Below are positions 1 to 64,000 of a stretch of 64,000 nucleotides of DNA, in pieces (within the stretch, counting starts at the first letter, position 1; every line of letters starts with the position of its first letter). Position numbers and translations under genes: made by a program. The stretch comes from Octopus bimaculoides (taxonomy: Eukaryota), in NCBI RefSeq assembly GCF_001194135.2, contig NC_068996.1, forward strand, positions 34,931,035 through 34,995,034, read 5' to 3'. The notes beneath the pieces are model-generated. The model was not told where the DNA came from, did no database searches, and saw nothing but the letters and a program-made list of their open reading frames with translations.

Positions 1-280
1 TTAAACCAGACAGTGTTTTGAAAAAACACCCACACAGGTTGCACCTCTGATTTGCACTACCAATACCTGCAAGTAAGTTCTGCTCATTGTGGATCCTAAC
101 ATGTCTTTTAAGACCCCCATTGGATTTGCAAACCCTCTGGCACACACCACATTCAAACGTGTGCACAGACATATAATCAGAATAGCAGGATGAGGTTTGT
201 TTTCCATGGGTTCGCAGGTGAGATTTGAGGCCAGCCAAGATGATGTGGAGAAATTGGACAAAGTTATGCAAGACATCAGC
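1..280 (-). mobile_element. C2H2 zinc-finger-bearing C-terminus of an RTE-type LINE (fragment running off the window)
   Basis: Frame not in the ORF track: AGLKSHLRTH..FECGVCQRVCKSNGGLKRHVRIH..RCNLCGCFFKTLSGL; homologous to 14147-14580. Confidence 0.65.
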
Positions 281-1261
281 AGAAAGAAAGACAATCTAAT
301 CAGCATTAATGAAATTGTTCTGGCTCTGAAAAGACTGCAGATATATACATATATATACATACATACACATATATTTATGTATATATTATATTTATATATA
401 GATTATATTTATTCATATATATATATCAATATATTACAAATCTCTCTCTATATATATGTGTGTGTGTGTGTTTCATATATGTGTGTGTGTACATATATAT
501 GTATATGCATATATACATACACAGACACACACACACACACATATGTACATATTCTCACACACATGCAAAGATAAATATATATATTTATTAAAATTTATGA
601 TTTACACTTCCTGTCTCACACTTCTTCCATAATATATATATATATATATACACATATAAAAGGAAAGTTTTACATACTCATGGAATATGTATATGAAACA
701 AGCTTGTGTGTGTATGTTTGCATGCGTGTATGCATAAGCTACACATGTCATGTGCATGTTGTGTGTGTGTGTATGCATAAATATCCATTGATTTATACTG
801 TCCTCCACATATCTTTTAAAAAAATATGTGCTATACAAAATATTCTTACATTTTTTTTTACATTTTGTTCATTGGAAACAATCAATTTTGTGTGAGAATA
901 CACTTAGAAATTTAATTTTTAATATTCCTCGAATTAAACACACCAACATACATATATACACCTTCTGCATGTAATACATAGAATATTTTGTTTTTTCATG
1001 CAAAGGAAGAATCAGGTTGGAGTGGGATAAGATTTAAAAAAAAAAAAAGCAACAGCAAAAAACAAATAAATGTTTCTGTACTGTTTTTACTTAATAAATA
1101 AACATATCTATCATGTTAGCTTTATTCTTCGTTTTTCATCTATGATGATCATCTGTAACATAACGAGCATTGATTCAATCAATGCCATTATTCCTTAATA
1201 AAAGCAAGCCTACAGGTTAGTAAATAAACCAGCAAAAAATTCATCATCATCATTAGTATTA

Positions 1262-1494
1262 AAGGGGTGAGCTGGTAGAATTTTTAGCATACTGAACAAA
1301 ATGCTTAGTGATGTTTCATGTCTTTATGTCCTGAGTTCAAATTATACTGAGGTCACCTTTGCCTTTTATACGTTTAGGGTGATTGAAATAAGTACCAGTT
1401 GAGTACTGGGTCAAGGAAATTGGCTGACCACCAGCTCCAAAATTTTAGGCCTTGTGCCTTGAATAGAAAGGATTATTATTATTATTATTACTAC

Positions 1495-1533
<39 letters not shown>

Positions 1534-1731
1534 GGCAGTGAACTGGCAAAATCATTAAGATACTACACAAAATGTTTCACAATTTGTCCATCTTTATATT
1601 CTAAGTTTAAATTCCATAGATGTTAACTTTGCATTTTAGGGTCAATAAAATAAGTACTAGTTGAACACTGGGGTTGATGTAATTGACTTACCCCTCCTCC
1701 AAAATTACTGGCCTTGTGCCAAAATTTGAAA

Positions 1732-1735
<4 letters not shown>
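1262..1735 (+). mobile_element. Two tandem copies of tRNA-like SINE family C with (ATT)n tails (others at about 49335-49535, 57225-57430, 62415-62630)
   Basis: GAGCTGGCAGAA..AATGCTTAG..CTGAGTTCAAATT..AAATAAGTACCAGTTGA..GGCCTTGTGCC consensus repeated. Confidence 0.8.
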
Positions 1736-1765
<30 letters not shown>

Positions 1766-2109
1766 TTTGTTTTTAAGTTCATTTTCCTATGCTAGCATGG
1801 TTTAGATGAATATATTTTATTGACGCATTATTTGTAAAGCTGGATACCCTTATCTGTTCCTTTTTCATCCTCCTTATCTTTGAAAGTGAAGAGTTACTGA
1901 ATGATCTGTTGACAGGAAAATGTCAGCAAATGTCACCATCTATTGCTGAAAAATGAGATGAGTTCAAAAAGTGGAATGTTGAAAAAATGAAAAAAAAGAA
2001 AGGTAAAAAAGAAAAAAGACGTAGAGTTATGTTCCCTTTAACCATAGAGTTATAAGTCTTGATGGTGTAGAATCAACGGAAGGGGTCTCCAGTCAGTGAT
2101 ACAGATATT

Positions 2110-2260
2110 CAATCCAAAAAGGGTGGGGTTCTCAAATTTGCCAAAAGAAACTTATCCATATGTTTGCATTTGTTGATAATCTCTGATCTGGATTTCAGCA
2201 GTGCAGTGGTATTCTTAGATCTAGAAGGATATGCTATGTTTAAGATATACATAATACCAT
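2110..2260 (-). mobile_element. Short PLE endonuclease C-terminal remnant
   Basis: LLKSRSEIINKCKHMDKFLLANL resembles the PLE C-terminal motif LLN.RSE..SKCRH.NKF. Confidence 0.45.
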
Positions 2261-3093
2261 ATATTAACGGATAATATCTTCAATGTATGAAACTAGTAGA
2301 AGCTCATAACTATATACTGTGTACATTAAATAATATTTATCTCTCACCAGTTTGAGAACTTTTTTTCTGATATTATCTTATGGAAAAGTAAGCTGTATAT
2401 ATACAAGTGTGTGTGTATGCATATATATTAAGGTGGTATGTGTGTGTGTATATATATATATTAAAATGGTACTCCAACATGGCTGCAGTCAAATGACTGA
2501 AACAAATAAAAGAATAAAATAGAATGTGTGTGTGTATGCGTGCATATATGTGTGTATGTGAGTTTGTATATCTATGTCTTGACACGATGTGATAGTTGTA
2601 GAGGATCCTAACTATTATAAAAGCAATGTCAATTCCTTCTAATCTTCTGTGAAAACATGTCTAGCCAAAGTGAAATATTATTTTGCATGAAGATAGGTAA
2701 GGGTTAGCAGTATGAAGAATATCTGGCTGTTGAAAAATCTACCTCATTGAATTCCATCTCACCTGTACAAACATGGAAAATTAAATGTTGAAACAATGAT
2801 GATGATGATGATGACAATGACACACACACACACACACACACACATGACAGGCATCCTATGCAGTTTCTATCAGTCATTAGTGAGCCTGGAACTATAGTAG
2901 AAGACATGTGGTGAAGGTGCTGAAACCTTAGCCACACAATCATACCAATACCAATCATTATTATTATTATACAGGTGTGGCTATGTGGTAAGAAGCTTGC
3001 CTGACACCTTTGGCAAGTGTCTTCTACTATAGCCTTGGGCCAACCAAAGGCTTGTGAGTGGATTTGGTAGAAAGAAACTGAAAGAAGCACATC

Positions 3094-3129
<36 letters not shown>

Positions 3130-3182
3130 GTGTGACAACAAAAGAATGAATGAGACCTCAATATTATGTAAATAGAGGAATT

Positions 3183-3912
3183 TATCTGTAATATAATATG
3201 TGACAATTATTCGATTGCCATAATAAAACTCCAAGTTTTGGATGTCGGGCCAGAAATCTGCTCCGGCATCTCGTCATTATTAAGACAAACAAAAATGCTA
3301 TGCAAATGACCGTTAAAAAAAGGGAAAAAACCTAAAGGGGAGGAAGTAAAAAACGCTCATGGAATTAGCGTATCTGCACATGTACATACATACATACACA
3401 TGCATGCATGCACACCCACACACACATGCGAGTGTGAGTGAGCATATGCATATATAGCATATGTGTATTTAGACATGTATATGAATATAATTGTGCATGT
3501 ACGGGTATGTGTACGTGTGTGTGTGTGGATATGTATATGTGTACGTTTATATATGTGCAGATATGTATTTGTATATGTGTACGTGTATATATGTGCACAT
3601 ATAGATGTGTGTGTAGGTGTGCATGTATGTGTTTCATGCCAGTATGAGTGAGCATATGCATATAGGCACATGTACATGGGTGTACATGTGCACATATGCA
3701 AATTCTACAAGCATCTATTACTTTCTCCCCTTAGGGTTTTTCCCTTTACTTAACGATCATTTACATAGTAATTTCCCTTTGTTTAATGGTCATTTTCATA
3801 GCATTTTTGTTTGTCTTAATAACTGACGAGATGCCGAAGCAGATTTCTGCCCCGACATCTGAGACTCGGGGTTTTATTATGGCAACCAAATAATTGTTAC
3901 ATATTATATTAC

Positions 3913-3916
<4 letters not shown>
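3183..3916. repeat. Inverted repeat pair (about 180-230 bp arms) around a CA/TA microsatellite; each arm carries a decayed hammerhead motif
   Basis: 3183-3360 is the reverse complement of about 3700-3916. Right arm 3817-3879: TAATAA CTGACGA GATG..CATC T GAGA CTCGGGGT T TTATTA. Left arm (minus strand, 3221-3282) shows the same layout with different lesions. Confidence 0.7.
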
Positions 3917-3961
<45 letters not shown>

Positions 3962-4221
3962 ATGAGTGTCTTTGTGTCTGTGTTTGTCCCCTACCACAGC
4001 TGGACAACTCGTGTTGGTGTGTTTACATCCTCATAGTTTAGCAGTTCAGCAAAGAGGTCAATAGAATTAGTAACAGGCATAAAAAAATGTACTGGGGTCA
4101 ATTCATTCAACTTGAAATTCTTCAAGGTAGTGCCCTTGCATGGCCACAGTCTAATGACTGAAATAAGTAAAAGATAAAAGATATACATACATATCTATTT
4201 ATCTATCTATCTATCTATCTA

Positions 4222-4260
<39 letters not shown>

Positions 4261-6029
4261 TCTTTTACTCTTTTACTTGTTTCAGTCATTTGACTGTAGC
4301 CATGCTGGAGCACCACCTTTAGTCGAGCAAATGGACCCCAGGACTTATTCTTTGTAAGTCTAGTACTTATTCTATCGCTCTATTTTGCTGAACCACTAAG
4401 TTACTGGGACGTAAACACACCAGCATCGATTGTCAAGCAATGTTGGGGGGACAAACACAGACACACAAACATATACACACATGCATATATATATACCACA
4501 CAGCCACCACATAATGGACTTCTTTTTGCTTCCATCTACCAAATCTTCTCACAAGGTTTTGGCTAGCTACGGGGCTAGAGTAGAGAGTACTTACTGGCCC
4601 AAGTAGCCACATAGTGGGACTGAAACTGGAACCATGTGGTTGGAAAGCAAACTTCTTACTACACAGCCATGCCTGCACCTTGAAAATTATATTTAAATAA
4701 CATAAAAAATGATTTTAGTATCCTTTTACTCTTTTACCTATTCCAGTCATCTGACTGTGGCCATGCACGAACACCACTTTAAAGGGGTTTTCAGTTGAAG
4801 AAATCAGCCCCAGAACTTATTCTTTGTAAGCCTAGTACTTATTCTGTCAGTCTCTTTTGCTGAAGCACTAAGTAACACTTACATAAACACACCAACATCA
4901 GTTGTCAAGTGATGGGGGGGGGGGACAAACACAGACACAAAGGCATAAATATATACATATGTATATATGTACGATGGGCTTCTTTCAGTTTGCTCACAAG
5001 GCTTCAGTTGGCCCAAGGTGCCATGCAGTGGGACTGAACCCAGAACCTTGTAGTCAGGAGTGTTAAAACCCTTAGTTTAGAAATATATGTTCCTAGTCTG
5101 GTATTATGTGCATATCCAGCAAACAGATTGAAGTATAATGTAGATATAAACCATCATTTCATCATTTGAAGTCCATTTTTCATGCTGGCATGGGCTGGAT
5201 GGCTTGAAAGTATCTGGTGAGCTCCAGGGGTGCACCAAATTCTAGTATCAACTTTGGCATAGTTTCTATGGCTCAGTGCTCTTCCTAATGTCATATATGA
5301 ATATGGGAAAAAAATACTGTGAATATGTGATCTGGAGAATTCTAATTGTATTATATTGATTTTTGTCTATTAGTGGGTTGAGAGGATTCCTTAGTCCTGT
5401 TGAGGACATGACCATGCTGGTGCTATGATAAAATGTATCCAGTTCACTCTGTAAAGTGGTTGGCAATAGAAAGGGCATCCAGATGCAGAAACCATGCCAG
5501 AAATGGAATGTATGACCAAGACATAGTCTTTGGTTCCATTTGGGAGGGGATTAATGCCAAATAAGAGCTGACTTGGATATTCCAACCTAAGACAGCAAAG
5601 AAAGCTAATGTAAAATGGTGGTGGTGATGATGATTATTGTAAGAAATAAGAGGCTTATAATAGTGAGGCAAATTATTGCATTATCAATCTTTTTTCATAA
5701 TACTCAAACATTTTTTTATGAAAAGAAGGTTGTTGTTGCTGCTACTGCTGTTCTTGTTGTTGCTGCTGCTGTTGCTACTGTTGCTGCTGGTGTTGGTGGC
5801 AGTAGTGGTGGCAGTAATGCTGGCAGCAGCAGTGCTAGTTGTGCCATCTCTACTATGTCACAGAAATAAACTGGTGAAATGTTGTGTCTAGTTTATTGTT
5901 TATCGCATAAAGCTTGTCCTAAAATTGAAACATTGAAAATATCTTCCATTTCAAATCATATAGGTGGTTGATGAAGAAAATATGGCTGTCAAAGGATTAC
6001 AAGAAATGATTCTTACTAGTTTGTGTGGC

Positions 6030-6757
6030 TCCCTGATACCTAGCTGCCGAGACTGCCCCAGATTCCATTATACAAGCATTCTGTTTTAAAGTGATCTAAA
6101 TTAAAACTTTCCATTCAAATTTCATGTGAATTCATGTTCCAAACACTAGCTTAATAATTACAAAGTTGTTTTACTAAATTCTCTATTGTTTTCAAAATCA
6201 ACTGGAACAAAGACTGTAATTTGAGCAGATATTATTTTAGTCACATGATCTAGCTTTCAGATCTTTCCATCTTGTTTGTCTTCACCCTTCTGAGACAATC
6301 CCTGGTTTTACACTACAAACTTCCTCTTTTAAGGGATCTAAACTAAAACCTTCCATTAAAATTCTATATTAATGTTCCAAACACTAGCTTAATAATCATA
6401 AATATATTTTACTAAATTCTTCATTATTTTCAAAATTAATTGAAATGAAAGCAGCATATTTCAACTGAAATATCCTAGTCATATGATGTAGCTTCCAGAT
6501 CTTTCCATTATGTCTGTCTTCATTCTTCAGATACCAACCTACCTGAGATTGTCCCTCGTTCTATGATGCAAATTACTTGTTTTGAAGAAATCTAAATCAA
6601 GACCTTTGTTTACACTAATTTTGGAAATTTCATCCTGATTTATGTTCCAAATACTAGCTAAATAATGACAGTTATTTTACTAAACTCTTCATTAGTTTCA
6701 AAATTTATTATAACAAAGGATGTGTATTTTAATGGAAATATGGTAATGAAAAGGTTA
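6030..6757. repeat. Tandem array of about three MITE-plus-spacer units (about 210-280 bp each)
   Basis: Repeated blocks ATGTTCCAAA.ACTAGCT.AATAAT..TTTTACTAAA.TC at about 6135, 6370 and 6640, and spacer TCA.ATGAT.TAGCTT.CAGATCTTTCCAT at about 6241 and 6478. Confidence 0.75.
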
Positions 6758-7905
6758 AGGGAAAGTAGTTGTTAGGGATATGACTGGAACTTTAACTAGA
6801 CCATGTAATAACATAGTCTTACTCCTTTATGACATGTATGACCTCCATTTTAAATACAGGGTTAGCTGTTACATTAAGCAAGTTGCTGTTTAATCCAAAT
6901 ATTCTATGTGTTTTATGTTCAAACTGGTCAGATCATAAACAATCACATCATTGAAATCTCAAAGCTACAAGATAAGCCATAATTCAAAACAATATGAATA
7001 AATAAGCATTACATTTGACAGAGTAATCTGAATGCTAAAGGGTTAAACCCAGATATGTCCCAACTTAAGAGGTCTGTGATCAAAATGTCTGCCAGCCATG
7101 ACCATCCAATCTTTCATCAGACATAATATATTTAGTATGGCATTATCTAACATGCCTTGCTTCACACAGAAACTTTTTTTAAGAAGGAATTTACACCATA
7201 CAGGATGGAATTTAAACTTTAAAAAATCACCCCAAAACTAGAGGTCGTCTTATATACTCCATATAAAATCTGACCATTAACTTTGATGTATATAATCATA
7301 AGTAATTTACAATATTCGGCTACTCTTTGAAAAGAACTGGATAAATTTTAAACAAACAAGACTGCAAAATTCTTGCATAAAAAGTTTACTGATTGAAACA
7401 TAGTTAAAATGTTATTTAAACACAAGAAAGGCAAAGGCTTTAGGGGCCACTGGGAAGCTACAGCTCACTTGACCCCTTTAGCTAAGAACCTTGTGCATTC
7501 AGCCCTCGAGCTATTTTCCACAAAAACTTGGGGTAGTCTTATACAGCAAGTATAGCTCAAAACCCACTTTTTAAATGGAAAGCCCGGGAGTCGTCTTGTA
7601 CACCCAATTATTATATGCCAACATATACAGTAGTTGCTGTTATGATTTATGCTTGCTGTCTCAATCATCTTCCATAATATAAAGCATATATAAATGTATA
7701 CAAAATATGTACAATGTTTGCCCAATATTTACATGTTATTGTTTATAGTTTTATGTGTATGCTTTGTCATATACTATTCTCTTCCCCTCATCCTGACAAA
7801 GAAGATTTATTTCTCATTCTCTTGAAAGTTAATAATATTTTTGTGATGTCAACAATACATACACCCAAATATATATATACTTATATTTATATGTGTGTAT
7901 ATATA

Positions 7906-7979
<74 letters not shown>

Positions 7980-8787
7980 TGTATATAAATGTATTTATAT
8001 AAAATTGTAAATGATGAGAGAAACCGTATGATGAAATTTATTTTACTATAAAAAAATTCAAATATCACGACAAATTGTTTTGTAACTTAAAGCACGTAAA
8101 GATAATTTATTTTATTATATTTAACAATGAATAAATTACTTACATGTTTGCATAATTCAAAAAAATCCTTTAAAACAATGTATTTGTATTTAAACTGACC
8201 TTGCCTGGCCTGGTGTCATATAAAAAATACTCAGTCCACTCTGTTGGGTGTTCGGTGTTAGGAAGAGTATCCAGCCCCCAAAACCATGCCAAAACAGACA
8301 CAGTAGCCTGCTGTAGTCTTCTACCTGGCTGGCTCCTGTCAAACCGTCCAACCCATGCTTGCATGGAAGGTGGATATTAAAAATGATGATGATGATGTAT
8401 GTATGCATGTGTATATGCGTGTGTATATGTGTATATGCATGTGTATATGTGTATGAAGCCTTGCAAGTGGATTTGGTAGATGGAAACTGAATGAAATTGT
8501 CATGTATATATACTTATATATATGTGTGTGTAGACATGTGTTTGTGCCTTTTGCTTTGACATCTGTGATAGTTGTAAACAAGTGTCACTATTATAAAACA
8601 GTGATGTTTGTTTCCAATCTTCTGTGAAAAATGTTTCTGGCTACCTCACTTGGAAACTGGTTGGTGTTGGTGACAGGAAGAGTATCTGGTTGCCAAAAAA
8701 TCCTGCCTAAATGAATTCTATCTGACCCAATGCAAGCTGAGAAAATTGAATGTCAAAACAGTGATGACTTTGGTGGTAATGGTGTGA

Positions 8788-8823
<36 letters not shown>

Positions 8824-9389
8824 ATGTGTGTGTGCATGCATATTGTGTATGCACATGCATACATGTGTGTGTGTGTGTGTGTATGTCTGCTTTTGAGAGG
8901 TTACAAAATACAGAATTAATTGTTATTGATCTTCACTGTATTGACAGTCGATCTATTTTTCTGCTCATGGTGCTTTTCATATATTTTAATTTATATTCTG
9001 ATAGCTGAAATATCTGGAATATTCTTTAGAGAACAGAACATTGGAGTCGGCCAAGGTAGTTTTCAGACTGAAGGAATTTTCAATTAAATTAGCTTGATTA
9101 CCCACTACTCAGAGTTTTGACTCTATCCAGATTCCTACTGGAAGGGTATTTGCTTTTTATCCATAATAGATAAAACAGTAATAAATAAATAGAATCATAA
9201 ATAAAAGCAGTAATATACTGGAAATGACTAAGAATAGAAATTAGCTTTGTAACATATTCAAAAGAAACCTCTATTATGGTTAAACTCATTTGGGTTGGTC
9301 AATAACCAATACATCATTGACTAATAGGCCGTTGATCATCTTGCCAATATTTTTTATCACAAAGACTTACATACATGCATGTATGTATG

Positions 9390-9423
<34 letters not shown>

Positions 9424-9745
9424 TGTATGTATGTATGTATCTATCTATCTATCTATCTATGTGTGTGTATGTATGTATGCATATATGTATGTACATATAT
9501 ATGTACACACATACATACATACATACATGNNNNNNNNNNTGTATGTACATATATATGTACACACATACATACATACATACATGTCATATATATGTCATAT
9601 CTGCTACATCATAATTACTAGCTAACACCTAACACAATAAATCTTGTAACTCTAAAGTTGTAACTGAAATCTTGCCTGATTTCTCTATCAATCTACTTAT
9701 CTGTCTGTCTGTATAAACATGTATGTGTGTGTGAATACATACATA

Positions 9746-10765
9746 CACTGAACCACAAAAGAAATGCGAGACATGTATGACTGCAAAATATGTTTTAATT
9801 TCATTATGTCAGAGATAAATTTTGATAAACCTGATAAAGTCAATTTCTTCGATGCACTTTGACCTCAGTCTATAGGTCCTTGTCAAGTGTTCTGGTAGAG
9901 GGCGGATCGAGCACATCGAGATTGTAGAGTGTAATATGTTCAATACCATGTATGTCCTCCCTGGGTGTTCAAAATGGCCATACACTGAAGTGCATGAGGT
10001 GGTTCACAAAAGCCATTGGCACTTGTGCCCACACCCTTGTGCCTCCAGTTCCACATGAGTTGTCGCCCTTGGGACCACCTGGTTCAGCCGTCTCTGGATT
10101 TCATCCCGCAGGTGTTCAATTGGATTCAAATCTAGGCTGAGAGCCGGCCACGGCATGGTTCTGATGTTGTGCTGATGCAGAAAGTCTATGGTGACCTTGG
10201 CCATGTGGGAGGGAGCATTGTTCTGCTGGAACATGTGGCTATGGTGACGCACAAAGAAGGGCACGATGTGAGGCTTTAGGATCTGGTCAACATAGCAGTG
10301 CTGTGATTCCATTCCCTCTGCCTGCACCAACATTTTTGAACACATAGGACCCAGTTTTATCTAGGCCCTATTCTAGATGGTACTGACAACCAGGACACGC
10401 TGCCCTGCTCGCAATCGGCTGATAGCTTGTTCTCTTTGTGCTGCTGACAATTGGGTCATACTTGATGCATCTAAATTACAAATGCCAGGAGCATGGTTCA
10501 AGTTGATTTTTATACCCATAACCTTCACGAGATGCATGCGTATTTTGATTTTCATGACAATTGTTTGCAAATGCCACCCATGGCATTTGGCACAGCTGCA
10601 TTTTGGCATCTTGTTTCAGGGAAAGTTGAAAGGTTACCTACAATTTGGGTCTCAGCCATAAACCAGCATGTCTTGGAATATTTACACTTACATCCCTGAA
10701 ATAAATTTTCAGAACTTACCAGATAAAAATGACATTTGAAAAAATCACGTTTCTTTTGTGGTTCA

Positions 10766-10768
<3 letters not shown>
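9746..10768 (-). mobile_element. Tc1-family DNA transposon, internally deleted
   Basis: 19-bp TIRs CACTGAACCACAAAAGAAA / TTTCTTTTGTGGTTCAGTG; TA at left; transposase pieces MTQLSAAQREQAISRLRAG and MFQQNNAPSH..WPALSLDLNPIEHL. Confidence 0.92.
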
Positions 10769-10839
<71 letters not shown>

Positions 10840-11384
10840 TTGGAAAAGGATACGTGGCGTTCAATTAAATAATATAAATAATATATATATGTGTGCGTGT
10901 GTATATGCATATATGAGTACAGGACGTCACCAACAGTAAACATGTATATATATATATATATCATTATATTATATATATAATATTTATCAGATGTTTAATA
11001 TATCTATCTTTTGTCGATCAAATTCTGTATGTTTGGTTGAATGATAAAACATGTGGACGATTAATTATATGACTGTGGGTTATATGGGTTACACCTTAGA
11101 CAAAGACATTGTGTGGGACCACAAACTCCACTGCCACATCTCCACCACTACCAGCAAAAATATCTTCCTGAGAAATATGTTACAAGACTTTAAATGAAGA
11201 GATGCAATCTAACATTTCAGGCATTTTTTTTTCCTTAATTATTCCTTGTTAGACTCAACTGTTTTAATGATTGTATAAAATACAATATGATTGTTCTGGG
11301 ATTTCATGCGCCGGCTTTACTGCTGAATCAAATATCTTAACCATTTCAAAATGGTGACTACTTTGAATGTTGTTTTATGTTCTT

Positions 11385-11406
11385 GAGAGAGAGAGAGAGG
11401 GAGTGA

Positions 11407-11480
<74 letters not shown>
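11385..11480. repeat. (GA)n microsatellite; representative of the many (TA)n, (CA)n, (TATG)n, (ATT)n and (CAT)n arrays in the window
   Basis: Directly visible simple repeats; they explain almost all short ORFs in the ORF track and flank most gaps. Confidence 0.95.
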
Positions 11481-11482
<2 letters not shown>

Positions 11483-11976
11483 ATGTGGAAAGAATTGTCA
11501 GAATTCTAAAGTATACTCAAACTTCTTGCCAATTATTACAGTAATATTTGAGACACAACAGTTGCTCAGCCATTGTTATTAATGTTGCAGACGTACCCTT
11601 CCCTAATCACTTTACAAATCAGATCCCTAACAGATGAAACAAAGTAGTGCATCAAGCCATGGTCGTCCCTATATTTATTGGTGGGTAGGAGTAAAGTTGG
11701 GTGGAGGGCAGGTTGTTGAATTATTAAGAAGTATTGACAAAGACATGCCTACTGCACTGTGTAAGTTGGACGCTTCCATAAAGGAGTTCTGCTTTGGTTC
11801 ACTCAATGCTCTATTTTCAGATGTCGAATGATATGAAGAATGAGAAAATTTAGTAAATGGTGAAAGATTCACCTAAACCTAACCTACCTTTAAATCATGC
11901 CAACAAATATATCACCACAATTATTTATTGACAAATTAACAGTCAAAATTAAAAAAATTAATATAAATTATTCCAC

Positions 11977-12393
11977 AGGCACAGGAGTGGCTGTGTGGTA
12001 AGTAGCTTGCTTACCAACCACATGGTTCTGGGTTCATTCCCACTGCGTGGCACCTTGGGTAAGTGTCTTCTATTATAGCCTCGGGCCGACCAAAGCTTTG
12101 CGAGTGGATTTGGTAGACGGAAACTGAAAGAAGCCTGTCGTATATATGTATATATATATACGTATGTATATGTGTGTATATGTTTGTGTGTCTGTGTTTG
12201 TCCCCCTAACATCGCTTGACAACCGATGGTGGTGTGTTTAGGTCCCCATAACTTAGCGGTTCGGCAAAAAGAGACTGATAGAATAAGTACTAGGCATCTA
12301 AAGAATAAGTCCTGGGGTCAATTTACTCAACTAAAGGCGGTGCTCCAGCATGGCCGCAGTCAAATGACAGAAACAAGTAAAAGAGTAAAGAGT
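11977..12393 (+). mobile_element. tRNA-derived SINE family A, full-length copy with internal microsatellite (other copies at about 2970-3100, 3960-4180, 4259-4680, 4720-5050, 17725-18160, 32590-32900, 40270-40560, 45966-46330, 46740-46870, 62650-62820)
   Basis: Head GGCTGTGTGGTAAG..GGTTCATTCCCACTGCGTGGCACCTTGGG (A/B-box-like); tail GAAACAAGTAAAAGAGTAAAGAG; many dispersed copies in both orientations. Confidence 0.85.
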
Positions 12394-13213
12394 ATGTCAT
12401 GGAATTGTATAAACAGTTAAAAAAACAAAACAAAAGAAAACAAGAAATAGAGAAGATTCTCAATTTAAAGCAGTTACAAATATTTTTTTTTGTCTAATAA
12501 AAGGAAAAGAATATTGGCTTTAATATAATTTCATAACATTTGATATTTAATTAATGATAAATGCTTTTCATGCATATAACAGAAGATTTCAGGGATTGTT
12601 TTGTTGGTGCCATTGTAATTGTGTAATTTTTGTAATTTTAAATATTGATTTTTAATTTTTCTGAATTAATTTCTATACTATATATATCTTCCAAAATCAC
12701 CTTCTACAGAAGCCTATTTCAATGAGTGTCTGTGTCCTCTCTCTCTCTCTCTCTCTGTGAAATTGCTTCTTTGTAAATTTACAAACCAATTCAACCCCTG
12801 TCTACATAGTAAAACATATTAAACTGATGGTGATGATGATGATGATAATAATTAAGATAATGATATTTTCAAATATTAGATGGTTTACTAAAATATATTG
12901 GTCTCATATTTGTTATGATTGTAATATTAGAATAAATTTGTTAATTGCTACACAAAAATATATTTTAAAGAATGATGTTGCCAGGTCAGAGTGACAGTTT
13001 TAAGAAATTGGCATTAATGTTTAATGAATGTGCTAACTGTTTTATACCATTATTGCAAGACAAGTTCTGTTTTAGGGACCTTCAAGAGGAATTGCAACAT
13101 CTGTCTAGCAATAAAGTACATGAATGATACATCAGCCTTGTTGTCTTCAAAGGTGACTTTTATATTCACAAACAGTTCCTGTACTCGATAATATGTATGT
13201 ATATTTTTATGTA

Positions 13214-13249
<36 letters not shown>

Positions 13250-14146
13250 TGTATGTATGCATGCATGCATGTTGTATGTTGTTCAGTTTTATTTCAAGAT
13301 TTCTTGCTAATAGAGAAAGAGCCTTCGTTAGAATTTCAACATCAACAACAGGGTATTTTTTTTTGCATGTATGTATGTTTGTATATATGTATGTATGTAT
13401 GTATGTCATTATTAAGTTTATTTCAAGATTTCTTGCCAATAGAGAAAGAATTGGTTTCTAACCTAGATTCAAAACTCCTTCATTGGAATTTCGACATCAA
13501 TAACAGGATATTTTTGTATGTATGTATGTATGTATGTATGTATGTATGTATTATGTATGTATGTATGTATGTATTATGTATGTATGTATGTATGTATGTA
13601 TGTATGTATGTATGTATTATGTATGTATGTATGTATGTATGTATGTATGTATGTATGTATGTANNNNNNNNNNNNNNNNNNNNNNNNNNNNNNNNNNNNN
13701 NNNNNNNNNNNNNNNNNNNNNNNNNNNNNNNNNNNNNNNNNNNNNNNNNNNNNNNNNNNNNNNNNNNNNNNNNNNNNNNNNNNNNNNNNNNNNNNNNNNN
13801 NNNNNNNNNNNNNNNNNNNNNNNNNNNNNNNNNNNNNNNNNNNNNNNNNNNNNNNNNNNNNNNNNNNNNNNNNNNNNNNNNNNNNNNNNNNNNNNNNNNN
13901 NNNNNNNNNNNNNNNNNNNNNNNNNNNNNNNNNNNNNNNNNNNNNNNNNNNNNNNNNNNNNNNNNNNNNNNNNNNNNNNNNNNNNNNNNNNNNNNNNNNN
14001 NNNNNNNNNNNNNNNNNNNNNNNNNNNNNNNNNNNNNNNNNNNNNNNNNNNNNNNNNNNNNNNNNNNNNNNNNNNNNNNNNNNNNNNNNNNNNNNNNNNN
14101 NNNNNNNNNNNNNNNNNNNNNNNNNNNNNNNNNNNNNNNNNNNNNN

Positions 14147-14630
14147 TGCATGAGGGGACAACTATTTTTGAGAAATCACAAATTGCACATGAGAAATTAA
14201 GGAGGGATGTCAGGAAGGGCATTGTTGTTGCACTTCCAGATGGTAAGGGTCTTCCTATGACACTGACATGCAGTGTCTGTGCAAGACCGTACCTCAGTAA
14301 AGTTGGGCTTATGAGTCATCTTCGTAGTCATAAAGCAAGACCGATGATTGACTACCAGGCCGCTGGTGATGATGCTACACACCATACTAATCATGTCTGT
14401 CGGGCATGTGGAAGGGAGTGTGATTCAGCAGGAGGACTTAAACGACACGCAAAGGTACATGCAGCCCAATTACAACAACAGCCAGCTATTGCCAGTAAAA
14501 GTTTTGGATGCCAACTCTGTGCAAGACATTGTAGATCTTTGGCTGGGCTAAAAAGTCACATTCGATCACAGCACCGTTAAGTTAAGCTTCGTGCAATGGC
14601 CAAACTCGATAACGAGGGGGCAGCCATCAT
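14147..14630 (+). mobile_element. RTE-clade LINE 3' end encoding three C2H2 zinc fingers
   Basis: Open frame HEGTTIFEKSQIAHEKLRRDVRK..CSVCARPYLSKVGLMSHLRSH..CRACGRECDSAGGLKRHAKVH..CQLCARHCRSLAGLKSHIRSQH; 3' end GCAATGG..ACGAG..GCCATCAT shared with the RT-bearing copy at 29318-29980. Confidence 0.8.
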
Positions 14631-14749
14631 ATATGTATGTATGTGCAGATTTGTATGTTTTATGTATGATGTATGTATGTGTGCAGATTTGTATGTTTTG
14701 TTTTATGTATGTATTCTCATGCATATAGTTGCATATCTAGACATACTCA

Positions 14750-15770
14750 TATTTATTTAAAGGATAAACTTCTGGTAAGTTTTACAGATTTTTACAGCTC
14801 CAGTGATGGATTGGATCTGTAGTCTTCGAATTAGCTTTCTCCTTTCTGATTTTGAGAAGCCTAATTTTTCAAGATTGGCATTTAGGCAGTGTGTTACATA
14901 TCCCAGGGCTCCAGTAATTACAGGTATAAGTATAAACCTGAACTTGTAATCTGGATAGAGTAACTGTAGATTTCTCAATAGTTCAGCGTAGGTATTCTCT
15001 TTTTCACTGATCTTCACCTTATATTAACATCCACTGGGCAGCTGATTTCCACAACTGTGCACAGTTTCTCTTCCCTATTCCAAATCATTATTTCAGGTGT
15101 GTTGTGCTTACATTTTATTGAGGTCTTCACTGGGACATTCCACCAGTATTCCTTTTTATTATGAGTGGCTATGGCTTCTACCATACTTTGGTTTTTTATT
15201 TCTTTGTCCTCGGGATTATCCTTCCGACGGATCTCATTATACAGAGTCCTGTCTACAACATCATGTCTCATTGGTAGATAATATTGTGATGACATTTTTA
15301 GACAACTGCTTATGATGTGGGTGATATCTTCCGTGTGAACTCCACAAAGTCTGCATCGATTGTCACATTTTACTGCTTCCTGCATCGATTGTCACATTTT
15401 ACTATCCCTTCTGTGCATTAGGTATTTGGTTGATATTTCCTGTTTCTGAATTAAAAAAGTATGCCCTTCAAAGTGGGAGGTAGTAATCTGGCTATTCGTC
15501 CATGATAGACTGCTTTGATGATCGATGTTACTATCATCACGCAGTTTTCTACTAACATGTCAACGCATAGTCTTCTGCTCACTTAGGCTCATCCTTTCAT
15601 CTGATGNNNNNNNNNNAACGCATAGTCTTCTGCTCACTTAGGCTCATCCTTTCATCTGATGACATGTTGCAGTAGAATTGTGCAACTTCTTTGGGCATGT
15701 ATTCTAGGTTATCAGACAAGGAATATTGCTCAAGGAGCTGCCTTCCAAGTCTTATGTTATCAGCCTCATG
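14750..15770 (-). mobile_element. R4/Dong-clade non-LTR retrotransposon 3' part (CCHC knuckle and restriction-like endonuclease)
   Basis: SHFEGHTFLIQKQEISTKYL; CRLCGVHTEDITHIISSC; RHD; PEIMIWNREEKLCTVVEISCP; KENTYAEL; IPVITGALG. Frameshifts include a 29-bp tandem duplication at about 15350-15410. Confidence 0.9.
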
Positions 15771-16139
15771 TATGTATGCATGTATGTATGCATGCATACA
15801 TACATGCATGCATGCATGTATGTATGTATGTATGTATGTATGTATGTATGTATGTATGTATGCACGCACGCATGCATATATGTATGTATGTATGTATGTA
15901 TGCATGCATGTATGCATGCATGTATGCATGCATGTATGTATGTATGTTATCTATGTATGTTATGTATGTATGCATATATATAAGCCTGTATGTAATCATG
16001 AATGTTAATGTGTATGTATGTATTGCATGTATGCAATGCATGTATGTATGTATGTATGTATGTATGTATGTATGTATATATGTATGTATGTATGTATGCA
16101 TAGAGGCATGCATGTATGTAAGCATCTATGTATGTTCAC

Positions 16140-16850
16140 CTTGAAAATGAAGATTGTTTCAGCCAACATACCTCCCTCTTGATGGAGAGGCTGTGGAAGA
16201 GGTTAATGAGTTCAAATATCTTGGATCCACATTTACTGCCACTGGCCAGGGGAAGGATGAGATCTCAATTAGAATCAATCATGCATGGTGGGCCTTCTGC
16301 CACTTCCATAAGTACTTGTCAGGATATCCACCTCATGATGAAATGCCATATTTACCAGGCACTTGTCTAAATGGTTCTCCTCTATGGTTGTGAGACCTGG
16401 CCAATGTGTGTTGCTGATCCCCAGAAGCTTGAGGTCTTCAATTGCTTCTGTATTTGTCATGTTCTCTAATAGTGTATCTCACACTGCATTTTGAACCAAC
16501 AACTTTACGCTCACTGCGGTCTCTCATCTCTTAAGGGAAGTTTTCTGATGAGGAGACTATGGCAGTTTGGTCATGCATTGTGGCACCCCATGATGAATTC
16601 ATCTGAAAGGTGGTAGCATTAGATCCTCCCCAAGGATGGTGTAAATGGAGGGGTGATCAGTTGAAGATGTGGCTCACAACAGTCAAAGCAGATATGGAGC
16701 TCGTTTCTGGCCCTCGAGTCTTTGGCATTCATCGGTGGAACCAGGAATGGCTTCAACACCCTGCAGAACCGGCTGCCAATAGACATGCATGAACCACTTT
16801 GACTTATGATGCAGTGAACACAATAAGAGCTGGATTAACCTATCCTAAGT
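16140..16850 (+). mobile_element. RTE-type LINE RT 3' fragment
   Basis: EEVNEFKYLGS..ISIRINHAW; LLYGCETWP; WLTTVKADMELVSGPRVFG; degenerate. Confidence 0.8.
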
Positions 16851-16964
16851 GAATACTGTTACAAGACAAGAAGACAAGATGTATGTATGTATGTTATGTA
16901 TGCATATATATATACACACACACACATCTATGTATGTATGTATGTATGTATATATGAGTATAAA

Positions 16965-16998
<34 letters not shown>

Positions 16999-17945
16999 NN
17001 NNNNNNNNNNNNNNNNNNNNNNNNNNNNNNNNNNNNNNNNNNNNNNNNNNNNNNNNNNNNNNNNNNNNNNNNNNNNNNNNNNNNNNNNNNNNNNNNNNNN
17101 NNNNNNNNNNNNNNNNNNNNNNNNNNNNNNNNNNNNNNNNNNNNNNNNNNNNNNNNNNNNNNNNNNNNNNNNNNNNNNNNNNNNNNNNNNNNNNNNNNNN
17201 NNNNNNNNNNNNNNNNNNNNNNNNNNNNNNNNNNNNNNNNNNNNNNNNNNNNNNNNNNNNNNNNNNNNNNNNNNNNNNNNNNNNNNNNNNNNNNNNNNNN
17301 NNNNNNNNNNNNNNNNNNNNNNNNNNNNNNNNNNNNNNNNNNNNNNNNNNNNNNNNNNNNNNNNNNNNNNNNNNNNNNNNNNNNNNNNNNNNNNNNNNNN
17401 NNNNNNNNNNNNNNNNNNNNNNNNNNNNNNNNNNNNNNNNNNNNNNNNNNNNNNNNNNNNNNNNNNNNNNNNNNNNNNNNNNNNNNNNNNNNNNNNNNNN
17501 NNNNNNNNNNNNNNNNNNNNNNNNNNNNNNNNNNNNNNNNNNNNNNNNNNNNNNNNNNNTGCCAATAGACATGCATGAACCACTTTGACTTATGATGCAG
17601 TGAACACAATAAGAGCTGGATTAACCTATCCTAAGTGAATACTGTTACAAGACAAGAAGACAAGATGTATGTATGTATGTTATGTATGCATATATATATA
17701 CACACACACACATATGTATATTTTATACTTGTTTCAGTCATTAGACTGTGGCCATGCTGGGGCACCACCCTGAAGAATCTTTAGTCAAATGAATTGACCC
17801 TAGTATGTTACTAAAGTCTGCTACCTATTCTATGAATCTCTTAGGATGAACCACTAACTTATGAGGACATAAATACACCAATACCGGTTGTCAAGCAGTG
17901 GTGGGGTATAAACAGGGACACAAAGATACACACACAAATACATAT

Positions 17946-17995
<50 letters not shown>

Positions 17996-20224
17996 GATGA
18001 GCTTTCAGTTTTCAGTTTCTGTCAACAAATTCACTCACAAGGCTTTGGTCAGCCTGAGGCTATAACAGAAGACACTTGCCCGAGGTTGCACGCAGTGAGA
18101 CTGAACCTGAAGCCATGTGGTTGGAAAGCAAGCTTCTTACCACACAGCCATACCTGCACCTATATATATTAGTAATGAAGCAGCATCAGTATTGAATGAC
18201 AATCATTATATCCAACTTAACATGGATGTATTATGTAATTAGCGCAATATTGTGGTATTTTTTTGAGAGAGCATCTCATATAAATGTTTAGTGCTCAAAA
18301 GCTCAGAAAATCAGTGGTAGATGAAAATTGTTTAGTACCAGGGGTGTAACCATCAGATCATGAGATTTCTGCATGTTTTCACATCATCAATGGTATGTAT
18401 CCACTATCACTGCATGCTAACCAAACTTTGCTTCTACTGTTATAGTCAGTGGTGTTGCAAATAGCTGGCAGATTGGTAGTTGAGATGATTGCTCCCCAAT
18501 CCTATGGTTTCAGGTTCAGTTCCACTGCATGCTACCTTGGTCAGGTGTTTTCTATGATGATCCCAGGCTATTTTTCACACACTGACACCTAAAATATTCT
18601 GCTATCAGAGTGAAGTTATTCAGCAAGCTCATGGATTGTGACTGGTCTCTCTGTGCAAATTAATTTGTCCATTCACTGGTGATTCATTTCAGTCTTCTTA
18701 GTGATGGTCTCCCCACTGAATTGATTGTGTTCAATGCTGGTTTCTCCTTTTTAAAACTTATCTATCTGTGTACATTGCTCTTGTCACCAGTGCCATCTCT
18801 GTAAACAAGCTATAGCCTTCTACAGATGACAGACAGCCTGCACTCCACCTTCATCAATGACTCAATGACAGCATGTTGCTTCTGCTTGAAATCCATTATT
18901 TCATGCAATGAAGATCAAGAAAATGAGATACTCTACCAGCAAGTTCAATTTAAACAACATATGTTCAATTAAAAAAAAAATTTAATCACTTTTGCTAACT
19001 TTTTTATATTGCATGAAAGCACCCAGTACACTCTGAAAAATGTTTGATGTTAGAAGGGAATTCAGCTGTAAAAACCTTGCAAAAGCAGACATTGAAGCAC
19101 AGTATGGTTCTATGGTTTGCTCTATCTTTTTGAACTTTCTAACCCATGCAGCATGGAATACACACATAAAATGATGAAGACGATAATGACAATGATATAT
19201 AAACACACATGCACACATACACATGCGTGTGTGTGCACACATACACACAAATTTACATTCACATCAATCTCAGAACATGCACCACAACCAGGGTTGGTTC
19301 TATGAATCCCTTCTGGAGATTACCTTAATGACAAATGACATTGACCTTATTATTGCAGCTGGTGACCTCAATAGACTTCATGTTGAACAACAAAATGACA
19401 TCTTCCAAGTTGCACACACAGTCTATGGAGGAGATGTATAAGGAATGAGGAAGGGTTGCAGTGCTAACTTTAGGAAACCAGCCAACCACCTCATCACAAA
19501 CCAATCAGCTAAATGGTAAAGTCAGATAGATTTCATTCTCACCAGACTATGGGATAAACAGATGGCTTCCCAGATGAAGAATGACTACTTCCATTCAACT
19601 CTTATTCTATGTTGGATAGAGACTCAAGACAGCTGGGAGATGAAAGACACAGAAACTTAAAGCACCACTAAACAGTCAGAAGTTTAGAGAATTACTACTT
19701 GAAAAGGAGAGAGCAACTTGCAATACAAAGATAAACTGGGAGTATCTGCTGAAGGATTACAGAACAGATATGTGGTAAAAATAAGGCCTCAACAATATGA
19801 AAAATGATATGGTGATTGAAGAGTGTTGTAGATAGGGCTATAAAAGTAAAAAGAAATCGTGATCAGACTGGAAGAAAGGTGAGAGCAAAGAAAAATATCA
19901 AATAACTAAAAGAGAAGCTGAATGTCATACTTAGCAAGAGGAAAGACAGAAAATAAGAAGTTAGCACATGTTTTGCAACATGAGGTTCAGAGGCAGATGG
20001 TGTTCAGAATAGCAACACAATGAAAAGGAAAAGGCATTGAAGTGCTACTATGAGAGACTACTGAATGTAGAGAATGCAAGGGAGAGAGGGAGCCTAGACC
20101 TAACAGAAAATGTAAAAAAAAAAAAGTAGTCACTCTAAGTTGACAGCAGTATGGTAGATAAGGCTATTTAGGATATGAAGGTAAAGAAAGGAACTATTTT
20201 GGAAATAGTCACTGAGATGCTTAA

Positions 20225-20926
20225 CCCTTTGGAGACAACAGGGTCGATCTATCAGCTGAAAAGTTGAATGATGAAGAAAATGGCTAGACCAATCCATCAA
20301 CCCATTAATACAAGCTTTGAGGTTAGCTGGCTGGTCTTCATACCAGTGAATCAGATTGCTTCTTGCATTTCTTGCACATCTGGGACTTTCAATGACAGCT
20401 TCCATGATAGTTTGCTGTGTTTGGTGATTTTACATCAATTTGTGTTCCAAATGAGCATCATGAAATTTCAACATGTGCAACAGTGACACTGATGAAAATA
20501 TCTTTAGTGAGTCTGATTTCTCCCAGCCTGAATCTGACACTGAATCGCCCAGTGAATCTGACACTGAAACTAGTGAAAACAACCAGGAAAGTAATGGAGA
20601 ATATCAAAATGATGATGATGATGATAATGTTGTGAATTAGGATTAGGGATACTGAACTAATTTAGCTTTAGGATTAGAGATATTGAACTAATAGAGATGA
20701 TCCCTTTGAATTCTTAGAAAATATAGAGCCTAGAAATATGCCACAAGGTATAAGCAACCCAATGGAATACTTTATGCTGTTTTTCACATGGAATCTCATT
20801 CAAATGTTTATCAGAGAAACCAATAAGTATGCTGTCAACTTTCTCCAGCTCAAGAGGAAGTTCCCAGGTCATAAATGGTTCCATCTTCTTGGCATTGAAA
20901 CTCCAAATGAGGCTGTCTCCAAAGGG
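20225..20926 (+). mobile_element. Internally deleted piggyBac transposon (702 bp)
   Basis: 13-bp perfect TIRs CCCTTTGGAGACA (20225-37) / TGTCTCCAAAGGG (20914-26); TTAA on both sides (20221-24, 20927-30); acidic N-terminal and PGBD-like NPMEYFMLFFTWNLIQMFIRETNKYA coding remnant. Confidence 0.92.
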
Positions 20927-22024
20927 TTAAAATATCTGGAGAAGTAGAATACTGGTTAGTCTCTTGAATAGTCTATCACATTATATAAGAAGGCAGTAAC
21001 ATTATTGTAAACTGTTACAAAGGCAAAAGAGATTCTCTTAACAGAGAAAACTATAGAAGTATTAAATTGCTGGACCAGATCATGAATGTTGCAGGAAGAG
21101 TTATAGCAAAATTGATTTGAAAAAGGATTAGTTTTGTTGAGATGCAGTTTGATTTTGTAACTGGAAAAGGCACCAAAGATGTCAACTTCCTGGTGAAACA
21201 ACTACAAAAGGAATACTGAGATAGAATTAAACCTTTATCCCTAGCATTTGTAGAACTCGAGAAAGCCTCTCACTCTGTCATCAGGTGGACAAGGGATAGA
21301 TGAATGACTTACAAGGGCTGTACAAACTATGTATGAAGTGGCAGTAAGCAAGATGAAAGTTAACGAGTACAGCAGTGAATTTAGCAAGTAGATAGGTGGG
21401 GGGCATCAGGACTTGGTCCTCAGTTCTCCTCTTTATTATAGTCCTCCAAGCCATAACAGAGACAAGACCATGGGAACTCCTGTATGCTGATGGCGTTGTT
21501 CTTACAGCAGAAGATTTGAAGAAAAAATTCTAAACATGGAAGTAAAATCTAAATTGAAAGGGTTTAAAGTAAACTTAGCCAAAACTAGAGTTAGGCTAAG
21601 TTAAAAAGAAGACAGGACACCTGTGCCATCAAGAAAATGACTGTACTCCATATACAGAAAATAAGCTAGTTGAAATTCCATACAGTAAGCACAGTATAAA
21701 TGATAGATGTACAAGAGGTGTAGTAAGATCACAAGAAAATTAACAGCAAAGGTAACCTTCATATGTATGAGGTATACAGGTATATTTATGTATATTTATC
21801 TTTAGGTGTACGTACACACACACACAGACAGATAGATAGATAGATATGCATATATGCATCAAGTAATGATGACCAGAAAGAGGATTGAAAGTGTGATTAT
21901 GAGAACATGGGAAATGTGTACGAGGGAGATCTGCTCAACAGAGGAAGTAGCTATTGAAATGAATAGTTATATGGTCATGTGGTGACCCCTGGCAGCTACG
22001 ATGGCAAGCAAAATGGAAAAGGGA

Positions 22025-22341
22025 TGTAATGAGAGTAATCTCCCTCGAGCTTCTAGAATGTTTGAGACCTTTCTGGAAGCTTCTGGTTTTATGTAGAAGT
22101 CAGGGACTTCCAGTTCATTCCTTATATAAAGGAAAGAAATTCTAAATTCGCGCCATTCAGTGCCTGTTGATTCTTGGGTCAGGTCGCCACACTTTACGCC
22201 CGTTCGCGCTCCCATTTGCCTTTCTTACTTGGAGATATGTAACTGCAACCAAAACATATTCATGTAATGTTATAAGCTTCCTTCAATTAACTTTGTATGT
22301 TAATGCATTACTTCCAATAATAAAAGTTATGACTTATTACA
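22025..22341 (+). mobile_element. Probable solo LTR (gypsy-like)
   Basis: TGTAAT...ATTACA termini, TATATAAA at 22123-30, AATAAA at 22319-24, CpG-rich relative to flanks; no clean TSD. Confidence 0.55.
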
Positions 22342-23629
22342 AGAGTCTCATGAATTCTATTCTCTTGTTGTTATGAGCAAAACAGTGACTCCCTTTTCTC
22401 TCATACTGACTAAATTATAGTGTGTCATTAAGGCAACGTTATCACCAAAAATGGATAACCCTGACACTGGGAAAGCAATAATATCTATCAAATGCAGTTG
22501 TTGAGATACTAAAAAGATCTGACTGCTGAATCTTGTCTCCCATGTAATCAACCAAGTGAAAAAAAACAACAAAATACAGCAAGGTATTGTACCTAAAAAC
22601 AAAGGAAATATTTTAAAATGATCAACTTCTTGTAGCAGAATCAGTGGAAGATTTAGAGTAGAAATTCCAGATACAGAAACAGAGCTAGACTTGAGAGTCT
22701 TCGAAATAAACTCAGCAAAGACTAAAGTATGTAAAAAGGAAGACAGGATTCTTCATGCATCAAGAAAATTACTGTTCTTGATATGTAGAGAAAGAAATTC
22801 CGTTTAGTATACTCAATGTGAAAAAAAAAAAAAAAAAAAAAAAGGTTGAACCAGAGAAATAGTGGAATTAAAATCAGGCTAACAGTGAATAAAGAGTTTG
22901 TACATGTGAATAAAGTTTGGTAGATGTGTAGGAATAACAAACCCTCTGAGCAAGAGTAAAATAAATTCCTTACAATGTTCAAAAGGCTCTGTAGAAGTAT
23001 TAGTTAGTGTCTGTTACCAAGATAACATAACCAGTAGTAGGAAAAGGTGTTCTGTAAGAATAGCAGCCAGAATTAGAATAGGACAGAAAAAGTTCAGAGA
23101 ACTATTACCTCTTCTGGCAACAAATGGTAATCTCCTCTTTGAGCAAAGCGTACATTGCACATTGCTTTTGTACAAACTGTGATACTGCATGTAATGTGGG
23201 AGACATGTACACTGAATGCAAAAGATGTTGAAAGCTTGAAGGGAAATATTAGTGTGTATGACTGACAAGGTAGAGAAGAGCTGAGAGACAAACTGGGAAT
23301 AAGAGAGACAATAACACTGGTATGGGCATAAAATGTATATAGATTATGGCAGACAGATAAAAAGATGCATGAGAATACAGAGCAGATGGAAAGAAACAGT
23401 AGAAGAAAAAGACCAAGAAACAAGATGGTAAAGACTTATTTGAAGATGTTGAGGCTCACAAAGAAACACAAATGGTGAGATGCTGTGTTGGAGAGGATAC
23501 AGCTAACCTGGGCAAGCATGAAAATGTGGCCATAAAAATGATCATGTATGTATGTATGTATGTATGTATGTATGTACGTATATACGTACGTACGTATGTA
23601 TTTATGTATGTATGTATGATTTAAATTAA

Positions 23630-24957
23630 ATAACATATATTATCCAAAATGTACAGTATTATATATCCATCACAGCTGATCTTACCAATCAGTTTTGCAC
23701 AAGGAATACAATGGAGTGGTAGGTAACAATCTGATTATGCAACTTTACACTTGTCAGGGTTAGTTGATATGGAAAGGAACATGACGATTGCTCTCTATTG
23801 TTGGAGATGGATTAACACAGCCAGTTTGTGGCTGCTGTGAAAAAAGTGAAGCAAAATAGGGTCAGGGGATTAGGTTAGGAGTTATGTCCCTTGGTTGGGT
23901 ATGTTGTAAGGCCGGTAAGAGTTACCTTAAAGTGTTTGTGAGGAAAGTGTGGGGGTTGGGAGAATTTTGTCTATTTTGTGAGGTGTTGCCTTGTAGGAGT
24001 GTGTGTGTACATGAATGCATTGGTGTGTGCTCTGGTCAAACTCTTAGCCCGAGAGTATTGGTGGAAGGTTGAGGCAGGGGACCTGTGGTTGCAGTCATGG
24101 TAGGGCACGCAAGTACAATAGGATGTACTTCCTTTTATGTAGGCAAGAATTGAACACTTCACTCCTGCTATTCAGGCAAATATTTGGGCATTGCTTTAAA
24201 ATTGCTCTATTCTCAGCCAGGGACAACCTGCACTTCCTGCTGCTATTGAAATATGGTTTGCATTTCTACAGGATCTTCCACTTTATGATGTACTCCATGG
24301 CACTTTCTTTCAAAGACCAAATGTGCTTTGCTAGGGTTGTGGCATTGCGCGTCACCGGGATGTTGAAGGAGGACTAGTGATTGTTAAAGTGTGTTCTGAA
24401 GGGGCCTTCTGTTGCCCCCACATACTTCCAGATGCTTGGTTGTCCATTGGGTCCTCTGATTCATATACAACTGTCTCTGTATTACAGTCGCTGTTCAACG
24501 AACAAGTTGTGTTACTTCTGCATGAGAATCCTGCCTCTGACTCAGGTGCAGGCCTACCTACTAAAATATTTTTTATACTAGGTGCAAAGCTAAAGGATAT
24601 TCTCAGGGTATGTCTATTAAATATTTTGTTGAATCTATTAGTAAGGGGCAAGCGTTTATCAACTAAACTATGGGAGATCTTACCTACTCTGGTCTTAACA
24701 TTTAAAGAGAAAGGCAGCGTGTTCCAGTGGCACTTTCTCTTGGTGGGGCTAGGGTCTGGTATGTAACTAATACTATCCTTGAAACCACTGGCAGCCAAAT
24801 CCCGGTTATAGTACAGGGTGGCAGCATCAAAGATAAGCTTGAGATTCTCCTGCTGACAGGTTTCTGAACACGATGGCTAGGTGGCAGGAACCTGTGTTAA
24901 TGTATGATAGCTTCTCATTTGGTTTCCTAAAAGGCCTATAGGCATCAGATTCTGCCT
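23630..24957 (-). mobile_element. Penelope-like element: RT C-terminus, linker, GIY-YIG endonuclease and 3' terminal repeat (degenerate)
   Basis: YRPFRKPNEKLSYINTGS; TLPFSLNVKTRVGKI..KIFNRHTLRISFS; CSLNSDCNTETVVYE; NATTLAKHIWSLKE..IKWKIL..KCRLSLAE..LNSRSEVFNSCLHKRKY; stops and frameshifts present. Confidence 0.9.
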
Positions 24958-26010
24958 CTGACCTCACCCTATGGTGCAAGAATGAGGTCATTACATGATT
25001 TAAAACCAATAGTGTTAGGAGTAGAGCTAGGTTTACCCAATTCGATATAGGGAGCTCCTGTTAAAGGCACTAGATTTCACTAGGGCCTACACTGAAGTCA
25101 GCAACAAGGACATACGCATTATCATGCATTCCAGAAAAACCCTACTCTTCAATAAGGGTTGGCTTGGGCCAAACGTATTGGCCCAGAGGGCTCCTTCGAC
25201 ATGGCCATAGGTGCTTTTGACAGTGCTGACGTATGTGACCTAGTCGGTCTCTTCATCCTAGACACACTAAAAAAGAAACTCCCTCCTACTAGCTTTGGCC
25301 TCTACAGAAATGAAATGCTGGCAATATCAAGAGGGACTAATGGCCACACACTAGATAGGCTCAGAAAGGACCTCACAAGTACCATGAATTCTTCACAATA
25401 GAGACCAACCTGAAAACAGTAGATATCCTTGACATGACCCTGGAGCTACAAGGCAGACACCCCACAAAATAGACTGTCTCCCACTACCCTAACCTATACC
25501 CCTTCTCACACATATATAAAACCTCACTCACACACATTAACTACACACCTCCTACGACCTTAACCAATACAGAAATAAAACAAGATCAATGAACACAACT
25601 AACTATGTATACCTACATCACTGGAAAAAAATATGCATATGACACAACACATATCATACACTAAATCCCAACAGGAGCACCACACTTAATAACGCACACT
25701 TTCCCCACAAACACTTCACGATAACTCTTACCGGCCTTACAGCATACACAAGGGACATAACTCCTAACCTAATCCCCTGGCCCTATTTCATCTCATCACC
25801 TTTTTCATAGCAGCCACAAATTGGATGTGTTAATCCACCTACAGCAATAGAAAGCAGTTGCCATGTTCCCTCCCATACCAGCTAACCCTGATGAGCGTAA
25901 GGTTATATAATCGGATTGTTACCTACCACTCCATTGTATTCCTTGCATGAAACTGATTGGTAACATCAGCCATGATGGCTATATAATACTGTACATTCTG
26001 GATAATATAT
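24951..26010 (+). mobile_element. Penelope-like element: central RT segment in inverted orientation, fused to a second copy of the 3' terminal repeat
   Basis: LWCKNEVIT*FKTNSVRSRARFTQFDI..IIMHSRKTLLFNKG..FDMAIGAFDSADVCDLVGLFIL..GLYRNEML..VDILDMTLEL; 25446-26010 is the inverted counterpart of 23630-23990. Confidence 0.88.
25880..25970 (+). ncRNA. Decayed type I hammerhead ribozyme in the PLE terminal repeat (homologous copies on minus strand at about 23672-23765 and 60694-60786)
   Basis: CTGATGA 25888-94; stem II GCGTAAGG/CCTTGCAT; GAAA 25949-52; ACTGATTGGT (consistent with CpG decay of palindrome ACCGATCGGT); GTA triplet 25960-62. The 60.7-kb copy has CTGAAGA and stem II GCACAAGG/CCTAGTGC. 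Confidence 0.65.
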
Positions 26011-26457
26011 ATATATTGTTTATAGACTAGAGATAGGTATTCTCTGTATAGAATACACTTCATAGTGCTTGAGATTTTAACTTGAGCAGCTAGAGGAGTA
26101 AATGTAAGGACGAGTTATGCAAGTCAATATACAAAAATACTAAATACATCTCATACAAAAAATGTACATATGTTTCCACATAAAGAAGGAGGCTGGTATT
26201 ATTCAATGATGGAATCAATTAAAAATCATTATTTTGGACCACCAAGCCCCCTGAAACAGCTGTTGGACTTGCAAAACTCTTATTCAACCCCTTTCATTTC
26301 TGATATCATTTCTATTCTGTGGAAGTCAGTAAAAATATGTACATTTTTTGTATTAAATGTATTTAATATTTTTTTGTATATCGAGTTGCCTAACTTACTT
26401 GTCCTTACATTTACTCCTATATATATATATATATATGTATGTATATACATGGATGTA

Positions 26458-26503
<46 letters not shown>

Positions 26504-26517
26504 CACACATACATATA

Positions 26518-27060
26518 CAGGGTGTGATGGGTAAATTATTGCCATTTTATATTTTTAATTTCGTGCATTGTTTGTTTTTGATTTTGTTGACTACACAGTA
26601 TGGTAGGGGCAGTCGGATACCATCTGTGAGAAAAACAGCAGCATGACACAATTCACTCTGCCAGAAATTTGGAAATGACATGCTGTACTGCTTGGAAGTT
26701 ATGCTGGATGCTCCAAAGAGAACAGATGGTGAACACAGAGAACAACTGTTGTCTTGCCGTGTCCCGAAACATGTACCGAGAGTGATAAAAAATCAAACAT
26801 CCAGTCAACATCATGGTGTTTGGAGTGATCACTAGTGATGGTGACATTATGCCTCCAGTCATCTTCCAACACTGCCTCAGACTCAACACAGAGGCCTACA
26901 CTGAGTGCCTGGAGGAGGTGGTGCTGCCCTGGGTCAAGGGGGTGGCTGCTGGTAGACCCTATGACTGGCAAAAAGACTCTGCACTATGCCACAGAAGCAG
27001 GAAAACCCAGTCATGGCTGTCAGACAATTTCTGTGACCACATCACCACTAATATCTGGGT
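26518..27060 (+). mobile_element. DD37D/maT-type Tc1/mariner transposon, truncated
   Basis: TA|CAGGGTG terminus; MVFGVITSDGDIMPP..LRLNTEAY..VVLPWVKGVAAGRPYDWQKDSALCHRSRKTQSWLSDNF. Confidence 0.88.
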
Positions 27061-28039
27061 ATATAAGCGACTAAGAGCACAACATTCCCCTGGATAGGAT
27101 GCCAGTCCATTGCAGAGTTACTCATTGGCAGCTGAGAAGACTAGAGCAACATCACCAATGCATCACCTGATCCAGAAATCAAAACCGCAATCTTACGACC
27201 AAGACACATGCACACACACACACCCATGTCAGCAGTAGTTTCATATATTTGAAAAAGAAGCACATTCTAAAACATTAGACCAGTAATATTACATATATAA
27301 ATACATACACACACGTGTGTATATATATGTATATATATATATATATATATATNNNNNNNNNNNNNNNNNNNNNNNNNNNNNNNNNNNNNNNNNNNNNNNN
27401 NNNNNNNNNNNNNNNNNNNNNNNNNNNNNNNNNNNNNNNNNNNNNNNNNNNNNNNNNNNNNNNNNNNNNNNNNNNNNNNNNNNNNNNNNNNNNNNNNNNN
27501 NNNNNNNNNNNNNNNNNNNNNNNNNNNNNNNNNNNNNNNNNNNNNNNNNNNNNNNNNNNNNNNNNNNNNNNNNNNNNNNNNNNNNNNNNNNNNNNNNNNN
27601 NNNNNNNNNNNNNNNNNNNNNNNNNNNNNNNNNNNNNNNNNNNNNNNNNNNNNNNNNNNNNNNNNNNNNNNNNNNNNNNNNNNNNNNNNNNNNNNNNNNN
27701 NNNNNNNNNNNNNNNNNNNNNNNNNNNNNNNNNNNNNNNNNNNNNNNNNNNNNNNNNNNNNNNNNNNNNNNNNNNNNNNNNNNNNNNNNNNNNNNNNNNN
27801 NNNNNNNNNNNNNNNNNNNNNNNNNNNNNNNNNNNNNNNNNNNNNNNNNNNNNNNNNNNNNNNNNNNNNNNNNNNNNNNNNNNNNNNNNNNNNNNNNNNN
27901 NNNNNNNNNNNNNNNNNNNNNNNNNNNNNNGCTAACTCTGGTCTTATTCGTAACTAATTATAATTAATTATACTTAGAAGGAAAATTCTTTTATGCATAT
28001 TTAGTTTTACTTAGGAAGTGAAATGTATTATATATTTAA

Positions 28040-28791
28040 TTATACTTAGAGAATGAGTATTTAGTAGCGTGAAGACAGACTAGGCTCTAGCCTAATCTGT
28101 TTAATAGGTCATTCTTAGCCGTTAGGATCTCGAGGCGCTCAGTTAAACAGAGTTGACAGCATCTGTTAGTTGGGTTATATGAATTAGCTACTTTTAGTAT
28201 GTGCCACTTTAGTTTATATTCTATCTTATTGTCGTTTAGTTCCCAGATATACCTACTAAGTCCTGTTGAATTTGCCTTATTTCTATTTTTAAAACTGGAT
28301 AGGTGCTCATTATATCTAAGGCGTATTTGTTTTTTTTGTCCCACCTATGTAAGATCTAGTGTGGCTGTTTGTTTGTACGTCACATTGGTAAACTATATTT
28401 TCGGTCTTGCATCTATTGGAGAAATTACATTTATTCCTATCTCTACAGCCACATAGGTTGTAAGGGGTGTCTATGTCTGTGTTTTGTTGTGTGGCCCTAT
28501 TGTTTTTTTGGTGTGCGTCCCTCCTAGTAAGGGGTGTTGGATTAGGGTTGGAGTTCATTCTATTATATGGAGGGTTGTTGGTTTGGTTGTACGTGGTGTT
28601 TCTAGCTGTATAGAATGCGTCTAATTTCTTATTAATAGATGCTATTATGGTAGCTAAGTTACATGTCAGGCTGTGGCCTATTCTTATTTTGTTCTTAAAT
28701 ATTTCTGCGTATTTATTGTTTACATTGAGGTGTTTATCTATTATGTTCATTAGTGAGCGGACTATGTTAGATTTGAGGTTCATGTTATAGG
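28040..28791 (-). mobile_element. Penelope-like element 3' part (linker and GIY-YIG endonuclease), second family
   Basis: LCGCRDRNKCNFSNRCKTENIVYQC..SYIG, then a frameshift to IRLRYNEHLSSFKNRNKANSTGLSRYIWELNDNKIEYKLKWHIL..CQLCLTERLEIL; 5' end lost in a gap. Confidence 0.9.
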
Positions 28792-29317
28792 NNNNNNNNN
28801 NNNNNNNNNNNNNNNNNNNNNNNNNNNNNNNNNNNNNNNNNNNNNNNNNNNNNNNNNNNNNNNNNNNNNNNNNNNNNNNNNNNNNNNNNNNNNNNNNNNN
28901 NNNNNNNNNNNNNNNNNNNNNNNNNNNNNNNNNNNNNNNNNNNNNNNNNNNNNNNNNNNNNNNNNNNNNNNNNNNNNNNNNNNNNNNNNNNNNNNNNNNN
29001 NNNNNNNNNNNNNNNNNNNNNNNNNNNNNNNNNNNNNNNNNNNNNNNNNNNNNNNNNNNNNNNNNNNNNNNNNNNNNNNNNNNNNNNNNNNNNNNNNNNN
29101 NNNNNNNNNNNNNNNNNNNNNNNNNNNNNNNNNNNNNNNNNNNNNNNNNNNNNNNNNNNNNNNNNNNNNNNNNNNNNNNNNNNNNNNNNNNNNNNNNNNN
29201 NNNNNNNNNNNNNNNNNNNNNNNNNNNNNNNNNNNNNNNNNNNNNNNNNNNNNNNNNNNNNNNNNNNNNNNNNNNNNNNNNNNNNNNNNNNNNNNNNNNN
29301 NNNNNNNNNNNNNNNNN

Positions 29318-29980
29318 TGTACCGTGCATGTGTACTGACATCGCTCCTCTACTCGTGTGAAACATGGACTCTGTACAAACGTCAGGTAGGGGTCCTTGAA
29401 CGCTTTCATCAGAGATGTCTCAGGCACATTCTCAATGTTGGCTGGACCTCAAAAATTCCAGACACACAGGTCCTGAGGACAGCTGATATCTTGAGTATTG
29501 AGGCGATGGTACACAAGCACCGGTTACGTTGGACTGGACACCTTATTAGAATGAAGGATAGCAGGATTCCTAAGCAGATGCTATATGGAGAACTTGTGAA
29601 TAGAAGGAGACTCCGGCAGAAACCAAGGCTGCGATTTAAGGATTGTGTCAAGTTCTCATTAAAGGCCTGTGATATACAGGACACTGACTGGGAGAACAAT
29701 GCCACGGATGAAGGAAGCAGGTTAAGGAGGGGGTTGACACTTTTAAGAGAGCACATATCCAGCATGAAGAACTTAAATGAGTTGCGCGAAAGCGCACAGC
29801 TCATATAGTGAATGGGGAAATCTTTATCTGCAATGTTTGCAGTTGTGTATGCTTGTCAAGAGCAGGGCTCATTAGCCACCAACGGAGCCGCAAATGCAAA
29901 ATATAAGTTAGTCCTAGAGCGCACAATGTTCCTGAAGGTCGGCAATGGTCTTTCTTGGTCACGAGTGGACGGCCATCATC
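29318..29980 (+). mobile_element. RTE (BovB-like) LINE 3' part: RT C-terminus and single zinc finger
   Basis: YRACVLTSLLYSCETWTLY..LERFHQRCLRHIL..HRLRWTGHLIRMKDSRIPKQMLYGEL..PRLRFKD; frameshifted FICNVCSCVCLSRAGLISHQRS; GCCATCAT 3' end. Confidence 0.92.
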
Positions 29981-30294
29981 AATATCATGTAGGTATGTAT
30001 AAATATGCATATATATCATCATCACCATTTAACCTCTGTTGTCCATACTGGCATGGATTGAACGGTTTGATTGGGCTGGCATGCCGGAAGACTGCATCAG
30101 GCTACAGTCTAATTTGGCATGGTTTTCTATGGTTGGATGCCCTTCCTAATGCCCACCGCTCACAGAGTGCAATGGGTGTTTTTACATACCACTGGTATGT
30201 GTGCCATTTGCATGACACTGGTACCTGCCCCTTTTGCTTGGTGTGATGGGTCTTCTCAAGCACAACATAATGCCAAAGGTCTTGGTCATTGCCT

Positions 30295-30475
30295 TCGTAC
30301 GGCCCAACACTTGAAAGGAACTTGGTTACTTTGCCCTCAAGGAGCCCAACGTTCGAAAGGAACTCAGCCACCTTGCTTATGTGAGGCCCAATGCTCAAAA
30401 GGAACTCAACCACTTGCCTCCATGAGCCCCAACACTCGAAAGAAACTCAGCCACAATGCCTCCATGAGACCCAAC
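30295..30475. repeat. Minisatellite of about 41-42 bp units (about 4.5 copies) inside a family B element
   Basis: Repeated GCCCAAC..TCGAAAGGAACTCAGCCAC.TTGCC.CCATGA. Confidence 0.7.
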
Positions 30476-31054
30476 ATATGTATATATATATATACATATG
30501 TCTAATGTATGCGTATGTATGTGTATAGGTATGTGTATATAAATGTATATGTATATACATATGTGTGTGTAGATGTGTATGTGTATGTATACATATTTGT
30601 GTATATGTGTGTGTGTGCATGTGTGTGTGAGTGTGTGTGTATATCTGTGCTTGTCTAATGACAAATGTCATGCTTAAGAAGAAGACTCATCAAGCCAAGT
30701 GAAATCATAGCCATGGCAGATATTGGTGCCATGTAAACAGACACCCATGCCGGTGGCATTTAAAAGTACCTATTACATACATTCTTGGAGTGGTTGGTGT
30801 TAGGAAGGGCATCCAGCTATAGAAAACCATGCCAAATCAGACTGGAATCTGGTGCAGCTCCTCAGGTTACCAGCCTTGGTCAAACCAACCCATGCTAGCA
30901 TGGACAACGAACATTATATGATGATGATGATGATGATGATGATGTATATATGCGTATAATGTGTATATGCATGTCTCTGTATGTATTTGTTTATACATAT
31001 GCATGAGCATGTGTATGTGTGGGTATTGCTTGTGTATGTGTGTGGATGTATGTA

Positions 31055-31085
<31 letters not shown>

Positions 31086-34000
31086 ATGAATGTATATGTA
31101 TATATATGAGTGTGTCTATGTGTATGTGTGAATATATATAGAACGAAAGCTAAGTTTTATTTTTACTCTTCGTCTTATTTTATTCTAATGTCTCTCCCAT
31201 TCAGCATTTCCAGTCCCTCCCAATTTCTTATATGTTTATAAGATAATATGTAGCTTACAATAGCATGAGTTTGTCTATGTTTTTATGTTAGTATGTAGAT
31301 TAGAACAGTATGATTTCTTATGTTTCTTTTTTTATGATATTATGTGGCTTAGAGTGTATTAATAATAACAATAAAAGTTTAAATATTAATGAATGTGAAT
31401 ATAATATGATTAGGCATAAATTATCAAGAAAATTTCTTCATCCATCCTGCCCTGTGTGGGTGTGTCTATTATGTAGTTGGTTATGGTCAGTCAGAAAGTT
31501 ACCATTGGTTTCACATCTATTATTGCTCTTAGCAATATAGGTGACACATCAGACCTGCTGGTTGGTGTCAAATAACCTCTTAACTAATGGAGGTAAGAAT
31601 ACAGTCTTGGTCTACAAGGTTGTGAAAAAAGACCCTGAAACGAAATTCTCTGAAGTAAAAAGCCCTTTTAGACAAGATAAAGTTACCTTTGTATCTGAAA
31701 AGGGTCATTCACTTGTCAGCAAATTTGTATCCATTCACTTGTCAGCAAACGGAATTTCATGTCATCAACATGAATTTTCTCTCATGAGTTACCACTGAAA
31801 CATCTTACTTATGAAATTTAAGAAGGCGCCCAAGCCAAACAAAATTCTAGGATTCTTGCTCTTGGCCAAGGAAAGTAAACTGAACAGTTCAGTCTTACAT
31901 GTAGTAAGGAGATGGTCATAACAGGAACGTTATTCATCATAACGTTGATTGGCCTGGCCTGGGTCTAAACATCAACAACAACAACAACAATCAAGATATT
32001 TTTCTTTATCCTATCTTATTTTCTGACAAATCTTTTCATTGAATATTCCTGTCAGAAATTGTTTTATAAAACAATTGTTAATTTAATTGTAATCATAAAC
32101 GAAAATAAAGTTTATACTTAAAACAATAAAGTTTTGAGTTATGTCAAATAGTTTGTTAATTAAATAAATGTGATTAAATTGAGTTGTGGCACTAACTAAA
32201 GCAGATTAAATATAAAACAATATATCTGGAAACCCTTATGTTACCTTATTTCAATTAAAATGATTTTTGTTTCAATGAATTTTGAAAATAATGAAGAATT
32301 TAATAAAATGTACCTGTCATTATAAAGTTGGTGTTTGGAACATAGGTTAACATGAAATTTTGATGGGAGGTTGCAATTTAGATCATTTTAAAAAAGGGAA
32401 TTTGTATCATGGAACCAGGGAAGGTTTCAGATGGATTCTCGATATGCTTAAAATAGCAGTTAAGTTGTTCTCTCAGAATTATCCTAAGGAACGCAAGATG
32501 TATTGGACAGAAGGGCTGAGTTTTGGAATTGCTATCCTTCAAAGTTCCACACCTCGTGGAAAAGAAAAATAGTTTTATTTATTTATTTATTGTTTGTTTC
32601 AGTCATTAGAACATGGCTGTGTTGGGGTACCACCTTGAAGAGTTTAGTCAAAATCAACTGCAAAACTGATTCTATTGCCCTCTTTTACTGAACCCCTAAG
32701 TGGTGGTGGAAGACAAACACCACACAACGCGCGCGCACGCACACACAAGAAAAGAGATGACAAAAGAATAAACGATTATTTTACAGCTTATATCAGTATC
32801 CGTCAACCAAACCCACTCACAAGGTTTTGGTCAGGCCGAGGCTATAGCAGAAGAGACTTGCCCAAAGTGCCATGCAGAGGGACTAAATCTGGCATCGCGT
32901 TAAGATTCTGAAAAAAAAAAAAAATTCCCCAAATGTAACATTTTTACATTTTGGCCCCTCTTCCATACCCTTTTCTTCCCCATAATGTATAGAACTTCGA
33001 AAGGTAACCATTTCAAAACCCCGTTGGACAATATAACTTACAGTGCTTGAAATTGGATGGTCACAGCTGGAATGCAATTGATTTAATTATAGATCTATTT
33101 AATTAGAGCTGACCTAGGGTTAAATAACATCAATAAGAAGAAAATACACATTATATAATGTAGTATAGATATATTGTCTTAAAACTAAAAACGTAAGGTC
33201 ACGACGGGAACGATTTTGATCATAAATCTGTTGGATTAAGTCTGAGCAAGGGCCTAAACAGCAGAATAACTATTGTGGGGCCCACATAGTCACTGGACCT
33301 GTTAGAAATATCAACCTAGATAATGACGTGATACAGAGCCTTTAAAATGATAGTCATGGGCGTATTACAGCGAGCCAAGAGTTACTACAGTACCAACAGT
33401 AAATAATAACAGGGATCTAACATTTTCGAAGAGAAAAGAGGAATGTATTTTCGTGTTTGTTGGTTTAATTTAAAGAGGGTAAATGATATACACAAAATAT
33501 ACACATACATGTATATATACTTACACATACGCAATAACATACACATACATATACAGATAATGCATACACACATACATATATATATATATAGCCATAACTA
33601 CAGATTCCTCCCCCCACCGACTTTGGTTGATTATAACCTTTTTGTGCGTTTGTGCATCCGTAGATTTCTACTGAAGCAGCAGGCAATGAAGCTGTCACCA
33701 GAAAACTCGTTATGCTAAAAATACCAGCTAAAGATCTAAACGTTTCTAACAGAAAGACATTGAATAGAATAATTCCCCGTTTGAACTTTTTTTAATTACA
33801 TATATGTGTGTGTGTGTGTNNNNNNNNNNNNNNNNNNNNNNNNNNNNNNNNNNNNNNNNNNNNNNNNNNNNNNNNNNNNNNNNNNNNNNNNNNNNNNNNN
33901 NNNNNNNNNNNNNNNNNNNNNNNNNNNNNNNNNNNNNNNNNNNNNNNNNNNNNNNNNNNNNNNNNNNNNNNNNNNNNNNNNNNNNNNNNNNNNNNNNNNN

Positions 34001-34165
34001 NNNNNNNNNNNNNNNNNNNNNNNNNNNNNNNNNNNNNNNNNNNNNNNNNNNNNNNNNNNNNNNNNNNNNNNNNNNNNNNNNNNNNNNNNNNNNNNNNNNN
34101 NNNNNNNNNNNNNNNNNNNNNNNNNNNNNNNNNNNNNNNNNNNNNNNNNNNNNNNNNNNNNNNNN

Positions 34166-34216
<51 letters not shown>

Positions 34217-34359
34217 ATACAGTTTCAAAAGCCGAGATAAATTGGGGTGTTTTTTTTTATCCAAACAGATTTTAGCAAATGCAAACAAAAAAAAGAAAAA
34301 CAAAACGGTATTTTATAAGGTAACATTTTACATTAATTGATATAGTTACTTGAAAGGTA

Positions 34360-34365
34360 TTTATT
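34360..34365 (-). terminator. Probable polyadenylation signal of the PPEF gene
   Basis: AATAAA on the minus strand about 100 nt after the stop codon, followed by a U-rich tract (plus-strand A-runs at about 34285-34305). Confidence 0.5.
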
Positions 34366-34463
34366 GTCGAATATTTGACTTACAATTGAGAAAATTTAAG
34401 AAAAAGATATTTTTTACTTTTTGCTCTCTGGAATACTGGTTCCAATCTGTTATGTTGTTTTAA

Positions 34464-36398
34464 TTACCACGTATATGCAGATATGCGAAAAGCCTCAAAA
34501 AATTCATTAATGTCAATGTTACCATCTTTATCAAAGTCCATAGTTTTCCCCATTTTAGCAATATCACTTTCTTTAAACACATGGCTGGTACATTTTTGAA
34601 GAATCATCATGCCATCCTTAAATTCTTGCATCGTAATTGCTCCAGAATTATCAACATCAAATGTTCGAAATATGGTCTCCAAGATCTCTCTGTTAGCATA
34701 CACAATGTCTGCGATTGGGTGTTGGGATGACCTTGAGAAATCCAATATCTTAAAAGTCTCTTCGTAATGCACCATGTTGTTGCTATCGACATCACAGATT
34801 TTGTGAATGATTAAACGCCATGGCAGTTTCAGCTTCAGCACTGCACTCAAACATGTGCTGAAGTCTTTGGTACTTACAGTTCCAGTTCCATCCTTATCGT
34901 ATTCACTAAGTGCCTCTTTGAGCTCTGGAAGTTTCAAACTAATCATTTGCTTTATTTTGCTGAATGCGGAAGTTTCCAACGAAATTATCTGATCTTTTAT
35001 GTTCAAATTATTTAACGCCTCTTCATTGCTGACAAACGGGATGATAGTCAATTTTTTTTCGTCACCACGGTATATTACAAAAGCGCCTTTATTGCTTCCT
35101 CGTACGTAATAGTTGGATGCAGAGAAAATGGTTAACACTTGGTTGTTGTGTGTGTACTCGTAGCCATTCACTTTACATTCGTGAGATCTTATTAGAAGTA
35201 CAAGACTGTTCTTCTCTAAGAAATTACTTGTAACATCAGGTCCAAAATATTTTCCACTTCCCCTAAATTCATTTTCAGAGCAACCCATTTGGTTTGACGG
35301 ATCACTCCAAAGAAGATTGACCAAGTATTCCCAGTTATATTTCTCATTTACCTCAAGATATGCACCTGGTTTTATGATTGAAATAAATTTTTGTCTTGGA
35401 ATTGCATTGATTTTCTTTAAATCTAACTCATCCGATATTCCTCCATGTACAACCAATATTTTATTATCGATGATTGAACCCAATGGTAGATATTTAAATG
35501 CTATACTGAACAACTTGAGAAGTCTTTTTGCGTAAATTCTAAATTTTTGAGTAATTTCTTTTATGAAACCATATCTCCTGTTTATAATAGGATCTTCATG
35601 GTTTCCTCTGTTCAAGAATACGTGATTAGGAAACACCAAAATACAGTAAAATATAATCATGCACACTTCAACACACTTGGGTCCTCTATCGACGATGTCT
35701 CCATTAAAAATATAAGGGTTTGTTGTAGAAGGAAGGTTATTTTTGTGAAATATGGTAAGCAGATCATCCAAACTTCCATGTAAGTCTCCAATAATAGTCA
35801 CCTTCTTGGTTACAGAAGTTGTTGTTATATGATACAAATTATTTCGAGATTTCAGTTTTAAAATCGTGTCCCTCAATATTTGTGAAACATATGCAGCATG
35901 GATTATTTTGCCACATCTGAAATCATCGACCAGAATCTGCAATTTATTAGATGAATAAGGTAGTGTGATCACGATGCCAACATAATTGTTTGGAATAATT
36001 TGTGGAATTTCAAGTTCTTTTAAAGAAATGTCTACATCGATGAATGAAGGACTGCTGGCGGCGGCCTTGTTGCTCAGCTTTTGTTGAATAAAATCCACTT
36101 TTGCTGTGTCTTGGAATTCTTCTATCAAAACTTTAAACATTTTACTCAACTTTAATTGATGTTGTTCACCGAAATATTCAATTTCTTGAAATACATTCCA
36201 GGCTATTTCTCTTCTGACTCTCAGCTTACTCGACCAAACACGGAACCATTTCTGAATCAACAGCGCTGCTTTCACATCTGATAGTTTCAATAGCTCCGAA
36301 TCCATTTCTTTCTCTTCCGGCTTAGTCCCACGTTTCATTTTGAAATGAGAGACAGCTGTCACCTTTCCTTCTATTAGTTTGGTACAGCAGCTGCCCAT
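34464..36398 (-). CDS. PPEF/rdgC: Serine/threonine protein phosphatase with EF-hands (PPEF / retinal degeneration C family), single-exon ORF, 644 aa
   Basis: Uninterrupted ORF. N-terminus MGSCCT (myristoylation Gly2 plus two Cys); IQ-like motif AALLIQKWFR; PPEF-typical WNVFQEIEYFGEQHQLKL; PPP motifs GDLHG, GDIVDRG, RGNHE, HGG, LLWSDP, IRSHE, TIFSASNYY; C-terminal EF-hand-like loops DKDGTGTVSTKDF, DVDSNNMVHYEET, DVDNSGAITMQEF, DFDKDGNIDINEF. Confidence 0.96.
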   Translation of the reverse strand: MGSCCTKLIEGKVTAVSHFKMKRGTKPEEKEMDSELLKLSDVKAALLIQKWFRVWSSKLRVRREIAWNVFQEIEYFGEQHQLKLSKMFKVLIEEFQDTAKVDFIQQKLSNKAAASSPSFIDVDISLKELEIPQIIPNNYVGIVITLPYSSNKLQILVDDFRCGKIIHAAYVSQILRDTILKLKSRNNLYHITTTSVTKKVTIIGDLHGSLDDLLTIFHKNNLPSTTNPYIFNGDIVDRGPKCVEVCMIIFYCILVFPNHVFLNRGNHEDPIINRRYGFIKEITQKFRIYAKRLLKLFSIAFKYLPLGSIIDNKILVVHGGISDELDLKKINAIPRQKFISIIKPGAYLEVNEKYNWEYLVNLLWSDPSNQMGCSENEFRGSGKYFGPDVTSNFLEKNSLVLLIRSHECKVNGYEYTHNNQVLTIFSASNYYVRGSNKGAFVIYRGDEKKLTIIPFVSNEEALNNLNIKDQIISLETSAFSKIKQMISLKLPELKEALSEYDKDGTGTVSTKDFSTCLSAVLKLKLPWRLIIHKICDVDSNNMVHYEETFKILDFSRSSQHPIADIVYANREILETIFRTFDVDNSGAITMQEFKDGMMILQKCTSHVFKESDIAKMGKTMDFDKDGNIDINEFFEAFRISAYTW

Positions 36399-36787
36399 AT
36401 CAAACCTTAGAATTAAATTTTAATAAAAATGTCTTGCTGTCTTTTCATAGAATGATGGCGACATTAAGTTATGTCTTCTTGAAATGTTCTTCCTTCAGCA
36501 ACATCACTTAAAGTAAAAAATGTCGTCCTTTACAATCTCTTAAAAACCTCTTCTGTCCTTGCGTGCATTTGATATGTAAACATTATATTATCAGTTTTGT
36601 TTAGGTAATATTACAGACAACAGAACACTTTCTACAACATAAATGTCATTATTATGTGAAACTACACACACACATACATGCAAACTATATATTCATATAC
36701 ATACATTCATTCATGTACATATACATACATAGATATACACACATATATGTATATATGTCTGTGTGTGTATTCATGTATATATATATT

Positions 36788-36818
<31 letters not shown>

Positions 36819-36819
36819 T

Positions 36820-36879
<60 letters not shown>

Positions 36880-37229
36880 TATATATATATATACACACAC
36901 ACATATGTATATGTAAATAAAATATAATAATAATGAGGTTATTGTATAGTGCTCAGGTGCACTATGTGTGTTTGTGCACANNNNNNNNNNNNNNNNNNNN
37001 NNNNNNNNNNNNNNNNNNNNNNNNNNNNNNNNNNNNNNNNNNNNNNNNNNNNNNNNNNNNNNNNNNNNNATATAGGTACATATATGTACGTTTATGAGTG
37101 TTTATTTATCTCTATACGTATGTATATGCGTATGCATAAGTACCTGCACGTGTATATATATATATATATATATATATTGTTGAACCTGGCCATACATATA
37201 TATGTAATATATATATATATATATATATA

Positions 37230-38560
37230 TACGTGCGTGTTAGTGGGAGTACGCATACACGTATTAAGTGCGAATACTAATTAGAATAATGATGATGATG
37301 CTTGTTGATTTATGATTAAAGAAAGGAGGGCTGAAGAGAGCTTTTTTTCTTTTCACTTGTTACTAATCAGGTTTACAATTTTCCATTAACACTGATGACC
37401 GCTCACAGATGTAGTAGTGGTGGTGGTGGCGACGGCGGTGGTGACGATGACGACGACGACAGCGATGATGATGATGATGATAATAATCATAATGCGGATA
37501 CATCCAAGTCAATGCTAATAACATGACTACTAATTGTCTTGAGAGACCTAGAGCTGATCCATGCCAAGTTTAAACTTATATGGAATCGTGGATGAAAGTG
37601 AAGTAAGCGGACTGTCCAGCCATAAATGATGGACAATGGAAGCTAGCTTGTGTCTTTGTGCGATGGGCAACAAAGGCTTTTGTTCTTGAAATACGATTCT
37701 AACAGTTACTAACTGACCGTTTCTCATCATCCAGGAGTCTGTACTTGTTTCCCCCCCCCTCCTTTTTTATCCCCCCCCCCATTTTTTTAAAANNNNNNNN
37801 NNNNNNNNNNNNNNNNNNNNNNTTTTGGAAAGAAAGGCGACGACGTCACTAAAAAGGTAGTTTTTCAGAACATCAGCAGATTTACAATGAAATAGATGAT
37901 ATTTTTTTTCAAATTTTAGTTTCTATTCCATTTCCCACCTCGTTCCCCTCCTCCTCCCCTGCCCTCCTCCCCCCTCTCCATCTCAGAGACGCACGGTTTT
38001 TTTGTTTCACTTTTGCCCTTGTTCGTTGTTTCATTGTTTGGGTGAGGGGATGGAAGAAGAAGAAGGGGAGGAATACGAGGACAAGGAGGAGGAGAGGGCG
38101 ACGGAGTAATCTTTCATGACGAAATACGAATGCAGTAATTAAGCGTATTATTTCCTGTGAAACTTCCATAGAGATCGTCTTTCTTTGCTGTCTGTCTATC
38201 CCAGTGTTTATGGTCTTTAAATTAAATCTTTCCATTCTTTGCTCAATTTTGCCCTTTCTTTGTGGTTTTTCCTCGAATCGTCTAGACAACAAAGAGAATC
38301 TAATGATGGTTAAGACTCGTAGTTTGGACTGTGTCACTCATACAAAAGGGATTCTTCACTGAAATAGGTCCAACTACTAATATGTGTGTGTGTTTGTGTG
38401 TTATTAAATAATAAAACGTCTTTCATTTACCATATATATATATATACAATCTTTTTACTCAGGGACTAGTAGACCCGACACCGTTTTATAATCGATAGGC
38501 ATTCAAAGCCAGTGAACAACAATGACGACACCGGTTTGACTTTTTAACAATTCAAAATAA
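37230..38560. promoter_or_regulatory. CpG-enriched, non-repetitive region 0.8-2.2 kb upstream of the PPEF start; putative promoter or 5' UTR exon
   Basis: Visibly high CG density (GACGACGAC, CGTCGCC, TGACGTCAC at about 37843) and polypurine/polypyrimidine tracts; no TE similarity recognised; no convincing ORF. Confidence 0.4.
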
Positions 38561-40105
38561 TGAATTTAATTTCTCTTAATTCCACCTCAGTTCACCTAAT
38601 TGTATTTATTTATCACTACTTTTCATAAAAAAGCCTTTATTTTTGGATATCCAATGTGCATTTTCATTTTGTTTCTTCTTACTTTCCCCATATCTTTTCC
38701 ATGTGTAGTTTCTATTTTCTTTTTGAAACATATTTCTATTATATATATATATATATATATNNNNNNNNNNNNNNNNNNNNNNNNNNNNNNNNNNNNNNNN
38801 NNNNNNNNNNNNNNNNNNNNNNNNNNNNNNNNNNNNNNNNNNNNNNNNNNNNNNNNNNNNNNNNNNNNNNNNNNNNNNNNNNNNNNNNNNNNNNNNNNNN
38901 NNNNNNNNNNNNNNNNNNNNNNNNNNNNNNNNNNNNNNNNNNNNNNNNNNNNNNNNNNNNNNNNNNNNNNNNNNNNNNNNNNNNNNNNNNNNNNNNNNNN
39001 NNNNNNNNNNNNNNNNNNNNNNNNNNNNNNNNNNNNNNNNNNNNNNNNNNNNNNNNNNNNNNNNNNNNNNNNNNNNNNNNNNNNNNNNNNNNNNNNNNNN
39101 NNNNNNNNNNNNNNNNNNNNNNNNNNNNNNNNNNNNNNNNNNNNNNNNNNNNNNNNNNNNNNNNNNNNNNNNNNNNNNNNNNNNNNNNNNNNNNNNNNNN
39201 NNNNNNNNNNNNNNNNNNNNNNNNNNNNNNNNNNNNNNNNNNNNNNNNNNNNNNNNNNNNNNNNNNNNNNNNNNNNNNNNNNNNNNNNNNNNNNNNNNNN
39301 NNNNNNNNNNNNNNNNNNNNNNNNNNNNNNNNNNNNNNNNNNNNNNNNNNNNNNNNNNNNNNNNNNNNNNNNNNNNNNNNNNNNNNNNNNNNNNNNNNNN
39401 NNNNNNNNNNNNNNNNNNNNNNNNNNNNNNNNNNNNNNNNNNNNNNNNNNNNNNNNNNNNNNNNNNNNNNNNNNNNNNNNNNNNNNNNNNNNNNNNNNNN
39501 NNNNNNNNNNNNNNNNNNNNNNNNNNNNNNNNNNNNNNNNNNNNNNNNNNNNNNNNNNNNNNNNNNNNNNNNNNNNNNNNNNNNNNNNNNNNNNNNNNNN
39601 NNNNNNNNNNNNNNNNNNNNNNNNNNNNNNNNNNNNNNNNNNNNNNNNNNNNNNNTTGACGTCAGGAAGGGCATCCAGCTGTAGAAACTCTGCCAGATTA
39701 GATTGGAGCCTGGTGCAGCATTCTGGTTCGCCAGTCCTCAGTCAAATCGTCCAACCCATGCTAGCATGGAAGGCAGACGTTAAATGATGATGATTATATA
39801 TATATATATATATATATATATGCATATGTGGGCACAGGACGTCATGAAACATGTACAGCAAAAAAGTACGAAGCACGGAAATACGAGACTTGAAAAACAG
39901 CCAACAACTGATGAAGGGTCGTTCTTTGTTTGTTTTGTTTTCCATTTGTGTCTTTCGTCATTCGGAAGAATAGTTCATGTTCCATGTACTTGTGCTTCGT
40001 ACTTTTGTTGTTGTACACGTTTCATAATGTCCTGTGCCCACAAGCAAAAGTAACATCCACCCTTAGGGGTCAGCCACATTTAAGTGGCAAATATACTTCA
40101 CTCAT

Positions 40106-40139
<34 letters not shown>

Positions 40140-40629
40140 CGTATAAATGTAAGTATGTACATATACATATGTATATATGCACATATATATAATTTATATT
40201 ATTATATGATTGAACACCACACATCCTCTTCCAAGTAAGTTTTATCTATCTATATATATATATATATCATCTTTTATTTGTTTCAGTCTAGTCAAATGAA
40301 TTGACCCCAGGACTTTTTTTTTCCAAAAGCCTGGTATTTGTTCTATCGGTCTCATTTGCCGAACCAGTAAGTTACAGGGATATAAACTCGCCACCACCAG
40401 TTGTCAAGTGGTGGTGGTCGTTGAGGAGGGGGAGAGACAAACATAGACACAAAGACTTCTTTCAGTTTCTGTCTACTGAAACCACTCACAAGGCTTTGGT
40501 CGGCCTGAGACTATAGTAAAAGACACTTGCCCAAAGTACCACACAGTGGTATTGAACTCGGAAGCAACGAGCTGAATGAATCCTGCTGCCACACATATAG
40601 CCTTCAACCCTGTATATATACACACATAC

Positions 40630-40885
40630 ACATAAGAAGTGATTAGTTGGAGAATTTCTATGACTTCACCAACCCCAAATTCTGCCCTCCAAATTTCCTC
40701 AATTGTGTGGGGCATGGTTGAGAAAGACACCAACTGCTTTGCCTGCAACATCAAGGCCGAGCTAGTGGCCATGATCAAAGAGGTGTTCAAGGATCTTCTC
40801 AGTGAAACAGTGAGGAATGCATGTGTCAGTTTCCAGAGCCATCTTGAGGCTGTGGTGGAAACAGAGGATGGCTACTAAAAGTAAG
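40630..40885 (+). mobile_element. DD37D/maT transposase C-terminal remnant
   Basis: VWGMVEKDTN..KAELVAMIKEVFKDL..VRNACVSFQSHLEAVVETEDGY. Confidence 0.8.
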
Positions 40886-41449
40886 GTTGGGGTATGTATG
40901 TATGTTTCTACATACATTGAAGTATATGTGTGTGTGTGTGTGTATACACAACTGGAAGTACTAAATATTTTTATTTGCCTAAGTGGCTTAATTGGTAGTA
41001 AGCATTGATACTTGGAATGCATAGTAAACCAGGATCAAATGAAATGGAAAATGTTCAGGGAGCAACTGCCTGTGCTGGAAACAAAGGGACTCTTCCTTGG
41101 TGTGGAGTGTATGATGAGACCAGGGTTCTGGCACTCTGTCAGTTATGAGAAGGGTTCCAGTCAATCCGATCAATGGAAGAGCCTGCTTGTGAAATTAATG
41201 TGCAAGTGTTTGAGCACTCCACAGACATGTGTAACCTTAACGTAGTTCTCAAGAAGATTCAGCATGACACAGAGTGTGACAAGGCCGGCCCTTTGAATAA
41301 CAAGTACTACTCATTTTTGCCAGCTGAGTTGACTGGAGCAGCATGAAATAAAGTGTCTTGCTCAAGGACACAATGCACCACCAGGAATCAAACTAATGAC
41401 CTTACGATTGGGAGCTGATTTACTACCAGGGTTCTAAATGTAGAGAATT

Positions 41450-41700
41450 TGCAAAGACTAAAAAGAAATGAGGCAAGCATACTTTACTGGATATGAAAAG
41501 TGCATGAACGATGCCAAACAAATAACTGGAGAGAGAAACTGTGTATAAGGTGAACCTGACGTTTAGATTCAAGAGAGAGAACTACATTGGTATGGACAAA
41601 GGATGTGAATGAAGACTGTTGCATAAAATAAATAGTGAGCGATTAGAGTGAATTGTGTCAATGGAATAGGAAAATAAGGAAGTCATAGAATGACACGGGA
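41450..41700 (+). mobile_element. RTE LINE C-terminal remnant
   Basis: NEASILYWI..WREKLCIR..ERELHWYGQ, degenerate. Confidence 0.55.
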
Positions 41701-43096
41701 CTAATTGGTGGAAATTGATCTTGTTGGAGCCACATAGAATGCTTCTTGTGCCTGTGCTGTGTAAACGCACCTGTGCAGGTGCCATGTAAAAAGAGCATTC
41801 AGCACACCCTGTAAAGTGGTTGGTGTTAGGAAGTGCATCCTGCAGTAGAAGCCATGCCAAAACAGACAATTGGAGTCTGGATAGCTCCCTGGCTGGCCAA
41901 CTCCTGTCAAGCCATCCAACCCATTCTAGCATGGAAAACAGACGTTAAACGATGATGATGAATCTCACAAAAGAGTTGACAAGAGACTGCAACAACTAGT
42001 CACCTGCGGTAATGCAGAAAACCACTCTCTCCCTCTTAGACCAGTATGGTACAAAGAATGCTAATGATGGGAGTGCTGTCGGTTGGGATGCTCTTGCTGC
42101 AATTACCTACCACTTTCCAATTCTTTTACTATCTTCTCTCCACAAGTCTCCCTGTCCAAGATGCTTTCACTCTTTTCTTACTCTACTCTTCTCCCCCTCC
42201 CCTCCACTTTTATGATATTCTCCTCTGACCTCTCTTTGTCTCATTGTTTTCACTACATTCACCCTCTCCTCTCTCTCTATTTCTACAGTACTTTCCAGCC
42301 CTTCTTTCTCTTACTCTTGCATACACCCATTGCTGCAACACTTTCTCTCACCCCACCACTCTGTCTGTCTGTCTCTCTCTCTCACAACCTCTCTCCTTAG
42401 CCTCCCTAACTAGGACACTTTGTTTATATTTATACTTTGTTCTTTCTCCTATCACCACTGCCACCACCTCTTTGGTACCCCCTCCCCCAGCTTCTCTTTC
42501 CGTTACTCTTCTTGCTGCTTTCATCCACTGCTCGCTTGACCTGCCTCTTTTCTCCTATTATACTTTCCCCCTAGCTTATTCACAGCCTCAAAACCTTCTC
42601 ATCCCCACCACACTGTCTTTAACTTACCTCAATGCATCCCAAAGCCCACCTTCCCTCAAGTGACCTCCTCTCCAGATTTCTTGCCACTCTCACCTATTTC
42701 TCTCTCTTTTATGTTCCATTCCACCCATACCCTTATATAGGATGGCAAGGGATCCTCTTACTGAGCTCACCTTTTCATCCTTACACCTTACCACTCCATC
42801 CCTCCTTCTCTTTAACCCCTGACACTAATTCCTTTCCTCTTTCTTTGCATACTAATCTCTCTCTCTCTGTAGAAATATATTTTGTTTATACTACTTTACT
42901 CTTGCCTCTCACAACTATAAAACTGCTCCTCTTATAGTTTGTCTCTGCCATGAGCTCACTTAGAACCATCACACTCTCCCTTCTATTCTGAGTTACAGGT
43001 ACAATCTATCCAAGGTTACAGATATTAACATTTGCCTAAGACACTATGCAGTGGGATTGAACCCTGAACCTTGTTGTTAGGAAACATACTTCTTAA

Positions 43097-43305
43097 CCCT
43101 TTCATTACCATATTTCTGTTGAAATACACTGCCCTTTTCTCAAATAATTTTGAAAATATTAAAAAAATTATTAAAATAACTCTGATATTATTTAGCTGGG
43201 GTTTTGAACATAAATTAACATGAAATTTTAATTTGGATTACTTTAAAATGGGAAGTTTGTATCATAGGACCAAGTGTGGTTTCAGGTGGGTTGGTATCTG
43301 AAGGG
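43097..43305. mobile_element. piggyBac-type MITE (family 1) inserted in a SINE
   Basis: TTAA|CCCTT...AAGGG|TTAA (TTAA at 43093-96 and 43306-09); the interrupted SINE sequence resumes on both sides. Related copies at about 6030-6757 and 32230-32420. Confidence 0.8.
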
Positions 43306-44599
43306 TTAATCATTCAGCCATATTACTCACATTTAAATAAGTAAATAGACACTAATGAATTGTACTTGATACATTTTAATTTGTCTAAACAAGATGACTG
43401 AAAATGTATAATGACATAAGTCAGTTAGTGCTTTGACCATTGTTTAAGTGAATGGAAATAAACAGAAATAGTAAACTCTAAATATAAAAGAAAATATGGA
43501 ATATTTTTCTAAAAATAGCCTAGCACCCATATCTATCAGTTTATATTGAAAGCAAGAACTAAAAATAATTCTTAGGAGAAATGCTTCCATCAAACCTGAG
43601 CTAGAAAGATATAAAGCTTTTCAAAGAATTTCTAGATTCCTTTCATCTTGTGTTGGAAGGAAAACTTGTTTTTGGTAATAGGTAAATGGACTTAATAGAT
43701 TACAGTAAAGAAATACCTTCAAACCTTGAAAAAGTCATCAGAATAAGAGACCAGATGAAGGAAATATAAATTAAGTGTTTATCATCTAAAGAATATCCAT
43801 AGTAACATCTTCAAGACAAAAAAATTTAACTTTCATTATCGGAGGATGGCAATGATGATGATCTGCTTCTTCTTTGTCTTCTTTTAACATGCTGGAATGA
43901 ATCGGACAATTATTCGACATGTACTGGTTAGCCAGAAAGCTACACTAAAGTCCAAGGTTTCTACAGGTCGATGCCTTTCCTAATACCAAGCACTTTACAG
44001 CATGTACTGGGTACTTTTTTTTTTTTTCATGGCACCTGCACTAGTGAGATCATAAAATACTTGCAAGAAGAGACACTTCAACTGAGTGGGATATATATAT
44101 TAAAGGATATGAAAGTATGATAGAGAGAAAGGAACAAGTATTTTGCTGAAGAGGTGAAGAAGATTGTCCACTTGGAAAGAGAGAGAGAGATGTGAGGTCA
44201 AGTTATTAGGTGAATATGAGAGAATAGGGATAGAAGAACAGAAAAGGTGGATGGTTAGGTAAGTGACTTAGAGTGTAAAGAGCATGACATGATTAGAGAA
44301 GGAGATTGAGATGAAATAAAGAATGGTATGAAAGTCCAGACAACATCATTATCATTTAATGTCTGTTGTCCATGCTGACATGGGTTAGATGGTGTGACCA
44401 GAGCTGGAAGTTAGTGAGGGAGGTGCTGCACCAGACTCCTGTCTGATTTGGCATGGCTTCTACAGCTGGATGCCCTTCCCAATGGTAGCAAGTAAAATAC
44501 AAGGTGCATTTCAGTTTTGAGAAATTTTTGGAGTGGCAGTTTAGTATATCATTACTATACACCTAATAAGCTGACCTGCCAACTTTTGATATTCCAAAT

Positions 44600-44995
44600 T
44601 GAAAGAGACAGTTGTAACAAGACTTTGAACACCTCCTACTAAACACTGCTTGTCACAATACCATCCTGGTGACCAACTACTTGACAGAGATGGACATCAA
44701 AACTTTCCCCTTACCCTTCTTATTGTCAAGACCTTGCTTCCTGTGATCTTTTGTTATTCTCCAAGCAGAAGGAGAACTTCAGGGCCAGTTGTTTTGAAGA
44801 CATTGAGAAGATCAAGACTGCGACAAGAGTCCTAGATACCTCCACTACAGAGGATTTCTAGGGGATCTTCACAAAGTGCAACAAGTACATTGAAGTCAGA
44901 GGATTCTACTCTGAAGGAAATTGGAGTTTTCTCCTTCTTTGAAATAAATAAATGTCTATCCTGGAAAAAGTCTCAAAACTTCTGGAATGCACCAA
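44600..44995 (+). mobile_element. Mariner transposase C-terminal remnant
   Basis: Frameshifted SYCQDLASCDLLLFSKQKE..FEDIEKIK..KCNKYIEVRGFYSEG, resembling the mariner YSPDLAPCDF region and C-terminus. Confidence 0.7.
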
Positions 44996-47089
44996 AAATT
45001 TTCATTCACTTGTTTATAAGGTTCTTTCAGTTGAGATTGACACAGCCTAGTTGTGAGGATGTTGGACTCACAATCACAAAATTGTGGTTTCAGTTCCTGG
45101 ACCAGACAGTGCATAACACTTCATTTTATGTTGCTCTGTGAATGCTTTGACATCTGACACGTGGAATACTTTGTAGTTGTTCAGGAATGAGCTGATGTGC
45201 AGCACAAACATATGATCACAATAAACAAATCATCTGTGCAGGTTGGTCAGCAAGACTGCAGAACTCTCATCTGTTATATACACCATAGTATATTTTATAG
45301 ATTTAAAACATCACTCCTTGGAATTTTTGTAGGTTTTTCAGGAGTTCAACATGTTATTTCTATGTAGTTCCACCCATTTCAAACTTCAGATTTTAGAATT
45401 ATCATTTTGTTACATCAGGCATGTTTCACTTACATTTCATTTAAAAAGGAAAATAGATTTTTTTTCTTTCACTGTTGAGTTTTCAGCAAATGATGATCTA
45501 TGCTAACTTCTGTAGTTTCAATTTTGGTATCACAATACGAATTATCACCAAATTGAATGTTTTTAAGTTGAACACATATTTCTCACAGTATCTTTAGAGG
45601 GTACATATTTAATTTTTGTCATTTCAGCAAACATTAGTAGGTTTATGTGCATGCACTTGTGTGCGGTATCTGCATTGGTTAATTGGAGTGCCAATTAGTC
45701 GTGGCGTTTTTCATTTCTAGGGCCCCGTAGAAATTATTGGTAAATTTTTACTGTTACACCTTTTTGATGAGCTTTCAGAATAGTTATTACTATTCCAAGG
45801 AGAAGGAAAAGAGCCAAGAATTAGGTGGTAGTTTTTGCATGAAAAAATTCTTTGTCCTCCACCCCCAATTCTGTGTTCTTTTTTGGTAAATTTTTACTAT
45901 TTCTTACTCATACACCCATTTCATGAGGCAGATGTAATATCTTTTACTTATCTTTTATATTATACCTGTTTCAGTCATTAGACTGTGGCCTTGTTGGGGC
46001 ATCACCTTGAATTTTTAGTTAAATGAATCAAAACCCAGTAATTATTTTCTTAAAGCGTGATACTTATTCTATTGGTCTCTTTTGATGAACTGCTAAGTCA
46101 CGGGCATGTAAATACATCAACGCTAGTTGTCAAGTGGTGCTGGGAGACAAACACACACATACACACATAATGGGTTTCTTTCAGTTTCTGTCTACCAAAT
46201 CCGCTCACATGTTTTAGTTGGCCTGAGGCTATAGTAGAAGACGCTTACCCAAGGTGGCATTCAGTGGGACTGAACACAGCACTATGAGTTTGAGAAGCAA
46301 GCTTCTTACCCACAACCACACCTGTGCCTATAGTTAAAGATGTTAAAGTAATTTCCAGGCCAAAATGAAACAGAAGCACAGCATTTAACCAGCTGTAGAT
46401 ATTGTGTTAATTGGTATTTTGAGACCATTTCTTTGGATTTATACAAGACAAAATTTTATTTTTTTAAAATTTTGCACCTCCTCCTTTATTTTTTCAAAAC
46501 ATCTTGAGACAGTATGACTTAGAAAAAAGTTTTTTCAAAATTTAAAAATAATATCTGAAATGGAAAATGGAAAACTTATGCTAATTTTGTTCAAGAACCA
46601 AATGAAGTGGGGATTTTCAACCCTGGGATCATCCTGATTTGAAAAAGTATAATATATCTATGTAGAGCAAACATAACTTGAGATATAAAGATCCCACATG
46701 GACATATAGAATTTTGCTTTTATTATTATAGATGTTTCATAATCAGTTTCTATCTACCAAATTCACTCACAAAGCTTTGGTTAACCTAGAGCTATAGGAG
46801 GCACTTGCTCAAGGTGCCACACAGTGAGACTGAACCCGAAGTCACATGGTTGGGAATCAAGCTTGTTAACCTGCATCTATCTTTTGTATTTCTTGCTCTA
46901 AAATTATTTTACTTCAAAGTACTGGCTTCCTGATAAAATTCTTGTATAAGATTTTTATCCTTTTTTGATAAAATTCTTGTAAAAGATTTTTATCCTTTTT
47001 TTGAATTTATTAATCAAATATATACATATATATATATAAATGTAAGAACTTACTGTGGACAAGGGCTGCATGGTATTCGATTTATATAT

Positions 47090-47420
47090 ATATATATTTC
47101 AAATTTACAGAAAAGAAGAGAGACAGGTGAAGGAACAACAAACAGGTGTATTAGTTTAACACCCGGGAAGAATGGAAAAGTCTTTGACATTTCGAGCCTA
47201 CGCTCTTCAACAAAAAGGGGATTGAGAGAAAAAAAGAGAGATAACGGATTAACACCTCAGCATAAAAACATGCAGGTAAAATGAGGAAGATTGAGAGATA
47301 AGTAGGAAATACAAATGAATAAATAAACAAAATTAGACAAGTAAAACATGTTGGAAAGTGTATAGCAATATGAAACAAAATATAGATGGGAAGATGGCAG
47401 AATTGTTACTGTGCCGGGTA
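47090..47420 (-). mobile_element. PLE-like terminal repeat with a degenerate minimal hammerhead (47182-47217); near-identical second copy at 49080-49365
   Basis: Minus strand CTTT TTGTTGA A GAGC-GTAG-GCTC GAAA TGTC AAAG: stem I, decayed core, perfect stem II hairpin, GAAA, GUC triplet. Confidence 0.55.
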
Positions 47421-47619
47421 ATTGAGTGTGGATGTTAAACTGAAGTGAGTGCACAAAGAAGCAGAGTCTTTTTACTTAAAAATCAAAACTTCCAAAAGTG
47501 AGCCTGCCAAACATGGTGTGTACTAGTACCTAGTTTCTAATTTTGAATAGGAAGATATTAAAATTAATCAAACTTTATAAGAAATCAACCTGTGAAAAAT
47601 AGTACAATGTACATATGTC

Positions 47620-47945
47620 AAGGCACATGGTTCAGTGATTAGAGCATAGGGCTCACAATCATGAGGTTGTGAATTTGATTCCCGAACCGGGCTGAGTGTT
47701 GTGTTCTTGAGCAAGACACTTTATTTCACATTGCTCCAGTTCACTCAGTTGTAGAAATGAGTTGCGGTGTCATTGGTGCCAAGCTGTATTGGCCTTTACC
47801 TTTCCCTTGGATAACATCGGTGGCATGGAGAGGTGGGGTTGGTATGCATCGGCAACTGCTGGTCTTCCATAAAACAATCTTGCCCAAACTTGTGCATACC
47901 AGGGGAACTCTCTGGGTGCAATCCCATGGTCATCATGACCAAAAG
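47620..47945 (+). mobile_element. tRNA-like SINE family D (others at about 27060-27200, 41140-41410, 60860-60990, 63745-63965)
   Basis: GGTTCAGTGATTAGAGC..GATTCCCGAACCGGG..GTGTTCTTGAGCAAGACACTTTATTTCACATTGCTCCAGTTCACTCAG. Confidence 0.75.
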
Positions 47946-47974
47946 GGATCTTTACTTTTACATACATATACACA

Positions 47975-48305
47975 CAAAGTGCATAGTTTAGAGATCAAGA
48001 AATCTCTTCAAATTGAGCTGTTACTTCTTTGCATGGAGAGGTCACAGCTCTGGTACTATGGACATGTGATTAGAATATTGCAGGAAAGAATTGCAAGATG
48101 GATTTTTTTAAAGCTGAGCCAACTTGTAGGAGATCTAGTAGACCAAGAATGAAATGGTTGTAATAAAAGTTTCAGTAGGTCATGTTTGGGAACTAAACGG
48201 CAAAGTGGTACAATGGTTGCTTCTGACAGGACCTTATGGAGGAAGTGCCGGAGGACACTACTCTCATGGCTCTTCCAGGAGTAGTGGGTGGAGAAAATGG
48301 ATGGT
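47975..48305 (+). mobile_element. LINE (RTE/CR1-like) 3' remnant
   Basis: IKKSLQIELLLLCMERSQLWYYGHVIRILQERIARW..RSSRPRMKW. Confidence 0.65.
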
Positions 48306-48329
48306 TATATATATATATATATATAAGGG

Positions 48330-48747
48330 CATTACTACAGAATAATGCCACACACTGGACTTCCCAAATAAACACATTTAGTACCGAATGCGAGGAAAAA
48401 CAACCAACAGAAGAAAACCAACTTTCTTTTACACGTGTACCTTAAACAACCCAGAAGTATTCCCGCTTCTTTGATGAAGATGTATACAGATAAACTTCAT
48501 TCCCTTTGCTGTGTCGGATACGTAGAGTGTTCGTTTTTGGTGAGGTGAGAATTCTGTTTATTTGTATATATTTTTTTGAACAATACTATGCTGATGAACG
48601 AAATCTAGATTCATTCTAGTAATCGCGAAATCGGTCGATACATAGTTGAGTTATTTAAAAGAAAGTTGGTTTTCTTCTGTTGGTTGCTTTCCTCGCATTC
48701 AGTACTAAATGTGTTTATTTGGGAAGTCTAGTGTGTGGCATTATTCT
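48330..48747. mobile_element. Small fold-back element (about 90-bp inverted arms) enclosing the hammerhead; probably PLE-derived and non-autonomous
   Basis: About 48343-48430 is the near-exact reverse complement of about 48658-48747 (only a few mismatches); left end abuts (TA)n, right arm runs into a gap. Confidence 0.7.
48585..48646 (+). ncRNA. Type I hammerhead ribozyme motif (near-canonical)
   Basis: Stem I ACTATG(48585-90)/CATAGT(48641-46); core CTGATGA (48591-97); stem II CGA..CTAGA-TTCAT-TCTAG..TCG; GAAA (48627-30); near-palindromic stem III ATCGGTCGAT; cleavage triplet AUA (48638-40). One deviation: A instead of G at position 10.1. Confidence 0.8.
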
Positions 48748-51700
48748 NNNNNNNNNNNNNNNNNNNNNNNNNNNNNNNNNNNNNNNNNNNNNNNNNNNNN
48801 NNNNNNNNNNNNNNNNNNNNNNNNNNNNNNNNNNNNNNNNNNNNNNNNNNNNNNNNNNNNNNNNNNNNNNNNNNNNNNNNNNNNNNNNNNNNNNNNNNNN
48901 NNNNNNNNNNNNNNNNNNNNNNNNNNNNNNNNNNNNNNNNNNNNNNNNNNNNNNNNNNNNNNNNNNNNNNNNNNNNNNNNNNNNNNNNNNNNNNNNNNNN
49001 NNNNNNNNNNNNNNNNNNNNNNNNNNNNNNNNNNNNNNNNNNNNNNNNNNNNNNNNNNNNNNNNNNNNNNNNNNNNNNAACAACAAACAGGTGTATTAGT
49101 TTAACACTCGGGAAGAATGGAAAAGTCTTTGACATTTCGAGCCTACGCTCTTCAACAAAAAGGGGATTGAGAGAAAAAAAGAGAGATAACGGATTAACAC
49201 CTCAGCATAAAAACATGCAGGTAAAATGAGGAAGATTGAGAGATAAGTAGGAAATACAAATGAATAAATAAACAAAATTAGACAAGTAAAACATGTTGGA
49301 AAGTGTATAGCAATATGAAACAAAATATAGATGGGAAGATGGCAGAATTGTTACTGTGCCGGGTAAAATGCTTAGTGGCATTTCATCAGTCTTTACATTC
49401 TGAGTTCAAATGTTGTCAGGGTCGACTTTCATCCTTTCAAGGTCTATAAAGTGAGTAACAGTTGAAGACTGTGGTCAGTGTAATCAACTTAACCTCTTTC
49501 ATGAACTTGCTGGTCTTGTGCCAAAATTTGAAACAAATATGAAGCAAAACAAGAATGGGAAAAGTATGCAGTTGCTAATGATGATTCCAACATGGGTATA
49601 GCTGTTTTCATTTTCAAATTGATTACAATTGCTCTAACACAAATATAATCTACAGTACATTGTAGCAATAAGATGAAACACTCAACACACCACTAATAAA
49701 AGAATGTGTATAATGAAAAGTACACCAATATCAAGTATATATTTATATATAGTCAATCTCGTACGTTAAGATCTACTTTCCATGGGCCAAATGAAATTCA
49801 TTGGAAGACTTTCTATGGCCAGATGCCCTTCCTATCAAACAGTTCTTCACCTCTTTCAAAGCAAGATAATATTTCTTCATGGCCAGACATGTTTATATAT
49901 ATGTATGGTGGTATGGGCTGAATAGTTTGACAGGAGTTGACCAGGCAGAAGACTGCACAGAACTTCTGTGACTGTTTTGACAGTAGAGGAGGCAGCATAT
50001 ATATATATATCCCTCTTCAATGAACTGCTTCCTGTTGACTTGCCCCCTATTTCCATACATTTGTCACCCTCCCTACTCACTATGTTTTCATCTCACTCTT
50101 GCAATGAAACCACCCTCATGTTATCTTTCTCCCATTCTTCTCCTGTCTATTTTATTAATATTACTATTCTATTGCTTTTCACTCTTTTCTGTACTGTTAG
50201 TCAGCACCAACTCTTCCCAACTCATATATATTACTGATTATTCTGTCTTTGTTCATCATTCACAACATTTACACCTCAACTTAACCCAATTTTTTGTCAT
50301 CACCTACTCTCCTCTATCTTCCAACTATCATCAACCACACTCCTCATCATTCAGTATATTTCTTTCCAGTCCCAGCTACTCCCACCCATTCTTCTATAAT
50401 GTGAGTAGCCATGTGTCTTGTCCGCAGAAACTTGTTCAGGTCTCTTTCATACTTTAACGACTCATCACATCAAGCATAATGGTGACTCCTCCTCTACTGT
50501 AGCCTCATTCAGCCAAAGGACCTTAGTTTTGCAAGTTACATGGTGATATCATACAAGTTACAAGGTAAAAAGAAAAAAAAAGGCACTCAGTACACTCTAA
50601 CACAATCAGAGTTAGGAAGAGCATCCAACCACAGAAACCATGTCCTTTGGATCCTGTCAGACCATGTGAACATGCAAGATAAATGTTAAAAGCTGATGAT
50701 GGTACACAGATACACACATATGTTTGGAAAAAAAAAAAAGAAAGAAAGAAAGAAGTCAGAAATAATTGCCTTAATTTTATTGACCAATAACAACAACAAC
50801 AAATGGTAATATAATAATGATAATAATATTAACGACATAGGGTAATTAAGGACAAATACAAGCTACAGAAAGATTGAAAAGAAGTTAAGTCTGTCCAGAT
50901 AGTTCAAAATAAGATGGCAATTTGTCTTACTGATAATGAGCAAAAATAAATTTAGAGCTCACTGTCCAAACAATCTTCAACGAGCTGCTTTTAACTTCAT
51001 TCTGTCTTTTTTTACTGATATCTGTTCCACTCCCAATATGGTTTGTTATGAAGTTGAACATTCTGGGAGTTCCATTGTTTCAGATTTTCTTGTTATGTTT
51101 ACATTACTTTATATTCTTTCAGTCATGAAAGCCGTAGAGTCAATTTATAATCCTGTGTTTTACAATGCAGCTTACACCTAACCCAATTATAAGTTTGAGA
51201 ATGACTTGTGATATAGATTCATACATCGGTGTAATTTTGCCTGTAAATATATTCTTGGATATAAATTCTTGGAAAAGAATGTTTACCATCTTGTAAACTA
51301 TGTTGTTTTTTTTTCTTTCTTCTTTCAACCTCATGTTTTTCTCTGAAATGTGGCATTTTGTTGATATGATTCTTTCAAGAATTATGGCAGTTCTGATTGA
51401 TTGCAAGACAACATCTATCTATATATATACATATATATATTTATATATATATACATATATATNNNNNNNNNNNNNNNNNNTTTTTTTTTCCCTTTTTTTA
51501 GCTATTAATTTCAGTGTTATATTCAAGCACACAGTACAAGTTCAACTCCAAATGACAGTCAAGACATCAGTTTGCTCACTTATTTCTAGTTATTTGTGAG
51601 GTATATCCAAAACAAATTCATCTTAAATTAAACAACTCAAATTTCAGGTTCGAAACCTAGGACCGACTTCCACCTCGAGACCTCTTAGAGGTTAAATCTT

Positions 51701-51898
51701 TTTAACAGTTTTTTTTCTTCTTTTTTTTTTAGGTGGAATTTAAATAATATACACAGTAACATTTACACACATCTATATAGTAAAAAAAAAAAAAAAAAAG
51801 TGGGAAAAAAAGTTTATACATACATATTTCGGGCCGTATTACATGTTCAGCAGAAATGTCTACATGATCAACATGATTGCTTCATTATTTCCATAGCA

Positions 51899-51904
51899 TT
51901 TATT
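51899..51904 (-). terminator. Candidate polyadenylation signal of the MTUS-like gene
   Basis: AATAAA on the minus strand about 420 nt downstream of the stop; other AATAAA sites exist further on. Confidence 0.35.
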
Positions 51905-52322
51905 AATTAGTCACTTATTAATTAGTCATTTTCTACTATTCTTAATAAAAAGAGATTCTGTGTAGAATTTTGAAAGACTTAGCTTTAATATCTTTCAAAA
52001 TTTCCTATTAAAAATTCAAAACAGTTTCCTACTGTTAATATTTTTTTGTTTACAGAATTGTAAATTTTTGAATGCAAAGCTTATTTTCTTTGACGTTTTT
52101 GTTTTTTCTTTTTTACCTATTTTGAATAATGATTAATGAAAAATACAAATGCCTTCCTTTATAAAGATACTGTGAACCAATATCAAAAAAGTTATCTAAA
52201 TTATTTGAAATACGTTTAAAACAAATTTATGGAAAAAATTTGAAACAACTAATCTATGCATAAACTTTTCTGCCTATAAGTTAACAAAAATGTTCAACAA
52301 TGGGGAGAAAAAAAAAATGAGA

Positions 52323-52923
52323 TCAAGTAGATGAAGACTCTTCTTTAGTTGGACACGTGTTTATATCTGAATTTTCAGATGATATAGGTTTTGTTGATTC
52401 AGCAGGTGATGGCAAGTTTGCGTGTGTGGTGGTGGTGGTAGTGGTGGTGGAAGTGGCGGTGGTAGTAGTGGTGTCTGTGTTGGTTGATTGTGTAGAAGTA
52501 AATAGGTCTGTTTGATCGTCACTTGTTGTCCACGACTGAGACATACGAACTGAGTTGGATTTATATTTTGGACTATTTTGAGGAGAGATCTTATCGGTCA
52601 CCAAGAACGTATCCACTCTCCGCCTTGTTTTAAGTTCATTTGATCCGTCACAAGAAACGGACATAGATAACTGATCACCAGAGGCATCATCATAATCCCA
52701 ATGTTTTGGTGATCGACTGAATCTCTGAGTAGGATCAGGAGACCCAGATTCACTACCAGAAGGTGAACAGCTGTACATCTTTAAGATATTTTCCTGTGAC
52801 CCAGAAAGGTCACTTTGACTCATATGCCATTTCAGTTTGTCAAATTCCATCGACATGCGTTTGTTAGCCCGATTCTCTTTATTAAACTTCCTCATTAAAC
52901 TTTGGCATTTCTCATTCAATTGC
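52323..52923 (-). CDS. MTUS1/2-like: MTUS1/2-like terminal coding exon (K-QLNEKCQSLMRKFNKENRANKRMSMEFDKLKWHMS, then a Ser/Thr-rich tail, TGA)
   Basis: Poly-T + CAG acceptor at 52924-52926, phase 2; ENRANKRMSMEFDKLKWHM resembles the conserved MTUS1 C-terminal ESKVNKRLSMENEELLWKL; stop at 52323-52325. Confidence 0.9.
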
Positions 52924-54101
52924 CTGAAAAAAAAAAAAAAAGAAAAAAAGAAATAACAAAAAATATTAAAAGTGAAAAAGAAAAAGTTTGATAACAGTAT
53001 AAATGTTCTTATAAAAATGAACTACACAAATAAGGTACCACTATTAGATATATTACCCCATGATTTACACATGTTATACACAAGGCTTATATAAATGTAC
53101 ACAATATGGAGCCAATAACACTGTTAGATGTATATTATATATGTATTATATAGAGCAATGTGTTTTATGTTAGAGTGCTGTGAAAACAAATTGCTCTGTT
53201 TAATAACATCAAGGCAGTTTTCAACATTTAAAACTTATTCAACACAATTGTGGAAAATAAAGAAGAATTATATGGAGGCATTAAAAAAATATTTTTGGGT
53301 GAGTGGTAGTATTTGAACCACTGATATACACACACACACACGTATGTATACTATATGTAAATAATTTTGGGATGAGTAGTAGTATTTGAACCAGCAATAT
53401 AATATGTACACACACAAATATATATATAAACACATACCCCTATGCCCATCTCGTTATACAGATATTCTCCTTTATATGCACTCAACTTCCAACCTTTATC
53501 TCTCTTCTCAACTCCTCCTCATAAAACAGCATTCCCACCAGTGTTCAACATTCTCTGATGAAGGACTCAATGTCCAAAATGTGAAAGACCCTTTTCTTGT
53601 CCCTCTTGTGTTTTCCCCCTTGTTTTTATTCATTCATCACACATAGTGTATCTAGTTTTATGGTCTTCTGTGTGATATTTCTAATTCTGTGTATGAAGAA
53701 TGATATAGTGTGTGTTTTGGGGCAGGATGATTTGGTATATAGAGACCAATTGTCTTCACACATACATTACAGCTAAGTATTAGTTTCAGAATACGCTTTC
53801 TGAAGATAATCAATAGATAAACTGATTGAATTTTAGCAGATATGTTGAGCATCAAATGTTGTATAGTTGTGCACTAAAGAAATTCACTTTACAACTGCAT
53901 AATTTCAGATTTATGATATTTTGGGAAAATGTCTCCTTCTATAGCCTTAGTTTAATCAATATTTTATAAGAAATTTGGTAGGCAGAAACTGATTTCCTAA
54001 CAATATGATGAGGAATAAAAGAAAAACTGGTTGTTGGTGGTGTCTGAGCAAAGTGTGGAGTTGGGAAAGAAACAGACCAATTTATGCATTAATAAACTTA
54101 C

Positions 54102-54199
54102 TTTTCATGGTCAGTTTTAATTTGTAATATGGCTTCCAAATTCTCAATTTTCTGTTGCAGTAATGTTATCTTTTCTAGAGCTGGTTGTATTTCTGCTGC
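54102..54199 (-). CDS. MTUS1/2-like: MTUS1/2-like internal exon E (AAEIQPALEKITLLQQKIENLEAILQIKTDHE)
   Basis: TTTGTTTTATAG acceptor, GTAAGT donor, 98 nt, phase 0 to 2; resembles LEEKIQVLQQQNEDLKARI; splices in phase to 52923. Confidence 0.88.
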
Positions 54200-55439
54200 C
54201 TATAAAACAAAGAACATAGCATTAAAAAAAAAAAAAACACCTTAGAGGTTACAATGTTCAATAACAAGGTAATTCTTAGAAATTAAACATGTTTACTATA
54301 ATTTTAAATGATTTTAGAAAAACATACAGAGTCCTAATATACCAAGCCATTATTCTAAACATCCTGGACTGAAACCAGGGAAGAGCCACTCAACTCATAA
54401 GAATTCAATCACTAACCGACACAATCCAGCCCCTGCTCTTCAGGGCTCATTATCTCACACTGTCTCCAATCATGTACCGCAACATATTTTGCCTCTCTAT
54501 AGTTTGTCACCTTATTGTACCCCCCCCCCCCCNNNNNNNNNNNNNNNNNNNNNNNNNNNNNNNNNNNNNNNNNNNNNNNNNNNNNNNNNNNNCCCGCCTC
54601 GACTCACTCTAATCAAACCACCCCGCATTACTTCCTGCCAAACACCATCCTACTGGAATCTGCCCCTATTTTTCCTGCAGCTGTTGACCTGCAACACTTT
54701 AAATAGAACATTATAAGCATCAAACTCCCTGGGTCTCAGAGCGCCTTCAAAAGTCATGGGTTATCCCTTTCCTTCAGCAAGCAAAATAAAAAAAAAAAGT
54801 TTCCGTCCACTTAGTTGAAAATAAGTACCAGAAGTACTCTTGTAATGGACTAGGGTCCATTCAGAAGAGAGTTTTGTACTAATAGCTGCTTACACACAAC
54901 AAGGACTGGGATAAGCTCTGCCCTAACAGACCCCCTTGACTGGAACTTATTTTTAAATATTCATGAAGAAATAATTTCTGCATTTAGTGACCTTCCTCAA
55001 GTTAAAAACTCCACTCTGAGGAGCCGTGGTTGTTTATTTTTAGTCTGGCTGGCTGTGGAAAGTAATCAAACTTTTGTACATTATGTGGTTGTCAATTTAG
55101 ATAATTGTCTAAATGTTTGGGGAATATCATTTTTACTAATCGTTTCTGGCATTTGTTTCAGTACCACAGATATGGTATTTATTTTCATATTACTTTGAGT
55201 TGAATAGTAATGTAATATTTGTCTAAGAGGTCAAAACAATTCCAGTCACTGCAATTTTAGTTCAGAATTAGTAGACATATTGGCTTTCATTGTTGCCTTT
55301 GTCAACATGTATATCCCTATCTAGTGCGTCATTTCACTGCCACATCACCTTATGTCTGAAAGGGAACTTGCACCAACCATACACACACAATTGCTCAACA
55401 ATATAATATATATATCAACATGGATGCCCTTCCTAACAC

Positions 55440-55602
55440 TCTCTGAGTGGTTGGCGTTAGGAAGGGCATCCAGCTGTAGAAACTCTGCCAAATCAGACTG
55501 GAGCCTGGTGTTGCCATCCGGTTTCACCAGTCCTCAGTCAAATCGTCCAACCCATGCTAGCATGGAAAGCGGACGTTAAACGATGATGATGATGATGATG
55601 AT
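55440..55602 (+). mobile_element. SINE-like family B with (GAT)n tail (other copies at about 5150-5280, 5390-5500, 8230-8400, 30020-30480, 30720-30945, 39657-39792, 41740-41960, 44350-44500, 55790-55930, 56085-56270, 59040-59320, 63027-63400)
   Basis: Shared core GGTTGGCGTTAGGAAGGGCATCCAGCTGTAGAAAC..CAACCCATGCTAGCATGGAAAGCGGACGTTAAACGATGATG. Confidence 0.85.
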
Positions 55603-56441
55603 GATAAACATAATACACACATGGATAGACCCAGGAAGACCTAGAACAAAATGGTGAGAAGGGATTTTTGGATGCTGGGCCTCACTACATGAAATGACAA
55701 GGGAGTGAGAGTTGTGGTGATTTGCTGTACATCAAGCTAGGTAAAATTGCTGTCATCCATACATACAAGCTTGTCCTTTATAGGTGCTGGCAAATAAAAA
55801 ACACCCAGCACACAATGTAAAGTGGTTGGCATTAGGAAGAGCATCTAGCAGTAGAAGCCATGGCACAACAGAATCTACCGGCCCCTATCAAACTGCCCAA
55901 CCCATGCCAGCATGGAAAATGGATGACACAGAGAAAGAAAGATATATATATACGCTTTTTATCATTAATCTTACTTGTTAAAGTCATTAAAATGTGGTTA
56001 TCCAGCAACACCATCGTGAAGAATTTTTAGTTGGTGGGAAACAATCACAGATGCACACACACACACACACATATATCATCTTCATCATTTAACGTCTGCT
56101 TTCCATGCAGATGATTGAATGGTTTGATAGGAGCTGGCCAGGCAGAAGACTACCCCAGGATACTGTGTATGTTTTGTCAGGGTTTTTACAGCTGGATGCC
56201 CTTCCTAACACCATTTTGCAGAGTGGGCTGAGTGCTTTTTACATGGCACCAGCAGGGTCACCAAGTAACTTGCAAGACAAGGAATTTTGAGAGGAGAAGG
56301 GGTACTGGAGGAGGGGAACTCATGTCAAAGGATGAAAAGTTAGAGTGAGACAGAGAGGCAGAAATGGGTGTCTTGCTATAGAGGAGGNNNNNNNNNNNNN
56401 NNNNNNNNNNNNNNNNNNNNNNNNNNNATATATATATATAT

Positions 56442-56486
<45 letters not shown>

Positions 56487-56853
56487 GAAAAGAGAGTGAG
56501 ACAAAATATATAGATATGCACAAGCACATATATATACATACATTTACATACACACACACACACATATATATCAATTAGTTGACATCAACATAATACATGT
56601 ACTAGTTGATTAACAATATCATAATGTATATATATAGTAATAAAAATTATTACAGACAGATATTTCAGTAAAACATCTCTGAAATGTTGACTACATTGAA
56701 AAAGGAATTGAAACACTGAGGCAGTTTTCTCATTAAGGATACAGTCACAAAAGATTTTAATGTATATATTTTATAGTCTTTATTGTTATTGCTTTTTAAA
56801 TTGCAAACTCTCATGATAAGTTAATGAATTTGTAAACACTAACAGACACCTAC

Positions 56854-56973
56854 CTGAGTTCTCAAGTTACCATTTTCTTTATTAAGATTCTGAATCTCTG
56901 TGTTTTTCATATCAATAACAGCTTTTAAGCTATCAATTTCTTGGGGTAAGTGATTGTATACTTCAAGAGCATT
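56854..56973 (-). CDS. MTUS1/2-like: MTUS1/2-like internal exon D (NALEVYNHLPQEIDSLKAVIDMKNTEIQNLNKENGNLRTQ)
   Basis: GAAACAG acceptor, GTAGGT donor, 120 nt, phase 0 to 0; matches the family motif AL..Y.HL..(D/E)..SLK.V.(E/D)MKN..I. Confidence 0.9.
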
Positions 56974-57519
56974 CTGTTTCAATAAGAAATATAAAAGAAG
57001 TGAAATTTAGTTGGTGCACGAGACAGTGTACACATTAAGAGTGTACTATATAAATAAACAAATATATGAATGTGGCTGGGTTGAATACATTGACTTCTGT
57101 TTTTGAAAAGCTTTATGATAGTCGGTGATAGCTCATTGTTACATGAGCTATCATAATTACTTCAGCTCATAATTATAACTTGAAATGCACTAGGGGTTTA
57201 CATCAAGCTAATTAACAGCATTGAGTTAGCAGAACTGTTACCAAGCTGGACAAAATGCTTAGTAAACTTCCTTCTGGTTCCTTACAGTTTTGAGACCAAA
57301 TATCACTGAGCTTGACCCTCATCCTTTTGGAGGGTCAATAAAAATTAAGTACCAGTTCAGCACTGAGGTCGATGTAATCGATTTGCCCCTCCCCATCAAA
57401 ACTTTTGGTACAGCACCAAAATTAGAAAGTAATTAACATTTTTCAAAGTTACAAAGGGCATCTTAAATGAGGTTTTTCACAAATGAAGGGAATAAGATGC
57501 TTTGTAGAAAATAAATTGA

Positions 57520-58020
57520 AATAAAGTTTTATTTTTTGTTTGGTGACCATTAAGCCCTCATCAATTTCTTCAAATATCATTTGAAGAGAAAGGTGAAGGT
57601 AGAGAGGGAGGTGCTGCCTTCTAATGTGTTTATCAAAAGGTGATCGACAGTGGCAAGACTGGTGAGACTGAATGGACCGACTGAGTAGGCTTTTCTAAGC
57701 AAGAGGAAAGAAACTGGAAGAGGGCACTTTCCAATGCCTTGTGGATGGCAGAGTAATCTGGGATTTTTGTGTGGGGTTTACCCAGGATTACCCTAAGTGG
57801 ATTTCCCTGCTATTAAGGATTCTATTTATTTATTTCTCTAATTTCTATTATATATCCTCTGTTATATTCCTTAATGTGGTAGTATCTCCCTTTGAATGAT
57901 GTAAACCCCACCTGTTTTTGTTTGTTTTTGTATTTGTTTTATTTTTGTGTGCTGTAACTCGTCCTTTGATATTGCCCTCCATGTCTTGGGCCCTTGTGGC
58001 CAATAAAAGAAATCATTATT
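57520..58020 (+). mobile_element. Possible Tx1/L1-type LINE 3' end with 3' UTR
   Basis: KVKVEREVLPSNVFIKR*STVARLV resembles Tx1-like ORF2 C-termini; ends with AATAAA near 58000. Confidence 0.4.
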
Positions 58021-58223
58021 TTTACTTTGTATCATGAAACAGTTTCCTTTAAATTAAAAAGAAAATTTTTGTTTTAGAAAACACATGAATGTTACAATTC
58101 TCAGTTGTCCTCCACTTAAAACATCTAGGTTGCATGCCTTATTTAGAAATGACTTATAAAAACCACTCAAGTGCTGAAGAATATATTATGGTTGGAAATG
58201 TATTATTTGTTCTGTTTCTTTAA

Positions 58224-58441
58224 CCATTTAGCATTTAAAATAGCCATATCCTGCCGAAATATTATACTTGTTTTATGTTCAATTTGGCCAGATCCAGCCT
58301 CCCATGCTGAACCTATGTTATTCTTAAAAATAAACTATTACATCATCGAAATTTTGAAGCTACAAGATAATGCATGATTAATTCAAAATAATGTGAATAA
58401 ATAAGTATCACATTTGACAGAATAATCTGAATGCTAAAGGG
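58224..58441. mobile_element. piggyBac-type MITE (family 2)
   Basis: TTAA|CCATTTAGCATT...AATGCTAAAGGG|TTAA; related copy at about 6860-7047. Confidence 0.78.
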
Positions 58442-58557
58442 TTAAAGAAATTTACATTGAAATTTACTGAAGGATGAGTATATTATGTTTAAATGAAATG
58501 ATTAATATATAAATATTGAATTTCAAACCAGTAATGAGAATATAAGGTGATGCATAC

Positions 58558-58656
58558 ATGAATCCTTACATCAACTTCTTTTTCTAGATTTTCTTCACAT
58601 ACGGCTGCTCGCTTTCTTAATTTATCACATTCTTCACATAAGGATTCAACTTTATT
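58558..58656 (-). CDS. MTUS1/2-like: MTUS1/2-like internal exon C (NKVESLCEECDKLRKRAAVCEENLEKEVDVRIH)
   Basis: TTTATACAG acceptor; donor GTATGC after 58558 (alternative in-frame donor GTAAGG after 58570); phase 0 to 0; resembles MTUS2 [26 protein letters not shown]. Confidence 0.85.
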
Positions 58657-60536
58657 CTGTATAAATTGAAAGATGAAATTACAATTTCACATTAAAGTAA
58701 TAGTAAAAATAATAATACAAATTGAATAAAACATTTTTAAGAGTACTGACAAAGCAGGACTAATTAATGACCACCTCCAACTTTCAGTTACACACATTTC
58801 CTAGGACTACAGTATCCAGTCAGACCCTTTTTAAGACAATAGGATGCGATTTGAAGGAGATTTGACTGCTATTTTTAGCTGGTTCAGTGACCACATAAAG
58901 CCTCTTCTGCTGGCTCCTGTTGATACCATAGTTTCTTTCACCTTATGTCAAACCTGATGAAACAGACTTAAGATTAAAGACATCAAAGCCACGACCAACC
59001 CATTTTCTTTATTCAGTCATGTTTTGTCTTGCAAGTACTTAGTGACCCTGTAAGTGCCACTTAAAAGTACCCAGTCCACATTGTAAAATGGTTGGCATTT
59101 GGAAGGGCATCCAGCTGTAAAATCCTTACCAAACCTGACCTTGCCTGTGCTTGTGCCACATAAAAAGCACTAAGTCCACGATGATGTGTGGATGGTGCTA
59201 GGAAGGGCAACCAGCTGTAAAAACGCTGCCAAAACAGTTGCAGAAGTCTGGTGCAGGCTTCTGCCTGGCTGGCTCCTGTCAAACTGTCCCATCCATGCCA
59301 GCATGGAAGATGGATGTTAAGCAATGAGTCACAGTCAATCTAGGATTGTTTTACCCAATGTATACCTCAGTGTTTTAAAACAGTGAGGTGAGATTTCCTT
59401 GCTATTTCTAATAGAGTGACTGACCTAGTAGAGTTTCTTTCATTAGCTTGCAAATTCTTAAAATTTGAACTTTATGTAAAGACAGTCAACATTTCAATAA
59501 TTATGCTCCTACTACTTTCTCTCCTTGGAGATAACATGTCCCAACATCATCATCATCTAACCATTTTTTTTGTATCTTCTATAGTTACTGTAGTTTTAGA
59601 ATTTGCTGACAACACAACAAAGATAAACATGCACGAAACGGTAAATCATTAATATTCAAATTACTTTGGTGATCTATCTGCATGTTGTTTTACTAGAATT
59701 TAAGATATTACCATTAATCAGGAAAAAAAAAAAGGTGTAACACTTATGATTATTTGAAACAATATATTTTTTTTCATACTCAGAATTGTCAGTCTGGAAT
59801 ATATCCTCATCAGTTGCTAGATGTTAGGAAACAGCATGCTTAAAAAATTCCATGTTTTTCAAAATTCATCAACACTACTCCTGCCCTACCTATGCACCCT
59901 TTCCTTTTTATGACTTTTACTGTTTACTTTTCTTTTTTGCGTGTCATTCTGTGTTTTGTGCATGTTCTTTTGGCTGTTATTGCTGTCTTTCTTTATTTGA
60001 CTTACTGCTGCTTTCTGTCCCCTCTTTTACCTTGTCGTATGAAATTTTTTCCCTTCATAGTTTTAGCCTTGCCTCATGTATAAGTTATACTCCAGTTTTT
60101 TTCAGTTAAAATCAAGTATGAAATAGTGCAACACAAGTAAATATAGTATATTCAACACTTAATAATAATAACAACAACACTGCTTATTGTATACAGCGAG
60201 TTCCCATACCACAATTTAGCATTAAATCAGGGATATGACTTTGGTACAATTTGGAATTATATGATGAAAGTTATGTGCTCCTACTAAACAAAGAAAACAA
60301 AATGTTTTACATTTATAATTAATTGTCATCATAACTTCTTATGTTTTTCTTCAATGCTTTTCCTGTGAACCTAATTTCCAGTGCAAGAGCAACATGAGAA
60401 GCAAGGGAAGTAAATCCGCACACATATCCATCAACAACAGAAATTCATTTAACACTACCCTCAAAATTAGCAAAACATAATTAGTTCAACACAAATTACA
60501 TACCAGTATTTACATATGATAGAAATTTTTATTTAC

Positions 60537-60610
60537 CGATAATGACATTTTAATGGTTTCAAAAGTATTGGTAATCTCTGCAAGTTTGTCTCTATGTTGT
60601 TGGTGTAGTC
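60537..60610 (-). CDS. MTUS1/2-like: MTUS1/2-like internal exon B (R-LHQQHRDKLAEITNTFETIKMSLS)
   Basis: CTTTTCTTCCCTCAG acceptor, GTAAAT donor, 74 nt, phase 1 to 0; resembles the MTUS segment NFEKLRLSL (alignment from memory). Confidence 0.85.
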
Positions 60611-60659
60611 CTGAGGGAAGAAAAGAGTAAACCATTCATATTACATGCATACATTCATA

Positions 60660-60830
60660 TATGTTAAAGTGTACAGTATTATATATCCATTATAGCCCAA
60701 TCTTACCAATCAGTTCTGCACTAGGGATTCAATGCAGTGTTAGATAACAGCCCAATTATGTAACCTTGTGCTCTTCAGAGATGGCAGTTATGGAATGAAA
60801 TATGGTGACTGCTCTCTATCGTTGGAGGTG
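60660..60830 (-). mobile_element. Isolated 3' terminal fragment of the same PLE family, inside an MTUS-like intron
   Basis: Clear similarity to 23645-23820 (GTACAGTATTATATATCCAT..CTTACCAATCAGTT..CTCTCTAT.GTTGGAG). Confidence 0.75.
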
Positions 60831-61673
60831 AAAAGAAACACACACACACACATACATATATAGTGAGGGTACCATGATCTAGAAGAGTGTTTGACTCATG
60901 ACCATGAGGTTGAAGGTTCAAATCCCAAAATGAGTAGATGCCTTTGAAACAAGCACTTCATTTTATGTTCCAATCTAGTCAACTGTAAATGAATACCAAC
61001 CAAGTTCTAGTATTTATTTTTGATGGAGTAGAACCTTCTCTCTCTCTCTCTCTTTCACCCTCCAGGAGTGGGAGAATTGAAAAGGTGTCTATGTATGCTC
61101 ACAACTATATAGAAGCTGAAATGATCAATGAAACCAAATCACATTCACAATGTTTTTATACAACACACATATCATACCAGAACCTACAAAGGTATTTCAT
61201 AAAAGAGTACAAATTTATTCTTTAATATATGGAAGCATTTTCTGAGAGACCAGAAAATTCCTTGGCTTGAATACGATGCTAAACCCAGCACTCCATCTCA
61301 TAAGTTTTACATGTAAGCATATATGAAACACACACACACATGCATAGACACGTTTGGGTGCACAAAGAAAGAAAAATATTTTCACTTCATGTAATTAAGA
61401 TAATTTGTTTGTTTGCAAAAGAAAGGTGAAGTTGGCATGAGCTGGATTTGAACCCAGAAAGCGAAGGGACATAACTAACTACCAAAAAGATAAATTGTCT
61501 AATGTTCTACTGAGTCTGTTATCCATCTATATACACTATGCATACTTCCTATTAGGAAATACTTTCTTTTAAATTCTAATTGTCATAAAGACTCCCATAA
61601 ATCTTATAGCTGCATTTCATTAACACCACTACTACTGACTGAAAACATTAACATTTATCATCAAGCTACTTAC

Positions 61674-61779
61674 GTTCCATCTGATCGTCATGCTTTCTTT
61701 GGAGAGTTCTAATTTCTTCCAAGTTACGCAATCGCAGAGAACTTAATTCCTGTTGATGTTCAGAGTCAATATCTTTATT
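61674..61779 (-). CDS. MTUS1/2-like: MTUS1/MTUS2-like coiled-coil protein, internal exon A (NKDIDSEHQQELSSLRLRNLEEIRTLQRKHDDQME)
   Basis: TTTCTTTCAG acceptor, GTAAGT donor, 106 nt, phase 0 to 1, open coiled-coil frame; splices in phase to 60610. Confidence 0.85.
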
Positions 61780-64000
61780 CTGAAAGAAATCAGACCAAAT
61801 TCAATATCAGGTTGACAAAAAATTCTTGAATAACTATTTCTTTTAAACACAAAGTAACTAGAGCTTGTTAAACACTACTACCACCATCATCATTGTTGTT
61901 TAAACATCTGCTTTTCCATGTTTGCACAGATGAAATGAAATTTACTGAAGCAGATTTCCTATGGCCAGAGACTTTTCATGTCATCAACCTTCACTTGTTT
62001 TTTAAGTAAGGTAATTTTTGTCCTGGATGTTTGAACATGAACAGTAAACACACACACACACACACACATGTATGTATAACCGCTTGCACACAAACATTTT
62101 AAAAGAAATTAAAGTCACACTATACCTTTTCTTCTACCTGCTGTTTATATTTTTCTTTATCATTTTGCCATTTCTCTGCCTCTGTAAAATTAGATTTTAA
62201 GAGATAATTAAAAACCAAACATATAATTAGTCCTCACTACAAAATACTTAGCATTCCTGTTTTAAAAATAATTTTGTGAATATTAAAAAAAGAGAAAAAA
62301 ACCCTAAAAATGCTAACAAATAAAAGGTTTTGATATAGGACCGAACTAATGAGCCAATAATTACATAAACAATTTTTCTTTAGTGAAAAATATCTGAAAT
62401 TATCAACTATCCATCAAGGTAGTGAGCCAGAAGAATCAGCAATATGTTCAACAAGATGCTTGGTGATATTCATTCCGGCCCACTGCATTCTGAATTCAAT
62501 TCCCACCAAAGTCGACTTCATCTTTCACCGTTTTGGGATTGATAAAATAAATACCTGTCAGTTACTGGGGTTGATGTAATTGACTAGCCTCTCCCTAATT
62601 GCTGGCCTTGTTCCAAAATTTGAAACCCTTACTATCTATTTTTTGCCCACATAACTAAGCATTTCGGCAAAAGAGACCAATAGAATAAGTACTAGGCTTA
62701 CAAAGAACAAAGCCAGGGGTTGATTTCTTTGACTAACAAAAGAAAAATAAATTCCTTTAAGACGATACTCCAACATGGCCACAGTAAGTAAAAGAAGTAA
62801 GTAAGTAAAAGAATAAAAGAAAACTGAACTGTGTTCTTTCCACCCTAACTAAAATTGATGAGTTCAATTCCTCTCTGAATTGAACTTACCAATTTTATAC
62901 ATATAAACACACACATCATCACTTAAATGCATTACATGCACAAGCTGGCCAGCCTTTATATGGCTTCCTATTTGTTAGAAATAGATATCAGATGACACTC
63001 AATTGTCTTAAAAAAAGAAACCAGGACATCATCATCATCATCGTTTAACATCTGCTTTCCATGCTAGCATGGGTTGGACGATTTGACTGAGGACTGGCAA
63101 GCCAGAAGGCTGCACCAGGATCCAATCTGATCTGGAAGAGTTTCTACAGCTGGATGCCCTTCCTAATGCCAACCACTCTGAGAGTGTAGTGGGTGCTTTT
63201 ATGTGCCGCTGGCATGAAGGCCAGTCAGGTGGTACTGGCAATGCCCTCACTCAAAAGGTGTTTTTTTACGTGCCACCTGCACAGGAGCCAGTCCAGCGGC
63301 ACTGACAATGACCTCGCTTGAATGATTTTCTAACGTGCCACCAGCACAAGTGTTAGAAGGCGACGCTGGTAACTATTACACTCAAATGGTGCACATAAGA
63401 TAATATAGTCCTAGACATAGAATGTCATAATAAAAGATTGGAGAGTCACTGTTGGACCATATTTGATCTGAGATTTGCTGGCTCAGAACTGACCTAGCAT
63501 TTAACAACACTCTTTACATGCTCTGTATTTTCAGTCACCCACCAACAGTATATCTTATCTCTACCAGGTTCAGTACCAAATATCTTGTTGAAGCTACTGG
63601 AACTATCAAATTACCCATCCCTAAGTTTATTCTCATATAATATGGAAAATGTTTCTTTTTTTAAAAATGATAAAGAGAATTTGATCAGCTGTTAGCTTTA
63701 AAGAAACTGTAGGTAAGTAAAGTTACCTTCTTGAATCAGGTTGACTTATAGGGGCTGGTTTCCTCATTTCTATGATGTATAAATTCCCCACCTGGACGGT
63801 ATGCTGGTCCGTCGCAAGATTACACATTTTTGTCAGTTGAGTGAACTGGAGCAACATGAAATGAAGCGTTTTGCTCAAGAACACAACACATCATCCAGTC
63901 CAGGAATCGAAACCGCAATCTTACGATCATGAGATCAACACCCTAACCACTAATCCATGCATCTCCACTTTAAAGAAACTGTAGCTCCATCACGACTGCA

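What the first reader, a model, noticed from the sequence alone, without database searches (positions are those of the whole stretch)
34464..36398. Intact intronless PPEF/rdgC phosphatase: probable functional retrogene
Characterised animal PPEF/rdgC genes are multi-exon, and the neighbouring MTUS-like gene has ordinary introns. This 1.9-kb ORF has none, yet it keeps all catalytic motifs, the IQ motif, EF-hands and an MGxCCT dual-acylation signal in a region where every TE ORF is decayed, which implies purifying selection. It appears divergent (IQ position-11 Arg>Lys, short catalytic insert, NLLWSDP, SAYTW tail). Drosophila RdgC dephosphorylates rhodopsin and cephalopods use rhabdomeric photoreceptors, so a duplicate could serve retina, skin photoreception or testis (inference). 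No poly-A remnant or TSD is visible, so the copy is old.
Basis: partly seen in the sequence, partly recalled or inferred. Interest (0 to 1): 0.7.

Follow-up and report, generated by a model that had tools for sequence, protein, structure and literature searches.

The report
Intronless, fast-evolving cephalopod PPEF/rdgC phosphatase gene
This octopus gene is the only detectable cephalopod version of the calcium-regulated phosphatase PPEF/RdgC; it lost all of its introns long ago, still looks functional, and evolves unusually fast in octopuses, so it is an old replacement of the original gene rather than a recent extra copy.

Summary
The ORF is real: window 34464-36398 (minus strand), 644 aa, a complete PPEF/RdgC phosphatase (E=6e-139 to Drosophila RdgC). 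Its acylation signal, extended-IQ motif, catalytic residues and EF-hands are all intact. The window is Octopus bimaculoides.

The same single-exon CDS occurs in O. vulgaris, O. sinensis, a third octopodid, Argonauta, and a more distant sister clade that is probably decapodiform. Haliotis has 14 coding exons.

No second, canonical PPEF appears among cephalopod proteins in a 5.8-billion-protein search. The gene is therefore not a recent duplicate. It is the sole cephalopod PPEF, most likely an ancient retrogene that replaced its parent. In-situ intron loss cannot be excluded.

Constraint holds, but it is weak in octopuses:
- Frame-shifting indels are purged: 23.5 expected from flanks, one in-frame seen (P~1e-9).
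- No stop codon arose over 224 substitutions (P=4e-4).
- Replacements avoid conserved sites (P=3e-6).
- Overall omega within Octopodidae is 0.72-0.97: 0.35-0.40 in the conserved half and at least 1 in the variable half. Deeper comparisons give 0.13-0.19.

The protein is compacted, and its autoinhibitory lid contact is altered. This is an ordinary gene family with a modestly interesting evolutionary history. Expression and the parent's genomic absence were not tested.

The parts
34464..36398 (-). Complete single-exon CDS (644 aa plus stop) of the cephalopod PPEF/rdgC phosphatase
   Evidence: ORF. RdgC homology at E=6e-139. Annotated as a 1935-nt single-exon gene in GCA_001194135.2.
36381..36398 (-). 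N-terminal MGSCCT: predicted myristoylation (Gly2, Thr6) and palmitoylation (Cys4/5) signal
   Evidence: MG[S/I]C..[S/T] is conserved in all 7 cephalopod sequences; canonical PPEFs have MGCxxS/T. The motif is experimentally validated in C. elegans, Drosophila and Leishmania (PMC11569196). The modification itself is inferred.
36111..36278 (-). Extended-IQ motif (residues 41-96): calmodulin-binding IQ core (48-58) plus the autoinhibitory lid helix
   Evidence: Mapped to RDGC residues 5-60. The CaM contacts I48, K50, W51, F52, R53 and the lid residues W67, F70, Y75, E78 are kept. Lid residues RDGC Tyr49->Ser85 and Asn53->Lys89 are changed in all cephalopods (PMC11962071).
35175..35804 (-). PPP-type metallophosphatase catalytic core (Pfam Metallophos, residues 199-408)
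   Evidence: Pfam E=1.3e-25. Metal and catalytic residues D205, H207, D234, N266, H318, H406 and R379 are conserved in all cephalopods. The motifs are located.
34779..34934 (-). EF-like domain (residues 489-540) that docks the extended-IQ helix
   Evidence: The hydrophobic pocket residues equivalent to RDGC 446-487 are conserved or conservatively replaced.
34479..34703 (-). C-terminal EF-hand pair (residues 566-640) with canonical Ca2+ loops DVDNSGAITMQE and DFDKDGNIDINE
   Evidence: Pfam EF-hand_7 and EF-hand_1. Ca-ligand positions are conserved.
34360..34365 (-). AATAAA polyadenylation-signal candidate 98 nt after the stop codon
   Evidence: Present in O. bimaculoides and at the same place in O. 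vulgaris. Its use is inferred.
36399..36650 (-). About 250 nt of unique 5' flank (putative 5'UTR or promoter), bounded upstream by microsatellites
   Evidence: Collinear with O. vulgaris and with the third octopodid contig L008: 12.3% mismatch over 284 nt, similar to the CDS at 11.7%. No functional test was done.

Best explanation
This is the cephalopod orthologue, and apparently the only copy, of PPEF/RdgC. PPEF/RdgC is a membrane-anchored Ser/Thr phosphatase of the PPP family, switched on by Ca2+ through two sensors: calmodulin bound to an N-terminal extended-IQ helix, and a C-terminal EF-like/EF-hand tandem. At rest these hold the IQ helix as a lid over the catalytic site.

Its coding sequence lost all of the roughly 13 ancestral introns in one step, before octopods split from the L005/L006/P0006 clade (probably decapodiforms). 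The most likely route was retroposition of a processed mRNA followed by loss of the intron-bearing parent, i.e. 'retrogene replacement' or an 'orphan retrogene'.

After that the protein was compacted, with a minimal catalytic insert and no C-terminal tail. It evolved fast and changed one lid-to-catalytic-domain contact.

It is still a working gene, but in Octopodidae constraint is relaxed. The conserved core is under purifying selection, and the rest drifts or adapts.

Basis of each step:
- Shown: identity, domain integrity, intronless CDS in seven cephalopod sequences, multi-exon structure outside cephalopods, no second cephalopod PPEF in protein databases, ORF maintenance, and the omega pattern.
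- Inferred: retroposition as the mechanism, the parent's absence from the genome, the decapodiform identity of the sister clade, the acyl modifications, rhodopsin or TRP as substrates, and expression.
For: Identity:
- RdgC E=6e-139 over residues 41-640; Pfam Metallophos plus EF-hands.
- All catalytic, Ca-binding and CaM-contact residues are conserved.
- 119 of 132 columns invariant in 19 non-cephalopod PPEFs are kept, and the 13 changes are conservative.

Intronless across cephalopods:
- Gene range equals CDS length in O. bimaculoides, O. sinensis, O. vulgaris and Argonauta hians.
- A contiguous ORF sits on the 32.7-kb genomic contig L005 and on L006 and L008.
- Haliotis has 14 coding exons over 34.5 kb and Lottia spans 11.4 kb.

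Sole copy:
- No other cephalopod protein is in the top 120 hits for either the octopus or the Haliotis query, although the Haliotis list reaches down to cnidarians and vertebrates.
- All but one of the unnamed canonical-type hits have non-cephalopod nearest relatives.

Single origin:
- The cephalopod sequences are monophyletic on a long stem.
- They share W513F/Y, E564D, L634F, V640S, a 20-residue insert and a 5-8-residue tail.

Functional:
- Flanks show 7.6% mismatch and 1.21 gap openings per 100 nt. That predicts 23.5 indels in the CDS; one in-frame indel is seen, P=1.6e-9.
- P(no stop)=0.034 for 92 substitutions and 0.0004 for 224.
- Replacements avoid conserved columns, P=2.9e-6.
- Omega is 0.19 (Octopus-Argonauta) and 0.13 (L005-L006), with likelihood-ratio statistics against omega=1 of 157 and 235.

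Mechanism: the dual Ca2+-sensor model comes from PMC11962071.
Against: - No retroposition hallmark survives: there is no poly-A tract and no target-site duplication.
- Synteny could not be tested. The Lottia neighbours (RFC, H1) leave no trace in the window, and the cephalopod flanks share only repeats. In-situ intron loss therefore remains possible.
- The parent's absence rests on annotated proteomes, not on a whole-genome tblastn.
- NJ places the cephalopod clade outside Mollusca, and signature residues are uninformative. Orthology is argued from copy number, not from phylogeny.
- Omega of 0.97 for O. bimaculoides vs O. vulgaris cannot be distinguished from neutrality.
- There is no expression evidence.
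- 'Intronless' is shown for the CDS only; UTR introns are not excluded.
- The organisms behind L005, L006 and P0006 are unnamed.
Confidence: 0.6

Rival explanations
1. In-situ complete intron loss. The ancestral multi-exon PPEF locus was converted to an intronless form by homologous recombination with a reverse-transcribed full-length mRNA. No relocation occurred and there was never a duplicate.
For: It accounts equally well for a sole, intronless orthologue shared by all sampled cephalopods. No poly-A or target-site duplication is present. About 250 nt of conserved unique 5' flank could be the original promoter.
Against: Simultaneous loss of all ~13 introns by gene conversion is uncommon in intron-rich animal genomes (general knowledge). 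The strong rate acceleration, the tail loss and the compaction are more typical of relocated retrocopies. Neither point is decisive.
Confidence: 0.22
2. One reading: a lineage-specific retrogene duplicate that coexists with an intron-containing parental PPEF and has taken on a new tissue role.
For: The CDS is intronless and divergent. Annotation could in principle have missed a parental gene. One unnamed canonical PPEF (P0013) has no identified source organism.
Against: No second PPEF is found in three RefSeq- or GenBank-annotated Octopus proteomes or in Argonauta, with either query. The intronless gene is shared across deeply diverged cephalopods, so it is not young.
Confidence: 0.07
3. The gene is losing function in Octopus. 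It is an incipient pseudogene whose ORF happens still to be open.
For: Omega is 0.97 (CI 0.66-1.5) for O. bimaculoides vs O. vulgaris, and 1.06 in the catalytic domain. Against the third octopodid omega is 0.72-0.78. There are no expression data.
Against: Indels are depleted about 20-fold relative to the flanks, P=1.6e-9, and still ~1e-4 if the flank rate is halved. Against L008 there are 6 gap openings in 284 nt upstream versus 4 in-frame ones in 1916 nt of CDS. No stop codon arose in 224 substitutions, P=0.0004. Replacements avoid conserved sites, P=2.9e-6, and the conserved class has omega 0.35-0.40, significantly below 1. All catalytic residues are intact in every species.
Confidence: 0.04
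4. An ancient divergent PPEF paralogue, older than Mollusca, that only cephalopods retained while losing the canonical gene.
For: NJ places the clade outside the other bilaterian PPEFs. Mollusc signature residues are not enriched: 2 of 8, the same as controls.
Against: No such paralogue is seen in any other phylum among 1447-3587 PPEF hits. The placement is what long-branch attraction would produce, given root-to-tip distances of 1.06-1.14 against 0.69-0.85. It would also require many independent losses.
Confidence: 0.05

Closest known systems
Drosophila RdgC / animal PPEF1, PPEF2, C. elegans PEF-1 (PPP-family phosphatases with EF-hands)
   Same: The architecture is the same end to end: an N-terminal acylation signal, an extended-IQ calmodulin-binding and autoinhibitory helix, a PPP catalytic core with all metal ligands, an EF-like domain and a Ca2+-binding EF-hand pair. 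It should work by the dual Ca2+-sensor release of the IQ lid described for RDGC/CaM (PMC11962071).
   Different: - Single-exon CDS, against 14 coding exons in Haliotis.
- About 43% identity to other molluscan PPEFs, although Haliotis is 50% identical even to Nematostella.
- Minimal 20-residue catalytic insert and no C-terminal tail.
- Palmitoylatable Cys at position 4/5 instead of 3.
- IQ position 11 is Lys or Gln instead of Arg.
- Lid residues Tyr49->Ser/Asn and Asn/Thr53->Lys/Arg, with the partner at position 311 switched from Lys/Arg to Glu.
Retrogene replacement / 'orphan' retrogenes (e.g. amphioxus SYCP1, PMC5803294; human orphan retrogenes, PMC3548309)
   Same: A single-exon gene is the only copy in a lineage whose outgroups have a multi-exon orthologue. 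It is retained under selection for a long time.
   Different: Retroposition itself is not demonstrated here. There is no poly-A or target-site duplication, synteny is untested, and the parent's absence is shown only at the proteome level. The event is very old and is followed by unusually strong protein divergence.
Calcineurin (PP2B)
   Same: It is a Ca2+/calmodulin-activated PPP phosphatase with an autoinhibitory element. It is a weaker sequence match to the catalytic domain (E~1e-39).
   Different: PPEF carries its EF-hand sensor in cis and uses an N-terminal IQ lid. Calcineurin uses a separate B subunit and a C-terminal autoinhibitory domain. The octopus protein clearly belongs to the PPEF type, not the PP2B type.

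Membership tests
PPEF/RdgC phosphatase family | PPP catalytic core with GDxHG, GDxVDRG, GNHE, HGG, RG and H motifs and the metal ligands | tested here: met
   GDLHG, GDIVDRG, GNHE, HGG, FRGSG and RSHEC are present. D205, H207, D234, N266, H318 and H406 align with RDGC D158, H160, D187, N219, H271 and H360. Pfam Metallophos E=1.3e-25.
PPEF/RdgC phosphatase family | N-terminal IQ / extended-IQ calmodulin-binding motif | tested here: met
   IQKWFRVWSSK at residues 48-58. The CaM-contact residues I, K, W, F(Y) and R are conserved. Position 11 is Lys, which is within the IQ consensus. CaM binding itself was not assayed.
PPEF/RdgC phosphatase family | C-terminal EF-like/EF-hand tandem with Ca2+-ligating loops | tested here: met
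   Pfam EF-hand_1, EF-hand_6 and EF-hand_7. The loops DVDNSGAITMQE and DFDKDGNIDINE have their ligand positions conserved.
PPEF/RdgC phosphatase family | Closest similarity to bona fide RdgC/PPEF rather than to other PPPs | tested here: met
   RdgC E=6e-139 against PP5 at 1e-57 and PP1 at ~1e-42. All top database hits are PPEF/rdgC.
PPEF/RdgC phosphatase family | Ca2+/CaM-dependent phosphatase activity; rhodopsin or TRP dephosphorylation | not testable with these tools
   This needs a recombinant enzyme assay or genetics.
PPEF/RdgC phosphatase family | N-terminal myristoylation/palmitoylation signal (MGCxxS/T in many members) | tested here: met
   The sequence is MGSCCT. Gly2 and Ser/Thr6 are conserved in all cephalopods, and the Cys has shifted to position 4(5). 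The consensus and experimental support come from PMC11569196. Lipidation itself was not tested.
Processed retrogene (retrocopy) | Intronless CDS where relatives are multi-exon | tested here: met
   Single ORF of 1935 nt, against 14 coding exons in Haliotis and an 11.4-kb gene in Lottia.
Processed retrogene (retrocopy) | Poly-A tract remnant and flanking target-site duplications | tested here: not met
   Only an A9 run 205 nt after the stop, and no direct repeats bracketing the gene. This is expected to be erased if the event is ancient, so the result is weak evidence either way.
Processed retrogene (retrocopy) | Intron-containing parental gene elsewhere in the same genome | tested here: not met
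   No second cephalopod PPEF was found with either query. This was tested on protein databases only; a genome-wide tblastn was not possible.
Orphan retrogene / retrogene replacement | Sole copy in the lineage, with outgroup orthologues multi-exon | tested here: met
   with the caveat that only annotated proteomes were searched.
Orphan retrogene / retrogene replacement | Located away from the ancestral (syntenic) position of the parent | tested here: inconclusive
   The Lottia neighbours RFC and H1 are not in the 64-kb window. Flanks of the cephalopod loci share only repeats. Flanks of +/-10 kb are too short for cephalopod gene spacing.
Orphan retrogene / retrogene replacement | Maintained by selection | tested here: met
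   Indel depletion P=1.6e-9. No stops, P=4e-4. Avoidance of conserved sites, P=2.9e-6. Deep omega 0.13-0.19. Constraint is relaxed in Octopodidae.

The most novel reading that the evidence does not exclude
At or before the origin of coleoid cephalopods, PPEF/rdgC was replaced by a retrocopy. Freed from its old regulatory context, the copy was streamlined and had its autoinhibitory lid re-engineered: Tyr49->Ser/Asn and Asn53->Lys/Arg, paired with a charge reversal to Glu at the catalytic-domain partner. It has since been under recurrent positive selection at peripheral sites in Octopodidae (omega 1.2-1.75 in the variable half). On this reading, cephalopod rhabdomeric photoreceptors, or dermal light sensors, use a PPEF with altered Ca2+ gating.
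Probability: 0.15. Interest if true: 0.55.

Novelty: new member of a known kind. Interest (0 to 1): 0.33.

Why it matters
RdgC is the rhodopsin and TRP phosphatase of fly rhabdomeric photoreceptors, and cephalopods have the most elaborate rhabdomeric eyes outside arthropods. Three things follow from this analysis.

- The cephalopod enzyme is encoded by a single exon, is the only copy, and is highly diverged. That is useful for anyone annotating phototransduction genes in cephalopods, because similarity-based orthology calls and trees can misplace it.
- It adds a clean and very old candidate example of retrogene replacement in a lophotrochozoan.
- It points to specific residues for testing how the PPEF autoinhibitory lid tolerates change: Ser85, Lys89 and Glu357 in O. 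bimaculoides numbering.

This does not change how the PPEF family is understood. The gene is already annotated in RefSeq as 'PPEF2-like'.

Tried and rejected
1. Synteny tests. Six-frame pieces of the Lottia PPEF flanks (RFC, H1) against the window gave only microsatellite noise. Flanks of Argonauta, L005 and L006 against the window and against each other gave only weak multi-copy repeat hits. These tests were uninformative.

2. Naming the neighbour. ORF 52323-52919(-) has no Pfam domain. The last homology search returned only three unnamed relatives. 'MTUS-like' was not confirmed, and whether PPEF is nested in that gene could not be settled.

3. Naming the organisms behind P0002 and P0004-6. 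The cluster look-up gave no names, and a literature search for the run accessions found nothing.

4. Mollusc and lophotrochozoan signature residues, used to place the clade. Only 8 and 3 columns qualified, and cephalopods share 2 of 8, the same as leave-one-out controls. This was uninformative.

5. NJ tree. The cephalopod clade falls outside the other bilaterians. I treat this as long-branch attraction and not as evidence of paralogy.

6. Nei-Gojobori dN/dS alone (0.8) was replaced by GY94-F3x4 maximum likelihood with likelihood-ratio tests, confidence intervals and site classes.

7. L008 as a possible transcript, and so as expression evidence. I rejected this because the contig ends in microsatellite sequence at the same place where the genomic flank becomes repetitive, as expected for a WGS assembly break.

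8. Literature. No paper in the library describes an intronless or retrogene PPEF in cephalopods.

9. Structure prediction was not run. The match to a solved RdgC structure over residues 41-640 made it unnecessary.
Full report
**Observation.** The window holds an ATG-to-stop ORF at 34464..36398 on the minus strand, encoding 644 aa. Pfam finds a calcineurin-like metallophosphatase domain at residues 199-408 (E=1.3e-25) and EF-hands at 573-638. Against all PDB sequences the best match is Drosophila RdgC (8jfw/8jfy), E=6.2e-139, aligned continuously from residue 41 to 640. PP5 (1e-57) and PP1 (~1e-42) follow far behind. The exact protein is on record in Octopus bimaculoides assembly GCA_001194135.2, chromosome CM046616.1, as a gene whose range equals the CDS length.

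**Motifs.** I aligned seven cephalopod sequences with 19 non-cephalopod PPEFs and mapped residues onto RDGC numbering.
- The octopus protein keeps all six metal and catalytic residues and the substrate Arg (R379).
- Of 132 columns invariant in non-cephalopod PPEFs, 119 are kept, and the 13 changes are conservative.
- Two points need correcting. The MG-x-C acylation signal is the ancestral PPEF MGCxxS/T motif with the Cys shifted by one (PMC11569196). The Asn of 'NLLWSDP' is a change private to O. bimaculoides.

**Gene structure across species.**
- O. sinensis and O. vulgaris: 643 aa, 90% identity, single-exon call.
- Argonauta hians: 632 aa, 57% identity, also a single-exon call.
- L008, a third octopodid contig at 78% identity, is collinear with the octopus locus.
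- P0004 (48% identity) is a contiguous 1971-nt ORF on a 32.7-kb genomic contig. P0005 and P0006 are similar.
- Haliotis rubra PPEF spans 34.5 kb with 14 coding exons, and Lottia PPEF spans 11.4 kb.
- The seven cephalopod sequences form one clade on a long stem. They share private substitutions (W513F/Y, E564D, L634F, V640S), a constant 20-residue catalytic insert and a 5-8-residue tail, against 24-127 and 24-82 residues in named non-cephalopod PPEFs.
- One ancient intron-loss event is the simplest reading. That the L005/L006/P0006 clade is decapodiform is an inference from its sister position and depth. The organisms could not be named.

**Duplicate or sole copy?**
- The octopus query returned no other cephalopod PPEF among its top 120 hits.
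- The Haliotis query returned 120 hits of at least 708 bits, reaching cnidarians, vertebrates and arthropods at ~50% identity, and none was a cephalopod. The octopus protein scores only 546 bits, at 43% identity, against Haliotis.
- All unnamed canonical-type hits have clear non-cephalopod nearest relatives. The exception is P0013, whose best match is Lingula at 62%.
- So, as far as annotated proteomes show, this is the only cephalopod PPEF, and it is more diverged from other molluscs than cnidarian PPEFs are.
The better description is an orphan retrogene or retrogene replacement (concepts in PMC3548309 and PMC5803294), or complete in-situ intron loss. I could not separate these two, because no retroposition scars remain and the synteny tests were uninformative.

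**Selection.**
- Pairwise GY94-F3x4 likelihood gives omega=0.19 for Octopus-Argonauta and 0.13 for L005-L006. Both are far below 1 (2dlnL 157 and 235).
- Within Octopodidae, omega is 0.97 for O. bimaculoides vs O. vulgaris (CI 0.66-1.5, not different from 1). It is 0.78 and 0.72 against the third octopodid.

This is not pseudogene decay, for four reasons:
- Collinear non-coding flanks between the two Octopus species show 7.6% mismatches and 1.21 gap openings per 100 nt. That predicts ~23.5 indels in the CDS, where a single in-frame 3-nt indel is seen (P=1.6e-9; ~1e-4 even at half the flank rate).
- Against the third octopodid there are 6 gap openings in 284 nt upstream, versus 4 in-frame ones in 1916 nt of CDS.
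- Simulated neutral substitution gives P(no stop)=0.034 for 92 changes and 0.0004 for 224.
- The 64 replacements between the two Octopus species avoid conserved columns: 1.5% of invariant, 6.5% of highly conserved and 15.1% of variable columns are replaced (P=2.9e-6).

I split sites by conservation in non-cephalopods, which is an independent criterion.

| Lineage | Omega, conserved half | Omega, variable half |
|---|---|---|
| Octopodidae | 0.35-0.40 (significantly below 1) | 1.15-1.75 (not significantly above 1) |
| L005-L006 | 0.07 | 0.23 |

The gene is therefore maintained, but constraint in Octopodidae is about five-fold relaxed. Positive selection on the periphery is possible but unproven.

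**How it most likely works.**
[quoted passage not shown] Ca2+ binding to both sensors releases the lid.
- All the elements for this mechanism are present. N-terminal myristoyl and palmitoyl anchors would place the enzyme on membranes.
- Rhodopsin and TRP as substrates in rhabdomeric photoreceptors is an inference from Drosophila. C. elegans PEF-1 shows that PPEFs also act in ciliated sensory neurons (PMC11569196).
- One cephalopod-specific feature stands out. In RDGC, lid residues Tyr49 and Asn53 hydrogen-bond Lys307 and Gln311. In cephalopods these lid residues are Ser/Asn and Lys/Arg/Gln. Position 311, which is Lys/Arg in other PPEFs, is Glu in all cephalopods except O. vulgaris, where it is Gly.
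- This looks like a compensated or re-tuned lid contact. That interpretation is an inference.

**Limits.**
- 'Intronless' is shown for the CDS only.
- Expression, UTR structure, the genome-wide absence of a parental gene, and the position relative to ancestral synteny were not testable with the tools available.
- The neighbouring ORF at 52323-52919(-) is conserved in related species, but it has no named homologue, so 'MTUS-like' is unconfirmed.

**Verdict.** This is a real, intact and already-annotated PPEF gene. It is the ancient sole cephalopod PPEF, fast-evolving and compacted, not a recent functional duplicate. Interest is modest.

Noticed in passing
window 52323-52919 (-): A 198-aa Ser/Thr-rich ORF with no Pfam domain and only three unnamed relatives (88%, 72% and 69% identity). 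It is probably a conserved coding exon of the neighbouring gene.
   Followed up: partly
window 10004-10345 (-): A decayed Tc1/mariner-type transposase fragment (Pfam DDE_3, E=8e-6, below the gathering score).
   Followed up: partly
window 14155-14580 (+): An ORF with several C2H2 zinc fingers that abuts an assembly gap. Its origin (a transposable-element ORF or a ZNF gene fragment) is unknown.
   Followed up: no
window 33820-34165 and 36981-37069, plus 10 further N runs: There are twelve assembly gaps in the window. Two of them bracket the PPEF gene within about 300-600 nt, next to (TA)n, (CA)n and (TATG)n microsatellites. The gap-free O. vulgaris locus L003 confirms that the gene is complete.
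   Followed up: yes
window 24352-24798 (-), 28316-28780 (-), 15014-15385 (-): Cys-rich ORF fragments that resemble the zinc-knuckle or endonuclease tails of retroelements. None has a Pfam hit.
   Followed up: no
P0013 (Logan contig, 690 aa; not in the window): A canonical-type PPEF from an unidentified lophotrochozoan. Its best named match is Lingula at 62%, followed by a chiton at 60%. Its source is unknown, so a basal cephalopod such as Nautilus cannot be excluded.
   Followed up: partly
window 36132-36143 (residues 86-89) and 35328-35330 (residue 357): Cephalopod-wide co-variation at the autoinhibitory lid interface. Lid Asn/Thr changes to Lys/Arg, and the catalytic-domain partner changes from Lys/Arg to Glu. 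O. vulgaris has since changed that Glu to Gly.
   Followed up: partly
L005 10001-10087 (ENA contig ctg82448l): The recorded 656-aa protein P0004 begins 29 codons upstream of the conserved MGICCS start. The extension is likely an artefact of prokaryote-style gene calling.
   Followed up: yes
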